Shown here: positions 1 to 64,000 of the stretch, piece by piece
How the letters are laid out: each line of letters opens with the position of its first letter
Numbering within the stretch: the first letter of the stretch is position 1
Origin: Synergistaceae bacterium
GTDB lineage: Bacteria > Synergistota > Synergistia > Synergistales > Aminobacteriaceae
DNA length: 64,000 nt
Direction of reading: 5' to 3'
NCBI GenBank assembly: GCA_017470485.1
Contig: JAFUYQ010000012.1
Location: forward strand, 21,535-85,534
Notes under the pieces: generated by a model
The model's input: the letters and a program-made list of their open reading frames with translations, nothing else
What the model was told of the DNA's origin: nothing
The model's database searches: none
Translations under genes and position numbers: made by a program

Positions 1-513
1 GTTACAGCCGTAAAGGACATTCCCCAGAACGCAAGGCGTGATTTAACGCTGGCACTGATAACTCTGAAATACACTCAGTCAAATTCAGTCTGTGTAACGA
101 AAGACGGTCAGACGTTAGGAGTCGGAGCAGGTCAGCAGTCGAGGCTTCATTGCGTGAAACTTGCGTGTGATAAGGCTGACTTGAGATTACTCCGCGAACA
201 CCCGAAAGTTTTAGAGCTTGAGTTCCGCGATGATTTAGGCCGTCCCGAACGCGACAACGCTATAGCCTCAATGCTTGCCGGTGATTTCCTCAAAGCTGAT
301 GAAAAACGTGATTTCCTCGCCGAAAACGTTGGGGGGAGTCTGGGGAGTGATGCTTTCTTCCCGTTCCCTGACAGCATAGAGAGGGCAAGACTTAGCGGCG
401 TGAAGTATGTCGCTCAGCCCGGCGGTTCAATCCGTGATGACCTCGTGATTAAGGCATGTGATGATTACGGAATGTCTATGGTCATGACCGGCAGGAGATT
501 GTTCCATCACTAA
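1..513 (+). CDS. purH: Bifunctional AICAR transformylase/IMP cyclohydrolase PurH, C-terminal part (5' end outside window)
   Basis: Frame 1 is open from nt 1. The translation ...VTKDGQTLGVGAGQQSRLHC...GSDAFFPFPDSIERARLSGVKYVAQPGGSIRDDLVIKACDDYGMSMVMTGRRLFHH matches the conserved PurH C-terminus. purD and purL lie downstream. Confidence 0.9.
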   Translation, partial: VTAVKDIPQNARRDLTLALITLKYTQSNSVCVTKDGQTLGVGAGQQSRLHCVKLACDKADLRLLREHPKVLELEFRDDLGRPERDNAIASMLAGDFLKADEKRDFLAENVGGSLGSDAFFPFPDSIERARLSGVKYVAQPGGSIRDDLVIKACDDYGMSMVMTGRRLFHH

Positions 514-528
514 GCGGAGGCAATAGCT

Positions 529-1233
529 GTGGAAATTCTCGCTGGAGTGTTCGTGAAGTATTGGGAGGAAGTTATAGTAGCAGTTATGTTGACTGCTACA
601 CTTCCTTTTATTCGCAGATATGTGAGGAGGCAGAGAGCGAAAATGCTTAGTATTTTCAAGGAAAGGGAACGTTTGAAAGCGGCATTGAGTGAGGCGGAAG
701 GACGTGCAGAGAGTGAGCGTAAGGTACGTGAGGAGTTGGAGCGCAAACTTGAGGCTGAGACTGCGGAGAGGCGGAAAGCAGTTGATGAGGCTGAAAATCT
801 GCGTGCATTGTTGGAACAGGAGCGCAAGGCACATGATGAGGCAGAGCGCAAATGTCAGGCTGAGGCGGACGAGAAGCGCAAGTTTCAAAGTGAGGCCGAA
901 AATCTGCGTGTCGCGTTGGAGCAGGAACAGAAAGCTCGTGAACAGGCGGAACGTACAATCGGTGCTGAAACTGTGGAGAGGCGCAAAGCTCAAGAAGAGA
1001 TAGAGGGGCTTCGGGCAGAAATTCAGCAGGAACGCAAAGCACGTGAGGAGATAGAGCGTAAATATCAGGCTGAAGCTGAGGAGCGGAGCAAAATTCAGTC
1101 TGACAATGAGCGTACTTGGGAGGCTCGCATGGAGGCTGAACGTCGGCGCACTAAGGAGTGGCAAAAGTCTCAAGAAGAAAGGCGCAAGGCATCAAGTCTA
1201 TCCAATTGGGGGATACCTAGTTATCTGAAATAA
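529..1233 (+). CDS. Membrane-anchored coiled-coil repeat protein (unknown function)
   Basis: GTG start 8 nt after GGAGG (516-520). One N-terminal hydrophobic helix (VIVAVMLTATLPFI) is followed by about 200 aa of E/K/R/A-rich sequence. That sequence has three clear 35-aa units: EAENLRALLEQERKAHDEAERKCQAEADEKRKFQS / EAENLRVALEQEQKAREQAERTIGAETVERRKAQE / EIEGLRAEIQQERKAREEIERKYQAEAEERSKIQS. Confidence 0.6.
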   Translation: MEILAGVFVKYWEEVIVAVMLTATLPFIRRYVRRQRAKMLSIFKERERLKAALSEAEGRAESERKVREELERKLEAETAERRKAVDEAENLRALLEQERKAHDEAERKCQAEADEKRKFQSEAENLRVALEQEQKAREQAERTIGAETVERRKAQEEIEGLRAEIQQERKAREEIERKYQAEAEERSKIQSDNERTWEARMEAERRRTKEWQKSQEERRKASSLSNWGIPSYLK

Positions 1234-1260
1234 AAAGCAACAACGAAAGAAGGCAAAAAC

Positions 1261-1300
1261 ATGAACATACTCATAATCGGCGGAGGCAGACGCGTAATCG
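1261..1300 (+). pseudogene. Duplicated fragment of the purD 5' end (start codon plus first ~9 codons, then degenerate)
   Basis: atgaacatactcataatcggcggaggc (1261-1287) is identical to the true purD start at 6689-6715. Similarity then decays (agacgcg-taatcgc vs ggacgtgaacatgtaatcgc). Confidence 0.85.
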
Positions 1301-1306
1301 CAGAAA

Positions 1307-1555
1307 ATGTTTAATGAAATTCAGTACTCAAAGCAGGCAATCAAATTCCTGAATAAACAGCCATTGCGGATTCGTCAGCTTATCGTTCAGGCAATAAAGC
1401 AAATCCCAGAGGGCGACATCGTAAAACTTCAGGGCAGAGATGGATACAGGTTACGGGTTGGAAGTTACAGAGTAATTTTCGACCACGATGGCCATATCAT
1501 TTTCATCAATAAAATCGGCAGTCGCGGAGATGTATACAAAGGAGGCAAAAACTGA
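1307..1555 (+). CDS. RelE/ParE-family type II toxin
   Basis: 82 aa. GYRLRVGSYRVIFDHDGHIIFINKIGSRGDVYK is the classic RelE/ParE C-terminal signature (YRLRVGdYRvIy...I.I..I.hRg..Y). Its ATG overlaps the stop of the purD-fragment mini-ORF (ATGTTTAA). Confidence 0.75.
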   Translation: MFNEIQYSKQAIKFLNKQPLRIRQLIVQAIKQIPEGDIVKLQGRDGYRLRVGSYRVIFDHDGHIIFINKIGSRGDVYKGGKN

Positions 1556-1792
1556 TTGAACGCAATTAAGGAACGAATATTCGGAGCTGTTACCGTAATG
1601 GATAACTCATCTGCCTTAAAGTTGTGGGAGTTTATCACAAACGAGTTTGTTCATTCGGCAGACTGGCACGGCATACCAGAAACAGAACCAGATGAATTTG
1701 ACTTGCATATGCTGGCGGAAATTGAACAGGATAAAGACTGTCATGAATTTATTCCGGCTGAAGAAGCTGAAAAAATGCTAGGTCTTGCATAA
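1556..1792 (+). CDS. Small acidic protein, putative cognate antitoxin (toxin-first gene order)
   Basis: It starts directly after the toxin stop (TGA 1553-1555; TTG 1556, alternative in-frame ATG 1598). 64-78 aa, acidic C-terminal half. The call is by position only; no DNA-binding motif is recognisable by eye. Confidence 0.4.
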   Translation: MNAIKERIFGAVTVMDNSSALKLWEFITNEFVHSADWHGIPETEPDEFDLHMLAEIEQDKDCHEFIPAEEAEKMLGLA

Positions 1793-1806
1793 CCCTAAAG
1801 AAAGAA

Positions 1807-1867
1807 GGCAAGACTTAGCAGTGTAAAGTATGTCGCTCAGCCCGGCGGTTCGATTCGTGATGACCTC
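1807..1867 (+). pseudogene. Duplicated internal fragment of the purH 3' region
   Basis: 61 nt (ggcaagacttagcagtgtaaagtatgtcgctcagcccggcggttcgattcgtgatgacctc) align without gaps to purH 384-444 with 5 mismatches. No intact reading frame continues. Confidence 0.85.
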
Positions 1868-1880
1868 TGTTAATGAAGGA

Positions 1881-1917
1881 ATTCAGCACACTGGGATATA
1901 GTGTGCTGAATTTTTTA
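1881..1917 (+). terminator. Rho-independent terminator
   Basis: Perfect 12-bp stem attcagcacact / agtgtgctgaat with a 7-nt loop, followed by a T-run (tttttt). Confidence 0.65.
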
Positions 1918-1949
1918 TGTTACACTTTAGTTTATTCTTTTGATGAGAG

Positions 1950-3899
1950 GTGCGGAAGTTTATGGAAAGCATTATCGAAATCGCGTTAGCATGTATTCTT
2001 TCAACCGTTCTTTTTGCTGCATTGATAATATACATCTCGAAACACCCGCAGAAAAGTACAAAGCCGCTGAAAATAATATTTGTCTTCATGTTCATATCCG
2101 GCATGATTCTATACTGCTACTGTCATTATCAGGTTCTCGAAAAGGCAAATCAGTCAGGTAATCCGGAAAACAGCCTTTTCGCATGGGCTAAAGACGCTTG
2201 GGCTTCAAAAATACTGTACATCTCAATGAGATCCGTCATCGACGTAGGAATGATGTTCTACGGACGCGCCGACAGTGATGCGTTCTACAAGCTGGACGAG
2301 GCTAAAGACCCGTTATATGTCTGCTTGTTCTGGCTGATTAACGTGGTTTCTTTCTGTACGGCTGCAAGCGCATTGCTCATACATTTCGGGAACGACCTCC
2401 TCAGATGGATTAAGATAGCACAAACAAAAGTCTCCGACATTGATTTAGTGTACGGCGTAAGCCCTGACTCGATTGCGTTCGGAAGAAATATCGCTGAAAC
2501 AAAGGGCAGAATGCTCATCTATGTTGACAGCATAATCGGAGAGGATTTCGAGGCTTCAATACGTGATATGGGCGGACTTAGCTATTCAGATAAAGACGCT
2601 CTGAAAGCTACTCAGTCATTCCTGAAAGAAATAAGAGTCAGACCACTGAAAACAAGACTCAGGCTTTTCGCTCTGTCCTATAAATACGATAATAACCTTC
2701 AATACGCCCGTATGATGTCCGAAAGTCTCCAGAAAGCCGGAATACTCCCCGAACAAACTGAACTTGTTCTTCTCGGCTCGGACGAATGGAAGGGAATTAT
2801 ATTCCAGTCCGGCGAAAATCAATACGGTTACGGGAAAGTTCTCTCGTTCGATGAATATGAGATGAGCGCACGCCTCCTCATCAATAAATATCCTCCGTGC
2901 AATGCAATACATTTCGACACAGACGGACGGGCGACTGAAAACATGGAAGTTCTCATAGTAGGGTTCGGGCGAATCGGTCATGAAGTCCTCCGAAAACTCA
3001 TCGCTAACGGACAGTTTGAGGGAAGCCGCTTCCATGCCACAATATATCAGCCTGATGTCGAAAACATCGCAGGGTTCTTCAAGTCTCAGTATCCTCTGAT
3101 GTTTGCGAAGGAAAATTACGACATCGACTTCCAGCTTCACGGCGGAAGAGGCAGCGAAATTTTCAGCTTCCTACGCGAAAACGCTCCCAAACTGAAATAT
3201 ATCGTCATATGCCTTGAGGACAGAGACCTCGCAAGAGACATAGCCGTCCGAATGGTCGAGAGTCTTCAAATCATGGGGTACTCCCTGAACGTTTACACCT
3301 GCGACTCGAAAAGCGTCAGATGTTACTCACAGTACGCAAGAGAGTGCGAAACTTACATGATATGCGACTCGGATCTCCTTTATTCCGGCGAACTCGACCG
3401 ATACGCTATGGAACTTAACCACCGTTACTGCGGAGGTTCAAGCCTCAATGAAGACTGGAAGAAGTGCGCTTACTTCGACAGAATGAGCAGCAGGGCAAGC
3501 GTTGATTACCTCATACCCGTAATCCGCAGAATAACGGCGAAAACTAACTCAAATGCCCTGACGCATGAACAGAGAGAAAATCTTGCGAAGAGCGAACATT
3601 TAAGATGGTGTGCGTTCCATTACACTTTCGGATTTGATGTCATGGACAAAAACGAGTTCATTCAGCGCGTTAAAGACCGTCAGAACGAAATCAGGCAGTT
3701 CGGGAAGTCATCAATCAAAGTAACGAAGGATAACAAGAAATTAACTCATGTATGTCTTGTTGACTGGGACGAACTTGACGAGATTTCGAGGATTGAGAAC
3801 TCACTGACTCACGGGAACAGGGACTACAAAGAATCTGACAGAATGAATGTCGATATGGTCGCTGAAATCATGAGAGATAACGGGGAAAAATCAAATTAA
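1950..3899 (+). CDS. Membrane protein with cytoplasmic Rossmann-like (TrkA-N-type) segment(s) and C-terminal RyR-domain-like repeats
   Basis: GTG 1950 or ATG 1962. About 4 hydrophobic helices lie in the first 150 aa. GxGxxG motif in MEVLIVGFGRIGHEVLRKLIANG. C-terminal motifs YAMELNHRY...W...SSRASVDYL and LAKSEHLRWCAFHYTFGF...KLTHVCLVDWDELDE...YKESDRMNV resemble the RyR domain consensus (LAexiHexW....GW...k.hP.LvpydeL.e..K..DR) as I recall it. Confidence 0.55.
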   Translation: MRKFMESIIEIALACILSTVLFAALIIYISKHPQKSTKPLKIIFVFMFISGMILYCYCHYQVLEKANQSGNPENSLFAWAKDAWASKILYISMRSVIDVGMMFYGRADSDAFYKLDEAKDPLYVCLFWLINVVSFCTAASALLIHFGNDLLRWIKIAQTKVSDIDLVYGVSPDSIAFGRNIAETKGRMLIYVDSIIGEDFEASIRDMGGLSYSDKDALKATQSFLKEIRVRPLKTRLRLFALSYKYDNNLQYARMMSESLQKAGILPEQTELVLLGSDEWKGIIFQSGENQYGYGKVLSFDEYEMSARLLINKYPPCNAIHFDTDGRATENMEVLIVGFGRIGHEVLRKLIANGQFEGSRFHATIYQPDVENIAGFFKSQYPLMFAKENYDIDFQLHGGRGSEIFSFLRENAPKLKYIVICLEDRDLARDIAVRMVESLQIMGYSLNVYTCDSKSVRCYSQYARECETYMICDSDLLYSGELDRYAMELNHRYCGGSSLNEDWKKCAYFDRMSSRASVDYLIPVIRRITAKTNSNALTHEQRENLAKSEHLRWCAFHYTFGFDVMDKNEFIQRVKDRQNEIRQFGKSSIKVTKDNKKLTHVCLVDWDELDEISRIENSLTHGNRDYKESDRMNVDMVAEIMRDNGEKSN

Positions 3900-3916
3900 C
3901 TGGAGGAAGATTCATC

Positions 3917-6016
3917 ATGGAACAGGAATTTAAGTATTACGCTTTCATCAGCTACAGCCACAAAGACCAGAAAATCGCCAAGCAGCTTCAGAAGCGTCTC
4001 GAACGCTATCATCTTCCGGCCACTATCATTGACGATCACCCTGACCTTCCCAAGAAACTCAGTCCAATCTTCGTTGACGAGTCAGACCTCGTAGCAATAG
4101 ACGGAAGCCTGAGCGATTCACTGAAAGGCTTTCTCAGTGAATCGAATTATCTCATTGTGATTTGTTCGCCCAACAGCGCAAAATCTCCGTACTGCAATGA
4201 CGAAGTGGACTACTTCATCAACACGCTGCACAGAGCGGATCACATTATCCCATTGATTGTCGGAGGATTACCGCACGCCCAAGACCCCTCGCTGGAATGC
4301 TTCACTCCTGCACTTCTGTCGCTTCCCAGAGAGCTTGAGCCGCTGGGAATTGACCTCAAGACGTTCGGAAAGCGTGATTCTTTTCTCAGGGTCATGGCCA
4401 CGATGCTGAGGCTGAATCTTGACTACTTCAAGTCGAGGGAGGACGAGGCGAGAAAAAGAAGGTTGATGATATTTGGGGCAATGGCGGCGGTACTTGCGGT
4501 GATTTTTGGGGTGCTTATCTGGTACAGTGTCGAGACATTTATTCTTATGCGGAGCGGTAGTTCAATTTCACAATTCTATTTTGGCCGAATGTATGAACGA
4601 ATGAAGAATTACGACAAGGCAAAGGAGTGGTATGAAAAGGCCGCCGCTAACGGTGATGCCACTGCTCAATTTAATCTGGGCTACATGTACGATAAAGGTT
4701 TGGGAGTAGAGCAGGACTACGCAAAGGCTGTAGAGTTGTACGAAAAGGCCGCTACTCAAGGTGATGCCGATGCTCAAAATAATCTAGGCATGATGTATGC
4801 ACATGGTCAAGGAATAGAGCAGGATTATGCAAAAGCTATAGAATGGTACGGAAAGGCAGTTGCTCAGGGTAATGCCTCTGCTCAAAATAATCTGGGCTAC
4901 ATGTACGATAAAGGCTTGGGAGTAAAGCAGGATTACGCAAAGGCTAGTGAATGGTACGAAAAGGCCGCCGCTCAGGGTCTTGCTAGTGCTCAAAATAATC
5001 TGGGCTACATGTACGATAAAGGTTTGGGAGTAAAGCAGGATTACGCAAAGGCTAGTGAATGGTACGAAAAGGCCGCCGCTCAGGGTCTTGCTAGTGCTCA
5101 AAATAATCTAGGCATGATGTACCATAACGGTCGTCAGGGAGTAAAGAAGGATTACGCAAAAGCTATAGAGTTGTACGAAAAGGCCACCGCTCAAGGTCAT
5201 GCCACTGCTCAAAATAATCTGGGCTATATGTACCAACATGGTCAAGGAGTAGAACAGGATTACGCAAAAGCTATAGAATGGTACGAAAAGGCAGTTGCTC
5301 AGGGTAATGCCGCTGCTCAAAATAATTTGGGCTGTATGTACGAACATGGTCGTGGAGTAAAGCAGGATTACGCAAAGGCTAGAGAGTTGTACGAAAAGGC
5401 CACCGCTCAAGGTCATGCCACTGCTCAATTTAATCTGGGCGTGATGTATTATAACGGTCAGGGAGTAAAGCAGGATTACGCAAAGGCTAGAGAGTTGTAC
5501 GAAAAGGCCGCTGCTCAAGGCGATGCCGATGCTCAAAATAATTTGGGCTGGATATACAATAAAGGCTTGGGAGTAGAGCAGGACTACGCAAAGGCTGTAA
5601 AGTTGTACGAAAAGGCCGCCGCTCAGGGGCAGGCCAATGCTCAAAATAATCTGGGCAATATGTACGAATACGGTAAGGGAGTAAAAAAGGATTACGCGAA
5701 AGCTATTGAATGGTACGAAAAGGCGGCAGCTCAGGGTCATGCCAAAGCTCAAGATAATTTTGTTGATATTGCCTTTATGTACGTCTGGGGCTGGGGAGTA
5801 GAACAGGATTATGTGAAAGGTAGGGAGCTGTATGAAAAGGCAGCTGCTCAGGGTAATGCTAAGGCTCAAAATGCTCTTGGCTTTATGTACGATAACGGCT
5901 TGGGAGTAGAACAGGACTACGCAAAAGCTATAGAATGGTACGAAAAGGCGGCAGCTCAAGGATTTTCAGACGCTCAAAAACGGCTGGACGAACTGAAAAA
6001 CTCACAGGCCAAATAA
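3917..6016 (+). CDS. TIR domain - single TM - ~13 Sel1-like repeat (SLR) protein
   Basis: GGAGG RBS. N-terminus YYAFISYSHKDQKIAKQL...NYLIVICSPNSAKSPYCNDEVDYF is TIR-like, with the conserved Glu at codon 96 (nt 4202-4204). TM at about aa 183-203, preceded by KRR. Then 13 units of 36 aa of type AQNNLGxMYxxGxGVxQDYAKAxEWYEKAAAQG (Sel1 signature). Confidence 0.85.
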   Translation: MEQEFKYYAFISYSHKDQKIAKQLQKRLERYHLPATIIDDHPDLPKKLSPIFVDESDLVAIDGSLSDSLKGFLSESNYLIVICSPNSAKSPYCNDEVDYFINTLHRADHIIPLIVGGLPHAQDPSLECFTPALLSLPRELEPLGIDLKTFGKRDSFLRVMATMLRLNLDYFKSREDEARKRRLMIFGAMAAVLAVIFGVLIWYSVETFILMRSGSSISQFYFGRMYERMKNYDKAKEWYEKAAANGDATAQFNLGYMYDKGLGVEQDYAKAVELYEKAATQGDADAQNNLGMMYAHGQGIEQDYAKAIEWYGKAVAQGNASAQNNLGYMYDKGLGVKQDYAKASEWYEKAAAQGLASAQNNLGYMYDKGLGVKQDYAKASEWYEKAAAQGLASAQNNLGMMYHNGRQGVKKDYAKAIELYEKATAQGHATAQNNLGYMYQHGQGVEQDYAKAIEWYEKAVAQGNAAAQNNLGCMYEHGRGVKQDYAKARELYEKATAQGHATAQFNLGVMYYNGQGVKQDYAKARELYEKAAAQGDADAQNNLGWIYNKGLGVEQDYAKAVKLYEKAAAQGQANAQNNLGNMYEYGKGVKKDYAKAIEWYEKAAAQGHAKAQDNFVDIAFMYVWGWGVEQDYVKGRELYEKAAAQGNAKAQNALGFMYDNGLGVEQDYAKAIEWYEKAAAQGFSDAQKRLDELKNSQAK
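4880..5095 (+). repeat. Near-perfect tandem duplication, 2 x 108 bp (three SLR-length... one SLR unit each) inside the TIR-SLR gene
   Basis: 4880-4987 and 4988-5095 differ at one position (aaaggCttggg vs aaaggTttggg). Both encode AQNNLGYMYDKGLGVKQDYAKASEWYEKAAAQGLAS. Confidence 0.9.
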
Positions 6017-6038
6017 TTCTGAAGGAGGTTTTATCAAA

Positions 6039-6683
6039 ATGACATCAATGAATCTGACTGTTGACGGTAAATTACTGGACATGCTCACACGCTCAAGCTC
6101 CGCGCTCGGCGTTGAGGTCAGTCAGGTATTGAACGACGCTGTGGGAGCGTACTTCCGCAAACTCGTTACCGACGGAAAAATCCCGATGGACGAAGCCTGC
6201 TCCTCATTGAGCAGTAACACCCCTGAGACTGAATACACCCTCGCTGACTCAAAATCCCTCAGCGACCACAGAAAATACAGCCTCACTCAAAAAGAACGCT
6301 CAGCATTAAGCAAAACTCAGCTCAAAAACGCCGGCAAGGCCGAGAACGGCGACCCTAAAGCCCAGAACGTCATGGGAACTTATTACGAGAGCGGAAACGG
6401 TGTCGAGAAAGATTACATGAAAGCGATTTACTGGTACACTAAATCAGCGGAGCAGGGAAACTCTAACGCTCAGTATCATCTCGCTGTCCTCTATAACAAG
6501 GTCGAGGATAACCCGTTGAAGTCGTATTACTGGTTTGAGGTAGCGAGGCTTTGCGGTTTCAATGTAACGGCGATTCATCAGGATTATATGCTGAGATTGA
6601 CTGAGAGGCTTTCGGAGCGTCAGATAAAACTCGCTCAGGACGAAGCCTTAAAGAAATTCAACGCAATACAGAAAGGAGAATAA
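6039..6683 (+). CDS. Ribbon-helix-helix-like N-terminus fused to Sel1-like repeats
   Basis: AGGAGG RBS. MNLTVDGKLLDMLTRSSSALGVEVSQVLNDAVGAYFRKL fits the beta-alpha-alpha RHH (CopG/Arc) pattern. The C-terminal half has SLR units (AQNVMGTYYESGNGVEKDYMKAIYWYTKSAEQGNSNAQYHLAVLY). Confidence 0.6.
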   Translation: MTSMNLTVDGKLLDMLTRSSSALGVEVSQVLNDAVGAYFRKLVTDGKIPMDEACSSLSSNTPETEYTLADSKSLSDHRKYSLTQKERSALSKTQLKNAGKAENGDPKAQNVMGTYYESGNGVEKDYMKAIYWYTKSAEQGNSNAQYHLAVLYNKVEDNPLKSYYWFEVARLCGFNVTAIHQDYMLRLTERLSERQIKLAQDEALKKFNAIQKGE

Positions 6684-6688
6684 ATCAC

Positions 6689-7945
6689 ATGAACATACTC
6701 ATAATCGGCGGAGGCGGACGTGAACATGTAATCGCTAAGCGTGTCGCCCAAAATCCCAACGTCAGCAAAATTTACGCTCTTCCCGGCAACGGCGGTATCT
6801 CTCAAATCGCTGAATGCGTCAAAATTTCAGCGGAAGACATTGACAACATAACATCATTCGCGAAGACTCATGACATTGATTTCGCTGTTGTCGCTCCCGA
6901 TGACCCTCTCGCGCTCGGAGCTGTTGACAGGCTTGAGGCTGAGGGCATTAAATGTTTCGGCCCCTCGAAGAACGCCGCTGTCATTGAGGGAAGCAAGGTT
7001 TTCGCTAAGGAACTCATGGCGAAATACAACATACCTACGGCAAAATACGAGGTCTTCACGGATATTGACAAGGCGTTGTCTTACGCCGCACTTTCGGACT
7101 GCCCAATCGTGATTAAGGCTGACGGTCTGGCTAAAGGCAAGGGCGTAACTGTCGCTGAGAATTTCCAGCAGGCTAGAGAGGCGATAATGTCCTGCATGAA
7201 GGATAAGGCGTTCGGCCATAGCGGTGAGCGAATCTTAATTGAGGAATGCTTAACGGGAAAAGAAGTTACGGTTTTGGCGTTCACTGACGGTGATACTATT
7301 ATCCCTATGGTTTCGTCAATGGATCATAAGCGCGCCTATGACGGCAACAAAGGCCCTAATACCGGCGGAATGGGCGTAATAGCTCCGAACCCTTACTACA
7401 CTCCTGAGATTGCTGAACAGTGCATGAGGACTATATTCCTTCCGACAATGAAGGCCATGAACAATGAAGGCCGAAAGTTCAAAGGCTGTCTTTATTTCGG
7501 ATTAATGCTGACGGATAAAGGCTCTAAAGTCATTGAGTATAACTGCCGTTTCGGAGACCCTGAAGCTGAAGCGGTGCTTCCCTTAATGGAAAGCGATTTG
7601 CTTGACGTTATGATGGCGGTGAGAGACGAGAGACTCTCTGATGTCCCAGTGAGGTTCAAAGAGGGAGCGTCATGCTGTGTGGTCTGCGCGTCATCAGGGT
7701 ATCCGGCCTCATACCTTACGGGTTACGAGATAGACTTCGGGAACGCTGAAGGGATTGAGGGTGTTGAGGTTTTCCACGCAGGAACTAAGAAGGAGGACGG
7801 AAAGTATTACACTTCGGGCGGAAGAGTCTTGGCGGTCAACGCTGTGAGCGGTGATTTAGAGTCCGCGCGAGAAAAGGCTTACAAGGCTGTTGACCAAGTA
7901 AACTTTGAGGGAATGCGTTACAGAACTGATATAGGAACTCTCTAA
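6689..7945 (+). CDS. purD: Phosphoribosylamine--glycine ligase
   Basis: 418 aa. MNILIIGGGGREHVIAKR..., ATP-grasp core and GGRVL near the C-terminus are typical of PurD. Confidence 0.95.
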   Translation: MNILIIGGGGREHVIAKRVAQNPNVSKIYALPGNGGISQIAECVKISAEDIDNITSFAKTHDIDFAVVAPDDPLALGAVDRLEAEGIKCFGPSKNAAVIEGSKVFAKELMAKYNIPTAKYEVFTDIDKALSYAALSDCPIVIKADGLAKGKGVTVAENFQQAREAIMSCMKDKAFGHSGERILIEECLTGKEVTVLAFTDGDTIIPMVSSMDHKRAYDGNKGPNTGGMGVIAPNPYYTPEIAEQCMRTIFLPTMKAMNNEGRKFKGCLYFGLMLTDKGSKVIEYNCRFGDPEAEAVLPLMESDLLDVMMAVRDERLSDVPVRFKEGASCCVVCASSGYPASYLTGYEIDFGNAEGIEGVEVFHAGTKKEDGKYYTSGGRVLAVNAVSGDLESAREKAYKAVDQVNFEGMRYRTDIGTL

Positions 7946-8031
7946 AAAATTCATGAGGACGGGTGATTTTTTCCCTGTCTTTCCCGTATAATACCTCCAT
8001 CACGGAATTTCCGCATGGAGGTTTATTAAAC

Positions 8032-11000
8032 TTGGTACACAGAATTTATACCGAACGTAAAGATCCGCTTAATCCCGAAACATTATCCCTTTCAGCCGAA
8101 CTTCAAAACCTGACCGGCTCAACGTTCAACAGAATACGAATCCTTAACCGCTATGACGTTCAAGGGCTTGACGATTCTCAGGCAGCCGTCTGTACCGACT
8201 CAATCTTCGCTGAACCCTTCACCGATAACGTTCTCACATCGCTTCCCGATGACGCTGATGAAGTTCTTGCTGTCGAGTACCTTCCCGGACAGTACGACCA
8301 GAGAGCCGACTCGGCTGAACAGTGCGCAGGACTCCTCTTGGGGTTCAGGCCGGTAGTAAGGACAGCGAGAGTCTATCTGTTCTACGGAGACGTTAAGAAT
8401 TTCGAGGCGGTAAAGAAACATCTCATTAATCCAGTTGAGGCAAGAGAAGCTCAGTTAAGCGAATATGAATCTCTCAGCTTGAATTACGCCGCTCCCGATG
8501 ACGTTAAGACAGTTGATGACGTTATGAGCCTTAAAGGGCTGGCGATGAGCAGGGAAGATTTAATCTGTATCAGGAATTATTTTGACGCTGAAAAACGAAA
8601 GCCAACTCAGACAGAAATTAAAGTCCTTGATACATACTGGTCGGATCATTGCAGGCACACAACGTTCACGACTCATATTGACAGCGCGGAGATTAACGAT
8701 GACGCTGTGAAAGACGCTTTTTCGCTTTACATGGCCGTTCGTAAGGAACTCGGCTATTCCGACGATAAGCCCGTTACGCTCATGGACATCGCTACGATAG
8801 GAGCTAAGTACCTCCGCTCAAAAGGCAAACTCCCTGACCTCGCCGGAACTGAGGAAAATAACGCCTGCACCGTCAGAATTAACGTCAACGGCGAGTCATG
8901 GCTTCTTCTCTTCAAGAACGAGACGCATAACCACCCTACCGAGATTGAGCCTTTCGGAGGGGCGGCGACCTGTATCGGCGGTGCGATAAGAGATCCTTTA
9001 TCGGGGCGTGCATACGTCTATCAGGCAATGAGGCTCACCGGCGCGGCTGACCCCTTCGGGAAAACGTTATCAGGAAAACTCCCTCAGCGTTCAATCATCA
9101 CTAAGGCGGCTCAGGGTTACAGTTCTTACGGAAACCAGATAGGACTCCCAACAGGAAGCGTCAGGGAAATTTATCACGAGGGCTACAGGGCTAAACGTCT
9201 CGAAATCGGCGCAGTAATTGCGGCTGTGAAGGAGTCGGACGTTATTCATGAGAAGCCCGAAGCCGGAGACATTGTGCTTTTACTCGGAGGCAGAACGGGA
9301 AGGGACGGTATCGGCGGTGCGACCGGTTCATCAGTTTCGCACACGGCTAGTTCTATTGAGACCTGCGGAGCCGAAGTACAGAAGGGAAACGCTCCCGAAG
9401 AACGTAAACTTCAGAGGCTTTTCCGTAATCCTGAGTTCACGCGCCTTATTAAACGCTGTAACGATTTCGGGGCTGGAGGGGTAAGCGTTGCGGTCGGCGA
9501 ATTGGCTGACGGCCTCGACATAAACCTTGACGCTGTTCCGCTGAAGTATGCCGGTCTTGACGGCACTGAAATAGCGGTGAGCGAGTCTCAGGAGCGTATG
9601 GCAGTCGTGGTTTCGCCGGAGAATGAGGAACGTGTCAAAATGCTTGCGCTTAATGAGGACGTTGAGGCGACATTGATTGCGAGGGTTAATGATTCAGGCC
9701 GTATGACAATGACATGGCGAGGCAAAGAAATCGTCAACATCTCGCGCTCATTCATCGACACCAACGGAGCGTCAAGGCACATAAAAGTTAAAGTTAATCC
9801 TAAATCGCCCTGCCTTAGAAATCATGCTGACTTCCCGGAGAATCTCGCTGACCTTAACGAGTGTTCACAGCGCGGACTGTCGGAGAGGTTCGACTCAACA
9901 GTCGGGGGCAATACCGTATTAATGCCCTTCGGAGGAAAGCACCAGAAGACTCCGTCAGCGGCCATGTGCGCCAAGATACCTTCGCTTGACGGGACTGATA
10001 CATGTTCGCTGATGTCATGGGGATTTGATCCTTACATTTCCGAAAGTTCTCCGTTTGACGGGGCATATACTGCAGTGCTTGATGCCCTCTGCAAAATCAT
10101 AGCGTCAGGCGGTAATCTTTCTCATTGCTGGCTGACCCTTCAGGAATATTTCGGGAAGCCTGAGAATGACCCCGAAAGATGGGGACTTCCTTTCAGCGCG
10201 CTGCTTGGGGCGTTGAAAGCACAGATTGATTACGGAGTTTCAGCGATAGGCGGAAAGGACTCAATGAGCGGTTCGTTCGAGTGTTCGGACGGCGAGAGGC
10301 TTGATGTTCCTCCGACATTGGCGGCTTTCGCTGTGTCAGTCGCTGATGTTAAGAGCGTAATCTCGCCTGAGTTCAAGTGTTCGGGGTCAAGGGTAATCGT
10401 TCTTGAACCTGACTACGATTCGAGGGGGCTGCCTGTTCCTGCGTCAATGCTGAAGATTTTTGCTGACATTGAGAAATTGAACGGCGAGGGGAAAATTCTT
10501 TCGTGTTCCGTCGTAACGTCAGGAGGAATTGAGGCTGAAATTTTCCGAATGTGCTTGGGCAATAATTTTGGCTTTGAGTTCGCCGGAAGCGTTGAGGATT
10601 TTTGCAGAGGTACCTTCATCATTGAGCTTTCCGAACCTGAGGAGGGCTGTAAAGTTCTGGGGCGAGTGATTTCCGACCCTGAGATAATAATTTCCGGCAG
10701 ACACATAAAACTCAGCGAGGCCGAAAAAATTTATGACTCTCCGCTCTCCGAAGTCTTCCCTACAGAAGCGGACGAGAAGTCCGAGCTTCCAAACGTCAAA
10801 ATTAGTCCAGAGACTCCGAAAGCGTTTTATTCGCCGATTTCCGTGTCAGTGCCGAAATTTTTGATTCCAGTTTTCACGGGGACAAACTGCGAGTATGAGA
10901 CTGCAAGAGCCGTGAACAATGCCGGAGGAAAGGCTGAAATTTTCGTTGTGCGCTCATTAACTCCCGACCTCATGAAGGAATCCGCCGAGCGTTTCGCGAA

Positions 11001-11658
11001 TGCCTTGAGAGATTCGCAGGCGTTGATTATTCCGGGCGGTTTCTCGAACGGCGATGAGCCTGACGGTTCAGGGAAGTTCATAGCGATATTCCTGAGAAGT
11101 CCGATTGTTCGTTCAGCCCTTGAGGACTTGATAGATTCGAGGGGCGGATTAGTCTGCGGAATCTGCAACGGCTTTCAGGCTCTCGTCAAAACAGGATTGA
11201 TACCTCACGGGAAAATCATGAACCCTGACGAGCTTTCGGCAACATTGACGTTCAACAGGATAGGCCGCCACCAGTCGAGGATAATACGCTCCCGTGTCGT
11301 CTCGAATAAATCAGCGTGGCTCAAATTCATGAACGAGGGCGAGATTTACTCGATTCCGATTTCGCACGGCGAGGGAAGATTCGTATGCAGCGAGGCCGAA
11401 TTTACCCGTCTGATGTCGAACGGCCAGATTGCCGGACAGTACGCCGACTATGACGGAAACCCCTCAATGCTGACGCAATATAATCCTTCGGGTTCGTGTT
11501 ATGCTGTAGAATGTGTTACGTCTCCTGACGGGCGCATACTCGGAAGAATGGGGCATGTCGAACGCACAGGAGATAATCTTTACAGGAACGTCCCGGGCGA
11601 CTTCACCGCCGGAAGAAAACTTTTCGGGGCAGCCTGTTATTATTTTAAGAAACAGTAA
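8032..11658 (+). CDS. purL: Phosphoribosylformylglycinamidine synthase, single-chain large form
   Basis: About 1200 aa with PurS-like, FGAM synthetase (YWSDHCRHTTF, ETHNHPTEIEPFGGAATCIGG) and C-terminal glutaminase (GICNGFQAL) parts. The long ORF opens at 7963. An in-frame TTG at 8032, 10 nt after GGAGG, gives the usual (M)VHRIYTERK N-terminus. Confidence 0.95.
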   Translation: MVHRIYTERKDPLNPETLSLSAELQNLTGSTFNRIRILNRYDVQGLDDSQAAVCTDSIFAEPFTDNVLTSLPDDADEVLAVEYLPGQYDQRADSAEQCAGLLLGFRPVVRTARVYLFYGDVKNFEAVKKHLINPVEAREAQLSEYESLSLNYAAPDDVKTVDDVMSLKGLAMSREDLICIRNYFDAEKRKPTQTEIKVLDTYWSDHCRHTTFTTHIDSAEINDDAVKDAFSLYMAVRKELGYSDDKPVTLMDIATIGAKYLRSKGKLPDLAGTEENNACTVRINVNGESWLLLFKNETHNHPTEIEPFGGAATCIGGAIRDPLSGRAYVYQAMRLTGAADPFGKTLSGKLPQRSIITKAAQGYSSYGNQIGLPTGSVREIYHEGYRAKRLEIGAVIAAVKESDVIHEKPEAGDIVLLLGGRTGRDGIGGATGSSVSHTASSIETCGAEVQKGNAPEERKLQRLFRNPEFTRLIKRCNDFGAGGVSVAVGELADGLDINLDAVPLKYAGLDGTEIAVSESQERMAVVVSPENEERVKMLALNEDVEATLIARVNDSGRMTMTWRGKEIVNISRSFIDTNGASRHIKVKVNPKSPCLRNHADFPENLADLNECSQRGLSERFDSTVGGNTVLMPFGGKHQKTPSAAMCAKIPSLDGTDTCSLMSWGFDPYISESSPFDGAYTAVLDALCKIIASGGNLSHCWLTLQEYFGKPENDPERWGLPFSALLGALKAQIDYGVSAIGGKDSMSGSFECSDGERLDVPPTLAAFAVSVADVKSVISPEFKCSGSRVIVLEPDYDSRGLPVPASMLKIFADIEKLNGEGKILSCSVVTSGGIEAEIFRMCLGNNFGFEFAGSVEDFCRGTFIIELSEPEEGCKVLGRVISDPEIIISGRHIKLSEAEKIYDSPLSEVFPTEADEKSELPNVKISPETPKAFYSPISVSVPKFLIPVFTGTNCEYETARAVNNAGGKAEIFVVRSLTPDLMKESAERFANALRDSQALIIPGGFSNGDEPDGSGKFIAIFLRSPIVRSALEDLIDSRGGLVCGICNGFQALVKTGLIPHGKIMNPDELSATLTFNRIGRHQSRIIRSRVVSNKSAWLKFMNEGEIYSIPISHGEGRFVCSEAEFTRLMSNGQIAGQYADYDGNPSMLTQYNPSGSCYAVECVTSPDGRILGRMGHVERTGDNLYRNVPGDFTAGRKLFGAACYYFKKQ

Positions 11659-11673
11659 AGGAGCTGTTATTTT

Positions 11674-14600
11674 TTGAAGCGAAATAATATTGAACAGTAT
11701 CTCGGAAAAATTGTCGAGATTATGTTAATGCCTGACGGACACAAAATGTCAGGCCATCTTCTCAGATGTGAAGAAGATCTTATGGTTCTCAAGGACGAAT
11801 CGGGCGAGTCAATGTTCGCTTACCCTATGATATGGGGTATAAGACCGCTGGGAAATCCTCAGCCTTCCCAGCCTTCTTCTTCCCCTTCTCCTGCGCCTGC
11901 GCCGTCTGCATCGCCTTCGCCCGTTGCCTCATCTTCAAACGCTGAGACTGTAAAAGAGCCTGAACCTGAGAAAATCCCGGAGCCTCAGCCCGTCAAAACT
12001 GAATCTGAAGCTGAATCCAAGCCTGAGCCGAAGCCTCTGCCCGTGTCCAGAGCCGAGACTGTAAAAGAGCCTGAGCCTGAGAAAGATTCAGAGCCTTTAG
12101 AGGCGGTATTTCTTGATGAGCTTGACGAATGCTATGACGACCTTGAGACTAAAGCAGACACTTACATTCTAAATTCTGATTACGTCCGAAAGTTCAGGAC
12201 TGACAGGCACGACAGAATACAGAACACTATGGAAAGCATACTGACTAAGTATTCGTACGCCGTGAGCGTTCACGAGGACAGGCCGTATTCAATGAGAATG
12301 AGGCAGATCGCTGACGAGGCTAAAAATTTGTGGCGCGCTAACCAGTCGAATGTCTCAGCATCGGAAATTTACGGCTTTGTTCTTTACCTTATGGGCGAGA
12401 ACGCGAGGAGTGTTAAAGTCTACATGGGCATACATGATTTCAGGGCGGCATTCACTGCTGCAACCGCTGCACCTTCGAGAATGCTTGCAGCCGCGTGCCT
12501 CATAGTAAGCGAGCCTTTAACATCACGAAATTTCGCGGCTCTTCTAAAACTTGAACCGCCCCAGATTAACGCTCTGCTCCGCTGGATAATGAATAATGCC
12601 GTTCTTAATGAAGGTTATCCCGAAGAACACAGGTCATTATGTTTCAAAAATGTCTGCGCTCTCTCATGGAAATTATTAGGCTTCAATTCATCTTCATGGC
12701 CCGAAAAAAAACTCTTATTCTCTCAGGCTAATATTGATGCTCTAAACGAATGGCTTTCCTCCCAGCCGTCTGACATGAAAATTATTGAGGACGCTCAGAA
12801 ACTTTCAGATAAGGCCAACTCCGCCGCCCGTGATGAAACTGAAAGGTACAGGCGTATTGACTGGAAGAACCAGAGATTTGAAGGTGAATTTGACTTCTTC
12901 AACCCCAACAGGGATAAACTTTACGGCTTCATTAAAAGTCCAATTCTGAAACGCTTTAATGTCCCTCTGCGTTCAGAAGGTTCGGTATTCGTCCATTTGA
13001 ATCAGGTTGAGGACAGGGCATTGCGCCGGAAATTGCTGACCTGCGGAAAAATGAAGCCGATGTTCCGCGTAACCTTCAGGCTCGGAAACAACGTTGAAGG
13101 CCCCGCAGCCTATGACGTGAAAGAAAAGGTTGATGAATCTCAAGTATCGCTTTCAGTAGACATGATGTCGGCATTATCAGAGGAGGGCGAAATTGATTTT
13201 TACTCGCGCTATAACGATCCGCCTTTCGGGAAAGTAAGAGCTAAAGGCGACAAAAGCACTTACACATTCAACGAGAAGAATATTACTGACCCTGTTCTTG
13301 CTGTATTCCTTGAGGTTGACCCCTCGCCTGAAGGACACCCCGTAAGATTCACAAAGAGCATGAGCAGCAGCGGAAAGATTCAGATTCAGAATGTCGGTTC
13401 GGCGATTCCTTTTCCTGAAGAGAGATTAAAGGCTTGGGAGGACTCAGGATTAATCAGGAAGGCTAAAGAGAGACTGAATATCCCTGATGAGGAAGAAGCA
13501 GCAGAGGATTCCCCCAAAAATGAAAAAGAGCCCGAAGAATATACTGCCGAGATTAACGATGAAGTAGAGGAGTTAATTTCACGCGGCTATATGCCTCTTG
13601 AGCCTTATACTCCTGAGACTAAGGGTCTTAAACCTAACGGAAAGCAGCAGGAGGATACATCTCCCAGAAAGCCCTCAGTGCCTGAAACTTTCAGCGAGCT
13701 TCCCAAGTTTTTGCAGGACAGAATCATGAAGACTTCAACCGCCGGAAGATACAGCACTCAATACTTGACTGACACATATTACGCGAAGGGTCATTTCCGC
13801 GAGGTGAGGGCTAATTATCTCTCGATGGTGGGGCGTTTCAACAGCGATAATATTTCCCTGACCAATGCCGAAAAGGCCGAACGCTGTTTCATAATGGCGC
13901 GTTACGTATACAATTTCTTTCTTCTTGCGGACAGTTCCGAAAAGAAACAGTACCCCTCATCTGAGGAGGACAACATAAGGATTATGGCCTACAAGGGATT
14001 AGAGTATCTTCTCTATTCCCAGCTTGACGGCGCAAAGAAGCATGAAGCGAATTACGACACCGCCCGAAGGTACTGCCTCTTGAAACTCGCCGATGAGATT
14101 CAGGAGACGAGACGGATTGACGAGAATAACGAGTGGCTGAGGATATACATATATTCATACTTTGTGAACGGCCTGAGATTTCACAGCTCGTCAGGGAAGT
14201 GGTCGGCTCAGAACGTCTCGCTTTCGGGGTGCAGTCTTCTTGAGTTCAACGACTTCGGGAAATTCTTTGACGGTCTCATAACTTTGGCATACCTTACGGG
14301 CGAGCAGTTAATTTTCCCGACACTGAAAGCACTTCTTCACAGCCTTGAATATTCGGGGAGCCTCTTGTCGAAACTTGGACTTGACGCGAATGTTTTCTCT
14401 CAGGAAAACGCTGACGCAAAAATCCGCGAGGCATTCAAGAGGGTGTTTGAGGGTTACGGCGACCGCAGGGACGCATTGATTCAGGACGCTGAAGTGAGAT
14501 TATCGCCCGAACTTCTGAGGATACTGAGCGTTCAGAAAATGATAGTCCGCCTGATGAAGACTGAATTAACGAGGATTCTCAAGGCCACGCCTGAAACTCT

Positions 14601-14943
14601 TGACGAGGCGTTGAAGAAGGCTAATCCCATTCTTGCCTCAGACGAATATTCCAACTCTCTGGCCAAGACAAAGAGGAAATATAATCCTGACGCAGGACTT
14701 CTTGACGTTCTCCCGATAAACGTTCTTGGGGCGGTAATGAGGCAGTACTGGGGCGAATGCTTCGGGGCGTATTTCGGCGGAAAACCTTACGGGGCTTACT
14801 GGAAGGAGAGGTTCGCAAAACTTCAGTGGGTAAGAGATCCTGTGTTTCACGCGCACCCTGAGTATATCAAGAATGAGGATATTGATGAAGTCAAGGCAGT
14901 ATGCACCGAGATAACAGAATGCCTTAGCATCAAGAAAAAATAG
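11674..14943 (+). CDS. Large multidomain protein: Sm-like barrel, Pro-rich linker, helical region, two cold-shock-like OB folds, C-terminal HEPN-like (Rx4H) domain
   Basis: TTG start 9 nt after AAGGAG, 15 nt after the purL stop. N-terminus LGKIVEIMLMPDGHKMSGHLLRCEEDLMVLKD...IWGIRPL is Sm/DUF2642-like. Low-complexity PSQPSSSPSPAPAP with repeated AETVKEPEPEK. GEFDFFNPNRDKLYGFIKSP...SVFVHLNQVED and GEIDFYSRYNDPPFGKVRAKG are CSD-like. The C-terminus LGAVMRQYWGECF...LQWVRDPVFHAHPEYI resembles Swt1-type HEPN (R at 14833-14835, H at 14848-14850). Confidence 0.65.
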   Translation: MKRNNIEQYLGKIVEIMLMPDGHKMSGHLLRCEEDLMVLKDESGESMFAYPMIWGIRPLGNPQPSQPSSSPSPAPAPSASPSPVASSSNAETVKEPEPEKIPEPQPVKTESEAESKPEPKPLPVSRAETVKEPEPEKDSEPLEAVFLDELDECYDDLETKADTYILNSDYVRKFRTDRHDRIQNTMESILTKYSYAVSVHEDRPYSMRMRQIADEAKNLWRANQSNVSASEIYGFVLYLMGENARSVKVYMGIHDFRAAFTAATAAPSRMLAAACLIVSEPLTSRNFAALLKLEPPQINALLRWIMNNAVLNEGYPEEHRSLCFKNVCALSWKLLGFNSSSWPEKKLLFSQANIDALNEWLSSQPSDMKIIEDAQKLSDKANSAARDETERYRRIDWKNQRFEGEFDFFNPNRDKLYGFIKSPILKRFNVPLRSEGSVFVHLNQVEDRALRRKLLTCGKMKPMFRVTFRLGNNVEGPAAYDVKEKVDESQVSLSVDMMSALSEEGEIDFYSRYNDPPFGKVRAKGDKSTYTFNEKNITDPVLAVFLEVDPSPEGHPVRFTKSMSSSGKIQIQNVGSAIPFPEERLKAWEDSGLIRKAKERLNIPDEEEAAEDSPKNEKEPEEYTAEINDEVEELISRGYMPLEPYTPETKGLKPNGKQQEDTSPRKPSVPETFSELPKFLQDRIMKTSTAGRYSTQYLTDTYYAKGHFREVRANYLSMVGRFNSDNISLTNAEKAERCFIMARYVYNFFLLADSSEKKQYPSSEEDNIRIMAYKGLEYLLYSQLDGAKKHEANYDTARRYCLLKLADEIQETRRIDENNEWLRIYIYSYFVNGLRFHSSSGKWSAQNVSLSGCSLLEFNDFGKFFDGLITLAYLTGEQLIFPTLKALLHSLEYSGSLLSKLGLDANVFSQENADAKIREAFKRVFEGYGDRRDALIQDAEVRLSPELLRILSVQKMIVRLMKTELTRILKATPETLDEALKKANPILASDEYSNSLAKTKRKYNPDAGLLDVLPINVLGAVMRQYWGECFGAYFGGKPYGAYWKERFAKLQWVRDPVFHAHPEYIKNEDIDEVKAVCTEITECLSIKKK

Positions 14944-14957
14944 AATAAACCGAAAAG

Positions 14958-14998
14958 AATCCCGGTCATTCCATTTTCAGGAGGCCGGGAATTTTTTT
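14958..14998. terminator. Hairpin plus T-run between convergent genes
   Basis: tcccgg...ccggga stem followed by attttttt. It lies between the 1089-aa gene (+) and the permease gene (-). Confidence 0.4.
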
Positions 14999-15908
14999 AT
15001 ACAACTAAGTCAACAATCAGTCCGTTCACTAGCGAATAGAGCATAATGAACGCAAGATAGCCGATGAACTTCCAGCCTCCCAAAACGATTTTGAGCGCAC
15101 CGAGATTCGTTATCTTAGTGGCAGGGCCGGTAATCATGAATGCGCTCGCACTGGCCATGCTCATACCGTCAGCGAGCCACATTTGAAGCAATGGAATCGT
15201 TCCGCCTCCGCAAGCGTACAAAGGTACTCCGACAGTTGCGGCCATGAGAACGCCGAAACCGTTTTTACGCCCGAAAAGCCTCGCAAACGATTCAGCCGGT
15301 ACATACCTCATGAAAAGCGCGGTCAGAAATATTCCGGCAAGAAACCAGCCACCTGTAGCCCTGACGTTTCGCCCGAAATTCTTTATGTACCTCAGAAAAA
15401 TATTGGGGTCAGTGTCGCGGTTAGATGTCCCGTAAAATTCTCCGAAACTGAAAAATCTCCTGCCGCCCGTAATCTTCCCGTATAAATTCACGGCAAGCCC
15501 TGCGAAAATTCCGCAGAAAAAACACGAAAGCCCCCTCACCGTCAGAGCAGTTGTTCCGAGTGCTGTACTGTAGACGATTAACTGGGGGTTGAGGAGAATT
15601 GAGGCGGTCATGAACGAGGCAAGCCAGTCCTCTCTCATACCCTTTCCGCTGAACGAGGCAGCTATAGGGATTGTCCCGTACATGCACAGCGGAGACGCTA
15701 TCCCCAATAAACATGCCGGAACAATCCCGAATATACTCAGCCTTTTACCGCTCATAGAGGCGAAGAGGCCGTGTATTTTTTCTTTCCCGAAGACAGAAAC
15801 GAATGAGCCTATCGCCATTCCCAAGAGCCAGTAAAAATAAATCTGCTCAAGCTGGAGCGTGAAGTAATACCAGAGATAAATGAACTCTCTGCGGAAAATG
15901 TTAATCAA
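14997..15908 (-). CDS. Predicted permease (COG0701/ArsP-like family)
   Basis: 303 aa, polytopic. VGVPLYACGGGTIPLLQMWLADGMSMASASAFMITGPATKITNLGALK matches the conserved C-terminal half of this permease family. Confidence 0.7.
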   Translation of the reverse strand: MINIFRREFIYLWYYFTLQLEQIYFYWLLGMAIGSFVSVFGKEKIHGLFASMSGKRLSIFGIVPACLLGIASPLCMYGTIPIAASFSGKGMREDWLASFMTASILLNPQLIVYSTALGTTALTVRGLSCFFCGIFAGLAVNLYGKITGGRRFFSFGEFYGTSNRDTDPNIFLRYIKNFGRNVRATGGWFLAGIFLTALFMRYVPAESFARLFGRKNGFGVLMAATVGVPLYACGGGTIPLLQMWLADGMSMASASAFMITGPATKITNLGALKIVLGGWKFIGYLAFIMLYSLVNGLIVDLVV

Positions 15909-16836
15909 TGTTCACAAGGTCGTATGCTCTTGAGCCGAGTCCGATTGCCTCAGCGTGTTCAACTGTGTGAATGCCGTGTCTCGACTCCATTCGCTTGATT
16001 AAGGACTGGCCGTCAGGAGCTTTGTAGACTAAATCGACACATGCCTGATCCAGTGCTACAGGGTCGAGCGAACCGAGTATGCCTATGTCGTGCATGTCGG
16101 GGGCTGAAGGGTTGCCATCGCAGTCGCAGTCAACCGAGAGATGATTCATGACGCTGATGTACATGATTCGTTTTCCGTTTCCGAGACTGTCTGATACGGC
16201 TTTGGCGGCTTCGGCCATTGACTCGAGGAAATCGTCCTGCTTGTCGTACCAGATACTTCCTGAATCTCTAGTGCCTGCGGTGTGAATGATTGCTTTGCCG
16301 CGAGATGAAGCGATACCGATTGAGATGTTCTTGAGCGCGCCGCCGAAACCTCCCATCGCGTGGCCTTTGAAGTGAGTGAGAACAAGGACGAAATCGTAAT
16401 CCTTGAAGTGCGAGCCGACAACGTCTTCTTTGAGGTGCTTTCCGCCGGTTACAGGGAGTGAAATCTCGCCTTCCTCGTCCATGATGTCAACTTTTGCGAT
16501 TTTCGTGAAGCCGTGATCTTCGGCTACCTGCCTGTGCATTGCGGTGCTTGAGCGTGAACCGCCGTAAGCGGTGTTGCACTCGACGATTGTACCGTTGACC
16601 TTCTTAACGAGTTCGCCGATTAACGCCGGTGAGAGGTAATGAGTGTTGCCGGCCTCGCCTGTGCTGAGTTTTACGGCGACTTTGCCGGTTGCCTGACGGC
16701 CTAATGCGTTGTAGACGGCCATTATTCCGGCAGGGGAGATGTCTTTCGTGAAGAAGACCTTTGACGCTGCGAACGAAGTACCTGCAACTGAGAGAACGAA
16801 TAATAATGCTGCGAATAATAATGTGATTCGTTTCAT
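15901..16836 (-). CDS. DUF362 (COG2768-like) domain protein with signal peptide
   Basis: Signal-like N-terminus MKRITLLFAALLFVLSVAGTSFA. LTHFKGHAMGGFGGALKNISIGIASSRGK matches the DUF362 core motif (HFKGH..tGfGGalKN.gmG). 8-nt overlap with the downstream permease. Confidence 0.75.
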   Translation of the reverse strand: MKRITLLFAALLFVLSVAGTSFAASKVFFTKDISPAGIMAVYNALGRQATGKVAVKLSTGEAGNTHYLSPALIGELVKKVNGTIVECNTAYGGSRSSTAMHRQVAEDHGFTKIAKVDIMDEEGEISLPVTGGKHLKEDVVGSHFKDYDFVLVLTHFKGHAMGGFGGALKNISIGIASSRGKAIIHTAGTRDSGSIWYDKQDDFLESMAEAAKAVSDSLGNGKRIMYISVMNHLSVDCDCDGNPSAPDMHDIGILGSLDPVALDQACVDLVYKAPDGQSLIKRMESRHGIHTVEHAEAIGLGSRAYDLVNID

Positions 16837-16970
16837 GGGGGTAATGCCTCCTGTAAAATTGATGAGAAAAAAATAAATGTTAAAGTCGGGTTTACGTCAA
16901 GTGATTAATTGCCGGTTTAGTCATTCCGCAAAACAGAGTGTACAATAACCGCAGGGAGGACGTTATATTT

Positions 16971-17867
16971 ATGAACGAAGTATATATTTTCAACACAGCA
17001 AAATTAGCCGTAAAATCAATAATTCTTACCGCCTCAGTATATCCTAAGCCGGGTTTAATCACTCCTATCGACAGCAATGCGCTTGACGGCACTGAATTTC
17101 CGAACCTTCTCGATTCCGCGCTGTCATTATTCCAGAGCTTCATCAATTTCGCCTCCGCAGGGGCTGATACTGAAGCCGTTAATCCCGAAGACGTTTTCAC
17201 GATACTCAGGCCGTCAATAAAAATCGGCATTAACGATTCACTCACTGCAACTCGCGGAAAACTCTCAATGAAAGGTCATATCCTCTGCATGGGATTGCTG
17301 TGCGCCGCCGCCGGAAGGTTACTCGCTCAGAAACGCATTCTCACTCACGGGGCATTAACGCTCACTGCCTCATCGTTCGCGAGAGGAATTACCTCCCGTG
17401 AATTATGGCCTCTCACGGAAAATCCAATGTTCAAAGTCCTTACTTCAGGCGAGAAATCCTACGTCTCTTACGGCCTTGAAGGCTGCAGGGGCGAGGCTGA
17501 ACACGGTTACGCGCAGACAGTGAAAGCTGTTGAGACCCTTCAGAGATTGGAGGCTACTCAGGGCCAACTGAACATCAGGGAGAAATTGACTCAGACGCTC
17601 CTGACCATCATGACCGAAAACGGCGACACTAATATATCCGGCAGTCTAGGTGTGAGCGAGTTAATGAGAGTTCAGGAGGAGGCAAAGAAAGTTATTGAGG
17701 CAGGAGGAATGCTTACCCCTGAGGGAGTTAATTCAGTTCTTGAATTTGACAGGAATTTGCGTTCTGGGGGAACAGCTCCGAACGGCAGTGCTGTAATTCT
17801 TGACTGTGCTGTGTTCATAACTGAGCTTCTGAAGCTGAAAATGACACGTTCAGGCTATGAAGAATAA
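16971..17867 (+). CDS. Triphosphoribosyl-dephospho-CoA synthase family (CitG/MdcB-like)
   Basis: ATG 16971 follows GGGAGGA; the ORF opens at 16938. VYPKPGLITPIDSNALDGTEF, KGHILCMGLLCAAAG and GDTNISGS match CitG family motifs. Confidence 0.65.
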   Translation: MNEVYIFNTAKLAVKSIILTASVYPKPGLITPIDSNALDGTEFPNLLDSALSLFQSFINFASAGADTEAVNPEDVFTILRPSIKIGINDSLTATRGKLSMKGHILCMGLLCAAAGRLLAQKRILTHGALTLTASSFARGITSRELWPLTENPMFKVLTSGEKSYVSYGLEGCRGEAEHGYAQTVKAVETLQRLEATQGQLNIREKLTQTLLTIMTENGDTNISGSLGVSELMRVQEEAKKVIEAGGMLTPEGVNSVLEFDRNLRSGGTAPNGSAVILDCAVFITELLKLKMTRSGYEE

Positions 17868-17877
17868 AATAAAAAAA

Positions 17878-17913
17878 CCCTCCGGCTTTTCTCCAGAGGG
17901 CAATTATTTTTTT
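17878..17913. terminator. Bidirectional hairpin between convergent citG-like and tctA genes
   Basis: A-run, ccctc..gaggg stem, then ttattttttt. Confidence 0.4.
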
Positions 17914-19426
17914 ACTCCTCAGCTTTACTGGTCATTCTGTCCATCAGTACCGGCGAAAGAACTCCAAGCACACAGAGCGCAATCAATACCCAGCATACAG
18001 GAGTTGAGAACAATATTGACGGGTCGCCGCCCGAAAGAAGCAATGACCTTCTGAGTCCCTTCTCGCCTATAGGTCCTAATATCAGCGCGAGGACTATAGC
18101 CGCGTTATTCAGCCCGAATTTACGCGACAGCCAGCCTATTACACCGAATATCAGCATTATCACAACGTCAACATAATTCTGATGAATTGCGAATGACCCC
18201 ACAACGCAAAGTATCGTTACCGAAGGAATCAATATAGCGTCCGACAGTCGGGCGATGTGCGCGAAGCCCCTGCACCCAAGAAGCCCGATCCCTAACATGA
18301 AGAACTGAATCAGCACAAAGCCGGCGAAAAATGTGTAAGTCATCTTCGCCGTCTCGCCCACAAAAAGATTAGGGCCGGGCGTTAAACCTTGAATTATCAG
18401 TCCGCCCATCAGCACGGCGGTAACACTCTCGCCCGGAATGCCGAGCGTCAGCATAGGGATTAACGAACCGCCGGTTACGGCGTTGTTAGCGGCCTCGCTG
18501 CCTGCAACGCCCTCATAGCTTCCGTGTCCGAAAAGCTCCTTGCGCTTCGAGAACTGACGCGCCGTGTTGTAACCCATGAAACACGCTATTGACGCTCCTG
18601 CGCCGGGCAGTATTCCGATGAGGTTGCCGATTATCCATGAACGCCCTATAGTCGGGGCAATCTCTTTCAGTTCGGATTTTGTGAGCAGCATTCTGTCCTT
18701 GAACTTTGCGGCCTCAGCGCGCTGTTTGATTTTTGCTTCGGCGAGAACTAACGCCTGACTCATCGAGAACAGTCCGATTAAAGCGCAGGTTACGTTAATT
18801 CCCTCGTACAATGACGACTGACCGAACATGAAGCGTTTAACTCCCTGCATGGGATCCATTCCGATAGTCGAGAGAAGAAGACCAAGCGCACCGCTCATTA
18901 AGCCTTTGACCATTGACTTTGACGAGACACCGGCAATGATAGTCAATCCGAAAATCGAGAGCCAGAAATATTCAGGCGACCCGAATTTCATCGCCAGCTG
19001 TCCGAGTATGGGCGCGAAGAAATAAAGCGATATACATGACAGCAATCCCCCGAAGAATGACGCTATACACGCTGTGCCTAATGCTTTACCGGCCTGACCT
19101 TTAAGTGTCATTTGGTAGCCCTCAATAGCTGTGGCCGCGCTCGCTGGAGTTCCGGGCGTGTGAATGAGTATTGCCGAGATTGAACCGCCGAATATAGCTC
19201 CGCAGTAAATCGCTCCGAGCATAATCATTCCTGTTGAGGCTTCCATTGAGAACGTCATAGGCAGAAGCAGAGCGACTCCCATAGCCGCCGAAAGTCCGGG
19301 AAGACAGCCGATTACGATTCCGATTGTTACCCCTGCGGTCATGGCCAGAAGGTTGACGGGGTAGAGGGCATTAACGAACCCCATTCCCATTAACGATAAT
19401 GTCTCAGTCATGATTAGACCCCCCAT
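17912..19426 (-). CDS. tctA: Tripartite tricarboxylate transporter, large permease
   Basis: 504 aa polytopic protein with TctA-type sequence (GCLPGLSAAMGVALLLP..., GILPGAGASIACFMGY). It sits in tctC-tctB-tctA order. Confidence 0.9.
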   Translation of the reverse strand: MGGLIMTETLSLMGMGFVNALYPVNLLAMTAGVTIGIVIGCLPGLSAAMGVALLLPMTFSMEASTGMIMLGAIYCGAIFGGSISAILIHTPGTPASAATAIEGYQMTLKGQAGKALGTACIASFFGGLLSCISLYFFAPILGQLAMKFGSPEYFWLSIFGLTIIAGVSSKSMVKGLMSGALGLLLSTIGMDPMQGVKRFMFGQSSLYEGINVTCALIGLFSMSQALVLAEAKIKQRAEAAKFKDRMLLTKSELKEIAPTIGRSWIIGNLIGILPGAGASIACFMGYNTARQFSKRKELFGHGSYEGVAGSEAANNAVTGGSLIPMLTLGIPGESVTAVLMGGLIIQGLTPGPNLFVGETAKMTYTFFAGFVLIQFFMLGIGLLGCRGFAHIARLSDAILIPSVTILCVVGSFAIHQNYVDVVIMLIFGVIGWLSRKFGLNNAAIVLALILGPIGEKGLRRSLLLSGGDPSILFSTPVCWVLIALCVLGVLSPVLMDRMTSKAEE

Positions 19427-19860
19427 AATGTTCCCGAAGGAAGCCTTACCTCAAGGAACAGTGTGAACGCGCAGTAGACGAGGGCGAACACTGCAATTTC
19501 CGAGAGAATAATCTGCCAGATTTTCACTCGCAGGAAAAGCAGGCTCAAGGCCATGAACACAACGCTTGAGGCATAGAAGCCAACGTAAGGCATTGAGGCT
19601 ATATATATCACTATCATTGCAAGGAGCGTGAAGAACTGTGAGGGTACGAAACCGCTGAAATTTTCGAGGCCGTTTGTTACGCCTTCACGAAGTGCGCCGA
19701 TAATCATATTTATCACGTGAAGGGTAGTAAGTCCGGCAAGGAGAGCTATTACGCATAGAGGGTAAATCTGCGCCGACTTAGGGAGCTGGAGCGTCATGTA
19801 CAGGAAAAACGCGCATACCCCGTACATGACAGCACAGACTCCAATATCTGATTTTTTCAT
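19414..19860 (-). CDS. tctB: Tripartite tricarboxylate transporter, small subunit
   Basis: 148 aa with 4 TM segments, between tctC and tctA. 13-nt overlap with tctA. Confidence 0.7.
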   Translation of the reverse strand: MKKSDIGVCAVMYGVCAFFLYMTLQLPKSAQIYPLCVIALLAGLTTLHVINMIIGALREGVTNGLENFSGFVPSQFFTLLAMIVIYIASMPYVGFYASSVVFMALSLLFLRVKIWQIILSEIAVFALVYCAFTLFLEVRLPSGTLWGV

Positions 19861-19879
19861 TCTCTAATGTCTGCAAAAA

Positions 19880-20818
19880 TTATTCCCAGAGTTTAGCGAC
19901 TTCATTCACGCAGAAATCGTACTGCTGATTGATGAGCTTTGCAGTGTCCTCAGCGTTCATGTAAAGCGTCGTAATCCCTGCTTTTTCGGCGGCCGCTTTG
20001 TATTCTGGATCGTCCATAGCATTCTTGAAAGCCTCCTCGTAGAACGCTATGACATCAGAGGGAGTGCCTTTCGGGGCAACAATGGCTCTCGCGCTTCCGT
20101 ACCACTTGTTATAGAAGCCGAGTTCACCGAGCGTGGGAGCGTCAGGGAATGAGGGCATACGTTTTTCGGCGAACACTCCGAGAACTTTTACTTCGGTCAG
20201 CATTGAGGCAATGTCGGCCTCTTTAGCGACGCTGAAATCGACTTCGCCCTGCCTGAGTGCTAACAACTGGTCGGCAGTACCGCCGTAAGGTATGGCCATG
20301 TACTGAAAGCCTGCTGACTTTGCGAAGAGTTCAGCACCGATATGGTTACTAGCTTTCATGCCGTTAGTTGAGGCTTTAAGTTTTCCGGGATTTTCCTTAG
20401 CGTAGGCAACGAGTTCCTGAAGCGTGTTGAAGGGGCTTGACTTGCTGACCATGACCATTGAAGTCTCGTTGACGTGGTTGCAGATCGGCACGAAGTCATC
20501 AATCTTGTAATCTCCTAACTGCTCAACGATATTCGAGCATAGTGTCGGGAGATTGACGAAGCCCAATGTGTAACCGTCAGGTCTTGCCTGAGAAAGAGCT
20601 GTCCAGCCTATTGAGCCTGAGCCGCCCTCTAAGTTCTGAATGACGATAGTTCGGCCGATTTTGTCCGAAGCGAATTTTGAGAGGACTCTCGCGGTGTTGT
20701 CAGTTCCTGAGCCGGCCTTGTAAGCGACAATGACGGTAACATTTTTTGACGGTGTCCACGCGAATGCACATGAAGCCGTCAGAGCGACAACGAGTAAAGC
20801 AACCATAAATTTTTTCAT
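19880..20818 (-). CDS. tctC: Tripartite tricarboxylate transporter substrate-binding protein (Bug family)
   Basis: 312 aa with signal peptide. KAGSGTDNTARVL...NLEGGSGSIGW...PYGGTADQLLALRQGEVDF is typical of TctC/Bug receptors. Confidence 0.85.
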   Translation of the reverse strand: MKKFMVALLVVALTASCAFAWTPSKNVTVIVAYKAGSGTDNTARVLSKFASDKIGRTIVIQNLEGGSGSIGWTALSQARPDGYTLGFVNLPTLCSNIVEQLGDYKIDDFVPICNHVNETSMVMVSKSSPFNTLQELVAYAKENPGKLKASTNGMKASNHIGAELFAKSAGFQYMAIPYGGTADQLLALRQGEVDFSVAKEADIASMLTEVKVLGVFAEKRMPSFPDAPTLGELGFYNKWYGSARAIVAPKGTPSDVIAFYEEAFKNAMDDPEYKAAAEKAGITTLYMNAEDTAKLINQQYDFCVNEVAKLWE

Positions 20819-20875
20819 GAAATATCACCTCTTAAATAAAATTATACCCTGTCAACAGCAAAGTCAGAATAGCTA

Positions 20876-20902
20876 TTGACTTTTTCCTATCGTGGATATT
20901 AA
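20876..20902 (+). promoter_or_regulatory. Possible sigma70-like promoter for the viperin-like gene
   Basis: TTGACT (20876-20881) with an AT-rich -10 candidate (gatattaaa) 14-16 nt downstream. The spacing is not ideal. Confidence 0.25.
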
Positions 20903-20942
20903 AATCCGTAAACTGCTTTTATAGAGGAGGAGTCAGAACAAC

Positions 20943-21767
20943 ATGAACAACTTGAAAATAAATTTGCATATTACTGAGCGTTGCAATTTTAAGTGTAAAT
21001 ATTGTTTCGCGTATTTCAATCACCGCGCGGATTTGCCTCTTGAAAGCTGGAAAAGAATTATTGATGACCTAAAAGCCTACGGAGATATTTCAGCGATAAA
21101 TTTCGCGGGCGGCGAGCCGGTTCTATACAAAGGTTTTCCTGAACTAATTGACTACGCTAAAAATTTGGGTTTCAAAGTTTCGATTATCTCAAACGGTTCT
21201 CTTTTGCTTAACGAAAAATTTACCCCGCCCGATGTGTTCTCAAAACTTGATACGCTCGGAATTTCTGTTGACAGCTTCAATGAAAAAATCTTAATTGAGC
21301 TTGGTCGTCGCGACGGAAATTTTCATGTTTTGTCTGAGGAAAAATTTATAAAAATTATTGAGTGCGCGAAATCCGTAAATCCCTCGATAAAAATAAAAAT
21401 CAACACTGTTGTCTCGCAAATTAATAAAAATGAGCGGCTTACTGAAATTGAAAATCGAGTTGAAATAAATCGCTGGAAATTTCTAAATACTAAACTTTTC
21501 GAGACAGAAAATTTTTCCAACAGAAATTTGCTTGTGAGCGACGAGGAATTTCAAAAATTTATTGAGCGAAACCCGCGCGAAAACGGCGAAAGCGTCTTTG
21601 AGAAAAAGATCAGCCGTTCTTATATCATGATTGACAACGTTGGAAATATGCTTGACGACTTCGGGGAAGATTACGAGATTGTCGGCAATATTCTTGAGGA
21701 AAAATTTTCCAACGTGTTCAGCCGTTTTCAACTCGACAAAGAACTTTATCAGAGTCGTTACGTTTGA
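20943..21767 (+). CDS. Prokaryotic viperin homologue (pVip; radical SAM, predicted ddh-nucleotide synthase)
   Basis: CxxxCxxC at C14/C18/C21 (ERCNFKCKYC). It is collinear over the whole length with animal viperin as I recall it: NLHITERCNFKCKYCF / INFAGGEPVL / VSIISNGSLL / LGISVDSFNEK / IKINTVV / INRWKFLNTKLFETEN / SDEEFQKFIERN / SYIMIDNVGNML. Confidence 0.8.
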   Translation: MNNLKINLHITERCNFKCKYCFAYFNHRADLPLESWKRIIDDLKAYGDISAINFAGGEPVLYKGFPELIDYAKNLGFKVSIISNGSLLLNEKFTPPDVFSKLDTLGISVDSFNEKILIELGRRDGNFHVLSEEKFIKIIECAKSVNPSIKIKINTVVSQINKNERLTEIENRVEINRWKFLNTKLFETENFSNRNLLVSDEEFQKFIERNPRENGESVFEKKISRSYIMIDNVGNMLDDFGEDYEIVGNILEEKFSNVFSRFQLDKELYQSRYV

Positions 21768-21784
21768 GATGGAGATGAAAAGTT

Positions 21785-23383
21785 TTGAAATTAACAAATG
21801 AGAATATCGCTGCCGCCGTTGAGGGCATTCAAAAATTTTTTGAAAAATCAAATGTCAGCAAGCAAGATAAGATTAAAATTTGTCTTTTATTTGAGGAAAG
21901 TTTGCTTCGCTGTCAAGAAAATTTCGGGAAAAATCATGAATTTGAGCTTGTGAAAAGAAAATGGTTCGGCACTCCCAAAGTTATGATAAAAATTTGGGGT
22001 GAGCCTTACAATCCTGTAAACGATGATGATGAAAAAAATATTTTTTCAGAAATTGTCATGAGAAATTTTCTGAATTATGAAAGCGCGCAAGTTATTTATC
22101 GTTATGAAAACGGCTATAATGAAATCAGCGGTTTTCCCACGAAACAATCTCAAAAAATAAAAATTCCCGGCGGAAGTCTGACTGTAGCGGTTTTTTGGGC
22201 TATTATTTCGGCTTGGATCGCGCGAAATTTACCTGAAACCACACAAAAAATTATTGTCGCTAATTTTATTACGCCGATTTTAAGTAAATTATTCGGCGCG
22301 ATTGTCGCGGTAACTATTCCGCTGATCTTTATTTCGATTGTGTCTAGCGTTTGCGCGATTGAAAATGTATCCGCTTTGCGTAATTTAACCCTAAAAGTTT
22401 TCAAAAGATTTTTATGGATTTTGCTTTTTGCCGCGATTTCATCAGTTATTGTCAGCGAGATATTTTTCCCCGCGCTTAATTTTGATTTCAGCGGGCAAAT
22501 TGCGTCAAATAATTCCGGCGAAACGCTAAAAATTTTCGATTTGATTTTGTCGATAATTCCGCAAAACATTATTGAGCCGTTCCTGGAAGGAAAAATTTTG
22601 CAAATTGTAATTCTGGCGTTGTTTACGGGAGTTTGCGTAACAATTTTAGGTGAAAGGGTTCAGGATATTAAAAATTTAGTTTTTAGCACGCGGAAAATTG
22701 TTACTCAAATGGTGTCGATAGTTTTCAAAATAATTCCCGCGATAATTTTTTTATGTATCGTGAAAGTAACGCTGCAAAACTCAATGTCAGAAATTCTCAA
22801 TGTATGGAAAGTTGTTTTGGCGCAATATGTTCTTTATATCTTTTTATGTTTAGTAATGCTTTTGAAAAATTATTTTCAGTACGGCGTGAATATTTCAGAT
22901 TTCTTGAAAAAAATTTATCCTGTCGCTTTAATTTCATTTATTACAGGGAGCGCAAGCGCGGTAATGCATAAAAATATTGAAATTTGCGACGAAGTCTTAG
23001 GAATCAAGAAAAATCTTTGTGATTTTTATATACCATTGTCGCACGCGCTTTGTCCCGCCTTAAGAATGGTCAGTTTTATAGTTTATATATTTTTTGTCGC
23101 GAAAAATTCAGGAGAACAAATTACAATTTCGCGACTTTTTATAATAATGTTTTTCTCAATTCAATTCGCTCTCCTCGCTTCAGACGGAGGAGGCGGCGGC
23201 GGATTTGTGGCTATGATGGGGCTTTTGCTTACGCAAGTCGGATTTTCTTTTGACGCGATAGGCGAAATTATGACCGCGAATATTTTTGTCGTAAACTCAG
23301 CGGCGTTTTTTTCATTGATAATCCGCGACTGTGATTTATTGGCGTTTTCGCGAAGCGTATCGCGTTTTAATTATGAAGCATAG
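21785..23383 (+). CDS. Divergent glutamate-transporter-fold (DAACS-like) membrane protein with ~130-aa cytoplasmic N-terminal domain
   Basis: TTG start 17 nt after the pVip stop. TM core has DAACS-like landmarks (AIVAVTIPLIFISIVSSVCAIENVSALRNLTLKVF; ITGSASAVMHKN; FYIPLSHAL; ASDGGGGGGFVAMMGLLL). The NMDGT motif position reads LCPALR. The N-terminal domain (KICLLFEESLLRCQENF...VMIKIWGEPYNPV) is reminiscent of a degenerate SpoIIAB/RsbW-type GHKL module. Confidence 0.55.
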   Translation: MKLTNENIAAAVEGIQKFFEKSNVSKQDKIKICLLFEESLLRCQENFGKNHEFELVKRKWFGTPKVMIKIWGEPYNPVNDDDEKNIFSEIVMRNFLNYESAQVIYRYENGYNEISGFPTKQSQKIKIPGGSLTVAVFWAIISAWIARNLPETTQKIIVANFITPILSKLFGAIVAVTIPLIFISIVSSVCAIENVSALRNLTLKVFKRFLWILLFAAISSVIVSEIFFPALNFDFSGQIASNNSGETLKIFDLILSIIPQNIIEPFLEGKILQIVILALFTGVCVTILGERVQDIKNLVFSTRKIVTQMVSIVFKIIPAIIFLCIVKVTLQNSMSEILNVWKVVLAQYVLYIFLCLVMLLKNYFQYGVNISDFLKKIYPVALISFITGSASAVMHKNIEICDEVLGIKKNLCDFYIPLSHALCPALRMVSFIVYIFFVAKNSGEQITISRLFIIMFFSIQFALLASDGGGGGGFVAMMGLLLTQVGFSFDAIGEIMTANIFVVNSAAFFSLIIRDCDLLAFSRSVSRFNYEA

Positions 23384-23502
23384 CCACGATGAGCATTAGT
23401 CCGTGTCGCTCAGTGATGGCGAGAATGACGCGGACACAAACGAGAAAAAGAATAATACGCAAATATACCCCGTGTACAAAGCACGGGGCATTCCTGCATT
23501 CC

Positions 23503-24900
23503 TTACGAGTTCAAAGGCTCAAGCCTCTTGAACAATTCTTCCTTATCATGGCCGAGTATGAGCGTTAATGAAGCAGCTCTTTTGTCGGGCTGAATGAGTT
23601 TCTCGTTGGTTATTCCGCAGAGTTCAGCAAGTGCCAACGCTCCCTGCCTCACACTTTCGTCCTCGCTCGGAGGGTAAATTATGCTCGATGACCTGTAATC
23701 GTAATGCCTCGCGTTCCCCGTGTAAGGCACTTCGATTCCGATTCGCTGGAAAATCTGCGCCGCTCTTTTGCCGATTCCTTTTTCACCGTCGCCGTTAAGG
23801 ATTCTTATGCTGAGTATCTGATCCCTCAACTGGGCTATCTTCTCGCTGTCAAATCCTGACATGTCCACAGGTTCAGGCGAGAAATCAAGTTCAACCGTTT
23901 CCGACTCCTCAAGCACCGCCGGATCTGTAGGAGGCAGCTTCGCGGCAAGCTGTAATGAAAACGCATTGTTATCCAGAATCCAATAGCTTATACTCTTGCT
24001 TGAGCCTGTACGTCCGGGAGCCATGAACATTTTTATTCTGTCAGCCGGTATGGCGTTAGCGAACTGTACCAGCTTCAACGCCTCCAGCGGTGCTAAATCC
24101 GTATCAATAGCGTCAAACAACTCGTTCACTATCGCAGGGATACGCGGAATTATTGAAGGGGTTTTGAGCTTGCTCATCATTATGTTGATGAAGTTCTGCT
24201 GTCTCCTCACACGCCCTATATCGCCTAATGGGTCATGCCTGAATCTGACGTAGCCCAGCGCGGTTTTACCGTCCATATGTTGCTGTCCTGCAGGAATGTT
24301 GATGAATAATTTTCCTGAGTAGTCGTTGTAATGCAGTCTCTTCTCAACGTATATATCTACTCCGCCGAGAATATCAACTATTCTTGGGAAACTCTTGTAA
24401 TTTATCTTGACGAAGTAATCTATCGGCATTCCCGTTAAATTAACCAGCGTTTCCCTCAGAAGATTAATACCTCCGTAGACGTAAGCATGATTAATTTTGT
24501 CCCAGCTCCGTCCGGGAATATAAACTCTTGAGTCTCTCGGTATTGACGCGATTCGCAGTGCTTTGTTCTCAGCGTCGAAAATTGCAAGCGCAATAGCGTC
24601 AGTCCTTGAGCCTCCCTCAACATTATCAAGCCCAACTATCAATACATTAACTGTGCTTCGGGCAGTGCTTTCGGGCTTCTGGACTTCGCCGACTGCAAGC
24701 TCTGTCGCAACGACTGAGGCACTTTCAGTTGAAGGCTGTGAAATCTGGGGAGGCAGATCAGTTTTTGACTTCACCAGCGAGGCTTTAGGCAATGGAAGCG
24801 GATTGGGGTCATTAAGGACTTCCATAAGGCGCAGGGCTGCACCTCCTATAGCTGAGGCGGCAACCATGAAAATTATTCCTAATATCTTCAGCACTTTCAT
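23503..24900 (-). CDS. LytR-CpsA-Psr (LCP) family protein with C-terminal LytR_C-like domain
   Basis: N-terminal TM. VNVLIVGLDNVEGGSRTDAIALAIFDAENKALRIASIPRDSRVYIPGRSWDKINHAYVYGG is the LCP core. Confidence 0.85.
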   Translation of the reverse strand: MKVLKILGIIFMVAASAIGGAALRLMEVLNDPNPLPLPKASLVKSKTDLPPQISQPSTESASVVATELAVGEVQKPESTARSTVNVLIVGLDNVEGGSRTDAIALAIFDAENKALRIASIPRDSRVYIPGRSWDKINHAYVYGGINLLRETLVNLTGMPIDYFVKINYKSFPRIVDILGGVDIYVEKRLHYNDYSGKLFINIPAGQQHMDGKTALGYVRFRHDPLGDIGRVRRQQNFINIMMSKLKTPSIIPRIPAIVNELFDAIDTDLAPLEALKLVQFANAIPADRIKMFMAPGRTGSSKSISYWILDNNAFSLQLAAKLPPTDPAVLEESETVELDFSPEPVDMSGFDSEKIAQLRDQILSIRILNGDGEKGIGKRAAQIFQRIGIEVPYTGNARHYDYRSSSIIYPPSEDESVRQGALALAELCGITNEKLIQPDKRAASLTLILGHDKEELFKRLEPLNS

Positions 24901-24917
24901 TATTGAGTAATCACCTC

Positions 24918-25514
24918 TTATAAATTTTTATAGAGATTATTCGACTCTATATATATTTCGACAAGATGAGGCACTAAAAACCTTATGCCTCTTCCGTTCC
25001 GCGCACGCTCTCTTATTTCGGTGCTTGAAATTGCGAACTGCGGTATCTCTATATATTTTAGCTTATTGCGTATGAAGTCAGGCAGTTTTTCAATGCCGCT
25101 GACAGGATAGCCCGGCCTTCTGGCTGTTACAAGCGTGCATAATTCGGGTATTCTCTCGTATTCAAACCATGATGTTATCGACAGCATAGCGTCAAGTCCT
25201 GTTATGAAAAACAAATCTTCAGGCTTAATCCCCGACTCTATGAACGCCGTCAAAGTGTCAACTGTATGTGTAGCGTCCTTTCTGTCGATTTCGATTCTTG
25301 AAACTGAATACTCATGCACCCCTGCAGTAGCAAGAAGCGTCATGGCGTATCTGTCTTCAGCAGGAGTGATTTTACGGCTTTGTTTATGTGGAGGGTCGCC
25401 GGTCGGAACGAATATAAGCCTGTCGATTCCGAGATTGCGCCGAGCCTCTTCAGCCGCGAGCAAATGGCCGTAATGTATAGGGTCGAACGTTCCGCCCATA
25501 ATTCCGGTTTTCAT
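24918..25514 (-). CDS. nadD: Nicotinate-nucleotide adenylyltransferase
   Basis: GIMGGTFDPIHYGHL (HxGH motif), ISSTEIR near the C-terminus, downstream of obg. Confidence 0.9.
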   Translation of the reverse strand: MKTGIMGGTFDPIHYGHLLAAEEARRNLGIDRLIFVPTGDPPHKQSRKITPAEDRYAMTLLATAGVHEYSVSRIEIDRKDATHTVDTLTAFIESGIKPEDLFFITGLDAMLSITSWFEYERIPELCTLVTARRPGYPVSGIEKLPDFIRNKLKYIEIPQFAISSTEIRERARNGRGIRFLVPHLVEIYIESNNLYKNL

Positions 25515-25517
25515 GGC

Positions 25518-26819
25518 CTAAGACACTGTGTCAGGCTCGAAGTCAAATTCGACATCGCCTATATAAACTTTATCGCCCTCTCTGGCTCCTGCGGCCTCTA
25601 ATGCCTCCTCAACGCTCAGTGCTTTGAGAAGACCTGCGAATTTCTGCAATGCGTCCTCATGCTCAAAATTGATTCTGGCAACTGACTTCTCGAAATTAGC
25701 GTGTTCAACCCTGAATGACCCGTCCGACTGACGGATTATTTTTACGGGTTCGCGCGATGATTTTCCTGATGACTTCCTCATAGGAAGCTCGATAATTTCG
25801 GACGAAGAGTTAATTTCGGATTTAGCGGCCGGAGTTTTTCGCACCAAGTCGGCTATTGCCTTTATCAATTCAGGGATATTAGTTCCGAAGACGGCACTGA
25901 CGGCCATGTAAGGGAGCGATAAATTTTCAGCCTCCTGCCTGAGAAGCTGAGAGTTCGATTCAGTTCCGGCAATGTCGATTTTGTTGCCGATAATCATTGA
26001 CGGCCTCTTGTCGAGTCCCTGACCGTACTCGCGAAATTCATTCATCAATGCTCTGAACGTTCCTACGGGGTCGGGCTGTGAAAGGTCAATGACGTGGAGA
26101 ATTATTCTAGTCCTCTCGACATGCCTGAGGAACTGAAGTCCGAGTCCCTTTCCCTCGTGCGCCCCTTCAATGAGGCCGGGCAAGTCAGCGATTACGACTT
26201 GGGCATCGTCAACGGCAAGTACTCCGAGATTAGGGCTGAGAGTCGTGAAGGGGTAGCCTGCAACTTTTGGTCTTGCACCGCTTATGGCTGTAAGAATGCT
26301 GGATTTGCCTGCGTTCGGGAAACCTGCGAGTCCGACATCGGCAATGAGTTTGAGTTCGAGGGTTAGAGATTTTTCTTCGCCCGGATCTCCTTTTTCGGCG
26401 AACTTCGGAGCGCGCCTTGAAGATGTTGCGAAGTGCGAGTTACCTCTGCCGCCCTTGCCGCCGTGAGCAGCCGTGAATCTCTGACCGGTTTCGGTGAGGT
26501 CAGCGAGGATTTTGGGATTTCCGGCCTCGCGGATTAGAGTTCCGCACGGTACACGGATAATGAGGTCATCGCCGTTCGAGCCTGTCCGCATTGCGCCTGA
26601 GCCGTGTCCTGCGTGTCCTGCCTGAAAACGTCTGTCATACTCGAAATCAGCAAGGGTTACGATACCGCTGACCGCCTCAATTATGACATCGCCGCCCCTG
26701 CCTCCGTCGCCGCCGTCGGGGCCGCCTTTGGGGACGAATTTTTCGCGCCTGAAACTTAATGCGCCGTTGCCGCCTCTGCCTGCTTTAACGAAAATTTCTG
26801 CTGTGTCTGTGAATTTCAT
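25518..26819 (-). CDS. obg: GTPase Obg/CgtA
   Basis: MKFTDTAEIFVKAGRGGNGALSFRREKFVPKGGPDGGDGGRGGDV is the Obg fold. G-domain GFPNAGKSS, DLPGLIEGA, NKID, plus a C-terminal OCT-like domain. The ORF opens at 26861, but the conserved N-terminus begins at the Met at 26819. Confidence 0.95.
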   Translation of the reverse strand: MKFTDTAEIFVKAGRGGNGALSFRREKFVPKGGPDGGDGGRGGDVIIEAVSGIVTLADFEYDRRFQAGHAGHGSGAMRTGSNGDDLIIRVPCGTLIREAGNPKILADLTETGQRFTAAHGGKGGRGNSHFATSSRRAPKFAEKGDPGEEKSLTLELKLIADVGLAGFPNAGKSSILTAISGARPKVAGYPFTTLSPNLGVLAVDDAQVVIADLPGLIEGAHEGKGLGLQFLRHVERTRIILHVIDLSQPDPVGTFRALMNEFREYGQGLDKRPSMIIGNKIDIAGTESNSQLLRQEAENLSLPYMAVSAVFGTNIPELIKAIADLVRKTPAAKSEINSSSEIIELPMRKSSGKSSREPVKIIRQSDGSFRVEHANFEKSVARINFEHEDALQKFAGLLKALSVEEALEAAGAREGDKVYIGDVEFDFEPDTVS

Positions 26820-26872
26820 TTGACGATAAAAAAATTGCCCCATTTTACAGGGGCTTTTCATGAATGAATGTC

Positions 26873-27133
26873 TTACTCTGACTTTGAAGGCTCGACCGAA
26901 ACGAATTTACGTCCGAGCTTTTTGTGATAATTGACTTTTCCGGGAACGAGCGCAAAAAGCGTGAAGTCTCTTCCGAGTCCGACATGTTTTCCCGGGTGAA
27001 CCTGAGTTCCGCACTGCCTCACTAAGATACTTCCGGCAGTAACGTCCTGACCTGCGTAAACTTTTATGCCTCTGTACTTGGGCTGACTGTCGCGCCCGTT
27101 AGTTGAACTTCCTTGACCTTTCTTGTGTGCCAT
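26873..27133 (-). CDS. rpmA: 50S ribosomal protein L27
   Basis: [29 protein letters not shown]... is the canonical L27. Confidence 0.95.
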
Positions 27134-27150
27134 GAGTGAATATGCCTCCT

Positions 27151-27465
27151 CTATGCTTCAATGCTTCTGATGACGACTTCGGTGAAGTACTGCCTATGTC
27201 CGCGCATTTTGCGGATATTCTTTTTGCTCTTGTACTTGAAGACGAGAACTTTATCGGCTCTGCCCTGCTTAACGATTTCGGCGGTAACTCTTGCGCCGGA
27301 AATGTAAGGGTTTCCGAATTTTGTTTCAGTACCTTCGCCGCCTAGTGCTAATACTTTGTCGAATACGATTTCAGTGCTTGTTTCGCCGGAGAGTTTTTCG
27401 ATTCTGAATTTGTCTCCTGAATTTACGCGGTATTGTTTACCGCCTGTCTCGATTACTGCATACAT
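27151..27465 (-). CDS. rplU: 50S ribosomal protein L21
   Basis: [14 protein letters not shown]... is the canonical L21 start at the Met at 27465, preceded by AAGGAGG. The upstream extension to 27597 is an ORF-track artefact. Confidence 0.95.
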
Positions 27466-27552
27466 GGTGTGAATAATTTTCCTCCTTACGCTGACGACAG
27501 GCCGTGTGTTCACGTTATGAGCCTTCATCATGCGAGAATAACAACGCGAATG

Positions 27553-27561
27553 ATTATAGCA
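27553..27561 (-). promoter_or_regulatory. Extended -10 promoter candidate for rplU-rpmA-obg
   Basis: The minus strand reads TGCTATAAT (TGnTATAAT) about 85 nt upstream of the rplU ATG, just after the HMA-gene terminator hairpin (aacgggttgtg...cacagcccgtt). Confidence 0.35.
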
Positions 27562-27625
27562 TAATGAAAACGGGCTGTGCCTCATTTTCAGAAACACAAC
27601 CCGTTAAACTTTCAGATTAAATTTC

Positions 27626-27841
27626 TTACGCCGCTTCTATCTTGCTGACCTCATACCCTGCGTCCTCAACCGCTGAGACTATGGCGGTATCGGCAACGTC
27701 CTGTGTCAGTGAAATTTCAGCAGTGTTCGTGTCAAGGCTCACTTCCGCCGAAGCTACCCCGTCAAGTGCCTCAAGTGCTTCCTTAACGTGCTTCACGCAG
27801 TTCATACAGCCCATTCCCTCAACGTGAACAACTTTTTTCAT
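27626..27841 (-). CDS. Heavy-metal-associated (HMA) domain protein, CopZ-like
   Basis: 71 aa, GMGCMNCVKHVKEAL (GMxCxxC) ferredoxin-like metallochaperone pattern. Confidence 0.85.
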   Translation of the reverse strand: MKKVVHVEGMGCMNCVKHVKEALEALDGVASAEVSLDTNTAEISLTQDVADTAIVSAVEDAGYEVSKIEAA

Positions 27842-27844
27842 TGG

Positions 27845-29362
27845 TTATGCCTTTCTTGACTCAGGCGCGTACACTCTCAGCCAGTAAATCGCGAAGAACA
27901 AAACCGCTACAGCGATTCCGATTCCGTAAGCAAGCGTTCTGTCGAGCATTAAGTAGCACTCAGGGGCAATGCAGAAGTAAGTTACGCTGACCGCCGACAT
28001 GAACGTTGCAGGAATTGCCGCTACAAATCCCTTGCCTGCGCCGACGTTCCTGCAAAGGTACACAGCTCCTGCCCACAAAGCTATCATTGCGAGCGTCTGG
28101 TTCGACCATGAGAAGTAACGCCATACGATTCCGTAGTCAAGGAACGAAATTGCATAGCCTGCCGCAAGCAACGGGAGCGCGAGAACAAGTCTCGGAGCGA
28201 ATCCCTTCTGGTCAATCTTGAACCAGTCGGCAAGAGTTAATCTTGCGCTTCTGAAAGCTGTGTCGCCTGAAGTAATCGGGCAGGCCACGACTCCAAGCAG
28301 TGCCAGAATGCTTCCCACAGGCCCGAGAAGTCCGACTGAAATCTGGTAAACGCTCGTTGAGTTACCGCCTCCGACCGCTAAGAGGCCAGCTGTTGAGAAA
28401 CCGCCGTCAGTCGCGTTGTAGAACGCTATACCTGCTGATGCCCAGATGAGCGCGATAATTCCCTCAGCGACCATAGCTCCGTAGAACACGAATCTTCCCT
28501 GACGCTCTGACGTTAAGCATCTCGCCATCATGGGCGACTGTGTTGCATGGAATCCCGAAATCGCTCCGCAAGCTACCGTGATGAACATCAACGGCCAGAT
28601 AGGCATTGAGTCAGCCTTAGGGTGCATGTTGTAGAGACCTTCCCAAAGCTCAATCATCGGTTTCGTTCCCTGAATGTGATTGTAGACCGTAACTCCGCCG
28701 ATTCCGATTGCCATGAAGATTAAGCAGAGGCCGAATACAGGATAGATTTTGCCGATTACCTTGTCGATCGGGAGGAGGGTAGCGAGGAAGTAATAGACAA
28801 GTATAACGACCGTGAGAATCTTAGTCCATTCGGCAGCGGTGTAGCCCATTGCCATTGCGGGCGCACCGCCGGCAGCACCTACAGCACCGCTTGTTCCTTG
28901 AGTAACCATGAGGGCAAGAAGTCCGGCAGGGCCTACCATGAAGACGACTCCGACCATAACGAGAAGTACGACCGAGAACAGTCTCATTACCTGAAGCATG
29001 AAGCCTCCGAGATATTTTCCGGTAATCTCTGAGACGCTTGCGCCGTCATTCCTCATTGAGAGCATTCCGACCATATAGTCATGGACAGCACCGGCAAAAA
29101 TCGTTCCGAAGACTATCCATAAATAGACCTGAGGCCCCCAGATTGCGCCGGTCAAAGCACCGAATATAGGCCCTAAACCTGCAATGTTGAGGAGCTGAAT
29201 CAGGAACGCTCTGCCTGCCGAAATAGGTACGAAGTCTACCCCGTCAGGGTGAGCAACGCAAGGTGTCTGCCTGTCGTCAGGCCCGAATATTTTGTTGACG
29301 ACAGCTCCGTAAATCATATAGCCCAGTATTAAAATCACAAGACCGCCGAGAAATGAATACAT
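27845..29362 (-). CDS. cstA: Carbon starvation protein A family transporter
   Basis: 505 aa polytopic protein. LLNIAGLGPIFGALTGAIWGP and ISGFHATQSPMMARC are CstA motifs. Confidence 0.9.
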   Translation of the reverse strand: MYSFLGGLVILILGYMIYGAVVNKIFGPDDRQTPCVAHPDGVDFVPISAGRAFLIQLLNIAGLGPIFGALTGAIWGPQVYLWIVFGTIFAGAVHDYMVGMLSMRNDGASVSEITGKYLGGFMLQVMRLFSVVLLVMVGVVFMVGPAGLLALMVTQGTSGAVGAAGGAPAMAMGYTAAEWTKILTVVILVYYFLATLLPIDKVIGKIYPVFGLCLIFMAIGIGGVTVYNHIQGTKPMIELWEGLYNMHPKADSMPIWPLMFITVACGAISGFHATQSPMMARCLTSERQGRFVFYGAMVAEGIIALIWASAGIAFYNATDGGFSTAGLLAVGGGNSTSVYQISVGLLGPVGSILALLGVVACPITSGDTAFRSARLTLADWFKIDQKGFAPRLVLALPLLAAGYAISFLDYGIVWRYFSWSNQTLAMIALWAGAVYLCRNVGAGKGFVAAIPATFMSAVSVTYFCIAPECYLMLDRTLAYGIGIAVAVLFFAIYWLRVYAPESRKA

Positions 29363-29464
29363 GAAAGATTTTCTCCCTTCTTAATAGTGTGGTAGTATTA
29401 TGACAATGAAATTTTAGTCCATTCGCGAATATAATCAAGCATTCACAAAAGGAGGTTTTTAATT

Positions 29465-30169
29465 ATGTCTGTGCGTCCTGAAAAAACGTTAGGTGTACTC
29501 GGAGGAATGGGGCCTGCCGCCTGTGCTGAATTTCTCCGCATACTGGCAAGGGACTGCCCTGCCGAAAACGATTCTCAGCACCCAAAAATCATAATGCTTT
29601 CAGACCCCGAAACTCCTGACAGAAGCGACGGCCTCATGGGTATAGGGCCTGACCCTCTGCCCGTAATCCGAAGGAATCTTCTTCAGCTCGTTCAATGGGG
29701 TGCGGACGTTCTGGCTGTCCCGTGCAACACGGCTCATTATTTCATCGACAGGTTCAGAGATGAACTTCCTGTACCGCTGGTGCATATTGTTGAGGCGACT
29801 GTGGCGGCCGCTAAAGAATTGAGCAAGGGGAACTGTTCATGGCTTCTCGCTACTGACGGGACTCAGAAAAGCATGATTTACCCTGAGTGCGCTCAGAGAA
29901 TGCAGTATCATTTCCTCAAGCCCTCGAAGGAACAGCAGGATAAAATCCAGTCGTGCATACGTTACGTCAAGGCAGGGGACATGAAGACTTCGGGAGAGAT
30001 TATGCGCGGAGTAGTGAGCGAGTTATGGCATGAGCGCGATGTCCCCGTAACGATGGGCTGTACTGAGCTTCCGTTAGCGTATGAGGCTTCGGGGCTTCCT
30101 GAGGATCGTCAGGTGTCGAGTCTGAGGGCGTTGAGTGATGAGTGTATAAGGGTGCTTTACGGCGAGTAA
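29465..30169 (+). CDS. Aspartate/glutamate racemase family protein
   Basis: LGVLGGMGPAA, VPCNTAHYF and MGCTELPL carry the two catalytic Cys motifs of Asp/Glu racemases. Confidence 0.8.
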   Translation: MSVRPEKTLGVLGGMGPAACAEFLRILARDCPAENDSQHPKIIMLSDPETPDRSDGLMGIGPDPLPVIRRNLLQLVQWGADVLAVPCNTAHYFIDRFRDELPVPLVHIVEATVAAAKELSKGNCSWLLATDGTQKSMIYPECAQRMQYHFLKPSKEQQDKIQSCIRYVKAGDMKTSGEIMRGVVSELWHERDVPVTMGCTELPLAYEASGLPEDRQVSSLRALSDECIRVLYGE

Positions 30170-30216
30170 TGCTATAATCAGCCTTAAAAATTCACACGAA
30201 GGGATTTGAGTTAAAC

Positions 30217-31386
30217 ATGCCTTACGAAGACGATGAAGTAGAAATAGACCTGATTGAATTATTCGGCCTTATGTGGCGCAGAAAAGGAATAATAATTTTG
30301 CTGATGGTTCTTTTCGGCGGAGCGGCTACTATTTATGCGTTTACGACACCGTTCATTTACAGGGCTGAATGCAGGATAGTTTCAAATGCAGGCGGCAGCA
30401 GTGCGGCAGGAGGATTAATGGCTCAGCTGGGAGGCTTGGCAAGTTTCGCCGGTCTTCCGACCAAAGCAACACCCGGCCAGATGATGCTTGGGATTCTCAA
30501 GGTTGACAGTGTTGTTGACGCTATTATCGACAAATTCAACCTTATGGAGGAACTACAGCAGGAAATACGCCTCAACGCAAGAGCTGCTGTAATTGGAACA
30601 CTTGAGGCAAATGAGGACTCACAAAGCGGTATCATCAGTGTCGCCTACATTCACAAAGACCCTCAGAAAGCGGCTGACATTGCAAATGCTTTTGTTGAGC
30701 AGTTACAGATAAAGCTCCGCGAAATGGCCATAAGTGATGCTCAGGAAAAGCGTGCGTTCTTTGAGAATCAGTTCCTTATGGCCCAGCAGGAACTCAGCGA
30801 TGCCGAAAACGCAATGATGAGATACCAGCAGAACAGCGGTGTATTGGCGTTAGGTTCTCAGACAGCCTCGCTTCTCAGCTCAATAGCAAGCCTCCGAAAT
30901 CAGATTGCCGCAAAGAACGTTGAAATTTCCTCGCTTGCAAGCTATGCCAGAGAAGATAACCCCCGTTTGAAGCTCGCAAGATCCCAGCTTGAGGCAATGA
31001 ACAAGGAACTCAGAAACCTTGAGGAGGAGCAGAAACGCACCGAAAGAATACAGAGAAAACCTTTATCAAGCGATCTTCTCTCGTCTCTCGGAAACGTCCC
31101 CGAAATCAACGTCGAATACATGCGCTACGAAAGAGCGATACGGTTCGCAAACGTCAAGTATGAAACTATGCTGAGGCAGTATGAGAACGCTAAACTCTCT
31201 GAGGCCAGCGACCTTTCAACGCTCCAGATTATTGACCCTGCCACGCCTCCCGATTACAAGTACAAGCCTAAACGCGCTCAAATTATGATGATTGGTACTT
31301 TTATCGGCTTCTTCTTGGGAGCAGCATGGATATTCATTCAGTACATGCGCTCAATGAGAGAAGAAAAGGAGCTTTACGGAAACTGA
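30217..31386 (+). CDS. Wzz/GumC-like polysaccharide chain-length determinant protein
   Basis: EIDLIELFGLMWRRKGIIILLMVLFGG N-terminal Wzz motif plus TM, a long coiled-coil periplasmic region and a C-terminal TM. Confidence 0.7.
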   Translation: MPYEDDEVEIDLIELFGLMWRRKGIIILLMVLFGGAATIYAFTTPFIYRAECRIVSNAGGSSAAGGLMAQLGGLASFAGLPTKATPGQMMLGILKVDSVVDAIIDKFNLMEELQQEIRLNARAAVIGTLEANEDSQSGIISVAYIHKDPQKAADIANAFVEQLQIKLREMAISDAQEKRAFFENQFLMAQQELSDAENAMMRYQQNSGVLALGSQTASLLSSIASLRNQIAAKNVEISSLASYAREDNPRLKLARSQLEAMNKELRNLEEEQKRTERIQRKPLSSDLLSSLGNVPEINVEYMRYERAIRFANVKYETMLRQYENAKLSEASDLSTLQIIDPATPPDYKYKPKRAQIMMIGTFIGFFLGAAWIFIQYMRSMREEKELYGN

Positions 31387-31402
31387 CAGCAAAAAAAAAT
31401 TA

Positions 31403-31437
31403 CCCTCCGTCAAAATTCATAAGGCGGAGGGTTTTTC
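31403..31437. terminator. Bidirectional rho-independent terminator
   Basis: A-run, stem ccctccg / cggaggg, T-run ttttt. It lies between the convergent wzz-like and comM genes. Confidence 0.6.
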
Positions 31438-32946
31438 TTATCGTCTGTTATAGACCTGCCGGTAAATTATCGCTTCGGCAATATGCTTCCGCTGAATGTC
31501 TTCCTCTCCGGCCAAGTCTGCAATAGTCCTCGCAACTTTCAGCACCCTAGTTAATCCGCGTCCGGAAAAATTCATTTTCATGGCCATCTTCGCAAGGTAA
31601 TCGCGCGTTTCATCATCAAGCGTCAAATACCTTTTCACCAAACTTTCGGGTATCTCGGCATTGCAGGTGTAACCGTGTTCCTTCCATCTCTGAATCTGAA
31701 TGTTCCTCGCGGATATTACACGTTTGCGGATTGATTCGCTTTTTTCTGGGGGAGTGCCTTTCCCGTCAATCGAAAGTAATTCTTCAGGGGTTAATCTCGG
31801 TACTGCCAGCTGCAAGTCTATTCTGTCCATTATCGGCCCTGAGAGTTTGCGCCGGTAACGCTCGATTTCAGCCGGAGAACACTTGCACGGTATGACTGGA
31901 TCTCCGGCGTAACCGCAGGCGCACGGATTAGCCGCAAGCACTAAAAGAACACGCGAAGGGTATTTCACTGACCCTGCGGCACGGCTTACAGTGATTTCGC
32001 CGTCCTCTATGGGAGCGCGGAGGCTCTCCGTTAAATCCCTCTTGAACTCTGTGTACTCGTCAAGAAAAAGAACTCCCCTGTGAGCCAATGACACCTCGCC
32101 CGGCCTTAAATCAGCTCCTCCTCCGCAGACCGATACCGTACTGGCCGTAAAATGAACAACTCTGAACGGTCTTTCACGGCTTGCCTTAATCTCCATTCCC
32201 AAAGTGCTTCGCACTAAAAGCGTCTCGACAAGTTCATCGTCAGTCAACGGAGGCAGTATTCCGGCCATAGCCCTTGCGATTAGAGTTTTACCGCTTCCCG
32301 GCGAACCAACCATCAGCAAATTGTGATGACCGGCCGCAGAAATTTCAGCGGCTCTCTTAGCCTGTAACTGGCCTTTGATGTCAGCGAAGTCAGGTTCAGG
32401 GGCAGCGGTTATATCCGGAATGTATGCAGGCGGTAAAGGTCTGGGCTTTTCCTCGCCCTTGAGCATCATTACGAGTTCGCCGAGATTATCAGCGCAGTAA
32501 CCCTCAACTCCCTGAACCAGCGAAACTTCTGAAGCGTTCTCGGACGGAATAAAAAGAGGAATCTTCATCTTCCTCGCCAGAAACGCCGCCGGTACTGCCC
32601 CTCTGACCCTCCGTAAACGCCCGTCAAGCGCAAGTTCGCCCATGTACAGCGCACGCGGACATCTCTTCAACGCTCCGGCCGCCCTCATGAGTTCGAGTGC
32701 TATTGGCAAGTCTAAGAGTGCGCCCTCTTTCGGAATATCAGCAGGTGCAAGGTTGACCGAGACTCTTCCTTTGAGGTTAAGGCCGACCGAACGGAGCGCG
32801 GAACGTACACGTTCTCTTGATTCGCGGACGGCAACATCAGGCATACCGACTATTGAAACCGAAAAAAGCCCTCCCGTTATAGCTGCTTCAACTTCTACGG
32901 GAAGGGCCTCCATTCCTCTTAGCGTTACGCCGGGTATACCGCTCAT
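31438..32946 (-). CDS. comM: Mg-chelatase-like AAA+ protein YifB/ComM
   Basis: 502 aa with a Lon-like N-domain, Walker [18 protein letters not shown], and a C-terminal ChlI-type domain. Confidence 0.9.
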
Positions 32947-33554
32947 GATTTTTTACGCCGCCTGATTATCATTACATAAGCTCCTGCGATTATCACAGCC
33001 AGAGCAATGCACCCGATTGTTATGACGTGAAGATACTCTTTGAGAAGTTCCTGATGTTCGCCGAGAAGATACCCTGCAAACGTAAGCACTACTACCCATG
33101 TACCTGCCCCGATTGTCGTGAAAAGCATAAACGTTTTCATGGGCATTCTTGCGATACCGGCAGGCAGTGAAATGTATTGGCGTATTACGGGAAGAAGTCT
33201 TCCGATTAGTGTGCTTACATGGCCGTGCTTCGAGAAAAATTCATCGGCCTTGTTAATAGATTCTGGGGAGACGAAGAAATATTTTCCGTACTTCAGAAGG
33301 AACGGTCTGCCGAGCTTCACGGCTATCCAGTAATTGAACAGCGCACCCAGAAGGCTTCCGGCTATGCCTGAAAAGAGTACGAGAGGAAGCGACATTTCCC
33401 CCTTCCATGCGAGATAACCGGCCGGGGGCATGACGACTTCACTTGGAAAAGGAAAAAACGAAGATTCTAAAAACATAAGCGAAATGATACCGGTGTAGCC
33501 CATTCGGCCTATAGTTTCAACGAGCCATTGAGTGAGTGCGCTGATGATACCCAT
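32943..33554 (-). CDS. DedA family membrane protein
   Basis: [20 protein letters not shown]...[13 protein letters not shown]...[16 protein letters not shown] are DedA signatures. Confidence 0.85.
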
Positions 33555-34576
33555 TACAGACCTAACTCCTCTTTGACGGTCGGATCATAGGCGATGTTAC
33601 CGCCCATCTCCTCAAGTTTTTTCTGAGAATGAACCGCCGATATGAATCTTATTGTCCCCGAACTGCTCCTCATGCAGAGCGAATTAGTTTCGATATGCGC
33701 CCCGTGATAATGAACTCCCCTGAGCAAATCGCCGTCCGAACCTCCTGCCGCCGCGAAGAATACATTATCGCTCTTAACAAGGTCGTCAATCGTCAAAATG
33801 CTGTCCCGTGTCAAGCCGCGTTCTCTCGCTCTGGCCTCGTCCTCCTCATTCCTGAAGTAGGGCTGGCACTGCATGTTAGCGTCAAGGCACTTCATAGCGC
33901 AGGCAGTTATTACGGCTTCGGGCGAGCCTCCGATTCCGAGAAGCAAATCCGCCGATTCATGACCTGGCAAACTCGTCATCAATGCTCCGGCGACATCACC
34001 GTCCCCGATGAGCCTTATTCTTGCGCCCATTGCCCTTACTCTCTGAAGTATCTCGTTATTTCTGGGGCGGTCGAGCATTACGACTGTAGTTTCCTCAATT
34101 TTTTTGCCTTTGGCTTTAGCGACTATCCTGACGTTGAACTCGACAGGGGCTTGAATATCTATGTAACCTGCCGCCTCATGGCCGGTAACAATCTTGTTGA
34201 GGTAGAAAAGATTATCAGGGCTGAACATTGAGCCTCTAGGGGCAGCAGCTATAACGCTTATAGCACCGTCCTGACCCTGAGCCATCAGGCGAGTACCGTC
34301 TATGGGGTCTACGGCTATGTCAACTTCGGGGCCTTCGCCGGTTCCGACTTCCTCGCCGTTGAAAAGCATAGGGGCTTCATCTTTTTCGCCCTCGCCGATA
34401 ACTACAACGCCTTTCATATCAACGCCGTGAAGCACGTATCTCATTGCCTCGACAGCGGCTCGGTCAACCTCGTTTTTGTTGCCGAGTCCGAACCATCGGC
34501 CTGAGGCCATGACAGCGGCTTCAGCAGACCTCACGAGTTCCATTGCGAGGTTCTTATCCTGCGCGAATAATGCCAT
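33554..34576 (-). CDS. glpX: Fructose-1,6-bisphosphatase class II
   Basis: [14 protein letters not shown]..., VDPIDGT and GIGGSPEAV are GlpX motifs. Confidence 0.9.
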
Positions 34577-34706
34577 GATTATTTTTCCTCCCCTGAAAAT
34601 TTATGCTAATTCTTTCTGAATGATTATTAAATGAAATTATATCGTACAAGTACAAAAAAACCCTCTGATGTTTTGACACCGGAGGGTAGAAATTTTGCTG
34701 ATTGTT

Positions 34707-37199
34707 TTAGTCTAAGCCGTACTGTTTCAGCAACTGCCTGTAACGCTGTTCAACCTCATTAAGCTGAGGCTCCTGACGTTTCGGTGCAGGTGCTGAAGGT
34801 CTTGGCACTGGGGCATTAGTCGCCGGTGCGCTGACCTGCTGATGTGCGCGCGGTGCAGGCGGTTCGTTATCTTCAGTCTGCTGTGAGGATTTCTTTCTCC
34901 CTGACGGCTCATCGTCATCATAAGACCTTCTGGCCAGATATGTATCGTCCTGTTCAACAAGGAAAAGTCTAGGGCCTCTTGGGTCATTGTCCGCCGCCCT
35001 GTAGCTCCCTCCGTGAACAGGGCATGAGGCAGTCGGTGAACGTCCTTTCGGGAAGAACAACGGCACTGCCTGACAGCCTGAACGCGCTCTGTAGCCTGTT
35101 ACCCTGCATATTGATACCTTCTCCGTCTCAACCCATGAGGGAGGAGCCTCGAAGTTCGCAGGAGTATCCTGTTCCTCAACGGCGTACTGCATAAATTTTT
35201 TCCAGACCGGCGCGGCCACAGTTCCCCCGAACGCGCGTTTGCCCATTGTCTTATGGTCATCGCGCCCGACATAAACCGCTGTCGTTAATCCCGGAACGCC
35301 TCCGCAGAACCATGCGTCAATGAAATCATTTGATGTTCCAGTTTTCCCGAAGACGTTGACTTTTGATATTGCGGCAGGTTTTCCAGTTCCCGACCTCACA
35401 GCGTCCTGAAGCATTGAGCGGATAGTGTAGGCTGTTTCGGGGCGCATGGCCTGAGTAACGGCAGTTTCGCGCTGTTCGATGATGTTGCCGTCCCTGTCCT
35501 TAATCTCGCGTATCATCATGGGAACGATTCTTTTGCCGCCGTTGTTGAAGCAGTTGAAAGCTACCGCCATTTCGAGAGGGGTTAAGCTCGCCGAACCCAA
35601 TGCTACCGACAAATCATCAGGAAGATATTTCGTCTCAATTCCCATGTTCCGCGCCATCTTGACGATTGCGTCAGTTCCAATGTAAGCGGCTACCCTCACG
35701 GCCACAGTGTTGAATGAGCCTACTAATGCCCTCTGAAGGGTAACTTCGCCGGAATAGCCTCCGCTTGAATTATGGGGCGACCAGCCTTTACCCTTGCTTC
35801 CCTTCTGCTTGAAGGTTATCGGAGCGTCAAGGAAGTGATCGCTCGGCATAACGTCTTCTTCGATTGCGGCGGCGTAAACAATGGGCTTGAAGCTCGAACC
35901 CGGCTGTCTTATTGCCTGAGTGGCACGGTTGAATTTGCTTTCCTTGAAGTCCTTTCCGCCTACGAGTGCCAATACCTCGCCCGTCTCGGCCTCAATGCAG
36001 ACCAATGCGCCCATTACGTTTTTATTCAAGCCCTGTATCACTTCTCTGGCCTTGTCCTGAAGATTCACATCGAGCGTCGTGTAAATCTGCATTCCTCCGC
36101 TGTAGACTTCATCTTTTCCGTACTTGGGCAGCAAGTCATTGAACAGAAGGTGCGAGACAAAGTAAGGCGCTCTGTTGAACTCCTCGATTTTGTTGACTCT
36201 GCTTCTGAACTGCAACTCCTCGTTGTAAGCGTCCTGCCTCTGCTGAGGCGTAATCCAGCCCAGAGTCTCCATTCGTCCGAGAACGTAATTCTGTCTTGCC
36301 TTAGCGTTGTTAATGCTGGTCTGAGGGTTATACCGTCCCGGATTGGCTATCAGCCCTGCGAGTATTGCCGACTGTGCGAGGTCTAAATCCCTTGCCGATT
36401 TGTCGAAGTAAGTCCTCGCCGCTATCTCGACTCCCCATGCGCCGTGCCCGAAGTTTATCGTGTTGAGATAAAGTTCAAGTATCTTGTCCTTCGGGAACAA
36501 TTTTTCGAGCCTCATAGCGATGATGATTTCCTTTGCTTTTCGGGTAATGCTCTTTTCGTGCGAAAGGAATAAATTTCTCGCTAACTGCTGTGTAATCGTG
36601 CTTGCTCCCTGAACTTTACCGCCCTCAACAACGTCAGTCCATAATGCCCTGAGTATTGAGCCGATTCGTATTCCTCCGTGCTGGTAGAACGCTGAGTCTT
36701 CTGCGGCAAGTACAGCCCTTACGATATTGGGCGACATCTCGTGAAGTTCAAGAGGCGTTCGGTTCTCGATGAAAAGTCTTGCGATGACTTCGCCGTTACG
36801 GTCATAAAGTATGGAGGGCAGACTGTTCTTTGGGTTGGCAAGATCTACCATGCTCGGCAAATCCTCAGAGAGTTTCACGACATACCACGCTACTCCTGCG
36901 CTTAATGCACCAGTTGCGAGGAGTACGACAAGAAGAAGTGTCATCAGTATAATTTTCATGAAGGAGACGCGCTTCCGCTTACGGGGTTTTGGCTGGTGCT
37001 GGTGCTGAAGCTGAGGCGGTTTAGGTTTTCGAGGCTGTGATGACTGTGAAGAAAGCTCCTGCATTTTTGAACGCTGCATCTGATTGTTTTTGTAGAGTAT
37101 CTCTTCGAGGTCTATGCGGTAATTTGTATTGTTAGTTCCGCGAGGGCGGTGCGGATTATTCCGTTCGTTCATATAAGATTCTCCTTTCCCGTTTTTCAA
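34707..37199 (-). CDS. Class A penicillin-binding protein (glycosyltransferase + transpeptidase)
   Basis: The GT51 motifs AAEDSAFYQHGG, GASTITQQLARN and RKAKE are present. So are the transpeptidase motifs SSFKP, SFN and KTGT. It has a basic N-terminal tail with a TM and a Pro-rich C-terminal tail. Confidence 0.9.
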   Translation of the reverse strand: MKNGKGESYMNERNNPHRPRGTNNTNYRIDLEEILYKNNQMQRSKMQELSSQSSQPRKPKPPQLQHQHQPKPRKRKRVSFMKIILMTLLLVVLLATGALSAGVAWYVVKLSEDLPSMVDLANPKNSLPSILYDRNGEVIARLFIENRTPLELHEMSPNIVRAVLAAEDSAFYQHGGIRIGSILRALWTDVVEGGKVQGASTITQQLARNLFLSHEKSITRKAKEIIIAMRLEKLFPKDKILELYLNTINFGHGAWGVEIAARTYFDKSARDLDLAQSAILAGLIANPGRYNPQTSINNAKARQNYVLGRMETLGWITPQQRQDAYNEELQFRSRVNKIEEFNRAPYFVSHLLFNDLLPKYGKDEVYSGGMQIYTTLDVNLQDKAREVIQGLNKNVMGALVCIEAETGEVLALVGGKDFKESKFNRATQAIRQPGSSFKPIVYAAAIEEDVMPSDHFLDAPITFKQKGSKGKGWSPHNSSGGYSGEVTLQRALVGSFNTVAVRVAAYIGTDAIVKMARNMGIETKYLPDDLSVALGSASLTPLEMAVAFNCFNNGGKRIVPMMIREIKDRDGNIIEQRETAVTQAMRPETAYTIRSMLQDAVRSGTGKPAAISKVNVFGKTGTSNDFIDAWFCGGVPGLTTAVYVGRDDHKTMGKRAFGGTVAAPVWKKFMQYAVEEQDTPANFEAPPSWVETEKVSICRVTGYRARSGCQAVPLFFPKGRSPTASCPVHGGSYRAADNDPRGPRLFLVEQDDTYLARRSYDDDEPSGRKKSSQQTEDNEPPAPRAHQQVSAPATNAPVPRPSAPAPKRQEPQLNEVEQRYRQLLKQYGLD

Positions 37200-37205
37200 A
37201 TCATA

Positions 37206-37832
37206 TCACACTGTGCGCTCAATTATTCTGATTATTCCGCCCTTGCGCTCGTAGCCTGTCTCGTAAACGTCTCTGAGGCTGAACCATTTATACTCGCCGT
37301 AAGTAACCGTCAGAATGTTAATGCCGTTCCCGTTTTCCTCATAGCCTGCGAGGTTGAACCAATGCCACTGGAAATCATCAAGTTCGGGTTTCTTATGGTT
37401 AAGAAGGAGAAAGGGTACTGGGAAATCCCTGTCAATCTGGTCAGTGATGGCTCCGGCGAAATCGTCATAGCCTATACTGCCCGAAATGCCCTCAAAAATC
37501 AGGGAGTTATTTCCGGCTGAGGCCATGTAGTCATAGAGGCCGCATATGTAAGTCTCAAGGAAATCGATTCCATGATAGCGCGGCGAGAGATAAGGTTTCA
37601 TAATTGAGGCGAACTTTATGAAATCTGAACGGGATAAATTTTCGGGGCTGAACGGGTAAAGACTTCGGAACTTTTCGCGCCTCGACAGGAATACGCAGGT
37701 ATCGCAGGCCGTAACAGCGGCACAGCCTCCCATGTTCATGTCCCATTCGGGGAGCCAGTCCTGATTTCCGCCGGGGGCATTGTCAATCGTGAAGTAACCG
37801 AGAATTTTTCTGTGTGTCAATTCGAGAATCAC
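37206..37832 (-). CDS. Hypothetical protein, possibly papain-like (BtrH-N/C39-like) fold
   Basis: GTG start. Candidate Cys (MGGCAAVTACD) and downstream His (FQWHWFNLAGY). This is a weak motif-level guess only. Confidence 0.3.
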   Translation of the reverse strand: MILELTHRKILGYFTIDNAPGGNQDWLPEWDMNMGGCAAVTACDTCVFLSRREKFRSLYPFSPENLSRSDFIKFASIMKPYLSPRYHGIDFLETYICGLYDYMASAGNNSLIFEGISGSIGYDDFAGAITDQIDRDFPVPFLLLNHKKPELDDFQWHWFNLAGYEENGNGINILTVTYGEYKWFSLRDVYETGYERKGGIIRIIERTV

Positions 37833-37835
37833 CTT

Positions 37836-37890
37836 CTGAAAAAATTTTCACGCGCTTATTTTATAGCGTCCATAAAAAAATAACCTCCTC
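37836..37890. repeat. 55-bp direct repeat, copy A (flanks RelE/Phd cassette)
   Basis: ctgaaaaaattttcacgcgcttattttatagcgtccataaaaaaataacctcctc is identical to 38573-38627. Confidence 0.95.
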
Positions 37891-37928
37891 CCGTGATTTT
37901 TCGGAAGGAGGTTTTATGCGGAAAATCG

Positions 37929-38258
37929 TTAGAGTCCGTGCCGTATTATTCTTTCGTGAGCAATGTCGTATGCTTCTTCATTTTCACGTGCGCCAATGAC
38001 AATAACAAACATTTCCGTATCAGTACGCACCAGCTTGTAAATCACGCGCAAACCTGAACCGCGCAGCTTGATTTCCAGAAAGCCGGATAAGTCATTTGCT
38101 CCCTTATGCCCTAATTCAATGCCGTAACCGCCTTCACGGTGCGGGAGGGGATTTTGAAGTGTGCGCTTTATGGCCTTGCGGACAAGAAGCTTCTGGCTGC
38201 CGTCAAGTTTTTCGTAGTCTTCTGTGGCTTCGTCAAGATATTCTATGCGCCAGTTCAT
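37929..38258 (-). CDS. RelE/ParE-family type II toxin
   Basis: 109 aa. WRIEYLDEATEDYEKLD...GFLEIKLRGSGLRVIYKLVRTDTEMFVIVIGARENEEAY fits RelE/StbE. 4-nt overlap with the upstream antitoxin. Confidence 0.8.
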   Translation of the reverse strand: MNWRIEYLDEATEDYEKLDGSQKLLVRKAIKRTLQNPLPHREGGYGIELGHKGANDLSGFLEIKLRGSGLRVIYKLVRTDTEMFVIVIGARENEEAYDIAHERIIRHGL

Positions 38259-38566
38259 TCGAGTTCTATTTCCTCCCAGCCTTCAAGGTCTTTTTCCGTA
38301 ATGCCGAATCTCTTGTCGAACTCTTCCTGCGAAACAAGCCGTGAACGGTCAAAATGCTTCATGCGCTCCCTTGCGATTCCTATCAGGACTGCCTCGTTGA
38401 ATTTGTCTGAATACTCTTCGGGCGACATAAGGACACATGCGGCTGAATCGTCATCATTAACGACTAACCTTGTGCCGGAACGCCTGACTTCCCCGAAAAT
38501 TTCTGCGGCTCTTCCCTCATTGAACGCTGAGAGCGGAATAACTGTATTGCTTTCTGACATGTTCAA
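38255..38566 (-). CDS. Phd/YefM-family antitoxin
   Basis: VIPLSAFNEGRAAEIFGEVRRSGTRLVVNDDDSAACVLMSPEEY is a Phd/YefM-type N-terminal domain. It lies upstream of and overlaps the toxin gene. The real start is possibly ATG 38560. Confidence 0.75.
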   Translation of the reverse strand: MNMSESNTVIPLSAFNEGRAAEIFGEVRRSGTRLVVNDDDSAACVLMSPEEYSDKFNEAVLIGIARERMKHFDRSRLVSQEEFDKRFGITEKDLEGWEEIELE

Positions 38567-38572
38567 TCACTC

Positions 38573-38627
38573 CTGAAAAAATTTTCACGCGCTTATTTTA
38601 TAGCGTCCATAAAAAAATAACCTCCTC
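38573..38627. repeat. 55-bp direct repeat, copy B
   Basis: Identical to 37836-37890. Each copy is followed by a different CCTCC...GGAGG hairpin that, read on the minus strand, ends in a T-run (a terminator for the gene upstream of it). Confidence 0.95.
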
Positions 38628-38657
38628 TTGAGATTTGAGGAGGCATTTTATTCCGGC

Positions 38658-40442
38658 TTACCGTTTACCGTCCAGACGTTTCAGCGCGTCCTTTGCGTCA
38701 GTATCTCCCTGAGCTGCCGCTTTTTCGTACCACTTTCGGGCTTCCTGAAGGTCTTTTGCTACGCCTCTGCCGTACTCGTACATAACCCCCAGATTGAATT
38801 GCGCCACATCGTTGCCCTGTTCAGCCGACAGACGATACCATTTCAAGGCCTCCCCGTAATCCTGCTTCACTCCGTAGCCGTACTCGTACATAAACCCCAG
38901 CCAGTTTTGCGCCACAGCGTTTCCTCTTTCAGCGAGTTTCTTTACGTCCTCAAACGGCAGGGATTTCATATCGGCAAACTCTAACTGCCAGAGCCTTAAC
39001 TCTTCTCTGAGCGATGACGAATCAAATCCGCCCTTCTCCATCAGAGCGAGAATCCTTCCGCTGAGTTCCTTTTCATGTTCACGGTCAATATTCGCCATGA
39101 CTCGCGCAATGCCCTTGTCCTTCTCGCCCATGAGGAAATACGCTGTCCCTATGAACAGATTGTCAGCCCAGTCATCAGGAGGGGTATTCCTTTCGGCAAT
39201 CCTGAGCTGTTCAATCACGGAAGGGCGTATCTCGTCAATGCTCTTTCCGCTTTCCGCGAGCCTGACGATTCTGTACTTTGCGGCCTCAAGCATATAAGGA
39301 TCTCTCCTAAGCACCGGCCTCCATACCTCATTGAATCTCGCGAAGCACTTTTCGGCCCCGTCATCATTCCCCAAAGCCTGAGCGGCCTTAGCCCTGTAGA
39401 ACCAGTAAGGGGGGTAGACGGAAAAATCGTCTTCAAGGCTTATGAGCATTCGGTTACGTTTTGCGGGGTCTTTCTCCTGAACAGCTCCGTAGAAATATCC
39501 GAGCATATCCTGTTTGAGCATGTACTCATCGGGGAACTTGTATTTGTTCCAGAGGTTCCACGATGAGGCGAGAAGTCTCTGCTGAAGCTCATTGCATTCT
39601 TCAAGCTCACTGCGTTCGAGCCGCCACTGTGAATTTTTGAGTTCCTCCTGAAGCAAGAGGCCATCATGTTTCATCTGCTCTTTGAGGTTTGACTTCAGCA
39701 CTTCGATTTGAGCGAGTTCGTCTTCCGCTGACTGCCTGAGATTTTCGCGATGGACTCTCATTATTTCCTGCTCATTTTCCGCGCGTCTTTTCTGACGCTG
39801 GGAATACTCTTTTTCCTCAGCGAGTATCCTGTAGTTTTCGTAAGCGTCGAGAGTGTCCCAGAACATTCCGCCGACCGCGAACACATCGCCCATAAACAGC
39901 GATACGCAGGAGGCAGCCATATTTCCGAGCCATGAGGCGGCGACTCCGGCCTGCTCCGTCTCAATCCTTCCGATGTCCCTGCGAATGTCATTGATGTTGC
40001 TGTCTGAGGCTCTCAATCTTGCTGAAGTCTCGCGGTTAATCCCCTCGATGTTGTGCCGTGAAGCATTAGCTGCCGACTCGGCGAGTCTTATGTTTGATAG
40101 CGCGTAAATGATTCGCCTCTGCTCTGCCGTGTCGTAAAAACTCTGGAGACGTTCCTTATCTTTGTCTCTGAGTTTTCGGGAAGAGATTACCCCCTGAAGT
40201 TTCAGGAACAGCGATAACATTTCGGGGTCGCTTGCGATGTTGCCTTGAGCGATGTTGTTGATGATGTTCTCGTATTCCTGCTCAAGGACGGCTCTGCTCT
40301 GTGTTGTGAGAATTTTGTGTACCGAGACGACGGCCATGTTGAGCGCGAGCATAGTGTGCTGAGGGTCGTATGCTTCCTGAGCTGCTGCCCCCGAAAAAAT
40401 CATCAACACTGCAATGATACCGGCAAGAAATTTTCTCGTCAT
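38658..40442 (-). CDS. Secreted/periplasmic coiled-coil protein with C-terminal Sel1-like repeats
   Basis: Signal-like N-terminus MTRKFLAGIIAVLMIFSGAAAQEA, a long helical region, and C-terminal AQNWLGFMYEYGYGVKQDYGEALKWYRLSAEQGNDVAQFNLGVMYEYGRGVAKDLQEARKWYEKAAAQGDTDA. Confidence 0.75.
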   Translation of the reverse strand: MTRKFLAGIIAVLMIFSGAAAQEAYDPQHTMLALNMAVVSVHKILTTQSRAVLEQEYENIINNIAQGNIASDPEMLSLFLKLQGVISSRKLRDKDKERLQSFYDTAEQRRIIYALSNIRLAESAANASRHNIEGINRETSARLRASDSNINDIRRDIGRIETEQAGVAASWLGNMAASCVSLFMGDVFAVGGMFWDTLDAYENYRILAEEKEYSQRQKRRAENEQEIMRVHRENLRQSAEDELAQIEVLKSNLKEQMKHDGLLLQEELKNSQWRLERSELEECNELQQRLLASSWNLWNKYKFPDEYMLKQDMLGYFYGAVQEKDPAKRNRMLISLEDDFSVYPPYWFYRAKAAQALGNDDGAEKCFARFNEVWRPVLRRDPYMLEAAKYRIVRLAESGKSIDEIRPSVIEQLRIAERNTPPDDWADNLFIGTAYFLMGEKDKGIARVMANIDREHEKELSGRILALMEKGGFDSSSLREELRLWQLEFADMKSLPFEDVKKLAERGNAVAQNWLGFMYEYGYGVKQDYGEALKWYRLSAEQGNDVAQFNLGVMYEYGRGVAKDLQEARKWYEKAAAQGDTDAKDALKRLDGKR

Positions 40443-40562
40443 AGACTTTGCTTCCCTTCATTAATAATTTTTGTTGCGGTCGAATAATTATATAACGTGA
40501 AAATCCGCAAGTGTGCTAAAATACTTCCCGTTGAAACGAACACGAAAGGAAGAATTTTTAAG

Positions 40563-40712
40563 ATGGCAGATATAATCGGACTGACCTGCTCGCAGTGCAA
40601 AAGACGCAACTACACGACAACTGTAAACAAGAAAAAACAGGCGAAAAAACTTGAACTCAAGAAATACTGCAAGTGGTGCAATGCTTCAACGCTCCATAAA
40701 GAATCGAAGTAG
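40563..40712 (+). CDS. rpmG: 50S ribosomal protein L33
   Basis: 49 aa, MADIIGLTCSQCKRRNYTTTVNKKKQAKKLELKKYCKWCNASTLHKESK (CxxC...CxxC zinc form). ATG at 40563; the upstream ORF extension is an artefact. Confidence 0.9.
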   Translation: MADIIGLTCSQCKRRNYTTTVNKKKQAKKLELKKYCKWCNASTLHKESK

Positions 40713-40763
40713 TATTGCCAAAGATTTAATCCTGTTGTAAAATTCAGCCCGTAATTTTCACGC

Positions 40764-40839
40764 AGGTCCGTGGCTCAATTGGCAGAGCACTGGTCTCCAA
40801 AACCGGGGGCTGCAGGTTCGAGTCCTGCCGGGCCTGCCA
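40764..40839 (+). tRNA. trnW: tRNA-Trp (anticodon CCA)
   Basis: 76 nt. Acceptor stem AGGTCCG/CGGGCCT (one G-U pair), D-loop TCAATTGGCAGA, anticodon loop CT-CCA-AA (CCA at 40797-40799), T-arm GGTTCGAGTCC, encoded 3' GCCA. It is in the classic position upstream of secE-nusG. Confidence 0.9.
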
Positions 40840-40866
40840 TTTTCTTATTAAGGAAACGACATAACT

Positions 40867-41082
40867 ATGGCAAAATCAGCAGCAGAAAAACCCACAAAAT
40901 TGTCTTCGCTTATGAACTTCATTCGTGAAGCCAAAGCCGAACTCAAGAAAGTTACATGGCCTACGCGCAGACAGATATGGTACTGGACGTTAGTAGTGAT
41001 AGTTTTCACTTTGTGCGTGTCAATGTATCTCGGTCTGATTGATTTTCTTCTTGCGTGGCTTTTCAGCGCACTTCTGGGTTAA
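40867..41082 (+). CDS. secE: Preprotein translocase subunit SecE
   Basis: 71 aa. FIREAKAELKKVTWPTRRQIWYWTLVVIVF plus a single TM, directly upstream of nusG. Confidence 0.85.
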   Translation: MAKSAAEKPTKLSSLMNFIREAKAELKKVTWPTRRQIWYWTLVVIVFTLCVSMYLGLIDFLLAWLFSALLG

Positions 41083-41091
41083 GGTATCATC

Positions 41092-41628
41092 ATGCCGGGC
41101 GAACGGAAATGGTATGTCGTACAGACATATGCCAGCTACGAGAAAAGAGTCAAAGATGACCTGACACAGCGAATCAAGGCCATGAAAATGCAGGATAAAA
41201 TTTTCAATGTCCTCATTCCGACCGAGACCAATATAGTTGTCAAGGACGGGAAAAGCCGCGAAGTTACAAGAAAACTTTATCCGAGTTATGTTATGATTGA
41301 AATGGTGCTTGATGAACAGTCATGGTACACCGTGAGGCACACGCCGGGCGTAACAGGTTTCATCGGCGCAGGTACTCACCCTATGCCGCTGTCGCAGGAC
41401 GAGGTTGACCGCATAATGTCCGGAATGCAGAAAGATGAAGACGCTCCGAAGCTGAGAATTGACCTCAAGCCGGGCGACATCGTCAGAGTAATCGCCGACG
41501 GTGTCAAGAAAGGATTTACAGGGCCGGTAGTCGAAGTCAACGCTAAAAAAGGCAAAGTGAAGTTCAGGCATGACATGTTAGGCGGTTCAATAGTTGATAT
41601 TGATTACAAGGACATTGAGAAAATTTAA
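41092..41628 (+). CDS. nusG: Transcription termination/antitermination factor NusG
   Basis: KWYVVQTYASYEKRVKDDL (NGN domain) and a C-terminal KOW (GDIVRVIADG...GPVVEVNAKKGKVKF). Confidence 0.95.
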   Translation: MPGERKWYVVQTYASYEKRVKDDLTQRIKAMKMQDKIFNVLIPTETNIVVKDGKSREVTRKLYPSYVMIEMVLDEQSWYTVRHTPGVTGFIGAGTHPMPLSQDEVDRIMSGMQKDEDAPKLRIDLKPGDIVRVIADGVKKGFTGPVVEVNAKKGKVKFRHDMLGGSIVDIDYKDIEKI

Positions 41629-41667
41629 TGTTCTTCAGTAATATTACAGAAAGGAAAAATTTTTATC

Positions 41668-42093
41668 ATGGCTAAGAAAGTAGTTGGGCAGGTAAAATTA
41701 CAGCTTCCTGCCGGTAAGGCAACGCCAGCTCCTCCCGTAGGCCCTGCGCTCGGTCAGCACGGCGTGAATATCATGGAGTTCTGCAAGCAGTTCAACGCTA
41801 AGACTCAGGATCAGGCAGGATTAATTATTCCGGCAGTAATCACGGTTTACGCTGACAGAAGTTTCACGTTCGAGCTTAAAACGCCTCCGGCAGCAGTTCT
41901 TCTCAAGAAAGCGGCAGGAATCGAATCAGGCTCAGGAGTTCCCAATAAGACGAAAGTCGGCAAAATCGCCCGCGCTAAAGTCAAAGAGATCGCCGAACTC
42001 AAGATGAAGGATCTCAATGCCAATGACGTAGAGGGCGCAATGAGAATGATTGAAGGCACTGCGCGTTCAATGGGTCTCGAAGTAACCGACTAA
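41668..42093 (+). CDS. rplK: 50S ribosomal protein L11
   Basis: [43 protein letters not shown] is canonical. Confidence 0.95.
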
Positions 42094-42150
42094 CTCAAAA
42101 AAGCGGAAGGGTCTTATCAAACCCGTTAATGACCGCAGGAGGATAACACA

Positions 42151-42855
42151 ATGAAAAGAAGCAAACGTTACAGGGAAGCCGCCTCGAAAATCGAAGAGGG
42201 AAAATTATACGGTCTCCGCGAAGCTGTCGATCTGTTCAAGACAATATCGACCGCGAAGTTCAACGAGAGCATTGAAGTTCACGTCCGTTTGGGGATTGAC
42301 CCCAGACACGCAGACCAGCAGGTCAGAAGCACCGTCTCGCTTCCTCACGGAACAGGCGTTACAAAGAGAGTTCTCGTCATCACTCAGGGCGAGAAAATTA
42401 AAGAGGCTCAGGACGCTGGAGCTGACATAGTCGGCGGAGATGATGTCGTTCAGCAGATTCAGGGCGGTTTCATGGATTTCGACGCGGTAATCGCAACGCC
42501 CGACATGATGAAGTCAGTAGGCCGTCTCGGAAAAGTCTTAGGCCCTCGCGGTTTAATGCCCAGCGCGAAAACCGGCACGGTAACTTTTGAGCTTGAGGCA
42601 GCCGTCAAAGAGATTAAGGCCGGACGAGTCGAGTTCAGAGCGGACAAGACAGGAATTACTCACAACGCCGCAGGCAAACGCGACTTCAGCGCGGACGACC
42701 TCTATGACAACGTAAAGGCTTTACTTCAGGCCATTTACAAGGCAAGACCGGCTTCGGTGAAAGGCACTTATGTCAAGAGCATCGCTATTGCTCCGACTAT
42801 GGGGCCCGGCATCGCGGTAGATCCGTCGCTTGCTCAGAAAGAATTAGCACTGTAA
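42151..42855 (+). CDS. rplA: 50S ribosomal protein L1
   Basis: [14 protein letters not shown]...[23 protein letters not shown]...GPRGLMP is canonical. Confidence 0.95.
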
Positions 42856-42869
42856 AAATTTTTCGTCAT

Positions 42870-43005
42870 TCATAAAATCTATCGCAATCCGAAGACAGCA
42901 GGGGCGTTCGCTTAATAATCCTGCTCAGGAGTGAGAAAGAGTAATCAATGCTCCTCCTGTGTCAAAACGGGGGGAGCTTGTTCGTAAAATAAAGGAGGTG
43001 AAATA
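42870..43005 (+). promoter_or_regulatory. Possible L10 (rplJ) autoregulatory leader
   Basis: A 156-nt untranslated gap lies between rplA and rplJ, where the L10(L12)4-binding leader normally sits. Only short local pairings (gcagg...cctgc) are visible by eye. Confidence 0.35.
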
Positions 43006-43011
43006 CAGAAC

Positions 43012-43551
43012 ATGCCGGCAGAAATAAAATACAGTCTTGTTGACGGGCTGAAGGAAAAATTATCGCGCACTAAGGCCGTTTTTGTCGCCGAGTATCGCGG
43101 AATGACCGTCGAGCAGAGCACAATGTTAAGGCACAAAGTCCGCGAGGCAGGCGGCGAATTGAAGGTCGCAAAGAATACTCTTTTCGCAATCGCTATGAAA
43201 GAGGCCGGACTCGCTGAACTTCCCGAAGACATGATGAAAGGGCCGAACATTTACGCTCTTTGCTATGACGACCCAGTATCAGTCGCTAAAGTCCTCAAGG
43301 AATATGCCAATGACAAAACCCAGAAAGCATTTATCCTCAAGGGCGGTCAGCTCGAAAACCAGCAGCTCAACTTGGCTCAGTTAATGGCTCTTGCCGAACT
43401 TCCTTCAAAAGACGTTCTCAGGGGTCAGGTCGTCAGAACTATCGCCGCGCCTCTGTCAGGTCTCGTCAACGTCCTTTCGGGTACTATCAGGAATTTCGTT
43501 ACGTGCCTAGACCAGATCCGCGCAAAGAAAGAAGAATCTCAGGCAGCTTAG
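43012..43551 (+). CDS. rplJ: 50S ribosomal protein L10
   Basis: 179 aa. ...AVFVAEYRGMTVEQSTMLRHKVREAGGELKVAKNTL... is canonical. Confidence 0.95.
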   Translation: MPAEIKYSLVDGLKEKLSRTKAVFVAEYRGMTVEQSTMLRHKVREAGGELKVAKNTLFAIAMKEAGLAELPEDMMKGPNIYALCYDDPVSVAKVLKEYANDKTQKAFILKGGQLENQQLNLAQLMALAELPSKDVLRGQVVRTIAAPLSGLVNVLSGTIRNFVTCLDQIRAKKEESQAA

Positions 43552-43608
43552 AGATTCTAAGAACAGAAACAGAAAAACAAAAAAATTATTACGGAGGAAA
43601 TTATTATT

Positions 43609-43986
43609 ATGACCAAAGAAGAAATCATTCAGGCTATTGAAACAATGTCAGTTCTTGAGCTTTCAGAACTCGTAAAGGCTCTTGAGGAGAAATTCGGCGT
43701 AAGCGCAAGCGCAGCTCCCGTCATGATGGCAGCTATGCCCGGCGCAGGCGCAGCAGCAGCCCCCGCAGAGGAAAAGACTGAGTTCGATGTCGTCTACAAA
43801 GGGCCCGGCGCAAACAAAATCGCCGTCATCAAAGCAGTCCGCGAGATTACTTCACTCGGCCTCAAGGAAGCTAAGGAACTCGTTGACAATCCCCCCAAGA
43901 ACATCAAGGAAGGCGTTTCAAAGGACGAGGCTGAGGAGATTCGCAAGAAGCTCGCTGAAGCCGGTGCAGAAGTCGAGGTTAAGTAG
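43609..43986 (+). CDS. rplL: 50S ribosomal protein L7/L12
   Basis: [33 protein letters not shown]..., an Ala-rich hinge, then [24 protein letters not shown]. Confidence 0.95.
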
Positions 43987-44000
43987 TTTATGTGCGTAAG

Positions 44001-44035
44001 AGAGGCTCATGAAATTAAAAGAGCCTCTTTTCTTT
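44001..44035 (+). terminator. Rho-independent terminator after rplL
   Basis: Stem agaggctc / gagcctct (8 bp), 12-nt loop, then tttcttt. Confidence 0.65.
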
Positions 44036-44062
44036 AATAAACGAACGGAGGGAAATGATATT

Positions 44063-44443
44063 ATGAGCGCGCAGAAAGATAAAAAATCAGCACAGTCCCC
44101 TGACAGCAAAAAGAAAATCATCATCGGCGTTATTGCTGTTATAGTCCTTCTCAACATCATGTGGACGGTAATGCAGAACAGATTCACACCGAAACTTGAC
44201 GAGGTCAAAGCCTCAATGGCCGCCCTCGAAAAAAGAATCGTGAAACTCGAAAACGGCGGACTTCCCGATGTCGCTAACCTCAAGGAAGATTTCGCAGCTC
44301 TGAAAGCGGTATCAGACAAATTCTCAGACAGAATCATTCAGGCTCTGAAAACTGAAGAAGACCAGCTCGCTTACTTAGAGGCTCAGGTCGAGGCTCAGAA
44401 AGCAAGAGTCGAATCGCTCAAGAAAATGGCAGCATCAGAATAA
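44063..44443 (+). CDS. Small membrane-anchored coiled-coil protein (unknown function)
   Basis: ATG 44063 follows GGAGGG. The track ORF start at 44009 would lie inside the rplL terminator. Basic N-terminus, one TM (IIIGVIAVIVLLNIMW), then helical heptad sequence. Confidence 0.5.
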   Translation: MSAQKDKKSAQSPDSKKKIIIGVIAVIVLLNIMWTVMQNRFTPKLDEVKASMAALEKRIVKLENGGLPDVANLKEDFAALKAVSDKFSDRIIQALKTEEDQLAYLEAQVEAQKARVESLKKMAASE

Positions 44444-44521
44444 CATACAGCGCACCTCCTTTAGAATTGCCCCCGTTGAAATCTTCGGGGGTTTTCTTGT
44501 ACCCTGAATATAGCGAAAGGA

Positions 44522-45139
44522 TTGATGATTATCATGAAATGCAACGCCTGCGGCGCACCGTTGGAGGCCGGTCAGGAGAAATGCACTTACTGCGGAACGC
44601 TGACCCCTTACGGCGAGGAGAAATTCAAACAGCGCGAGGCTCAGAAAATTGAGGCCGAGCGTCAGCAGAGACTCGACAACCTTCCGGCCATGAAGTTCGT
44701 ACCGGCAAGCGCGACCGTTTTACTCTACATCTTCACGGGAACGTTCTATTCGCCCTACTGGTACGCAGTCAGAATGAAATCCCTCAACTCTCTCGGCACT
44801 AAGGCTAAACTTCAGGCTTGGGCTGTCGGAATTTTCGCGGTTCTGATGTTCGCAACGTTCATGCTCCCGTCCTATGACCTCACCGCTTCGGGAATATCCG
44901 AAGAATTGTCCGAAAATATATATAATACCGTCCTTGCTCTCCTGATTCTCGTGTCAGGCTGGCTCGCTTACTCCGTCAAAAATATACTTCAGGAACATGC
45001 CTCCCAGTTCATCGGGAAAACTAACGCCGTTCAGTCAATAGCAAATTCAAATCTCATGCTGATACTTTTCGGGCCTGCTTACCTTCAGCTTCAGGTCAAC
45101 AAGATGATTAAAATGAACATGTTTGCTCCGAAAATCTAA
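44522..45139 (+). CDS. Zinc-ribbon plus DUF4234-like membrane protein
   Basis: N-terminal CNACGAPLEAGQEKCTYCG zinc ribbon, followed by TM segments with the FTGTFYSPYWY motif (DUF4234-like GiY..yW). Confidence 0.5.
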   Translation: MMIIMKCNACGAPLEAGQEKCTYCGTLTPYGEEKFKQREAQKIEAERQQRLDNLPAMKFVPASATVLLYIFTGTFYSPYWYAVRMKSLNSLGTKAKLQAWAVGIFAVLMFATFMLPSYDLTASGISEELSENIYNTVLALLILVSGWLAYSVKNILQEHASQFIGKTNAVQSIANSNLMLILFGPAYLQLQVNKMIKMNMFAPKI

Positions 45140-45154
45140 GCTCAAAAAAAATTA

Positions 45155-45176
45155 CCCCCTGTTCTTAGGCAGGGGG
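45155..45176. terminator. Bidirectional terminator hairpin
   Basis: A-run, stem ccccctg / caggggg, then cttt. It lies between convergent genes. Confidence 0.5.
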
Positions 45177-45187
45177 CTTTCATTCAA

Positions 45188-45913
45188 TTACTTCGCGTTC
45201 TTCACGTATTCATTTCTGTCCTTCAATGCCCTTTCAGCCGTAACACACGCACTGTTCACAGCGTTCGAGTCCCCTGACTTCGCCGCCTCCTGAAGTCCCT
45301 TTACTGCGTCTTCAAGCGAACGTTCAAGCCTTCCGCTCGCAGGAGTCGGATCTGAATACCTCACTGCCTCAGATAATCTCATTACCTGCGAAATAACTTC
45401 CTGAGACATTCCGGCTTTCTTGAGGTCTTCGGCAATGTAGCCGACAGCTGAGGCCATTGATGAGAGATTGAGCCTTCCTTCGGCCTGATGTTTCGACTCG
45501 GAACTAGACAGTTTCAGCTCGGCCATGTTGATTAATCCCATAGGCACAAGGAACACCGCAAGCCCTCCGACATGAACAAGCATATAATGAATAACGCTCC
45601 AGCCGGAATAAGCGTTCCAGAACGAAACGACTATCACGAAAAGGAAATATAATCCGCCCAGTATGGCCTTTGAGAAACTCACAGGAATATTTTTCCCCTT
45701 GTTTCCGCGCCACGCAATGCCTGCAAAAAGCAACGTCTCAAGCACAAGCCCGAACACTAAAAATCCAACTGAAATCCAAAACATTGTACCCCTCTGCTCA
45801 GGCGTTGTGAGGTAGTAGACGAACACAGCTGAAACCAGACCGATTAACGCCATTATCAGAAAGATATTGAAGACCTGACGAACCTTGTTGAAGAATTTTC
45901 CCATCGTAATCAC
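45188..45913 (-). CDS. Membrane protein (4 TM) with cytoplasmic helical tail, last gene of the SPFH operon
   Basis: 241 aa. Four hydrophobic segments, then about 100 aa of helical hydrophilic tail. 4-nt gap from the SPFH gene. Confidence 0.5.
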   Translation of the reverse strand: MITMGKFFNKVRQVFNIFLIMALIGLVSAVFVYYLTTPEQRGTMFWISVGFLVFGLVLETLLFAGIAWRGNKGKNIPVSFSKAILGGLYFLFVIVVSFWNAYSGWSVIHYMLVHVGGLAVFLVPMGLINMAELKLSSSESKHQAEGRLNLSSMASAVGYIAEDLKKAGMSQEVISQVMRLSEAVRYSDPTPASGRLERSLEDAVKGLQEAAKSGDSNAVNSACVTAERALKDRNEYVKNAK

Positions 45914-45917
45914 TCCT

Positions 45918-47027
45918 TTATATTTGTTTTCCGCAGTTCGGGCAGAATTTCGCGCCGGGTATCAGCGCATTACCGCAGCCGGGACATACAAGCCTCGCTC
46001 CGCAGTTCATGCAGAATTTTGCGCCGCTGACTACCGGCTGACCGCATGAAGGACATTTCTGCCCCTGTGCCGCCTGATTCACCGAAGGTGCTGAGGGCTG
46101 AGGGTTAGGAGCTTGAGGATTGATGTACTGCCCCATTTGAGAGGCCATTTGACCTATTGCACCGCCCATTCCCATTCCTGCACCAAGTCCGACACCTGCG
46201 CCGAGTAATGAACTGCCTCCCTCATTCTTAGCGGCAGATTCCATAACGTCAAATGAGCGTTTCTGCTGGTAGTTGTAGCCCATTACGTTCATTGAAGCGC
46301 GCTCGGCCATTGCGGATTTGAGCTTCTTTATTCCCTCGTCGTCGTCAATGACGTTCACCGAGCCGAAATAGAAATTCAGAGGCTCAATACCGTAGAGCGC
46401 GAATTCCGGACGGATTCTCTCTACGGCCTCGTTCGACATGTCCTCAAGGTATGCGTTTATCTCGAAGATGTTGACTTTCTTTTTGGCTATGTAAGTCGCT
46501 ATCATGTCGCCCATTCTTGAGAGGATTAAACCCTTGAAGTATTCTGCGACTTCATCACGGGTGATTGAGGATTTATTGCCCGAAAGTTTGAGGACGAACT
46601 GACGGCTGTCATTGACTCTCATTCCGAACTGTCCGAAAGCCCTGACATAAATCGGAATTTGATACTCAGGGTCGCGGAGGAGAATAGGATTTTGAGTTCC
46701 CCATTTGACGTCGAGAATGCTGACTTTGTTGACGAACCATACGCCTGCTTTGAACGCGCTTTCACCGCCGGTTGCTAGGTTGATGAGGCGGCCTAACATT
46801 GGGATATTGTTTGTCGAGAGGGTATGCCTTCCTGCGCCGAAAAGGTCTAATGCCTGACCGTCCTTGAAGAGGATTGCTTCCTGAGTTTCGCGGACTACGA
46901 GCTGAGTCCAGTTTCCGAGTTCATCGCTTTTAGAAGGGTTTTTACGGTCAACGTAACGCCATGCCAAAATTTCGTTAGAGTTGAGACTGTTGTCCCATTG
47001 TACTATTTGAACTATTGCCATTTTCAC
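45918..47027 (-). CDS. SPFH/band-7 family protein with C-terminal double zinc ribbon (COG4260, YdjI-like)
   Basis: N-terminal SPFH-like region (ILAWRY...LVVRETQEAILFKDGQALDLFGAGRHTLSTNNIPML), a Gly-rich linker, and the C-terminal CPSCGQPVVSGAKFCMNCGARLVCPGCGNALIPGAKFCPNCG. Confidence 0.7.
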   Translation of the reverse strand: MKMAIVQIVQWDNSLNSNEILAWRYVDRKNPSKSDELGNWTQLVVRETQEAILFKDGQALDLFGAGRHTLSTNNIPMLGRLINLATGGESAFKAGVWFVNKVSILDVKWGTQNPILLRDPEYQIPIYVRAFGQFGMRVNDSRQFVLKLSGNKSSITRDEVAEYFKGLILSRMGDMIATYIAKKKVNIFEINAYLEDMSNEAVERIRPEFALYGIEPLNFYFGSVNVIDDDEGIKKLKSAMAERASMNVMGYNYQQKRSFDVMESAAKNEGGSSLLGAGVGLGAGMGMGGAIGQMASQMGQYINPQAPNPQPSAPSVNQAAQGQKCPSCGQPVVSGAKFCMNCGARLVCPGCGNALIPGAKFCPNCGKQI

Positions 47028-47033
47028 ACGTCC

Positions 47034-47483
47034 TTATCTGAATAGATTATTTAAGAGAATATCCCAGCTTCCGCTCATTTTGAGGATTATATAGCCGGAG
47101 AGAATAAACAGGAATGAGGCTGTTATGCTCTGGAGGACTCCGTACCAGAATGAAGGTTTTACGGATTCAGCGAGTTTTTCGTACTTTGTGCAGTATTCCT
47201 GTGAGAGACGCTGTTTTTCTTCGGCAATCTCATCTTCGTACGAGGCGTTTAGAAATTCGCGCATCATTCTTCTTGCCTGATTTCTGTAGAGGTCAAGGAC
47301 ATAATCAGTCTGGTTAGCGTAAAACTCCTCAAAAATATCTTCTGGAATTACCATTACTCCGAGTTCTGCCTGTTTTTTTGCGACAAACTCTGTTTTGGTT
47401 CTCTTATATATACTATAAGCAATTTGCCCTGCCACATCATTGTCATCTTTAACGAGGCGGCTGTAAATATCTGAATAAGCCAT
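47034..47483 (-). CDS. Hypothetical protein with C-terminal TM
   Basis: 149 aa. Helical soluble part plus a C-terminal hydrophobic segment (VLQSITASFLFILSGYIILKM). 6-nt gap to the SPFH gene. Confidence 0.45.
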   Translation of the reverse strand: MAYSDIYSRLVKDDNDVAGQIAYSIYKRTKTEFVAKKQAELGVMVIPEDIFEEFYANQTDYVLDLYRNQARRMMREFLNASYEDEIAEEKQRLSQEYCTKYEKLAESVKPSFWYGVLQSITASFLFILSGYIILKMSGSWDILLNNLFR

Positions 47484-47487
47484 TCTG

Positions 47488-47676
47488 TTACTTCCCTTCT
47501 TTCGGTATAATAAATCGTTCGACTCTCATTGAGGCCTCTCTCAACGCCCGTTCAATATCTTCATCAGAAAATTTGTCGCTTATACGATATTCCGGCTTTA
47601 TGCCAAGAATCATTTTCATGTTTGCGCGATCTACTGTGTCCATGCCGAAGCCCCTTCGTTCCTGCATGTGAATCAA
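47488..47676 (-). CDS. Small hypothetical protein
   Basis: 62-aa ORF, 4 nt upstream of the next gene on the same strand. No recognisable motif. Confidence 0.3.
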   Translation of the reverse strand: MIHMQERRGFGMDTVDRANMKMILGIKPEYRISDKFSDEDIERALREASMRVERFIIPKEGK

Positions 47677-47756
47677 TCCTCCTTTGAGCTAATTATACTG
47701 TATTGTCGCATAAAAAATGCCCTCCCAATTCCTGAGAGGACATCATTCCTAAATCA

Positions 47757-48035
47757 TCATACTGCAATTCTCGAATACAAATCTGTATCAGCTTTCACTA
47801 ACGCGGCTATCTCACCGGCTTCCAGTTTCACATCTTCAAGCCTACGTGCTTCAGGAACTTCAAGCCCCTGCGTCTCAGCGTCGAGCAGCATCAAATTCAA
47901 TACATCTTCGGCGTTGTCCAGTGCCTCGCGCAAAGTTTCACCGTCCGTGAAACAATTTCTAATGTCAGGGAAATCTACGTAATATATTTTGTCCTGAAAA
48001 TCATAACTTATTACTGCCGGATATTCATACTTCAT
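47757..48035 (-). CDS. hicB: HicB-family antitoxin
   Basis: YPAVISYDFQDKIYYVDFPDIRNCFTDGETLREALDNAEDVLNLML is a HicB/UPF0150 N-terminal domain. 4-nt overlap with hicA. Confidence 0.8.
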   Translation of the reverse strand: MKYEYPAVISYDFQDKIYYVDFPDIRNCFTDGETLREALDNAEDVLNLMLLDAETQGLEVPEARRLEDVKLEAGEIAALVKADTDLYSRIAV

Positions 48036-48217
48036 TTTATGCCAGCCTCCCTAAAAATTTTTCGCAGTGTTCCAGGCGGTATGTCCTTGCCGGAATGCCT
48101 CCATACAGGAAAATCACAGCCGGTAATATCCGAGTGCCATACTTCATGATTTGCACCCTCGCGGACGCAATAACATCTGTTAGCCTTAAGTATCCGCAGA
48201 AGCTCAGAACGTTTCAT
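48032..48217 (-). CDS. hicA: HicA-family mRNA interferase toxin
   Basis: 61 aa. MKRSELLRILKANRCYCVREGANHEVWHS...GKDIPPGTLRKIFREAGI is the HicA signature (G.H....h......P.H.g.di..g.l..I...). Confidence 0.85.
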   Translation of the reverse strand: MKRSELLRILKANRCYCVREGANHEVWHSDITGCDFPVWRHSGKDIPPGTLRKIFREAGIK

Positions 48218-48223
48218 GCTATT

Positions 48224-49498
48224 CTACGACAACTGAACAATAGCCGAAGTTACAGGAGCAAATATTGATGTAGCAATGATAGCTATTATTCCTCCGACAA
48301 ACACTATTAACATAGGTTCAAGCAATGACACAGTAGCTTTGACCTGCTCATCGAGTTCCTGATCGTACCATGTCGCGACTCTTTCAAGCATGTTGTCAAG
48401 ATGTCCTGTCTCCTCGCCTATCCTCATCATCTGCGACACAAGCACAGGAAATATTCCTGCCTGCCTTGCCGAATCTCCGAGCGATATTCCTCTTGTTACG
48501 CCCAGCCTCAAATTCGCGTACCCTTCCTCAACGGCAGCATTGCCGGCAGTACCTTCGGCCATCTCAAGCCCCCTCACTATCGGAACTCCTGCGGCGGTCA
48601 GTGCCGATAGCGTCCGGCTTGAACGCGCCATTGACGCTTTCATGATTAAGTCCTTCATGACGGGGATTTTGAGTTTTATTCTGTCCATCATTCCTTTAGT
48701 GTGCTTGTTCGTTGAAAGTATGTGAAGCCCGAATACTATTCCGGCAAATATCAGCGCAACTATGTACCAGTTCCGCGAAAACCAGTTCCCCACCGCAAAC
48801 ATTACAAGTGTTACCTGCGGAAGGTCGATATTCAGCGCGGCGAATGTCTCCTCGAATTTCGGCACCAGAAACATAAAGAAGAATATCAGTATTCCGACTG
48901 CAAACAGCATTATGAATGCAGGGTAGAACATTGCGCTCTTAATCTTGCTCCTTAACTGTTCCTGTTTCTCAAGTAAAACTGCCGACTGTTCAAGCGACTG
49001 TCCTAAAAGTCCTCCCTCTTCCCCTGCCTCTATCAATGAAATTATCAGCGCATTGAAAGCCTTTTCCTGACTCATTGCCTGACTTAACGGCATTCCCCTG
49101 TCAAGTCTGCTCTTAATGTTGTTGAGGGCGTACCTTAATGAAACGTTTTTTTCTCCGCCGGCTATTACGTCTATTGATGTTGCGAGGCTTAGACCGGCAT
49201 TCTCCATTGTCGAGAGCTGACGGAAGAATACCATCAATGATTTAAGGGGTACTTTCCCTCCGCTGAGAAGATGTCCGATGTCAAGACTCATCAGCGATTT
49301 AAGGGACATTCCGCCCGAAGATGATGGTTTATTCGCAGGAGTGCCGGACAGTGTCGGCTTAGTTCCCTGAGCGTTAAGGTTAATGACTATCATTCCGCGC
49401 CCTCTGAGAGTGTTCAAAGCCTCCTTCTGGTCGTCAGCGTCAACATAGCCTTCAACAATTTCGCCGTCTGAAGCTCTTGCACGGTACTTGAAGTTCAT
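48224..49498 (-). CDS. pilC: Type IV pilus/T2SS platform protein (PilC/GspF family)
   Basis: 424 aa. Duplicated GspF domains with three TM segments, downstream of pilB-pilT. Confidence 0.85.
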   Translation of the reverse strand: MNFKYRARASDGEIVEGYVDADDQKEALNTLRGRGMIVINLNAQGTKPTLSGTPANKPSSSGGMSLKSLMSLDIGHLLSGGKVPLKSLMVFFRQLSTMENAGLSLATSIDVIAGGEKNVSLRYALNNIKSRLDRGMPLSQAMSQEKAFNALIISLIEAGEEGGLLGQSLEQSAVLLEKQEQLRSKIKSAMFYPAFIMLFAVGILIFFFMFLVPKFEETFAALNIDLPQVTLVMFAVGNWFSRNWYIVALIFAGIVFGLHILSTNKHTKGMMDRIKLKIPVMKDLIMKASMARSSRTLSALTAAGVPIVRGLEMAEGTAGNAAVEEGYANLRLGVTRGISLGDSARQAGIFPVLVSQMMRIGEETGHLDNMLERVATWYDQELDEQVKATVSLLEPMLIVFVGGIIAIIATSIFAPVTSAIVQLS

Positions 49499-49520
49499 GA
49501 ACAGCCAGCCCCTTTCCGAG

Positions 49521-50633
49521 TTAGATTCCTGCGGACATTACGCGCTCGATTTCGGCTTGGTCGTAAGCGAAACTCTTGGCCGTTGAACGCGAAATCTTAC
49601 CTTCCTTGACCCACCTCACTAAATCCTGTTCCATCGTGTGCATTCCGAAACTCATTCCCGTAAGCATTGCGTTTCGGATACTGCTTATCTTTCCCTCGCG
49701 AATGCTTGCGCGGATTGCAGGGGTTGTAATCAGAATTTCAGTGGCGCAAACTCTGCCTTTTATGTCTTCTCTGGGTATTAACTGCTGTGAGCATATTCCC
49801 AAGAGAGTATAGGCTAGCTGGAGACGAATCTGATTCTGCTGATGGGGAGGGAAAACGTCAACGATACGTTCGATTGACTGTGAAGCGTCCTGAGTGTGAA
49901 GCGTTCCGAAAACCAAGTGGCCGGTTTCGGCGGCGGTTATTGCCGCTCCGATTGTCTCTAAATCTCTCATTTCTCCTATCATTATGACATCGGGGTCTTG
50001 GCGCAGAACATGGCGTATTCCCGACGCGAAGTTCTCAGTGTCATGGCCGATTTCGCGCTGGTGAATTACAGAAAGTTCGGGCGTGTGAATGTACTCGATA
50101 GGGTCTTCAATCGTAACGATGTGAGCCTTTCGCTTGCGGTTAATCTCGCTGATGATTGCGGCGAGGGTTGAGCTTTTTCCGTGTCCTGTAGGGCCTGTAG
50201 CGAGGAATAAGCCTCTGTGTTTCTGGGACATCGTTTTCAGGATTGCAGGCAGTCCCAGTTCGTCGAGCGAACGTATCACTGTCGGCACAAGCCTGAACGT
50301 CAATGATACCCCATTCATCTCTCTGTACGCGCTGCCTCTGAATCTCTGAGTACCGTATGTGAACGCGAAATCTAAATCGCCTGTCCTGTTGAAGCGTTCG
50401 AGCTGTGAGTCAGTGAGAATTTCGCTGATGAATTTTTCGAGTGCCTCTTTCGTGAAGATGACGGACGAGTCAATATAGTTGAGTTCGCCGTGTACTCTGA
50501 GGGCAGGAAGACAGCCTGAGCTTAAATGAATATCGCTTGCGCCGTCATTGATTGAAAGGTTAATGAGCTTCTCTAAATCCGGATTGTTAAATTGTTGCAC
50601 TGAATACTTCCTCCATTGATGTATATCCGGCAA
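49521..50633 (-). CDS. pilT: Type IV pilus retraction ATPase PilT
   Basis: GLFLATGPTGHGKSST (Walker A), IMIGEMRD and GHLVFGTLHT are PilT-type, at about 360 aa. The annotated start overlaps pilB by 47 nt. An in-frame GTG near 50600 would reduce the overlap. Confidence 0.9.
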   Translation of the reverse strand: MPDIHQWRKYSVQQFNNPDLEKLINLSINDGASDIHLSSGCLPALRVHGELNYIDSSVIFTKEALEKFISEILTDSQLERFNRTGDLDFAFTYGTQRFRGSAYREMNGVSLTFRLVPTVIRSLDELGLPAILKTMSQKHRGLFLATGPTGHGKSSTLAAIISEINRKRKAHIVTIEDPIEYIHTPELSVIHQREIGHDTENFASGIRHVLRQDPDVIMIGEMRDLETIGAAITAAETGHLVFGTLHTQDASQSIERIVDVFPPHQQNQIRLQLAYTLLGICSQQLIPREDIKGRVCATEILITTPAIRASIREGKISSIRNAMLTGMSFGMHTMEQDLVRWVKEGKISRSTAKSFAYDQAEIERVMSAGI

Positions 50634-52269
50634 GCACAGCGTTTATACCTGCCTGCCTTAATGTTTTCATACCATCTTCTATTGCCGCGTTTCTTAATTC
50701 AAGAGTGTCAGCACCCTTGATAATCAGCTCCCTTAAATGGTCGTTAAGCACCATGATTTCATAAATTCCGCGTCTTCCCCTGTAACCGTGCCGGCAGTTC
50801 GGGCAGCCTACGGGACGGAATGCAGTAGTCCCTTCGGGAACGCCGATTTTCTTGCAGATTACATCATCGAGTTCGTACTCCTGTTTGCAGTGGGGGCATA
50901 AGCACCTTACAAGACGCTGTGCGATAACCCCTGTCAACGATGCGGCAAGAAGGAACGGTGCTACTCCCATGTCAATAATTCTTACTGCCGCGCTCGGAGC
51001 GTCATTAGTGTGCAATGACGACAGAACAAAATGTCCCGTTAATGCCGAACGTATAGCAATCTGAGCGGTCGGGGTGTCTCTAATCTCTCCTATCATTATT
51101 TTATCGGGATCCTGCCTCAGAATTGAACGGAGTGCGCTCTCGAAGGTCAATCCTGCTTTCTCGTTGACGTTTACCTGATTTATGCCCGGAATGTAGAACT
51201 CTACGGGGTCTTCAACGGTGATGATATTGATGTCGGGATTGCTGATTTTCTTGAGCATTGAGTAAAGCGTTGTTGATTTCCCAGAACCTGTAGGGCCTGT
51301 AGCTAACATCATTCCCCAAGGGGTGCCGCAGAACTGCTCAATATGCTTCATGTCATCGTCCTCAAGCCCCAAGTGTTCGAGTTCAACGAATGAATTATCG
51401 CGGTCAAGGATTCTGAGGACTACCTTCTCGCCGCTCATAGTGGGCAGCGAACTGACGCGCAAATCTATATGTCTTCCGTCAATAATCGTGAGTATGCGTC
51501 CGTCCTGAGGTCTTCTTTTTTCGGCAATGTCCATGCCGGCCATGATTTTCAGACGCGAGATGACCGCAGGCTGAACGACAGCAGGGTACTGGTTATGCAC
51601 GTATAACGCTCCGTCAACTCTGAAGCGTATACGGCTCATCTGTTCGTAAGCCTCGAAGTGAATATCTGAAGCGTTCTCCCTTACTGCCTGCTGAATGGCG
51701 TTGTTTACGAGTTCGATTAACGGGGCATCGTCAGGGTTCATTGTTGTTGTAGTCGCCGCTAACGGCGTGTAAGTGTCCCCTGCGTCCACTGTGTCGGTCA
51801 TGGCTCCTTGAAGGGTTTGGCTGAAGTCGTACATTCGGGACAGATTGCGCGTAATATCATCGCCGCCGGACGTAGCAATTCTTAGGTCATGGCCGGTGAG
51901 CATTTTTATCTCGTCCTGAGCCGGAAGGTCTAACGGGTCTGACATCGTAACGAGCAGTGTATCATCATCATCGAGTTTCAGCGGAATGAGCTGTAATCTC
52001 TCGGCAACGTTACGCGGAATCATTTTAATGGCTTCGTCTTCGGGCTGGTAACGGTCGAGCTGAATGAACTGTAATTCGAGCTGAACAGCTAAAGTTTCGG
52101 CAACCTGAGTGGGAGTTAATGCGCCTAATGATACGAGGATTTCTCCTAATCTTTTATCAGAAGATTTCTGAAGCATTAGGGCTTTATCAAGGGAGTCCTG
52201 GCTTACGAGGTCATATTCGCGGAGAATTTCGCCGAAACGCTTTCGCTGTGTAAAAAATATATCCTGCAA
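50587..52269 (-). CDS. pilB: Type IV pilus assembly ATPase PilB/GspE
   Basis: 560 aa. N-terminal MshEN/GSPII domain, Walker A GMMLATGPTGSGKSTT, IMIGEIRD, GHFVLSSLHTND, and a tetracysteine CPHC...CPNC motif. Confidence 0.9.
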   Translation of the reverse strand: MQDIFFTQRKRFGEILREYDLVSQDSLDKALMLQKSSDKRLGEILVSLGALTPTQVAETLAVQLELQFIQLDRYQPEDEAIKMIPRNVAERLQLIPLKLDDDDTLLVTMSDPLDLPAQDEIKMLTGHDLRIATSGGDDITRNLSRMYDFSQTLQGAMTDTVDAGDTYTPLAATTTTMNPDDAPLIELVNNAIQQAVRENASDIHFEAYEQMSRIRFRVDGALYVHNQYPAVVQPAVISRLKIMAGMDIAEKRRPQDGRILTIIDGRHIDLRVSSLPTMSGEKVVLRILDRDNSFVELEHLGLEDDDMKHIEQFCGTPWGMMLATGPTGSGKSTTLYSMLKKISNPDINIITVEDPVEFYIPGINQVNVNEKAGLTFESALRSILRQDPDKIMIGEIRDTPTAQIAIRSALTGHFVLSSLHTNDAPSAAVRIIDMGVAPFLLAASLTGVIAQRLVRCLCPHCKQEYELDDVICKKIGVPEGTTAFRPVGCPNCRHGYRGRRGIYEIMVLNDHLRELIIKGADTLELRNAAIEDGMKTLRQAGINAVLAGYTSMEEVFSATI

Positions 52270-52403
52270 AGTTTAAGTCCTCCTTTGAGATTAACGGTTA
52301 TATTATCGGATTCAACGGGTAAAATTTCAAACTGTCATGCGGAAATTGTTGCGCTATACTTTATACCATATGATATGAAATTTTACAGGGGAGTGATTCA
52401 AAA

Positions 52404-53660
52404 ATGCCTGCAATCATTGCACCAAGAGGAACAAGAGATATTTTACCGGCAGAGTCATGGAAGTGGTCATACATCATAAACACAGCGTCAAAAACTATGA
52501 CTGATTTCGGTTTCCGTGAGATACATCTTCCGGTATTCGAGCATACTGAATTATTCGCGAGGGGTGTCGGAGAGACTACTGACATTGTTGAGAAGGAAAT
52601 GTACACGTTCAATGACAGGGGCGGAAGAAGTATAACCTTACGTCCCGAAGCCACTGCCGGAGTAATGAGGGCTGCAATCGAAAATAACCTCTGCGCTCAG
52701 GGCGCAAGCGCAAAACTCTGGAACTGGGGGCCGATGTTCCGTCATGAACGGCCTCAGAAGGGGCGTTACAGACAGTTCTATCAGATTGATGCCGAGTGTC
52801 TCGGAATTTCGGGGGCTATGGCTGATGTTGAAGTAATTGCATTGAGCATTGAGATTTTCAGGAGGCTGGGACTCAAAAATCTTGAAGTCGTAATTAATTC
52901 AGTAGGCTGTGAGAAATGCAGACCTGTTTACCGTCAGAAGCTGGTCGATTACTTCTCGGCACATCTCGGTGAACTCTGTGAAACCTGCAAAGACCGATTG
53001 AACCGTAACCCTCTCAGAATCCTTGACTGCAAGAAAGAATCATGCGGACGGGTTTCGGACGGGGCACCAGACATTTTCGATTCGTTATGCGATGAATGCC
53101 GTGAACATTTCGCCGAAGTCAGGAGCGGACTCGAACGCTTGGGATTCACTTACACCCTTAACAAAAGACTCGTTCGCGGACTGGACTACTACACGAAGAC
53201 CGCCTATGAAATTTTATCGGGCGATTTAGGCGCGCAGAACGCTGTTGCCGGAGGAGGACGTTACGACAATTTAGCGTCAGCAATCGGAGGGGCTAAGATT
53301 CCGGGCGTAGGGTTTGCGTGCGGATTGGACAGGGTTGCGCTGGTTATGGAGGAACAGGGCTGTTCATTCGGTGAAATGCCGGCGGTTACTGTCTATTGTG
53401 TTGCGCTCGATAACGAATCAAGGGGAGCGGTTCAGGTTCTAACGCACAAATTCAGAACGGAAGGAATTTCCGCCGAGTGCGACACTTCAGGACGGGGCTT
53501 CAAGGCTCAGATGAAATCGGCAGGAAGCTGCAAGTTCGCGTGTATCATCGGTGCTGACGAAAGAGCTAATAACTCAGTGGCCGTGAAAAATCTCTCTGAC
53601 GGTTCACAGATAAGTATTCCAGTCGATGAGGCGGTAACTTACATAAAGGAAAGAATGTGA
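52404..53660 (+). CDS. hisS: Histidine--tRNA ligase
   Basis: PRGTRDILP, the class II motifs (FRHERPQKGRYRQFYQ; GGGRYDNL) and a C-terminal anticodon-binding domain. Confidence 0.95.
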   Translation: MPAIIAPRGTRDILPAESWKWSYIINTASKTMTDFGFREIHLPVFEHTELFARGVGETTDIVEKEMYTFNDRGGRSITLRPEATAGVMRAAIENNLCAQGASAKLWNWGPMFRHERPQKGRYRQFYQIDAECLGISGAMADVEVIALSIEIFRRLGLKNLEVVINSVGCEKCRPVYRQKLVDYFSAHLGELCETCKDRLNRNPLRILDCKKESCGRVSDGAPDIFDSLCDECREHFAEVRSGLERLGFTYTLNKRLVRGLDYYTKTAYEILSGDLGAQNAVAGGGRYDNLASAIGGAKIPGVGFACGLDRVALVMEEQGCSFGEMPAVTVYCVALDNESRGAVQVLTHKFRTEGISAECDTSGRGFKAQMKSAGSCKFACIIGADERANNSVAVKNLSDGSQISIPVDEAVTYIKERM

Positions 53661-55010
53661 ACTACCCCCGCTTATAGAAGCGGGGGCTTCCTAATTCAAC
53701 GAGGCTGCAATACAAATCTTGCGACTCATGTCGTCTTACGTCCTCTCCAAAGGCGTTAATTCCCTGCGTCCCACAGGTATTTATTTTTGGCAGAAGTATC
53801 ATATTACGAGCCGCGTGTATATCACGATCTTCACTGTATCCGCATTCACATTCATACACTCTGTCAGCTAACGTTATATTTTTCTTGAGCTTTCCGCAGT
53901 TAGGACAATATTTTGTCGTCGGCTGACTTTTTGATAATACTATTACACGTTCATGTTTCATCAGTTTGCTTTTGACAAGTCCCAATACTGAATGCTGCAC
54001 GGTGCGCCCAAAAAGTCCTTTATGCCAGCCCTTCAAGTTTTCGTCCTGCATGTATACTTTCTCATGCTCTAAAAGCTCATGCACGATTTTGTTCGCTGTG
54101 TCCTTTTTATGACTCGATAACTTCTGATATGCTCTGCGCAATAACTTCACCGCTTTGTACCGGTTGTTAGAACCTTTTTTGCGCCGCGCGATTAACCGCT
54201 GGCATTTCTTTATCCGTTCATTTTCTTCAACCAGCACTTTTATTTTTTGTCCTTCCGATGTTGTTACTGTCGTCTTTATTCCCATATCTATTCCGATTTC
54301 TGGCTTATATTTTTTCTTCTCACCTCCCTTATTCTGAAATGTCGTTACTGCCAAGTAATAACCGTCAGGAAGATTTAACAGTTTCGCATTGGCAAATTCA
54401 ATATTCGGGATATTCCAGAACTGATTAGCTCCCTTTATCTTTATTCGCCCTTTGAAACCCTGAAGCCCTATGTAATTCATACCATAGAACCTGTATGTTA
54501 CTTGGTACTGCTGAAGGTTTATCGACACATAATCGGACTTGTAACGCAAACTCCCGACTGTATGGTTATGTTTCTTCAGCGCGGAAAGAGATTTCAGACT
54601 GTGTTTCATGCCCTGTATCACTGACTGCCTCATCTGCGAGGATAAATATTCAAGCTCATGTGTTACCGGCTGTTTGTCTTTATCTAGCCCGTGAACAGTC
54701 CTAATAGATGTATCGTAATCGTTAATGTCGTGGTCATTCATGAAGGTTAAAACGTCATTATAGAGCCATTTAGCTTCTACAAACAGCATTTTAAGGCGAA
54801 CTCTTTGCCTATTGTTAAGGTGAGAGAAGTCTATTTTCACACGATACACGCGGCAGATTTGATTTTTGCGTTTTTCACGGGTCTGTCTGCCTTGTTCTCG
54901 TATACGGTTATTCTTGGCTAATCTCTGTTCTTCAGTCATGAAAATATTATATTATACTAACGGCGCAATTCATCTCCCTCTTACAGAAGTGGGAGGCTTC
55001 TTGCGCGTTA
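53655..55010 (-). mobile_element. TnpB-only IS200/IS605-type (IS1341-like) element; boundaries approximate
   Basis: Matched subterminal hairpins in the same orientation: 53665-53686 CCCCCGCTT-ATAG-AAGCGGGGG then GCTTCCT, and 54974-54995 CTCCCTCTT-ACAG-AAGTGGGAG then GCTTCTT. They bracket tnpB. Confidence 0.7.
53662..54939 (-). CDS. tnpB: TnpB (IS200/IS605-family OrfB, RuvC-type RNA-guided nuclease family)
   Basis: 425 aa. RuvC-I IGIDMGI, RuvC-II VYMQDENL, zinc finger CPNCG...CECG, RuvC-III EDRDIHAARNM. No tnpA is nearby. Confidence 0.9.
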   Translation of the reverse strand: MTEEQRLAKNNRIREQGRQTREKRKNQICRVYRVKIDFSHLNNRQRVRLKMLFVEAKWLYNDVLTFMNDHDINDYDTSIRTVHGLDKDKQPVTHELEYLSSQMRQSVIQGMKHSLKSLSALKKHNHTVGSLRYKSDYVSINLQQYQVTYRFYGMNYIGLQGFKGRIKIKGANQFWNIPNIEFANAKLLNLPDGYYLAVTTFQNKGGEKKKYKPEIGIDMGIKTTVTTSEGQKIKVLVEENERIKKCQRLIARRKKGSNNRYKAVKLLRRAYQKLSSHKKDTANKIVHELLEHEKVYMQDENLKGWHKGLFGRTVQHSVLGLVKSKLMKHERVIVLSKSQPTTKYCPNCGKLKKNITLADRVYECECGYSEDRDIHAARNMILLPKINTCGTQGINAFGEDVRRHESQDLYCSLVELGSPRFYKRG

Positions 55011-55021
55011 TGATAAACAAA

Positions 55022-55045
55022 TCCCCCTGCGTATTAACAGGGGGA
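55022..55045 (-). terminator. Terminator hairpin after speE
   Basis: Stem tccccctg / caggggga (8 bp). On the minus strand it is followed by atttgttt. Confidence 0.5.
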
Positions 55046-55050
55046 CAATT

Positions 55051-55908
55051 TTACTTTATCATTTCCTCGAGGAACGGAGGCAGTATAAAACTTGCCCTGT
55101 GAAGCTCATTCGTGTAATAGCGTGTCGGCTTAACCGTTCTTACCGGCTCGGAAGGATTTATGCCCGTTCCGTTCACAGAGAGGCCGTATGTCCACATTCC
55201 AGAAGGATACGTGGGGACTACGCCCCAGTACATATAGACATCAGGAAATACTTTCCTCATCTCGCGTATAGCCTGAGTCATCAAATCTGAATCAGTGAAC
55301 GGCGACTCAGTGAGTTCCGAGAGAACAGCCGAGTCGTTCATTACCCTCTTAACGTCAGCATAGAAACCCGACTGGAACAGCCCAGCCGCAAAATCTACAG
55401 GGTCAGTGCTGTCAATAATCACTACATCATAACGTTCATCAGTCTCACGGATATACTTCATAGCGTCCATGCACTTAACGTCAGCCCGTTCATCACTGAA
55501 TGAACACCCTGCAAACGGTAAATACTTCTTCGATGCCTCAATCACCCGTTCGTCAATGTCAATGAGAGTGCATTTCCTGACACATTCATGCTTCAGAACC
55601 TCGCGCATTATTGCCCCGTCCCCTCCGCCGATTATCATGACGTTCTTCGGGTCAGGGTGCGCGCAAATCGGAACATGCGCCATCATCTCGGAGTATGTGA
55701 ACTCGTCTTTCTCCGTAAGCTGGTACGCACCGTCAAGCATTAAAGTTCTTCCGTATTCAAACGTGTCGGCGATGAGCATTTCCTGATACGGAGTCTTCTC
55801 GGTGTGAATGAGGTCTTTAACACGGAGCGAGAGCTTCAGATTATCGCTGCTGTACTCGCTGAGCCAAAGGTCATTAGTTCGCTTCGGCCTCGTTACGTAT
55901 TCGCTCAT
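55051..55908 (-). CDS. speE: Spermidine synthase
   Basis: YQEMLIADT...GRTLMLDG, VMIIGGGDGAIMREVLKH, IDSTDP are PABS family motifs. Confidence 0.9.
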   Translation of the reverse strand: MSEYVTRPKRTNDLWLSEYSSDNLKLSLRVKDLIHTEKTPYQEMLIADTFEYGRTLMLDGAYQLTEKDEFTYSEMMAHVPICAHPDPKNVMIIGGGDGAIMREVLKHECVRKCTLIDIDERVIEASKKYLPFAGCSFSDERADVKCMDAMKYIRETDERYDVVIIDSTDPVDFAAGLFQSGFYADVKRVMNDSAVLSELTESPFTDSDLMTQAIREMRKVFPDVYMYWGVVPTYPSGMWTYGLSVNGTGINPSEPVRTVKPTRYYTNELHRASFILPPFLEEMIK

Positions 55909-57098
55909 GCCGATAATGCTGCTCCCAAGTTCGCGCCGAGTTCGGAAAGTTTCTCCAAGTCCTCCTGAGTCGGCGAGGCATAAACTTCGACTTCAGGGCC
56001 GATGAGTTCGAGCTTGCTTTTCTCCGCGTAATCATGAAGAGCGGTTAATGCCCCCTTGCTCCATGAATAACTGCCTGCTATGCCGATTATTTTGTTTTTG
56101 GGCATACGGTTGAGGAGCTTTGAGCATAAAGCCTCCATCGGTGGGAACAACTGAGTATTATACGTACAGGCCATGAGTGCGAATGCCTTGAACTTCCAGA
56201 TGTCCCGTAAAATATATGAAGGATCTGTCCTCGAAACATCATAGAGTCTGACATCATTAATTCCTGCTCCTGCTAATCCTGTGCAGACTGCCTCAGCCAT
56301 TTTCCTTGTGTTGCCGTACATTGAGCCGTAAGCTACTACAGCACCTTTATCGGCCTCGTACCTGCTCCATTTGTCATAGAGGGAAATTACGCGCTTAGGG
56401 TCTTTCCTGAACAGTGTGCCGTGAGACGGGAATATATTTGTTATAGGCAAAGCACCTAATTTCTTCAGTGCAACCTGAACGATATTTGAGTATTTGCCGA
56501 CTATGCAGGCATAGTAACGGAGCATTTCGTCTTCCCAGCGTTCGGGGTTTTTCTCGTCATCAAAGATTCCGCCCTCATGCGCTCCGAAGCCGCCGAACGA
56601 GTCATTCGAGAACAAAACGCCGGTAGTCGTGTCGAATGTTACCATGCTTTCCGGCCAGTGAAGCATAGGCACAGTGAAGAACCTCAGAACATGGCCGCCC
56701 AAGTCTAATGTATCCCCGTCTTTAACGGTGATGATGTCGTCCGTAATTCCGTGATAGCCTTTGAGCATTGGGAGGGTTTTGGCGTTGCCGATGAGTTTCA
56801 GCGATGGCCAGACTGATTTCAGCTGTGCGATTAAGCCTGAGTGGTCAGGCTCCATGTGATTGACGACAAGATAATTGAGAGTTCTGTGTCCTAATGCCTG
56901 AGTGAGTTTGCTGACGTAATCGTCAAGGTAAGGGCCTTTAACGGTATCAATGGCAGCAGTAGCAGTCGAACCGAGAACGACATAAGCATTGTAAGCGACT
57001 CCCTGCGGAAGCGGCCACAGAGATTCAAAAAGATCGGTTTCATGGTCATTAACGCCGAGCCACCATGTATCTTTGTTAGTTTTGATTGGTTTATACAT
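55905..57098 (-). CDS. FprA-type flavodiiron protein (metallo-beta-lactamase + flavodoxin domains)
   Basis: VVNHMEPDHSG (HxExDH), a later flavodoxin-like half (AVVAYGSMYGNTRKMAE), about 400 aa. Confidence 0.8.
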   Translation of the reverse strand: MYKPIKTNKDTWWLGVNDHETDLFESLWPLPQGVAYNAYVVLGSTATAAIDTVKGPYLDDYVSKLTQALGHRTLNYLVVNHMEPDHSGLIAQLKSVWPSLKLIGNAKTLPMLKGYHGITDDIITVKDGDTLDLGGHVLRFFTVPMLHWPESMVTFDTTTGVLFSNDSFGGFGAHEGGIFDDEKNPERWEDEMLRYYACIVGKYSNIVQVALKKLGALPITNIFPSHGTLFRKDPKRVISLYDKWSRYEADKGAVVAYGSMYGNTRKMAEAVCTGLAGAGINDVRLYDVSRTDPSYILRDIWKFKAFALMACTYNTQLFPPMEALCSKLLNRMPKNKIIGIAGSYSWSKGALTALHDYAEKSKLELIGPEVEVYASPTQEDLEKLSELGANLGAALSA

Positions 57099-57189
57099 CG
57101 AGTAATCAATTCCCCCTTCTTACGGGTTAAAATAATTTTAATCATTGTATCATGTCATTATTCAAAAAAATTTCGGAGGAGGCAGAATT

Positions 57190-58500
57190 ATGAACATCAT
57201 AAAAGGCGGAGCAGTCTCGAATCTTCTTTCAGGCGTGAAAATCCCAAAAATGTTCAGGGCAGAACAGAAATTCCCCAGACAAGCAATCAATCCCAAAGAT
57301 ATTCCGGCAAAAATTAACGCTGAGTTATCCAAAGAACCCTTCATCAGCAAAATCAAATCCGGAATGGAAATCGCTATCACCGCTGGAAGCAGAGGTGTCG
57401 CAAACGTCGCGTTAATCACAAAATCAATCGCCGATTTCGTCAGGGCAAGAGGCGCAGTACCCTTCATCGTTCCTGCGATGGGCAGTCATGGAGGCGCAAC
57501 TCCCGAAGGCCAGCTCGAAGTCCTCGAAGGCTACGGCATTACACCCGAATCAATGGGCTGTGAAATTCGCTCAAGCATGGAGGTAGTTCATCTCGGTGTC
57601 TCATCGACAGGCCGGAACGTCTACATTGACCGAAACGCTTACAATGCTGACGGAATAATCGTCTCATGCCGTCTCAAACCTCATAACGCTTTCAGAGGCT
57701 CTTACGAGTCGGGCCCCTGCAAGATGATGGCCGTAGGTCTCGGAAAGCAGAAGGGTGCTGAACAGGTTCACAGCGCAGGAATGGGGCATATCGCCGAGAA
57801 CATACCGTCAATCGCCCGTGTCATTCTCGAAAAAGCTCCCGTACTCTTTGCGCTGCCTTGCATTGAGAACGCTTACGATGAGACTTGCAGACTTGAGGCC
57901 GTTGACGCTCCTGACATTATGACCCGTGAACCTGAACTTCTGAAGTTTGCGTTCACTCAAATGCCGAGAATTATTGCTGGTGAATGCGATGTTCTGATTG
58001 TTGACGAGACAGGAAAGAATTTCAGCGGAACAGGCGTTGACCCCAATATCACTGGTACATTCTCGACTGAGTACGCAACGGGCGGAGTAAAAGTTCAGCG
58101 CACATGTTTCCTGAGACTCAGCGATGAGAGTCACGGGAACGCTCTGGGTGTCGGCCTCGCCAACGTCATAACAAAAAGATTCTACGAGGCCATTGACCCC
58201 GAAAAGATGTACCCCAACTGCATAACCTCAACCGTTCTCGCAAGCGCACGTATACCCTGTGTTGTTGCGACTGACAAGGAGGCCGTTCAAATGTGTATCA
58301 GGACATGCACAGGCATTGACAAAGAAAGAGTGAGGGTAATCCGCATTCCTAACAGCCTTCACATAGGAAACATAATGATGAGCGAGGAATATTATTCTGA
58401 TGTTGCCGCCGGAAAATGGGAAGGGATAACGGTGTTGTCAGAGCCAGAGGATTTGAAATTTGACAGCGAAGGGACTCTCATAACTCCGATAGTAGGGTAA
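57190..58500 (+). CDS. LarA-N-like (DUF2088) domain protein, possible 2-hydroxyacid racemase/epimerase family
   Basis: ATG 57190 follows GGAGGAGG. ITAGSRGVANVALI...FIVPAMGSHGG and CRLKPHNAFRGSYESGPCK resemble LarA N-domain motifs (ESHFFAGFSGGRK region). Family assignment is tentative. Confidence 0.45.
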   Translation: MNIIKGGAVSNLLSGVKIPKMFRAEQKFPRQAINPKDIPAKINAELSKEPFISKIKSGMEIAITAGSRGVANVALITKSIADFVRARGAVPFIVPAMGSHGGATPEGQLEVLEGYGITPESMGCEIRSSMEVVHLGVSSTGRNVYIDRNAYNADGIIVSCRLKPHNAFRGSYESGPCKMMAVGLGKQKGAEQVHSAGMGHIAENIPSIARVILEKAPVLFALPCIENAYDETCRLEAVDAPDIMTREPELLKFAFTQMPRIIAGECDVLIVDETGKNFSGTGVDPNITGTFSTEYATGGVKVQRTCFLRLSDESHGNALGVGLANVITKRFYEAIDPEKMYPNCITSTVLASARIPCVVATDKEAVQMCIRTCTGIDKERVRVIRIPNSLHIGNIMMSEEYYSDVAAGKWEGITVLSEPEDLKFDSEGTLITPIVG

Positions 58501-58554
58501 AATATAGACATTCCAGAAAAATTTTCCGCAAAATTTAATGAGGAGGGAAAAAAT

Positions 58555-60072
58555 TTGCGTGATTACGTGAAATTAACCGAGCGCGACAATGTCGCAGTAG
58601 TTACTCACGACACCCCTAAAGGCACTGAGATAATGCCCGGCCTTGAACTGCTCGATGACATTCCGCAGGCTCACAAATTCGCGCTCGCCGACATTCCGAA
58701 AGACGGTGAAATAATCCGTTACGGTGTTGTACTCGGCTATGCTCTCGACCCGATAAAGCGCGGAGCATGGATTAACGAACACATGCTGAGACTGCCTGTT
58801 TCGCCGTCAGTCGATAATCTTCCTTACGGCACCAACATCAAACCTAAAGAGGCTCTGCCCGAAGCTCCGCGAAAAACTTTCATGGGTTACAGAAATCCAG
58901 ACGGTTTTTACGCCGGAACACGCAACATTCTCGGCATTCAGACTACCGTTCAATGTGTTCAGGGTGTACTTGACGTTGCTGTCGCGAAGATTAAGAATGA
59001 AATTCTGCCAAAGTACCCCAATGTTGATGATGTTGTCGCCGTTAATCATGCTTACGGCTGCGGAGTGGCAATCAAAGCCCCTTTCGCTAAATTCCCGATA
59101 CGCGCTCTCAGGAACATCGCGAAACACCCGAACTTCGGCGGTCAACTTATGGTCGTGTCATTAGGCTGTGAGAAGCTGACTGTCGACATGCTCGTAGACC
59201 CTGAGAACAATACTCCCGAAAATGTCATAGTCCTTCAGGAATGCAAAGGCTACAACGCAATGATTGAGGCGATAATGAGCATGGCCGAACGCAAGTTGAA
59301 AGTGCTGAACCAGAGGAAGCGCGAGGAATTACCGTTGAGCGATCTTCTTGTGGGTATGCAGTGCGGAGGAAGCGACGCTTTTTCGGGGGTATCGGCTAAT
59401 CCCAGTGCCGGTTACGCCGCTGACATGCTTGTTCAGGCCGGAGCAACTGTGATGTTCAGCGAGGTAACGGAAGTTAGGGACGGTGTTCAGTTCATTGCCG
59501 AACGGTGCGTCAATGAGGAAGTAAGGGACAAGCTCGCCGAAGAAATGCGGTGGTACGATAATTACCTTGACGCCGGCGAGGTTGACAGGAGCGCGAACCC
59601 TACGCCCGGAAACAAGAAGGGCGGATTAAGCAACATAGTCGAGAAAGCTATGGGGTCAATAGCGAAGTCGGGAACTTCGCCGATTATCGAGGTCTTATCG
59701 CCGGCTGAACGCCCGACTAAACACGGAATGATTTACGCCGCCACCCCTGCAAGCGATATGGTCTGCGGCCCCTGCCAGCTTGCGAGCGGAATAGGACTTC
59801 AAGTCTTCATGACGGGAAGGGGAACTCCTTACGGTCTTGCGGCCGCGCCGGTAATAAAGGTCTGCTCAAGGAACGAGATGAAAGAGCAGTGGCCTGATGT
59901 CATTGATATTAGTGCCGGAGCAGTAGTTACGGGCGAGAAGACGATTCAGGAGGTTGGGACTGACCTTTTCAATTTCATTCTTGATGTCGCAAGCGGTACG
60001 AAGAAACCATACACAGAACAGTACGGGCTTCATAACTTCCTCTGCATATTCAATCCTGCGCCGATAACGTAG
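58555..60072 (+). CDS. UxaA/GarD family sugar-acid dehydratase (altronate/galactarate dehydratase-like)
   Basis: N-terminal SAF domain (NVAVVTHDTPKGTEI...AHKFALADIPKDGEIIRYG), a C-terminal UxaA domain with GCG/CGGSD motifs, about 505 aa. Confidence 0.8.
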   Translation: MRDYVKLTERDNVAVVTHDTPKGTEIMPGLELLDDIPQAHKFALADIPKDGEIIRYGVVLGYALDPIKRGAWINEHMLRLPVSPSVDNLPYGTNIKPKEALPEAPRKTFMGYRNPDGFYAGTRNILGIQTTVQCVQGVLDVAVAKIKNEILPKYPNVDDVVAVNHAYGCGVAIKAPFAKFPIRALRNIAKHPNFGGQLMVVSLGCEKLTVDMLVDPENNTPENVIVLQECKGYNAMIEAIMSMAERKLKVLNQRKREELPLSDLLVGMQCGGSDAFSGVSANPSAGYAADMLVQAGATVMFSEVTEVRDGVQFIAERCVNEEVRDKLAEEMRWYDNYLDAGEVDRSANPTPGNKKGGLSNIVEKAMGSIAKSGTSPIIEVLSPAERPTKHGMIYAATPASDMVCGPCQLASGIGLQVFMTGRGTPYGLAAAPVIKVCSRNEMKEQWPDVIDISAGAVVTGEKTIQEVGTDLFNFILDVASGTKKPYTEQYGLHNFLCIFNPAPIT

Positions 60073-60152
60073 AAAAAAAAATGCCCTCTCGCTGAATCGG
60101 TGAGAGGGCAAATATTTGTGTTATAATTCCCTAAAATTCCATGAAAAGGAGC

Positions 60153-60181
60153 TTGACAACGTAATTATGCAGGTGTACATT
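60153..60181 (+). promoter_or_regulatory. Sigma70-like promoter candidate upstream of the MBOAT/DHHW operon
   Basis: TTGACA (60153-60158), a 17-nt spacer, then TACATT (60176-60181). The predicted start site falls at the edge of the GACAC repeat. Confidence 0.45.
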
Positions 60182-60185
60182 CTTA

Positions 60186-60212
60186 GACACGACACGACAC
60201 GACACGACACGA
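60186..60212 (+). repeat. Pentanucleotide microsatellite (GACAC)5 + GA
   Basis: gacacgacacgacacgacacgacacga read directly; about 80 nt upstream of the MBOAT start codon. Confidence 0.95.
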
Positions 60213-60292
60213 ATCTTGTAGCCTTTTTTCCCCAAAAAACAAAATTTCCGAATAACTGCTTATTATACCGCATAGACGGGAGGATATAAATT

Positions 60293-61621
60293 ATGGTCTT
60301 CTCGTCAGGGGTATTCGTGTTTCTGTTCCTTCCCGGCCTCCTCTTAATGTATTACAGTCTCAAAAGCCGGACAATCCGCAATTATATCCTTCTCGCCGCG
60401 AGCCTCCTGTTTTACGCATGGGGCGAACCCGTTTTCGTCTTCATCATGACGGCTTCCATATTCCTCAACTGGTTTCTCTCAATCCTGATGTCAAAATCCT
60501 CGCTCCCGAAACTCTGGCTAACGCTGGCAATAAGCCTCGATGTTCTTCTTCTCGGAGTGTTCAAGTACGCAGGATTCATCACTGAGAACTTAGGGCTTGC
60601 CCGTGTGAATATCGCTCTGCCGATAGGAATATCATTCTTCACGTTCCAGATGATGAGTTACGTCTTCGATGTCTATTACGGAAAGGCTGAGGCTCAGAAA
60701 AATCCGCTCTACGTCGCGTTATACATATCATTCTTCCCTCAGTTGATAGCTGGGCCGATAGTCCGTTACAACCAGATTGAAAACGAAATCACAGAGAGGC
60801 ATGAAAACTTTGATGATTTTTCGGAAGGGGCTAGACGTTTCATTTACGGCTTGGGAAAGAAAGTTCTTCTCGCTAACTTCGCCGCTCAAATCGCTGATAA
60901 CGTCTTCGGCTACATCGTTAATCCTTCGGTTATGATGTCATGGCTCGGCGCGGTATCGTACACGCTGCAAATATATTTCGACTTCTCAGGCTACAGCGAC
61001 ATGGCGATAGGCTTGGGGTTAATGTTCGGGTTTCACTTCGAGGAAAACTTCAATTACCCCTACACTGCCTCAAGCGTAACGGATTTCTGGCGCAGGTGGC
61101 ACATCTCGCTTTCGACATGGTTCAGGGATTACGTTTATATTCCGATGGGAGGCAGCAGGGTATCGCATTCAAGACGGCTGATGAATCTTTTCGCTGTATG
61201 GCTTCTCACTGGGATATGGCACGGAGCAAACTGGACATTCATTCTCTGGGGACTGGTCTATTTCGCGCTGCTTGTGATTGAACGGGAGACTGGTTTCAAG
61301 CCCGGACATTTCCTGACAATGCTGGCGGTAATTCTGGCGTGGGTGGTATTCAGAGCTGACACTGTTGCGGAAGCCGTGAAGTTCATCGCTTCGATGTTCG
61401 GCCTTTCGGGTAATGCCCTCTATGACGGAGGCTTCATAAGTTATGTGAAAGGCACATGGTTAGTGATGATGTTAGCGGTGATTGGGATTTTCCCTATGGC
61501 AGGGAATTTTCTGAGGCGTTACAGATGGATTGAGTCCGCTTGGCTGATTGCAGTGCTTGGGGTGTCAGTCATTGAGATTGTCAGCTCAAGCTATAACCCG
61601 TTCATATATTTCAATTTCTGA
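60293..61621 (+). CDS. MBOAT family O-acyltransferase (AlgI/DltB-like)
   Basis: 442 aa polytopic protein. FWRRWHISLSTWFRDYVYIPMGG carries the invariant MBOAT His region. Confidence 0.9.
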   Translation: MVFSSGVFVFLFLPGLLLMYYSLKSRTIRNYILLAASLLFYAWGEPVFVFIMTASIFLNWFLSILMSKSSLPKLWLTLAISLDVLLLGVFKYAGFITENLGLARVNIALPIGISFFTFQMMSYVFDVYYGKAEAQKNPLYVALYISFFPQLIAGPIVRYNQIENEITERHENFDDFSEGARRFIYGLGKKVLLANFAAQIADNVFGYIVNPSVMMSWLGAVSYTLQIYFDFSGYSDMAIGLGLMFGFHFEENFNYPYTASSVTDFWRRWHISLSTWFRDYVYIPMGGSRVSHSRRLMNLFAVWLLTGIWHGANWTFILWGLVYFALLVIERETGFKPGHFLTMLAVILAWVVFRADTVAEAVKFIASMFGLSGNALYDGGFISYVKGTWLVMMLAVIGIFPMAGNFLRRYRWIESAWLIAVLGVSVIEIVSSSYNPFIYFNF

Positions 61622-61633
61622 TGAGGTGATGAA

Positions 61634-62902
61634 ATGAAACCTGAGAGATTTACGGCGTTGGTGTTTGTCGCGGTGATAGCGTTCTTCATGGTGCTTGCAC
61701 CGACAAGCCTTGTGATTAATAAAGTAGATAAAATGATAGAGAAGGCAAAAAAAGTAAATATTGATTGGGAAAAGCTGTATCCGTTTGCTGAGAACATATC
61801 TCACATCTCTACGGAAGAATCAAAATCGCTATACGAATATATCAAAGAGGGACTCAAAAGCTATACGTCGGATGCTCTCTTGGGATATACAAAAATCGTT
61901 GAGGCCTCAAAGAGATACGAAGATGTTGCAGGCTGGAATATGGCTCCAGTCTTTGACTACAACGCTGTCGTGAAACTGAAAGACGGTTATTTCACAAGCT
62001 ACAAAATGAGTCTTGATGTCGCTCCAGACGCGGCCTCAGTGAAGGAATTTGCGGACTTCTGCGCCGGAAAGGGAATTGATTTCATGTACATCAATTTCCC
62101 GACTAAGATATGTGTCTCGGAGGACAGAGACATCGCCGGAAAGCTGGATTTCGCGAATCAGAACGCTGACAGATTTTTGGCTCTGCTGAGAAATTCAGGA
62201 GTGAGGTGCTACGACTTCAGAAAGACTCTTCATGAGGACGGAATGAAACATCATGAGTCGTTCTTCGTAACTGACCACCATTGGAAGCCCGAAACAGGTT
62301 TATGGGCGGCAGGTCATATTCTGAGAATACTCAGGGACGATTTAGGCTGGAATGTTAATCCTGAGATACTTTCTCCCGAAAACTTCGAGTATGTCGTATA
62401 TCCTGAATGGTTCTTGGGGTCGCAGGGCAAAAAAGTAACGCTTGTTCGAGCGAAGCCGGACGATTTAACGGTAATATACCCGAAATTCAGAACGGACTTT
62501 CATGTTGAAATGCCATCGGTAAAAGTCAATGTGTCAGGGGACATAACGGGCTTTTACGATTTGGAACAAGTGAAGGAAAAAGACTTCTACAAATTGAACA
62601 ACTACTGTGTATACACATACGGGGATCAGCCGTTAATAAGGTCATGCAACAACTCTATGATAAACTCAAAACGTCTGCTGGTTATCAAGGATTCATTCTC
62701 TGAATGTGTTGTGCCGTTTCTGGCACTTGGGTTTCAGTACGTTGACGTGATAGATTTGCGAATTTTCACAGGTAGCTTGAGAACGTTCATCGATATGACC
62801 AAGCCTGACGCGGTGATAGTCGAGTATCACGCCACTATACCGGGCATAACGGTCAAACCGACAGCAACAAAGACAAATAAAAAATTTTATGACTTCAGAT
62901 AA
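61634..62902 (+). CDS. DHHW-motif protein (AlgX/AlgJ-like SGNH-type O-acetylation partner)
   Basis: N-terminal TM, the FFVTDHHW motif, downstream partner of the MBOAT gene (12-nt gap). Confidence 0.7.
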   Translation: MKPERFTALVFVAVIAFFMVLAPTSLVINKVDKMIEKAKKVNIDWEKLYPFAENISHISTEESKSLYEYIKEGLKSYTSDALLGYTKIVEASKRYEDVAGWNMAPVFDYNAVVKLKDGYFTSYKMSLDVAPDAASVKEFADFCAGKGIDFMYINFPTKICVSEDRDIAGKLDFANQNADRFLALLRNSGVRCYDFRKTLHEDGMKHHESFFVTDHHWKPETGLWAAGHILRILRDDLGWNVNPEILSPENFEYVVYPEWFLGSQGKKVTLVRAKPDDLTVIYPKFRTDFHVEMPSVKVNVSGDITGFYDLEQVKEKDFYKLNNYCVYTYGDQPLIRSCNNSMINSKRLLVIKDSFSECVVPFLALGFQYVDVIDLRIFTGSLRTFIDMTKPDAVIVEYHATIPGITVKPTATKTNKKFYDFR

Positions 62903-62908
62903 CAAAAA

Positions 62909-62942
62909 TCCCCCTAATTAGCTTTCAGGGGGAAAATTTTTT
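62909..62942. terminator. Bidirectional terminator hairpin
   Basis: Stem tccccct / aggggga with an 11-nt loop, flanked by A- and T-runs, between convergent genes. Confidence 0.5.
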
Positions 62943-63492
62943 ACAGGCTGATATTCTTAACTGCCTCCGCTAATATCCCTTCAACGTCAGCACCGATAAT
63001 ATCAAGTCCTTCAGCCTTAACGCAGACCGTCTCAGGAATACCCCAGTACGACCGAGACAATTCACTCACATAACCGTAACCGTAATCGTCCGAGACTATC
63101 GGCCCTCCGGCTGTCGTAACGTAAATCAGTCTCTCAGCTCCGCAAAGACCGTAAGGCACTCCCTGCTCAGTGTAAGCGAATGTTACCCCGACAACATTTA
63201 TTGCCTCGATATAATTCTTCAGTGCCGCCGGAAATGATAAGTCCCAATACGGAGCGGCCATGACTATCTGCGAGGCCGAAGCGAAAATTTTAGCGTCCTC
63301 AAAAATCGGGTCGTCAAAATTCCCTGCCTCTGAAAGCCTTGTTCTATGCTCAAGTGCTTCGTATGTTAAGGGAGGATTGACGGGCTTAATTTCACGGACG
63401 TTCTCAGTATGTGATAAACGCCTCAACACTTCCATTGCAAGCCGCCTAGTTCTTGACTGAGGGCGCACACATGCGTTGACGAAAAGAATCAT
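62941..63492 (-). CDS. Flavodoxin-like-fold NAD(P)H-dependent oxidoreductase
   Basis: 183 aa. ILFVNACVRPQSRTRRLA... and ...IVMAAPYWDLSFPAALKNYIE resemble FMN-dependent NAD(P)H quinone/azo reductase family motifs. Confidence 0.65.
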   Translation of the reverse strand: MILFVNACVRPQSRTRRLAMEVLRRLSHTENVREIKPVNPPLTYEALEHRTRLSEAGNFDDPIFEDAKIFASASQIVMAAPYWDLSFPAALKNYIEAINVVGVTFAYTEQGVPYGLCGAERLIYVTTAGGPIVSDDYGYGYVSELSRSYWGIPETVCVKAEGLDIIGADVEGILAEAVKNISL

Positions 63493-63992
63493 AATTTAAT
63501 CACCTTTCCTAAAGTTGAAACTGCACGGCATGTCATGCAGAGTCCTTTTCCTGAATCGTCAAGATTTTCAGCGGACTTGAACTTCAGATTGAACGGGAAG
63601 AATCTCGCCATGCTCCGAATAATCTCATCACGGTATTTATTCAGTCTCGGAACTTGAGCCGTCAAAACCGCGTCAACAAACTCAACGTTCCAGCCCTCAG
63701 AATTTACGAGCCTCATAACTTCCCTCAAAAGCTCAACGCTGTCAGCACCCTTGAATCTCTCATCACTCGCCGGAAAAATCGTCCCTATATCGGGAAGCCC
63801 AGCCCCTCCGAGAATTGAGTCCATTACGGCGTGAGTGAGTACGTCAGCGTCCGAATGCCCCAGAAGTCCGAGAGGCGACTCGATTTTAACGCCCCCAAGA
63901 ATGAGTCTGCGTTCGGGGACTAGCCTGTGAATATCCCAGCCCAAGCCGGTTCGCGTGATTTGTTTTTCCATCAATGCCCTTGCTATAGTCAT
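63489..63992 (-). CDS. ispF: 2-C-methyl-D-erythritol 2,4-cyclodiphosphate synthase
   Basis: GLGWDIHRL...LGHSDADVLTHAVMDSILGGAGLPDIGTIFP is the canonical IspF. The start is near the window edge and is uncertain. Confidence 0.9.
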   Translation of the reverse strand: MTIARALMEKQITRTGLGWDIHRLVPERRLILGGVKIESPLGLLGHSDADVLTHAVMDSILGGAGLPDIGTIFPASDERFKGADSVELLREVMRLVNSEGWNVEFVDAVLTAQVPRLNKYRDEIIRSMARFFPFNLKFKSAENLDDSGKGLCMTCRAVSTLGKVIKL

Positions 63993-64000
63993 ATCATCAT

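Follow-up and report, generated by a model that had tools for sequence, protein, structure and literature searches.

A viperin gene and a glutamate-transporter-fold gene form a compact, AT-rich cassette in a Synergistaceae genome

The question raised by this locus is whether a membrane transporter gene lying directly downstream of a prokaryotic viperin (pVip) gene is a dedicated partner of the antiviral enzyme or an unrelated gene that travels with it. The two genes make up an AT-rich islet at positions 20819-23502 of the window (the whole 64-kb stretch of DNA that was analysed) in an uncultured rumen-type Synergistaceae bacterium. The interpretation favored here, with a probability of about 0.62, is that a stand-alone viperin defence gene was co-transferred with an independently useful transporter. 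The features on which the analysis is based are as follows.

19880-20818, minus strand: tctC, left flank (ORF).
20876..20905, plus strand: candidate sigma-70-type promoter of the two-gene operon (TTGACT, 18 nt, TAAAAT; a consensus match only).
20924..20932, plus strand: putative ribosome-binding site GAGGAGGAG, 10 nt 5' of the gene 1 ATG, read from the sequence.
20943..21767, plus strand: gene 1, prokaryotic viperin, radical-SAM (ORF, 274 aa, ATG start).
21768..21784, plus strand: intergenic spacer of 17 nt, with GGAG at 21771-21774, 10 nt 5' of the gene 2 TTG.
21785..23383, plus strand: gene 2, membrane transporter (ORF, 532 aa, TTG start).
21785..22144, plus strand: N-terminal cytoplasmic domain of gene 2, aa 1-120, with a predicted SpoIIAB/RsbW-like GHKL (Bergerat) fold.
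22175..23383, plus strand: transporter domain of gene 2, SDF/DAACS, GltPh fold, aa ~131-532 (PF00375).
23349..23374, plus strand: terminator-like hairpin and T-run that overlap the 3'-terminal codons of gene 2 (assigned from the consensus alone).
23468..23488, no strand assigned: GC-rich hairpin (CCCCGTG, 7-nt loop, CACGGGG) between gene 2 and the LCP gene.
23503-24900, minus strand: LCP gene, right flank, convergent with gene 2 (ORF).

The islet was found to be 36.7% G+C against 48.3% outside it (z = −6.7), the outside baseline coming from 2.56-kb windows slid along the rest of the 64 kb (mean 48.3%, sd 1.7%, minimum 44.1%), and it is the lowest-G+C stretch of the window. The block between tctC and the LCP gene had been described as AT-rich in the first-pass annotation from single 60-nt lines, and those counts proved exact, with G+C of 19/60 at 21301 and 17/60 at 22801 versus 32/60 at 20401 in tctC. 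The same trend was seen in codon composition, as the GC3 values of gene 1 (0.40) and gene 2 (0.355) were below those of six neighbouring genes (0.45-0.57). The wider flanks are tctCBA on one side and LCP-nadD-obg on the other, and no defence genes were seen beside the viperin in the window, which forms a solitary islet amid housekeeping genes. A location among defence genes is typical for pVips, though not obligatory.

The two genes are co-oriented and 17 nt apart, and the second encodes 532 aa, exactly as first annotated. The candidate promoter is the best promoter-like match of the region (10/12 positions) and lies outside the DNA common to other copies of the pair, the 5' limit of which is 20928 or 20943. 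A scan found nothing resembling a promoter or terminator in the spacer and gave a weak promoter-like match (9/12 positions) at 21852-21879, just within gene 2. The TTG start of gene 2 is backed by homologues that start at the same MKL(T/S)N. From this layout, gene 2 would be co-transcribed with gene 1. The DNA shared with other copies stops at 23351, within the terminator-like hairpin. On the minus strand, the GC-rich hairpin at 23468..23488 comes 15 nt past the stop codon of the LCP gene, with an A/T-rich run behind it. Most likely this hairpin serves as the terminator of the LCP gene, and it marks the host side of the islet border. There were no direct or inverted repeats above chance flanking the islet, no tRNA or other RNA family near it, and no match to a mobility family among the scanned flanking proteins (three sites) or the genes called in locus L039.

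Homology of the islet to the loci L001 and L039 at the DNA level was confined to the interval from 20928/20943 to 23351, and the flanks were unrelated. In all, the viperin-transporter cassette was found in four lineages at four different housekeeping sites, namely tctC/LCP, DtxR-type repressor/ABC ATPase, fmt-def/ctsR-clpC, and short ORF/mutL, and it was AT-richer than its flanks at 4/4 sites. The concern that the pairing is unique to the genome of the window was therefore not borne out, even though the four lineages represent a single shallow clade. The synonymous divergences (dS) of the two cassette genes were similar in each comparison (0.52/0.45 and 0.79/0.65), and both genes are under purifying selection in the lineage of the window, with dN/dS values of 0.08-0.18 for gene 1, the lower of the pair, and 0.23-0.30 for gene 2. 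From the four sites and the matching synonymous divergence, it was concluded that the pair moves as a unit. Horizontal acquisition, suggested initially from AT-richness, is upheld because the islet has a foreign composition and the same cassette occurs at four unrelated chromosomal sites. The search for a phage, plasmid or viral-contig carrier yielded none: relatives of gene 2 were absent from IMG/VR, plasmids contained only generic SDF proteins of 24-28% identity that do not have the N-terminal domain, and the phage collection held no relatives of the viperin.

Judged from its sequence, gene 1 is a true, intact prokaryotic viperin. It contains CNFKCKYC (C14/C18/C21), INFAGGEP and the viperin C-terminal extension, in which the RWK and SY(I/L)(I/M)(I/L)D segments are conserved, and C14, C18, C21 and G56-G57-E58-P59 were invariant in 28 relatives. 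The score against NCBIfam NF038283 was 251.6 bits (cutoff 180). PADLOC pVip models matched at 6.5e-71 and 4.4e-61, the best being that for "viperins not associated with kinases". In the PDB, the top nine sequences were all viperins (E 1e-27 to 3e-24) in alignments spanning residues 4/5 to 243-270; the family after them reached 1.5e-13, and MoaA 2.6e-5. Residues 5-270 of 274 align with 9dfu and residues 4-245 with mouse RSAD2 (5vsl/6q2p), in agreement with the collinearity with RSAD2 proposed in the first-pass annotation, and the comparison with pVip models and RSAD2 suggested at that stage places gene 1 among the viperins, clearly above MoaA. The identical protein MBR1657160.1 is named "viperin family antiviral radical SAM protein" by NCBI. 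The N-terminal half of gene 1 does have generic radical-SAM similarity to MoaA, NrdG and SPASM maturases, as would suit another enzyme of this superfamily, for example a MoaA-like one, acting in a metabolic pathway with the transporter. That reading was deemed highly improbable, as the viperin score exceeds its cutoff while the MoaA model gave 71.5 bits (cutoff 284), all non-viperin NCBIfam models remained under their own cutoffs, and the viperin-specific C-terminal extension matches solved viperins. A real MoaA, encoded at L028, gets merely 63 bits on the viperin model; by these scores, the PDB alignments and the L028 comparison, MoaA or another radical-SAM identity was ruled out.

By homology, gene 1 would use a [4Fe-4S] cluster and SAM to convert nucleoside triphosphates to 3'-deoxy-3',4'-didehydro-NTPs, which would terminate transcription by phage RNA polymerases. 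This mechanism, and the protection of E. coli from T7 by single viperin genes, have been described (Shomar et al., bioRxiv 10.1101/2023.09.13.557418). With such single-gene anti-phage pVips, gene 1 shares its full-length architecture, CxxxCxxC, GGEP, the C-terminal extension and a score that exceeds the curated threshold, and its relatives are located in defence islands. The viperin of the window, in contrast, is found outside any defence island and is followed by a transporter; its antiviral role is predicted from homology. As in RSAD2-CMPK2 and the bacterial viperin-kinase pairs, the viperin is genetically linked to a second gene, but here that gene encodes a membrane transporter rather than a nucleotide kinase. 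The absence of the typical kinase neighbour had been pointed out in the first-pass annotation, and indeed none was found within three genes of the viperin; this is unremarkable, since just 12% of the viperins in bacteria are accompanied by a kinase (Shomar et al., bioRxiv 10.1101/2023.09.13.557418).

The assignment of gene 2 to the glutamate-transporter (DAACS) fold was confirmed, while the presence of a separate N-terminal domain had been overlooked. The match to Pfam PF00375 was 9.6e-49 (166.8 bits, gathering 27.9), the profile matched the PDB at 9e-45, and Foldseek comparison with GltPh gave E 3e-13 and TM up to 0.80 (target-normalised). The protein is named "cation:dicarboxylase symporter family transporter" by NCBI. 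Compared with GltPh/GltTk, DctA and GltP, residues ~131-531 have the same fold with recognisable serine-rich HP1 and glycine-rich HP2 hairpins, the latter with a Gly6 run at its tip (23186-23203), but gene 2 adds the N-terminal cytoplasmic domain of ~120 aa and scores far under the cutoffs of the DctA and GltP models (63 vs 513 bits). The NMDGT motif of TM7, which serves sodium and substrate coupling, is absent; in the profile alignment, the "INMDGT" of the PDB sequence falls on non-conserved residues of the family, with LCPAL in gene 2. The profile alignments shown end before TM8 (the equivalents of GltPh D394/R397/N401), and the HP2-TM8 segment alone had no PDB match. The substrate could not be deduced from TM8 residues, as TM8 is not alignable by sequence. 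The altered canonical motifs leave room for an unconventional cargo, a point that would count against hitchhiking. Gene 2 keeps all family-invariant residues and shows no sign of altered function.

The N-terminal domain of gene 2 was recognised by fold comparison alone. Its AlphaFold2 model (pLDDT 83) gave SpoIIAB 1tid/1th8 as the best Foldseek hits (TM 0.62-0.66), followed by RsbW and histidine-kinase CA domains, and the order of secondary-structure elements in residues 1-120 is predicted to be that of the SpoIIAB/RsbW anti-sigma-factor kinases. Unlike these free-standing proteins, the domain is part of a transporter polypeptide, and it has no detectable sequence similarity to them: there was no Pfam match, with no HATPase even at E = 10, no match in the PDB profile search, and an hhalign probability of 0.1% against a hand-entered SpoIIAB sequence. 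In that hhalign comparison the N-box position is opposite the conserved Arg42 of gene 2; DxGxG is absent from the family consensus, and no N-box Asn or G2 box was evident. The domain is probably devoid of ATP-binding motifs and would be an ATP-blind regulatory domain. It is strongly conserved in the family and was found in 716 representative clusters. Gene 2 belongs to a large, unnamed family that combines the glutamate-transporter fold with a SpoIIAB-like cytoplasmic domain. This family is expanded in rumen bacteria, and its usual contexts are housekeeping ones in rumen Selenomonadaceae, including tandem arrays of up to five paralogues.

These properties bear on the proposal that the locus is a true two-gene defence system in which the viperin has a dedicated partner in the GHKL-like-DAACS protein. 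Such a partner may export or compartmentalise a toxic ddh-nucleoside(tide), import a precursor, or sense infection via the cytoplasmic domain and gate the membrane. The proposal fits the operon-like layout with its 17-nt gap, the minimal cassette at four unrelated sites with matching dS, and the loss of NMDGT together with the unalignable TM8, by which an amino acid substrate is not obligatory. It is also compatible with the position of gene 2, which holds the slot taken by IIGP GTPases or STAND proteins beside sister viperins. Several of these observations count against plain hitchhiking, in that the gap has no promoter- or terminator-like site, and the pair has remained together while ~0.5-0.8 synonymous substitutions per site accumulated and has relocated at least four times, never with a further passenger gene. 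True multi-gene defence systems likewise stay together and relocate as a minimal set.

The distribution of the two families argued the other way. A viperin was present at 1/34 loci of the gene 2 family, that locus being the nearest relative, and at 0/33 of the others, while this transporter was present at 0/90 other viperin loci (0/80 metagenomic and 0/10 other). The conserved adjacency to pVips that had been put forward as a check was hence not found, there being no enrichment. The paired viperins form one clade, and the sister (P0122) and surrounding clades adjoin IIGP-type GTPases or STAND proteins, as do the nearest viperins; sister viperins were also found near helicases. With the locus L042, the similarity is limited to the viperin gene (82% nucleotide identity) and ends at the viperin stop codon. 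These data point to a single, shallow origin of the pairing. L028 was considered as a second, independent pairing, but the radical-SAM gene there encodes MoaA and belongs to a molybdenum-cofactor operon, so the locus was rejected. In the literature, no viperin-transporter pairing was found, consistent with its having been regarded as undescribed at the outset. A module that recurs in rumen bacteria combines a viperin with IIGP-type GTPases, a STAND kinase and an uncharacterised protein of ~440 aa. The IIGP-type GTPases beside sister viperins were not assigned to Eleos because only P-loop-level matches to LeoA/LeoBC were obtained.

The dedicated-partner proposal is further opposed by the retention of all family-invariant residues and by the failure of gene 2 to match PADLOC. 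We also know of no nucleoside or nucleotide carrier of the DAACS fold, whose known substrates are amino acids and dicarboxylates. The remaining evidence came from decay of the two genes. In nine NCBI MAGs, a 207-aa truncated viperin that has lost CxxxCxxC adjoins the transporter gene, as read from consecutive accessions, and the transporter has its full 529 aa in 8/9 and is contig-cut in the ninth. In these MAGs, variation is 1.4% in the viperin remnant and 0.94% in the transporter, whereas between intact lineages the ratio is the other way round (binomial p = 0.015), so that the transporter is comparatively constrained beside a dead viperin. In L039 the viperin is frameshifted, and L137 has a split transporter beside an open viperin ORF; these frameshifts are from single metagenomic contigs in which assembly errors are possible. 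Either gene is lost independently of the other. Given the single origin, the 1/34 and 0/90 counts and this independent decay, the view of gene 2 as a dedicated viperin partner was not sustained, and a true two-gene defence system is considered rather unlikely.

The decay data could instead be taken to mean that the transporter is the selected cargo, for nutrient uptake, and that the viperin is a decaying passenger giving it an upstream position and translation signals. The full-length transporter beside a broken viperin, the frameshift in L039, and the expansion of the gene 2 family in rumen bacteria, as nutrient transporters would show, are all in its favor. This explanation is nevertheless doubtful. 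The viperin is intact in the lineage of the window and in relatives 98% identical to it, its dN/dS is below that of the transporter gene, and in L137 it is the transporter, not the viperin, that is broken.

We hypothesize that a viperin from a defence island, where its ancestral 3' neighbours would have been IIGP-type GTPases or STAND proteins, joined the transporter once, and that the two then moved together as a compact cassette, acquired horizontally by the Synergistaceae bacterium as a two-gene AT-rich operon. Gene 2 would act as an independent solute transporter, probably not one of canonical sodium-coupled aspartate transport. The linkage most likely reflects shared descent and co-transfer rather than a demonstrated functional dependence.

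If this explanation holds, the locus adds one more viperin, already annotated as such by NCBI, to a catalogued family. The islet would then be a worked example of a defence gene that quits its defence island, gains an unrelated neighbour and spreads as a mini-cassette; therefore, tight operon linkage and co-mobility alone are no proof of joint function. It is unlikely that the viperin and the GHKL-like-DAACS protein constitute a new two-component antiviral module, with the membrane protein handling the viperin product or precursor or coupling infection sensing to transport; export of a ddh-nucleoside, for example, would limit self-toxicity or warn neighbouring cells. Were this true, the pair would represent the first viperin system assisted by a transporter and would provide the first function for a large uncharacterised transporter family. 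The by-products of the analysis, the GHKL-like-transporter family and the rumen viperin/IIGP/STAND module, are perhaps more interesting than the islet itself.

The islet at 20819-23502 was interpreted, with a probability of about 0.6, as holding a stand-alone viperin that would serve as a defence gene, captured a single time beside a rumen-type GHKL-like-DAACS transporter gene and then spread together with that gene in a compact cassette of two; on this reading the transporter has its own use. The G+C content of the islet was 36.7% by windowed composition, the lowest stretch within the 64-kb window (z = -6.7), while sliding 2.56-kb windows over the rest gave a mean of 48.3% (sd 1.7%, minimum 44.1%). 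Third-position G+C was also lower, at 0.40 for gene 1 and 0.355 for gene 2 versus 0.45 to 0.57 for tctA/B/C, LCP, nadD and obg. The AT-rich block reported in the first-pass annotation was confirmed, and a recount gave exactly its 19, 17 and 32 G+C for the sampled lines of 60 nt (21301, 22801 and 20401). Two ORFs fill the islet, with the 17-nt gap and the 532-residue second product that had been described.

Features of the islet
20876-20905, 5' of gene 1: promoter-like site (TTGACT, 18 nt, TAAAAT), good consensus match
5' of gene 1: ribosome-binding site GAGGAGGAG, read from sequence
20943-21767, plus strand: gene 1 (viperin), ORF of 274 aa, co-oriented with gene 2
10 nt 5' of the gene 2 TTG: GGAG, read from sequence
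21785-23383, plus strand: gene 2 (transporter), ORF of 532 aa with TTG start, co-oriented with gene 1
23468-23488: GC-rich hairpin, 15 nt beyond the convergent LCP gene, read from sequence

The TTG start was confirmed by the homologues of gene 2, which begin at the same MKL(T/S)N. Scanning of the 17-nt spacer gave no promoter- or terminator-like sites, and a weak promoter-like match (9/12 positions) was found at 21852-21879, just within gene 2. A terminator-like hairpin with a T-run (23349-23374) falls among the final ten codons of gene 2 and coincides with the end of homology to other cassette copies (23351); the C-terminal ~10 residues vary among these copies. The DNA comes from an uncultured member of the Synergistaceae; Obg, LCP and TctC encoded in the window were identical to, or clustered with, Synergistaceae MAG proteins.

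By sequence comparison, gene 1 is a prokaryotic viperin, as had been proposed. It scored 251.6 bits on NCBIfam NF038283 ("viperin family antiviral radical SAM protein"; cutoff 180), 71.5 bits on the MoaA model (cutoff 284) and far under the cutoff of every other radical-SAM model, while a genuine MoaA from a related locus, taken as a control, reached no more than 63 bits with the viperin model. The PADLOC pVip models matched at 6.5e-71 ("not associated with kinases") and 4.4e-61. Viperins took the top nine places among PDB sequences (E 1e-27 to 3e-24), with alignments that began at residue 4 or 5 and ended at 243-270; the family ranked after them came at 1.5e-13 and MoaA at 2.6e-5. Across 28 relatives, C14/C18/C21 (CNFKCKYC) and the GGEP, RWK and SY(I/L)(I/M)(I/L)D segments were invariant, and the identical NCBI protein MBR1657160.1 is already named viperin. 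Viperins convert NTPs to 3'-deoxy-3',4'-didehydro-NTPs, which are RNA chain terminators; in most viperins of prokaryotes the pocket is promiscuous, and a viperin gene on its own shielded E. coli against T7 (Shomar et al., bioRxiv 10.1101/2023.09.13.557418). By analogy with this literature, gene 1 is predicted to synthesize ddhNTPs and protect against phage, as a member of an established anti-phage family. The missing kinase beside it is unremarkable, since a kinase gene adjoins no more than 12% of the viperins of bacteria (Shomar et al., bioRxiv 10.1101/2023.09.13.557418).

Upstream of the closest relatives of gene 1 (62-79% identity) lies a conserved ~440-aa protein of no assigned family; downstream come IIGP/IRG-type GTPases or a STAND protein (Pkinase-NB-ARC-TPR, 1388 aa). 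This module recurred at L042-L051, L061 and L074.

Examples of the recurrent viperin module
L046, 150-3432
L047, 1537-6499
L043, 957-7574
L049, 3323-11920

The ~440-aa protein was divergently transcribed at 11 loci (46-100% identity) and had no match in Pfam or PADLOC. One or two GTPases (PF05049) lay within ~1 kb after the viperin at 8 loci, matching the Eleos LeoA/LeoBC models over the P-loop only; the STAND protein and an nSTAND3 helicase were often next. In the IIGP-type island of L047, a second radical-SAM gene (5546-6499, 317 aa) follows the viperin at a distance of four genes. No paper linking a bacterial viperin to an interferon-inducible-type GTPase was found in the literature searched, and the module may represent an undescribed multi-gene viperin island.

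Gene 2 had been proposed as a dedicated viperin partner, which the survey of adjacency did not bear out. Among 34 genomic loci of its family, nearly all from rumen Selenomonadaceae MAGs, a viperin adjoined the transporter gene at one, the Synergistaceae locus L001, which holds the nearest relative (81% identity). The single other radical-SAM neighbour was MoaA, not a viperin. The remaining contexts were varied and housekeeping: beside argG/argH, beside alaS, or in a tandem array of five paralogues that mnmA and an oxidoreductase/purH enclose; homologues at 64% and 60% identity were without a viperin neighbour. No gene 2 relative was found near the viperin at 80 metagenomic loci (at least 1 kb of flank downstream in 52 and upstream in 57) or at the 10 loci of the closest full-length gene 1 relatives. 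Neighbour-joining grouped the viperins that have the transporter beside them into one shallow clade, whose sister, P0122, is IIGP-partnered. Locus L042 has the viperin gene alone in common with the window, at 82% nucleotide identity up to the stop codon, and runs on into a GTPase gene. From the single clade, its sister and these counts, it was concluded that the pairing arose once, within the defence-island viperin lineage. The literature searched contained no report of a viperin linked to an SDF/DAACS transporter, in agreement with the first-pass annotation; the pairing is undescribed, but probably incidental.

The glutamate-transporter fold assigned to gene 2 held for residues ~131-531, which matched SDF/DAACS (PF00375, 166.8 bits) and whose AlphaFold2 model (pLDDT 74.8) superposed on GltPh with a target-normalised TM-score of up to 0.80; that the N-terminal 120 residues form a separate domain had been overlooked. 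In profile alignment, the serine-rich HP1 and glycine-rich HP2 of solved transporters were retained, whereas the TM7 motif NMDGT lay opposite non-conserved residues (LCPAL in gene 2). Canonical sodium-coupled aspartate transport is unlikely given this replacement, a TM8 for which no sequence alignment to solved transporters was obtained, and scores well under the cutoffs of the DctA and GltP models. Six consecutive glycines, GGAGGAGGCGGCGGCGGA (23186-23203), occupy the predicted tip of the HP2 hairpin, for which the family consensus reads GNGG; this run in the extracellular gate probably expanded by slippage.

The N-terminal domain (21785-22144) is strongly conserved within the family and had no match among Pfam and PDB sequences. 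Its model (pLDDT 83) resembles the GHKL/Bergerat domain found in SpoIIAB and RsbW, which are anti-sigma-factor kinases (TM 0.62-0.66). Neither the N-box Asn nor DxGxG nor the G2 box was visible, and hhalign against a SpoIIAB sequence gave a probability of 0.1%. From the predicted fold, we read it as a putative cytoplasmic pseudo-GHKL regulatory domain. A profile search gave 716 representative clusters at 50% identity with the domain always N-terminal in full-length proteins of 515-550 aa; this SpoIIAB-fold/glutamate-transporter-fold architecture therefore constitutes a large unnamed family. In two representatives, P0364 and P0433 (371 and 380 aa), the GHKL-like domain stands at residues ~233-348 and not at the N-terminal end of a transporter, pointing to another architecture for this domain. 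Rumen Selenomonadaceae hold up to five diverged tandem paralogues, 37-44% identical to gene 2.

Examples of gene-2-family arrays and loci
L015, 1222-9164 (the same as L052, 3621-11584)
L014, 1460-4642
L030, 6001-9153

The pair was present in four lineages, namely the window with its 98%-identical copies L035-L037, L001, L039 and L137. DNA homology to the window extended only from 20928/20943 to 23351, with unrelated flanks at the four sites (tctC and LCP; DtxR-type repressor and ABC ATPase; fmt-def and ctsR-clpC; short ORF and mutL). The cassette was more AT-rich than its flanks at all four, which supports the horizontal acquisition proposed earlier. The flanking proteins scanned, from three of the sites, gave no match to mobility or dedicated defence families, and the genes called around the L039 cassette were housekeeping too. 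No repeats, tRNA or other RNA families marked the borders, and no close relatives of either gene were found on phage, plasmid or viral contigs. Viperin and transporter had similar dS in each of two comparisons (0.52 vs 0.45; 0.79 vs 0.65), and both were under purifying selection (dN/dS 0.08-0.18 and 0.23-0.30). The operon layout and this repeated co-mobility without other passengers would suit a genuine viperin-transporter system, which was nevertheless judged unlikely: the pairing has a single origin and lacks any family-wide association, the family-conserved residues of gene 2 are unchanged, and the transporter was kept after the death of the viperin.

That death was observed in L001, whose viperin is broken after ~residue 61 by a ~185-nt insert that parts the CxxxCxxC portion from a remnant of 207 aa. 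In this region of L001 (5124-5317), an imperfect direct repeat of 17 nt bounds the insert, with ACTTGTAGAAGTAGCAG at 5138 and ACTTGTAGAAGTGGAAG at 5276. The interruption is not an assembly artefact: at least nine NCBI MAGs have the same 207-aa form, and in them the next accession number is in every case the transporter gene (full 529 aa in 8/9, the ninth cut by a contig end to a partial 153 aa). This viperin is that of RGIG3217-type Synergistaceae, with the truncated allele fixed in those MAGs. In this population, the mean amino-acid difference was 1.4% for the remnant versus 0.94% for the transporter (8/207 vs 15/535 variable columns), whereas between intact lineages the viperin evolved at about half the transporter's rate (dN 0.046 vs 0.102). 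The shift (binomial p = 0.015) agrees with a relaxation of constraint on the dead viperin and continued constraint on the transporter. On single metagenomic contigs, the L039 viperin carries a frameshift near residue 225, and L137 has an open 260-aa viperin ORF beside a transporter split into 326 + 195 aa. L001 and L039 agree with a transporter that is the selected cargo and a viperin that is a decaying passenger; this explanation is quite improbable for a cassette whose viperin, in the window lineage, is intact and strongly constrained. Overall, the first-pass observation was confirmed and its interpretation stood in part, for the viperin and transporter identities and the horizontal acquisition and not for a dedicated partnership. 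Under the preferred reading of a viperin captured once beside the transporter, the window adds a further member, one that NCBI annotation already calls viperin, to a known family.
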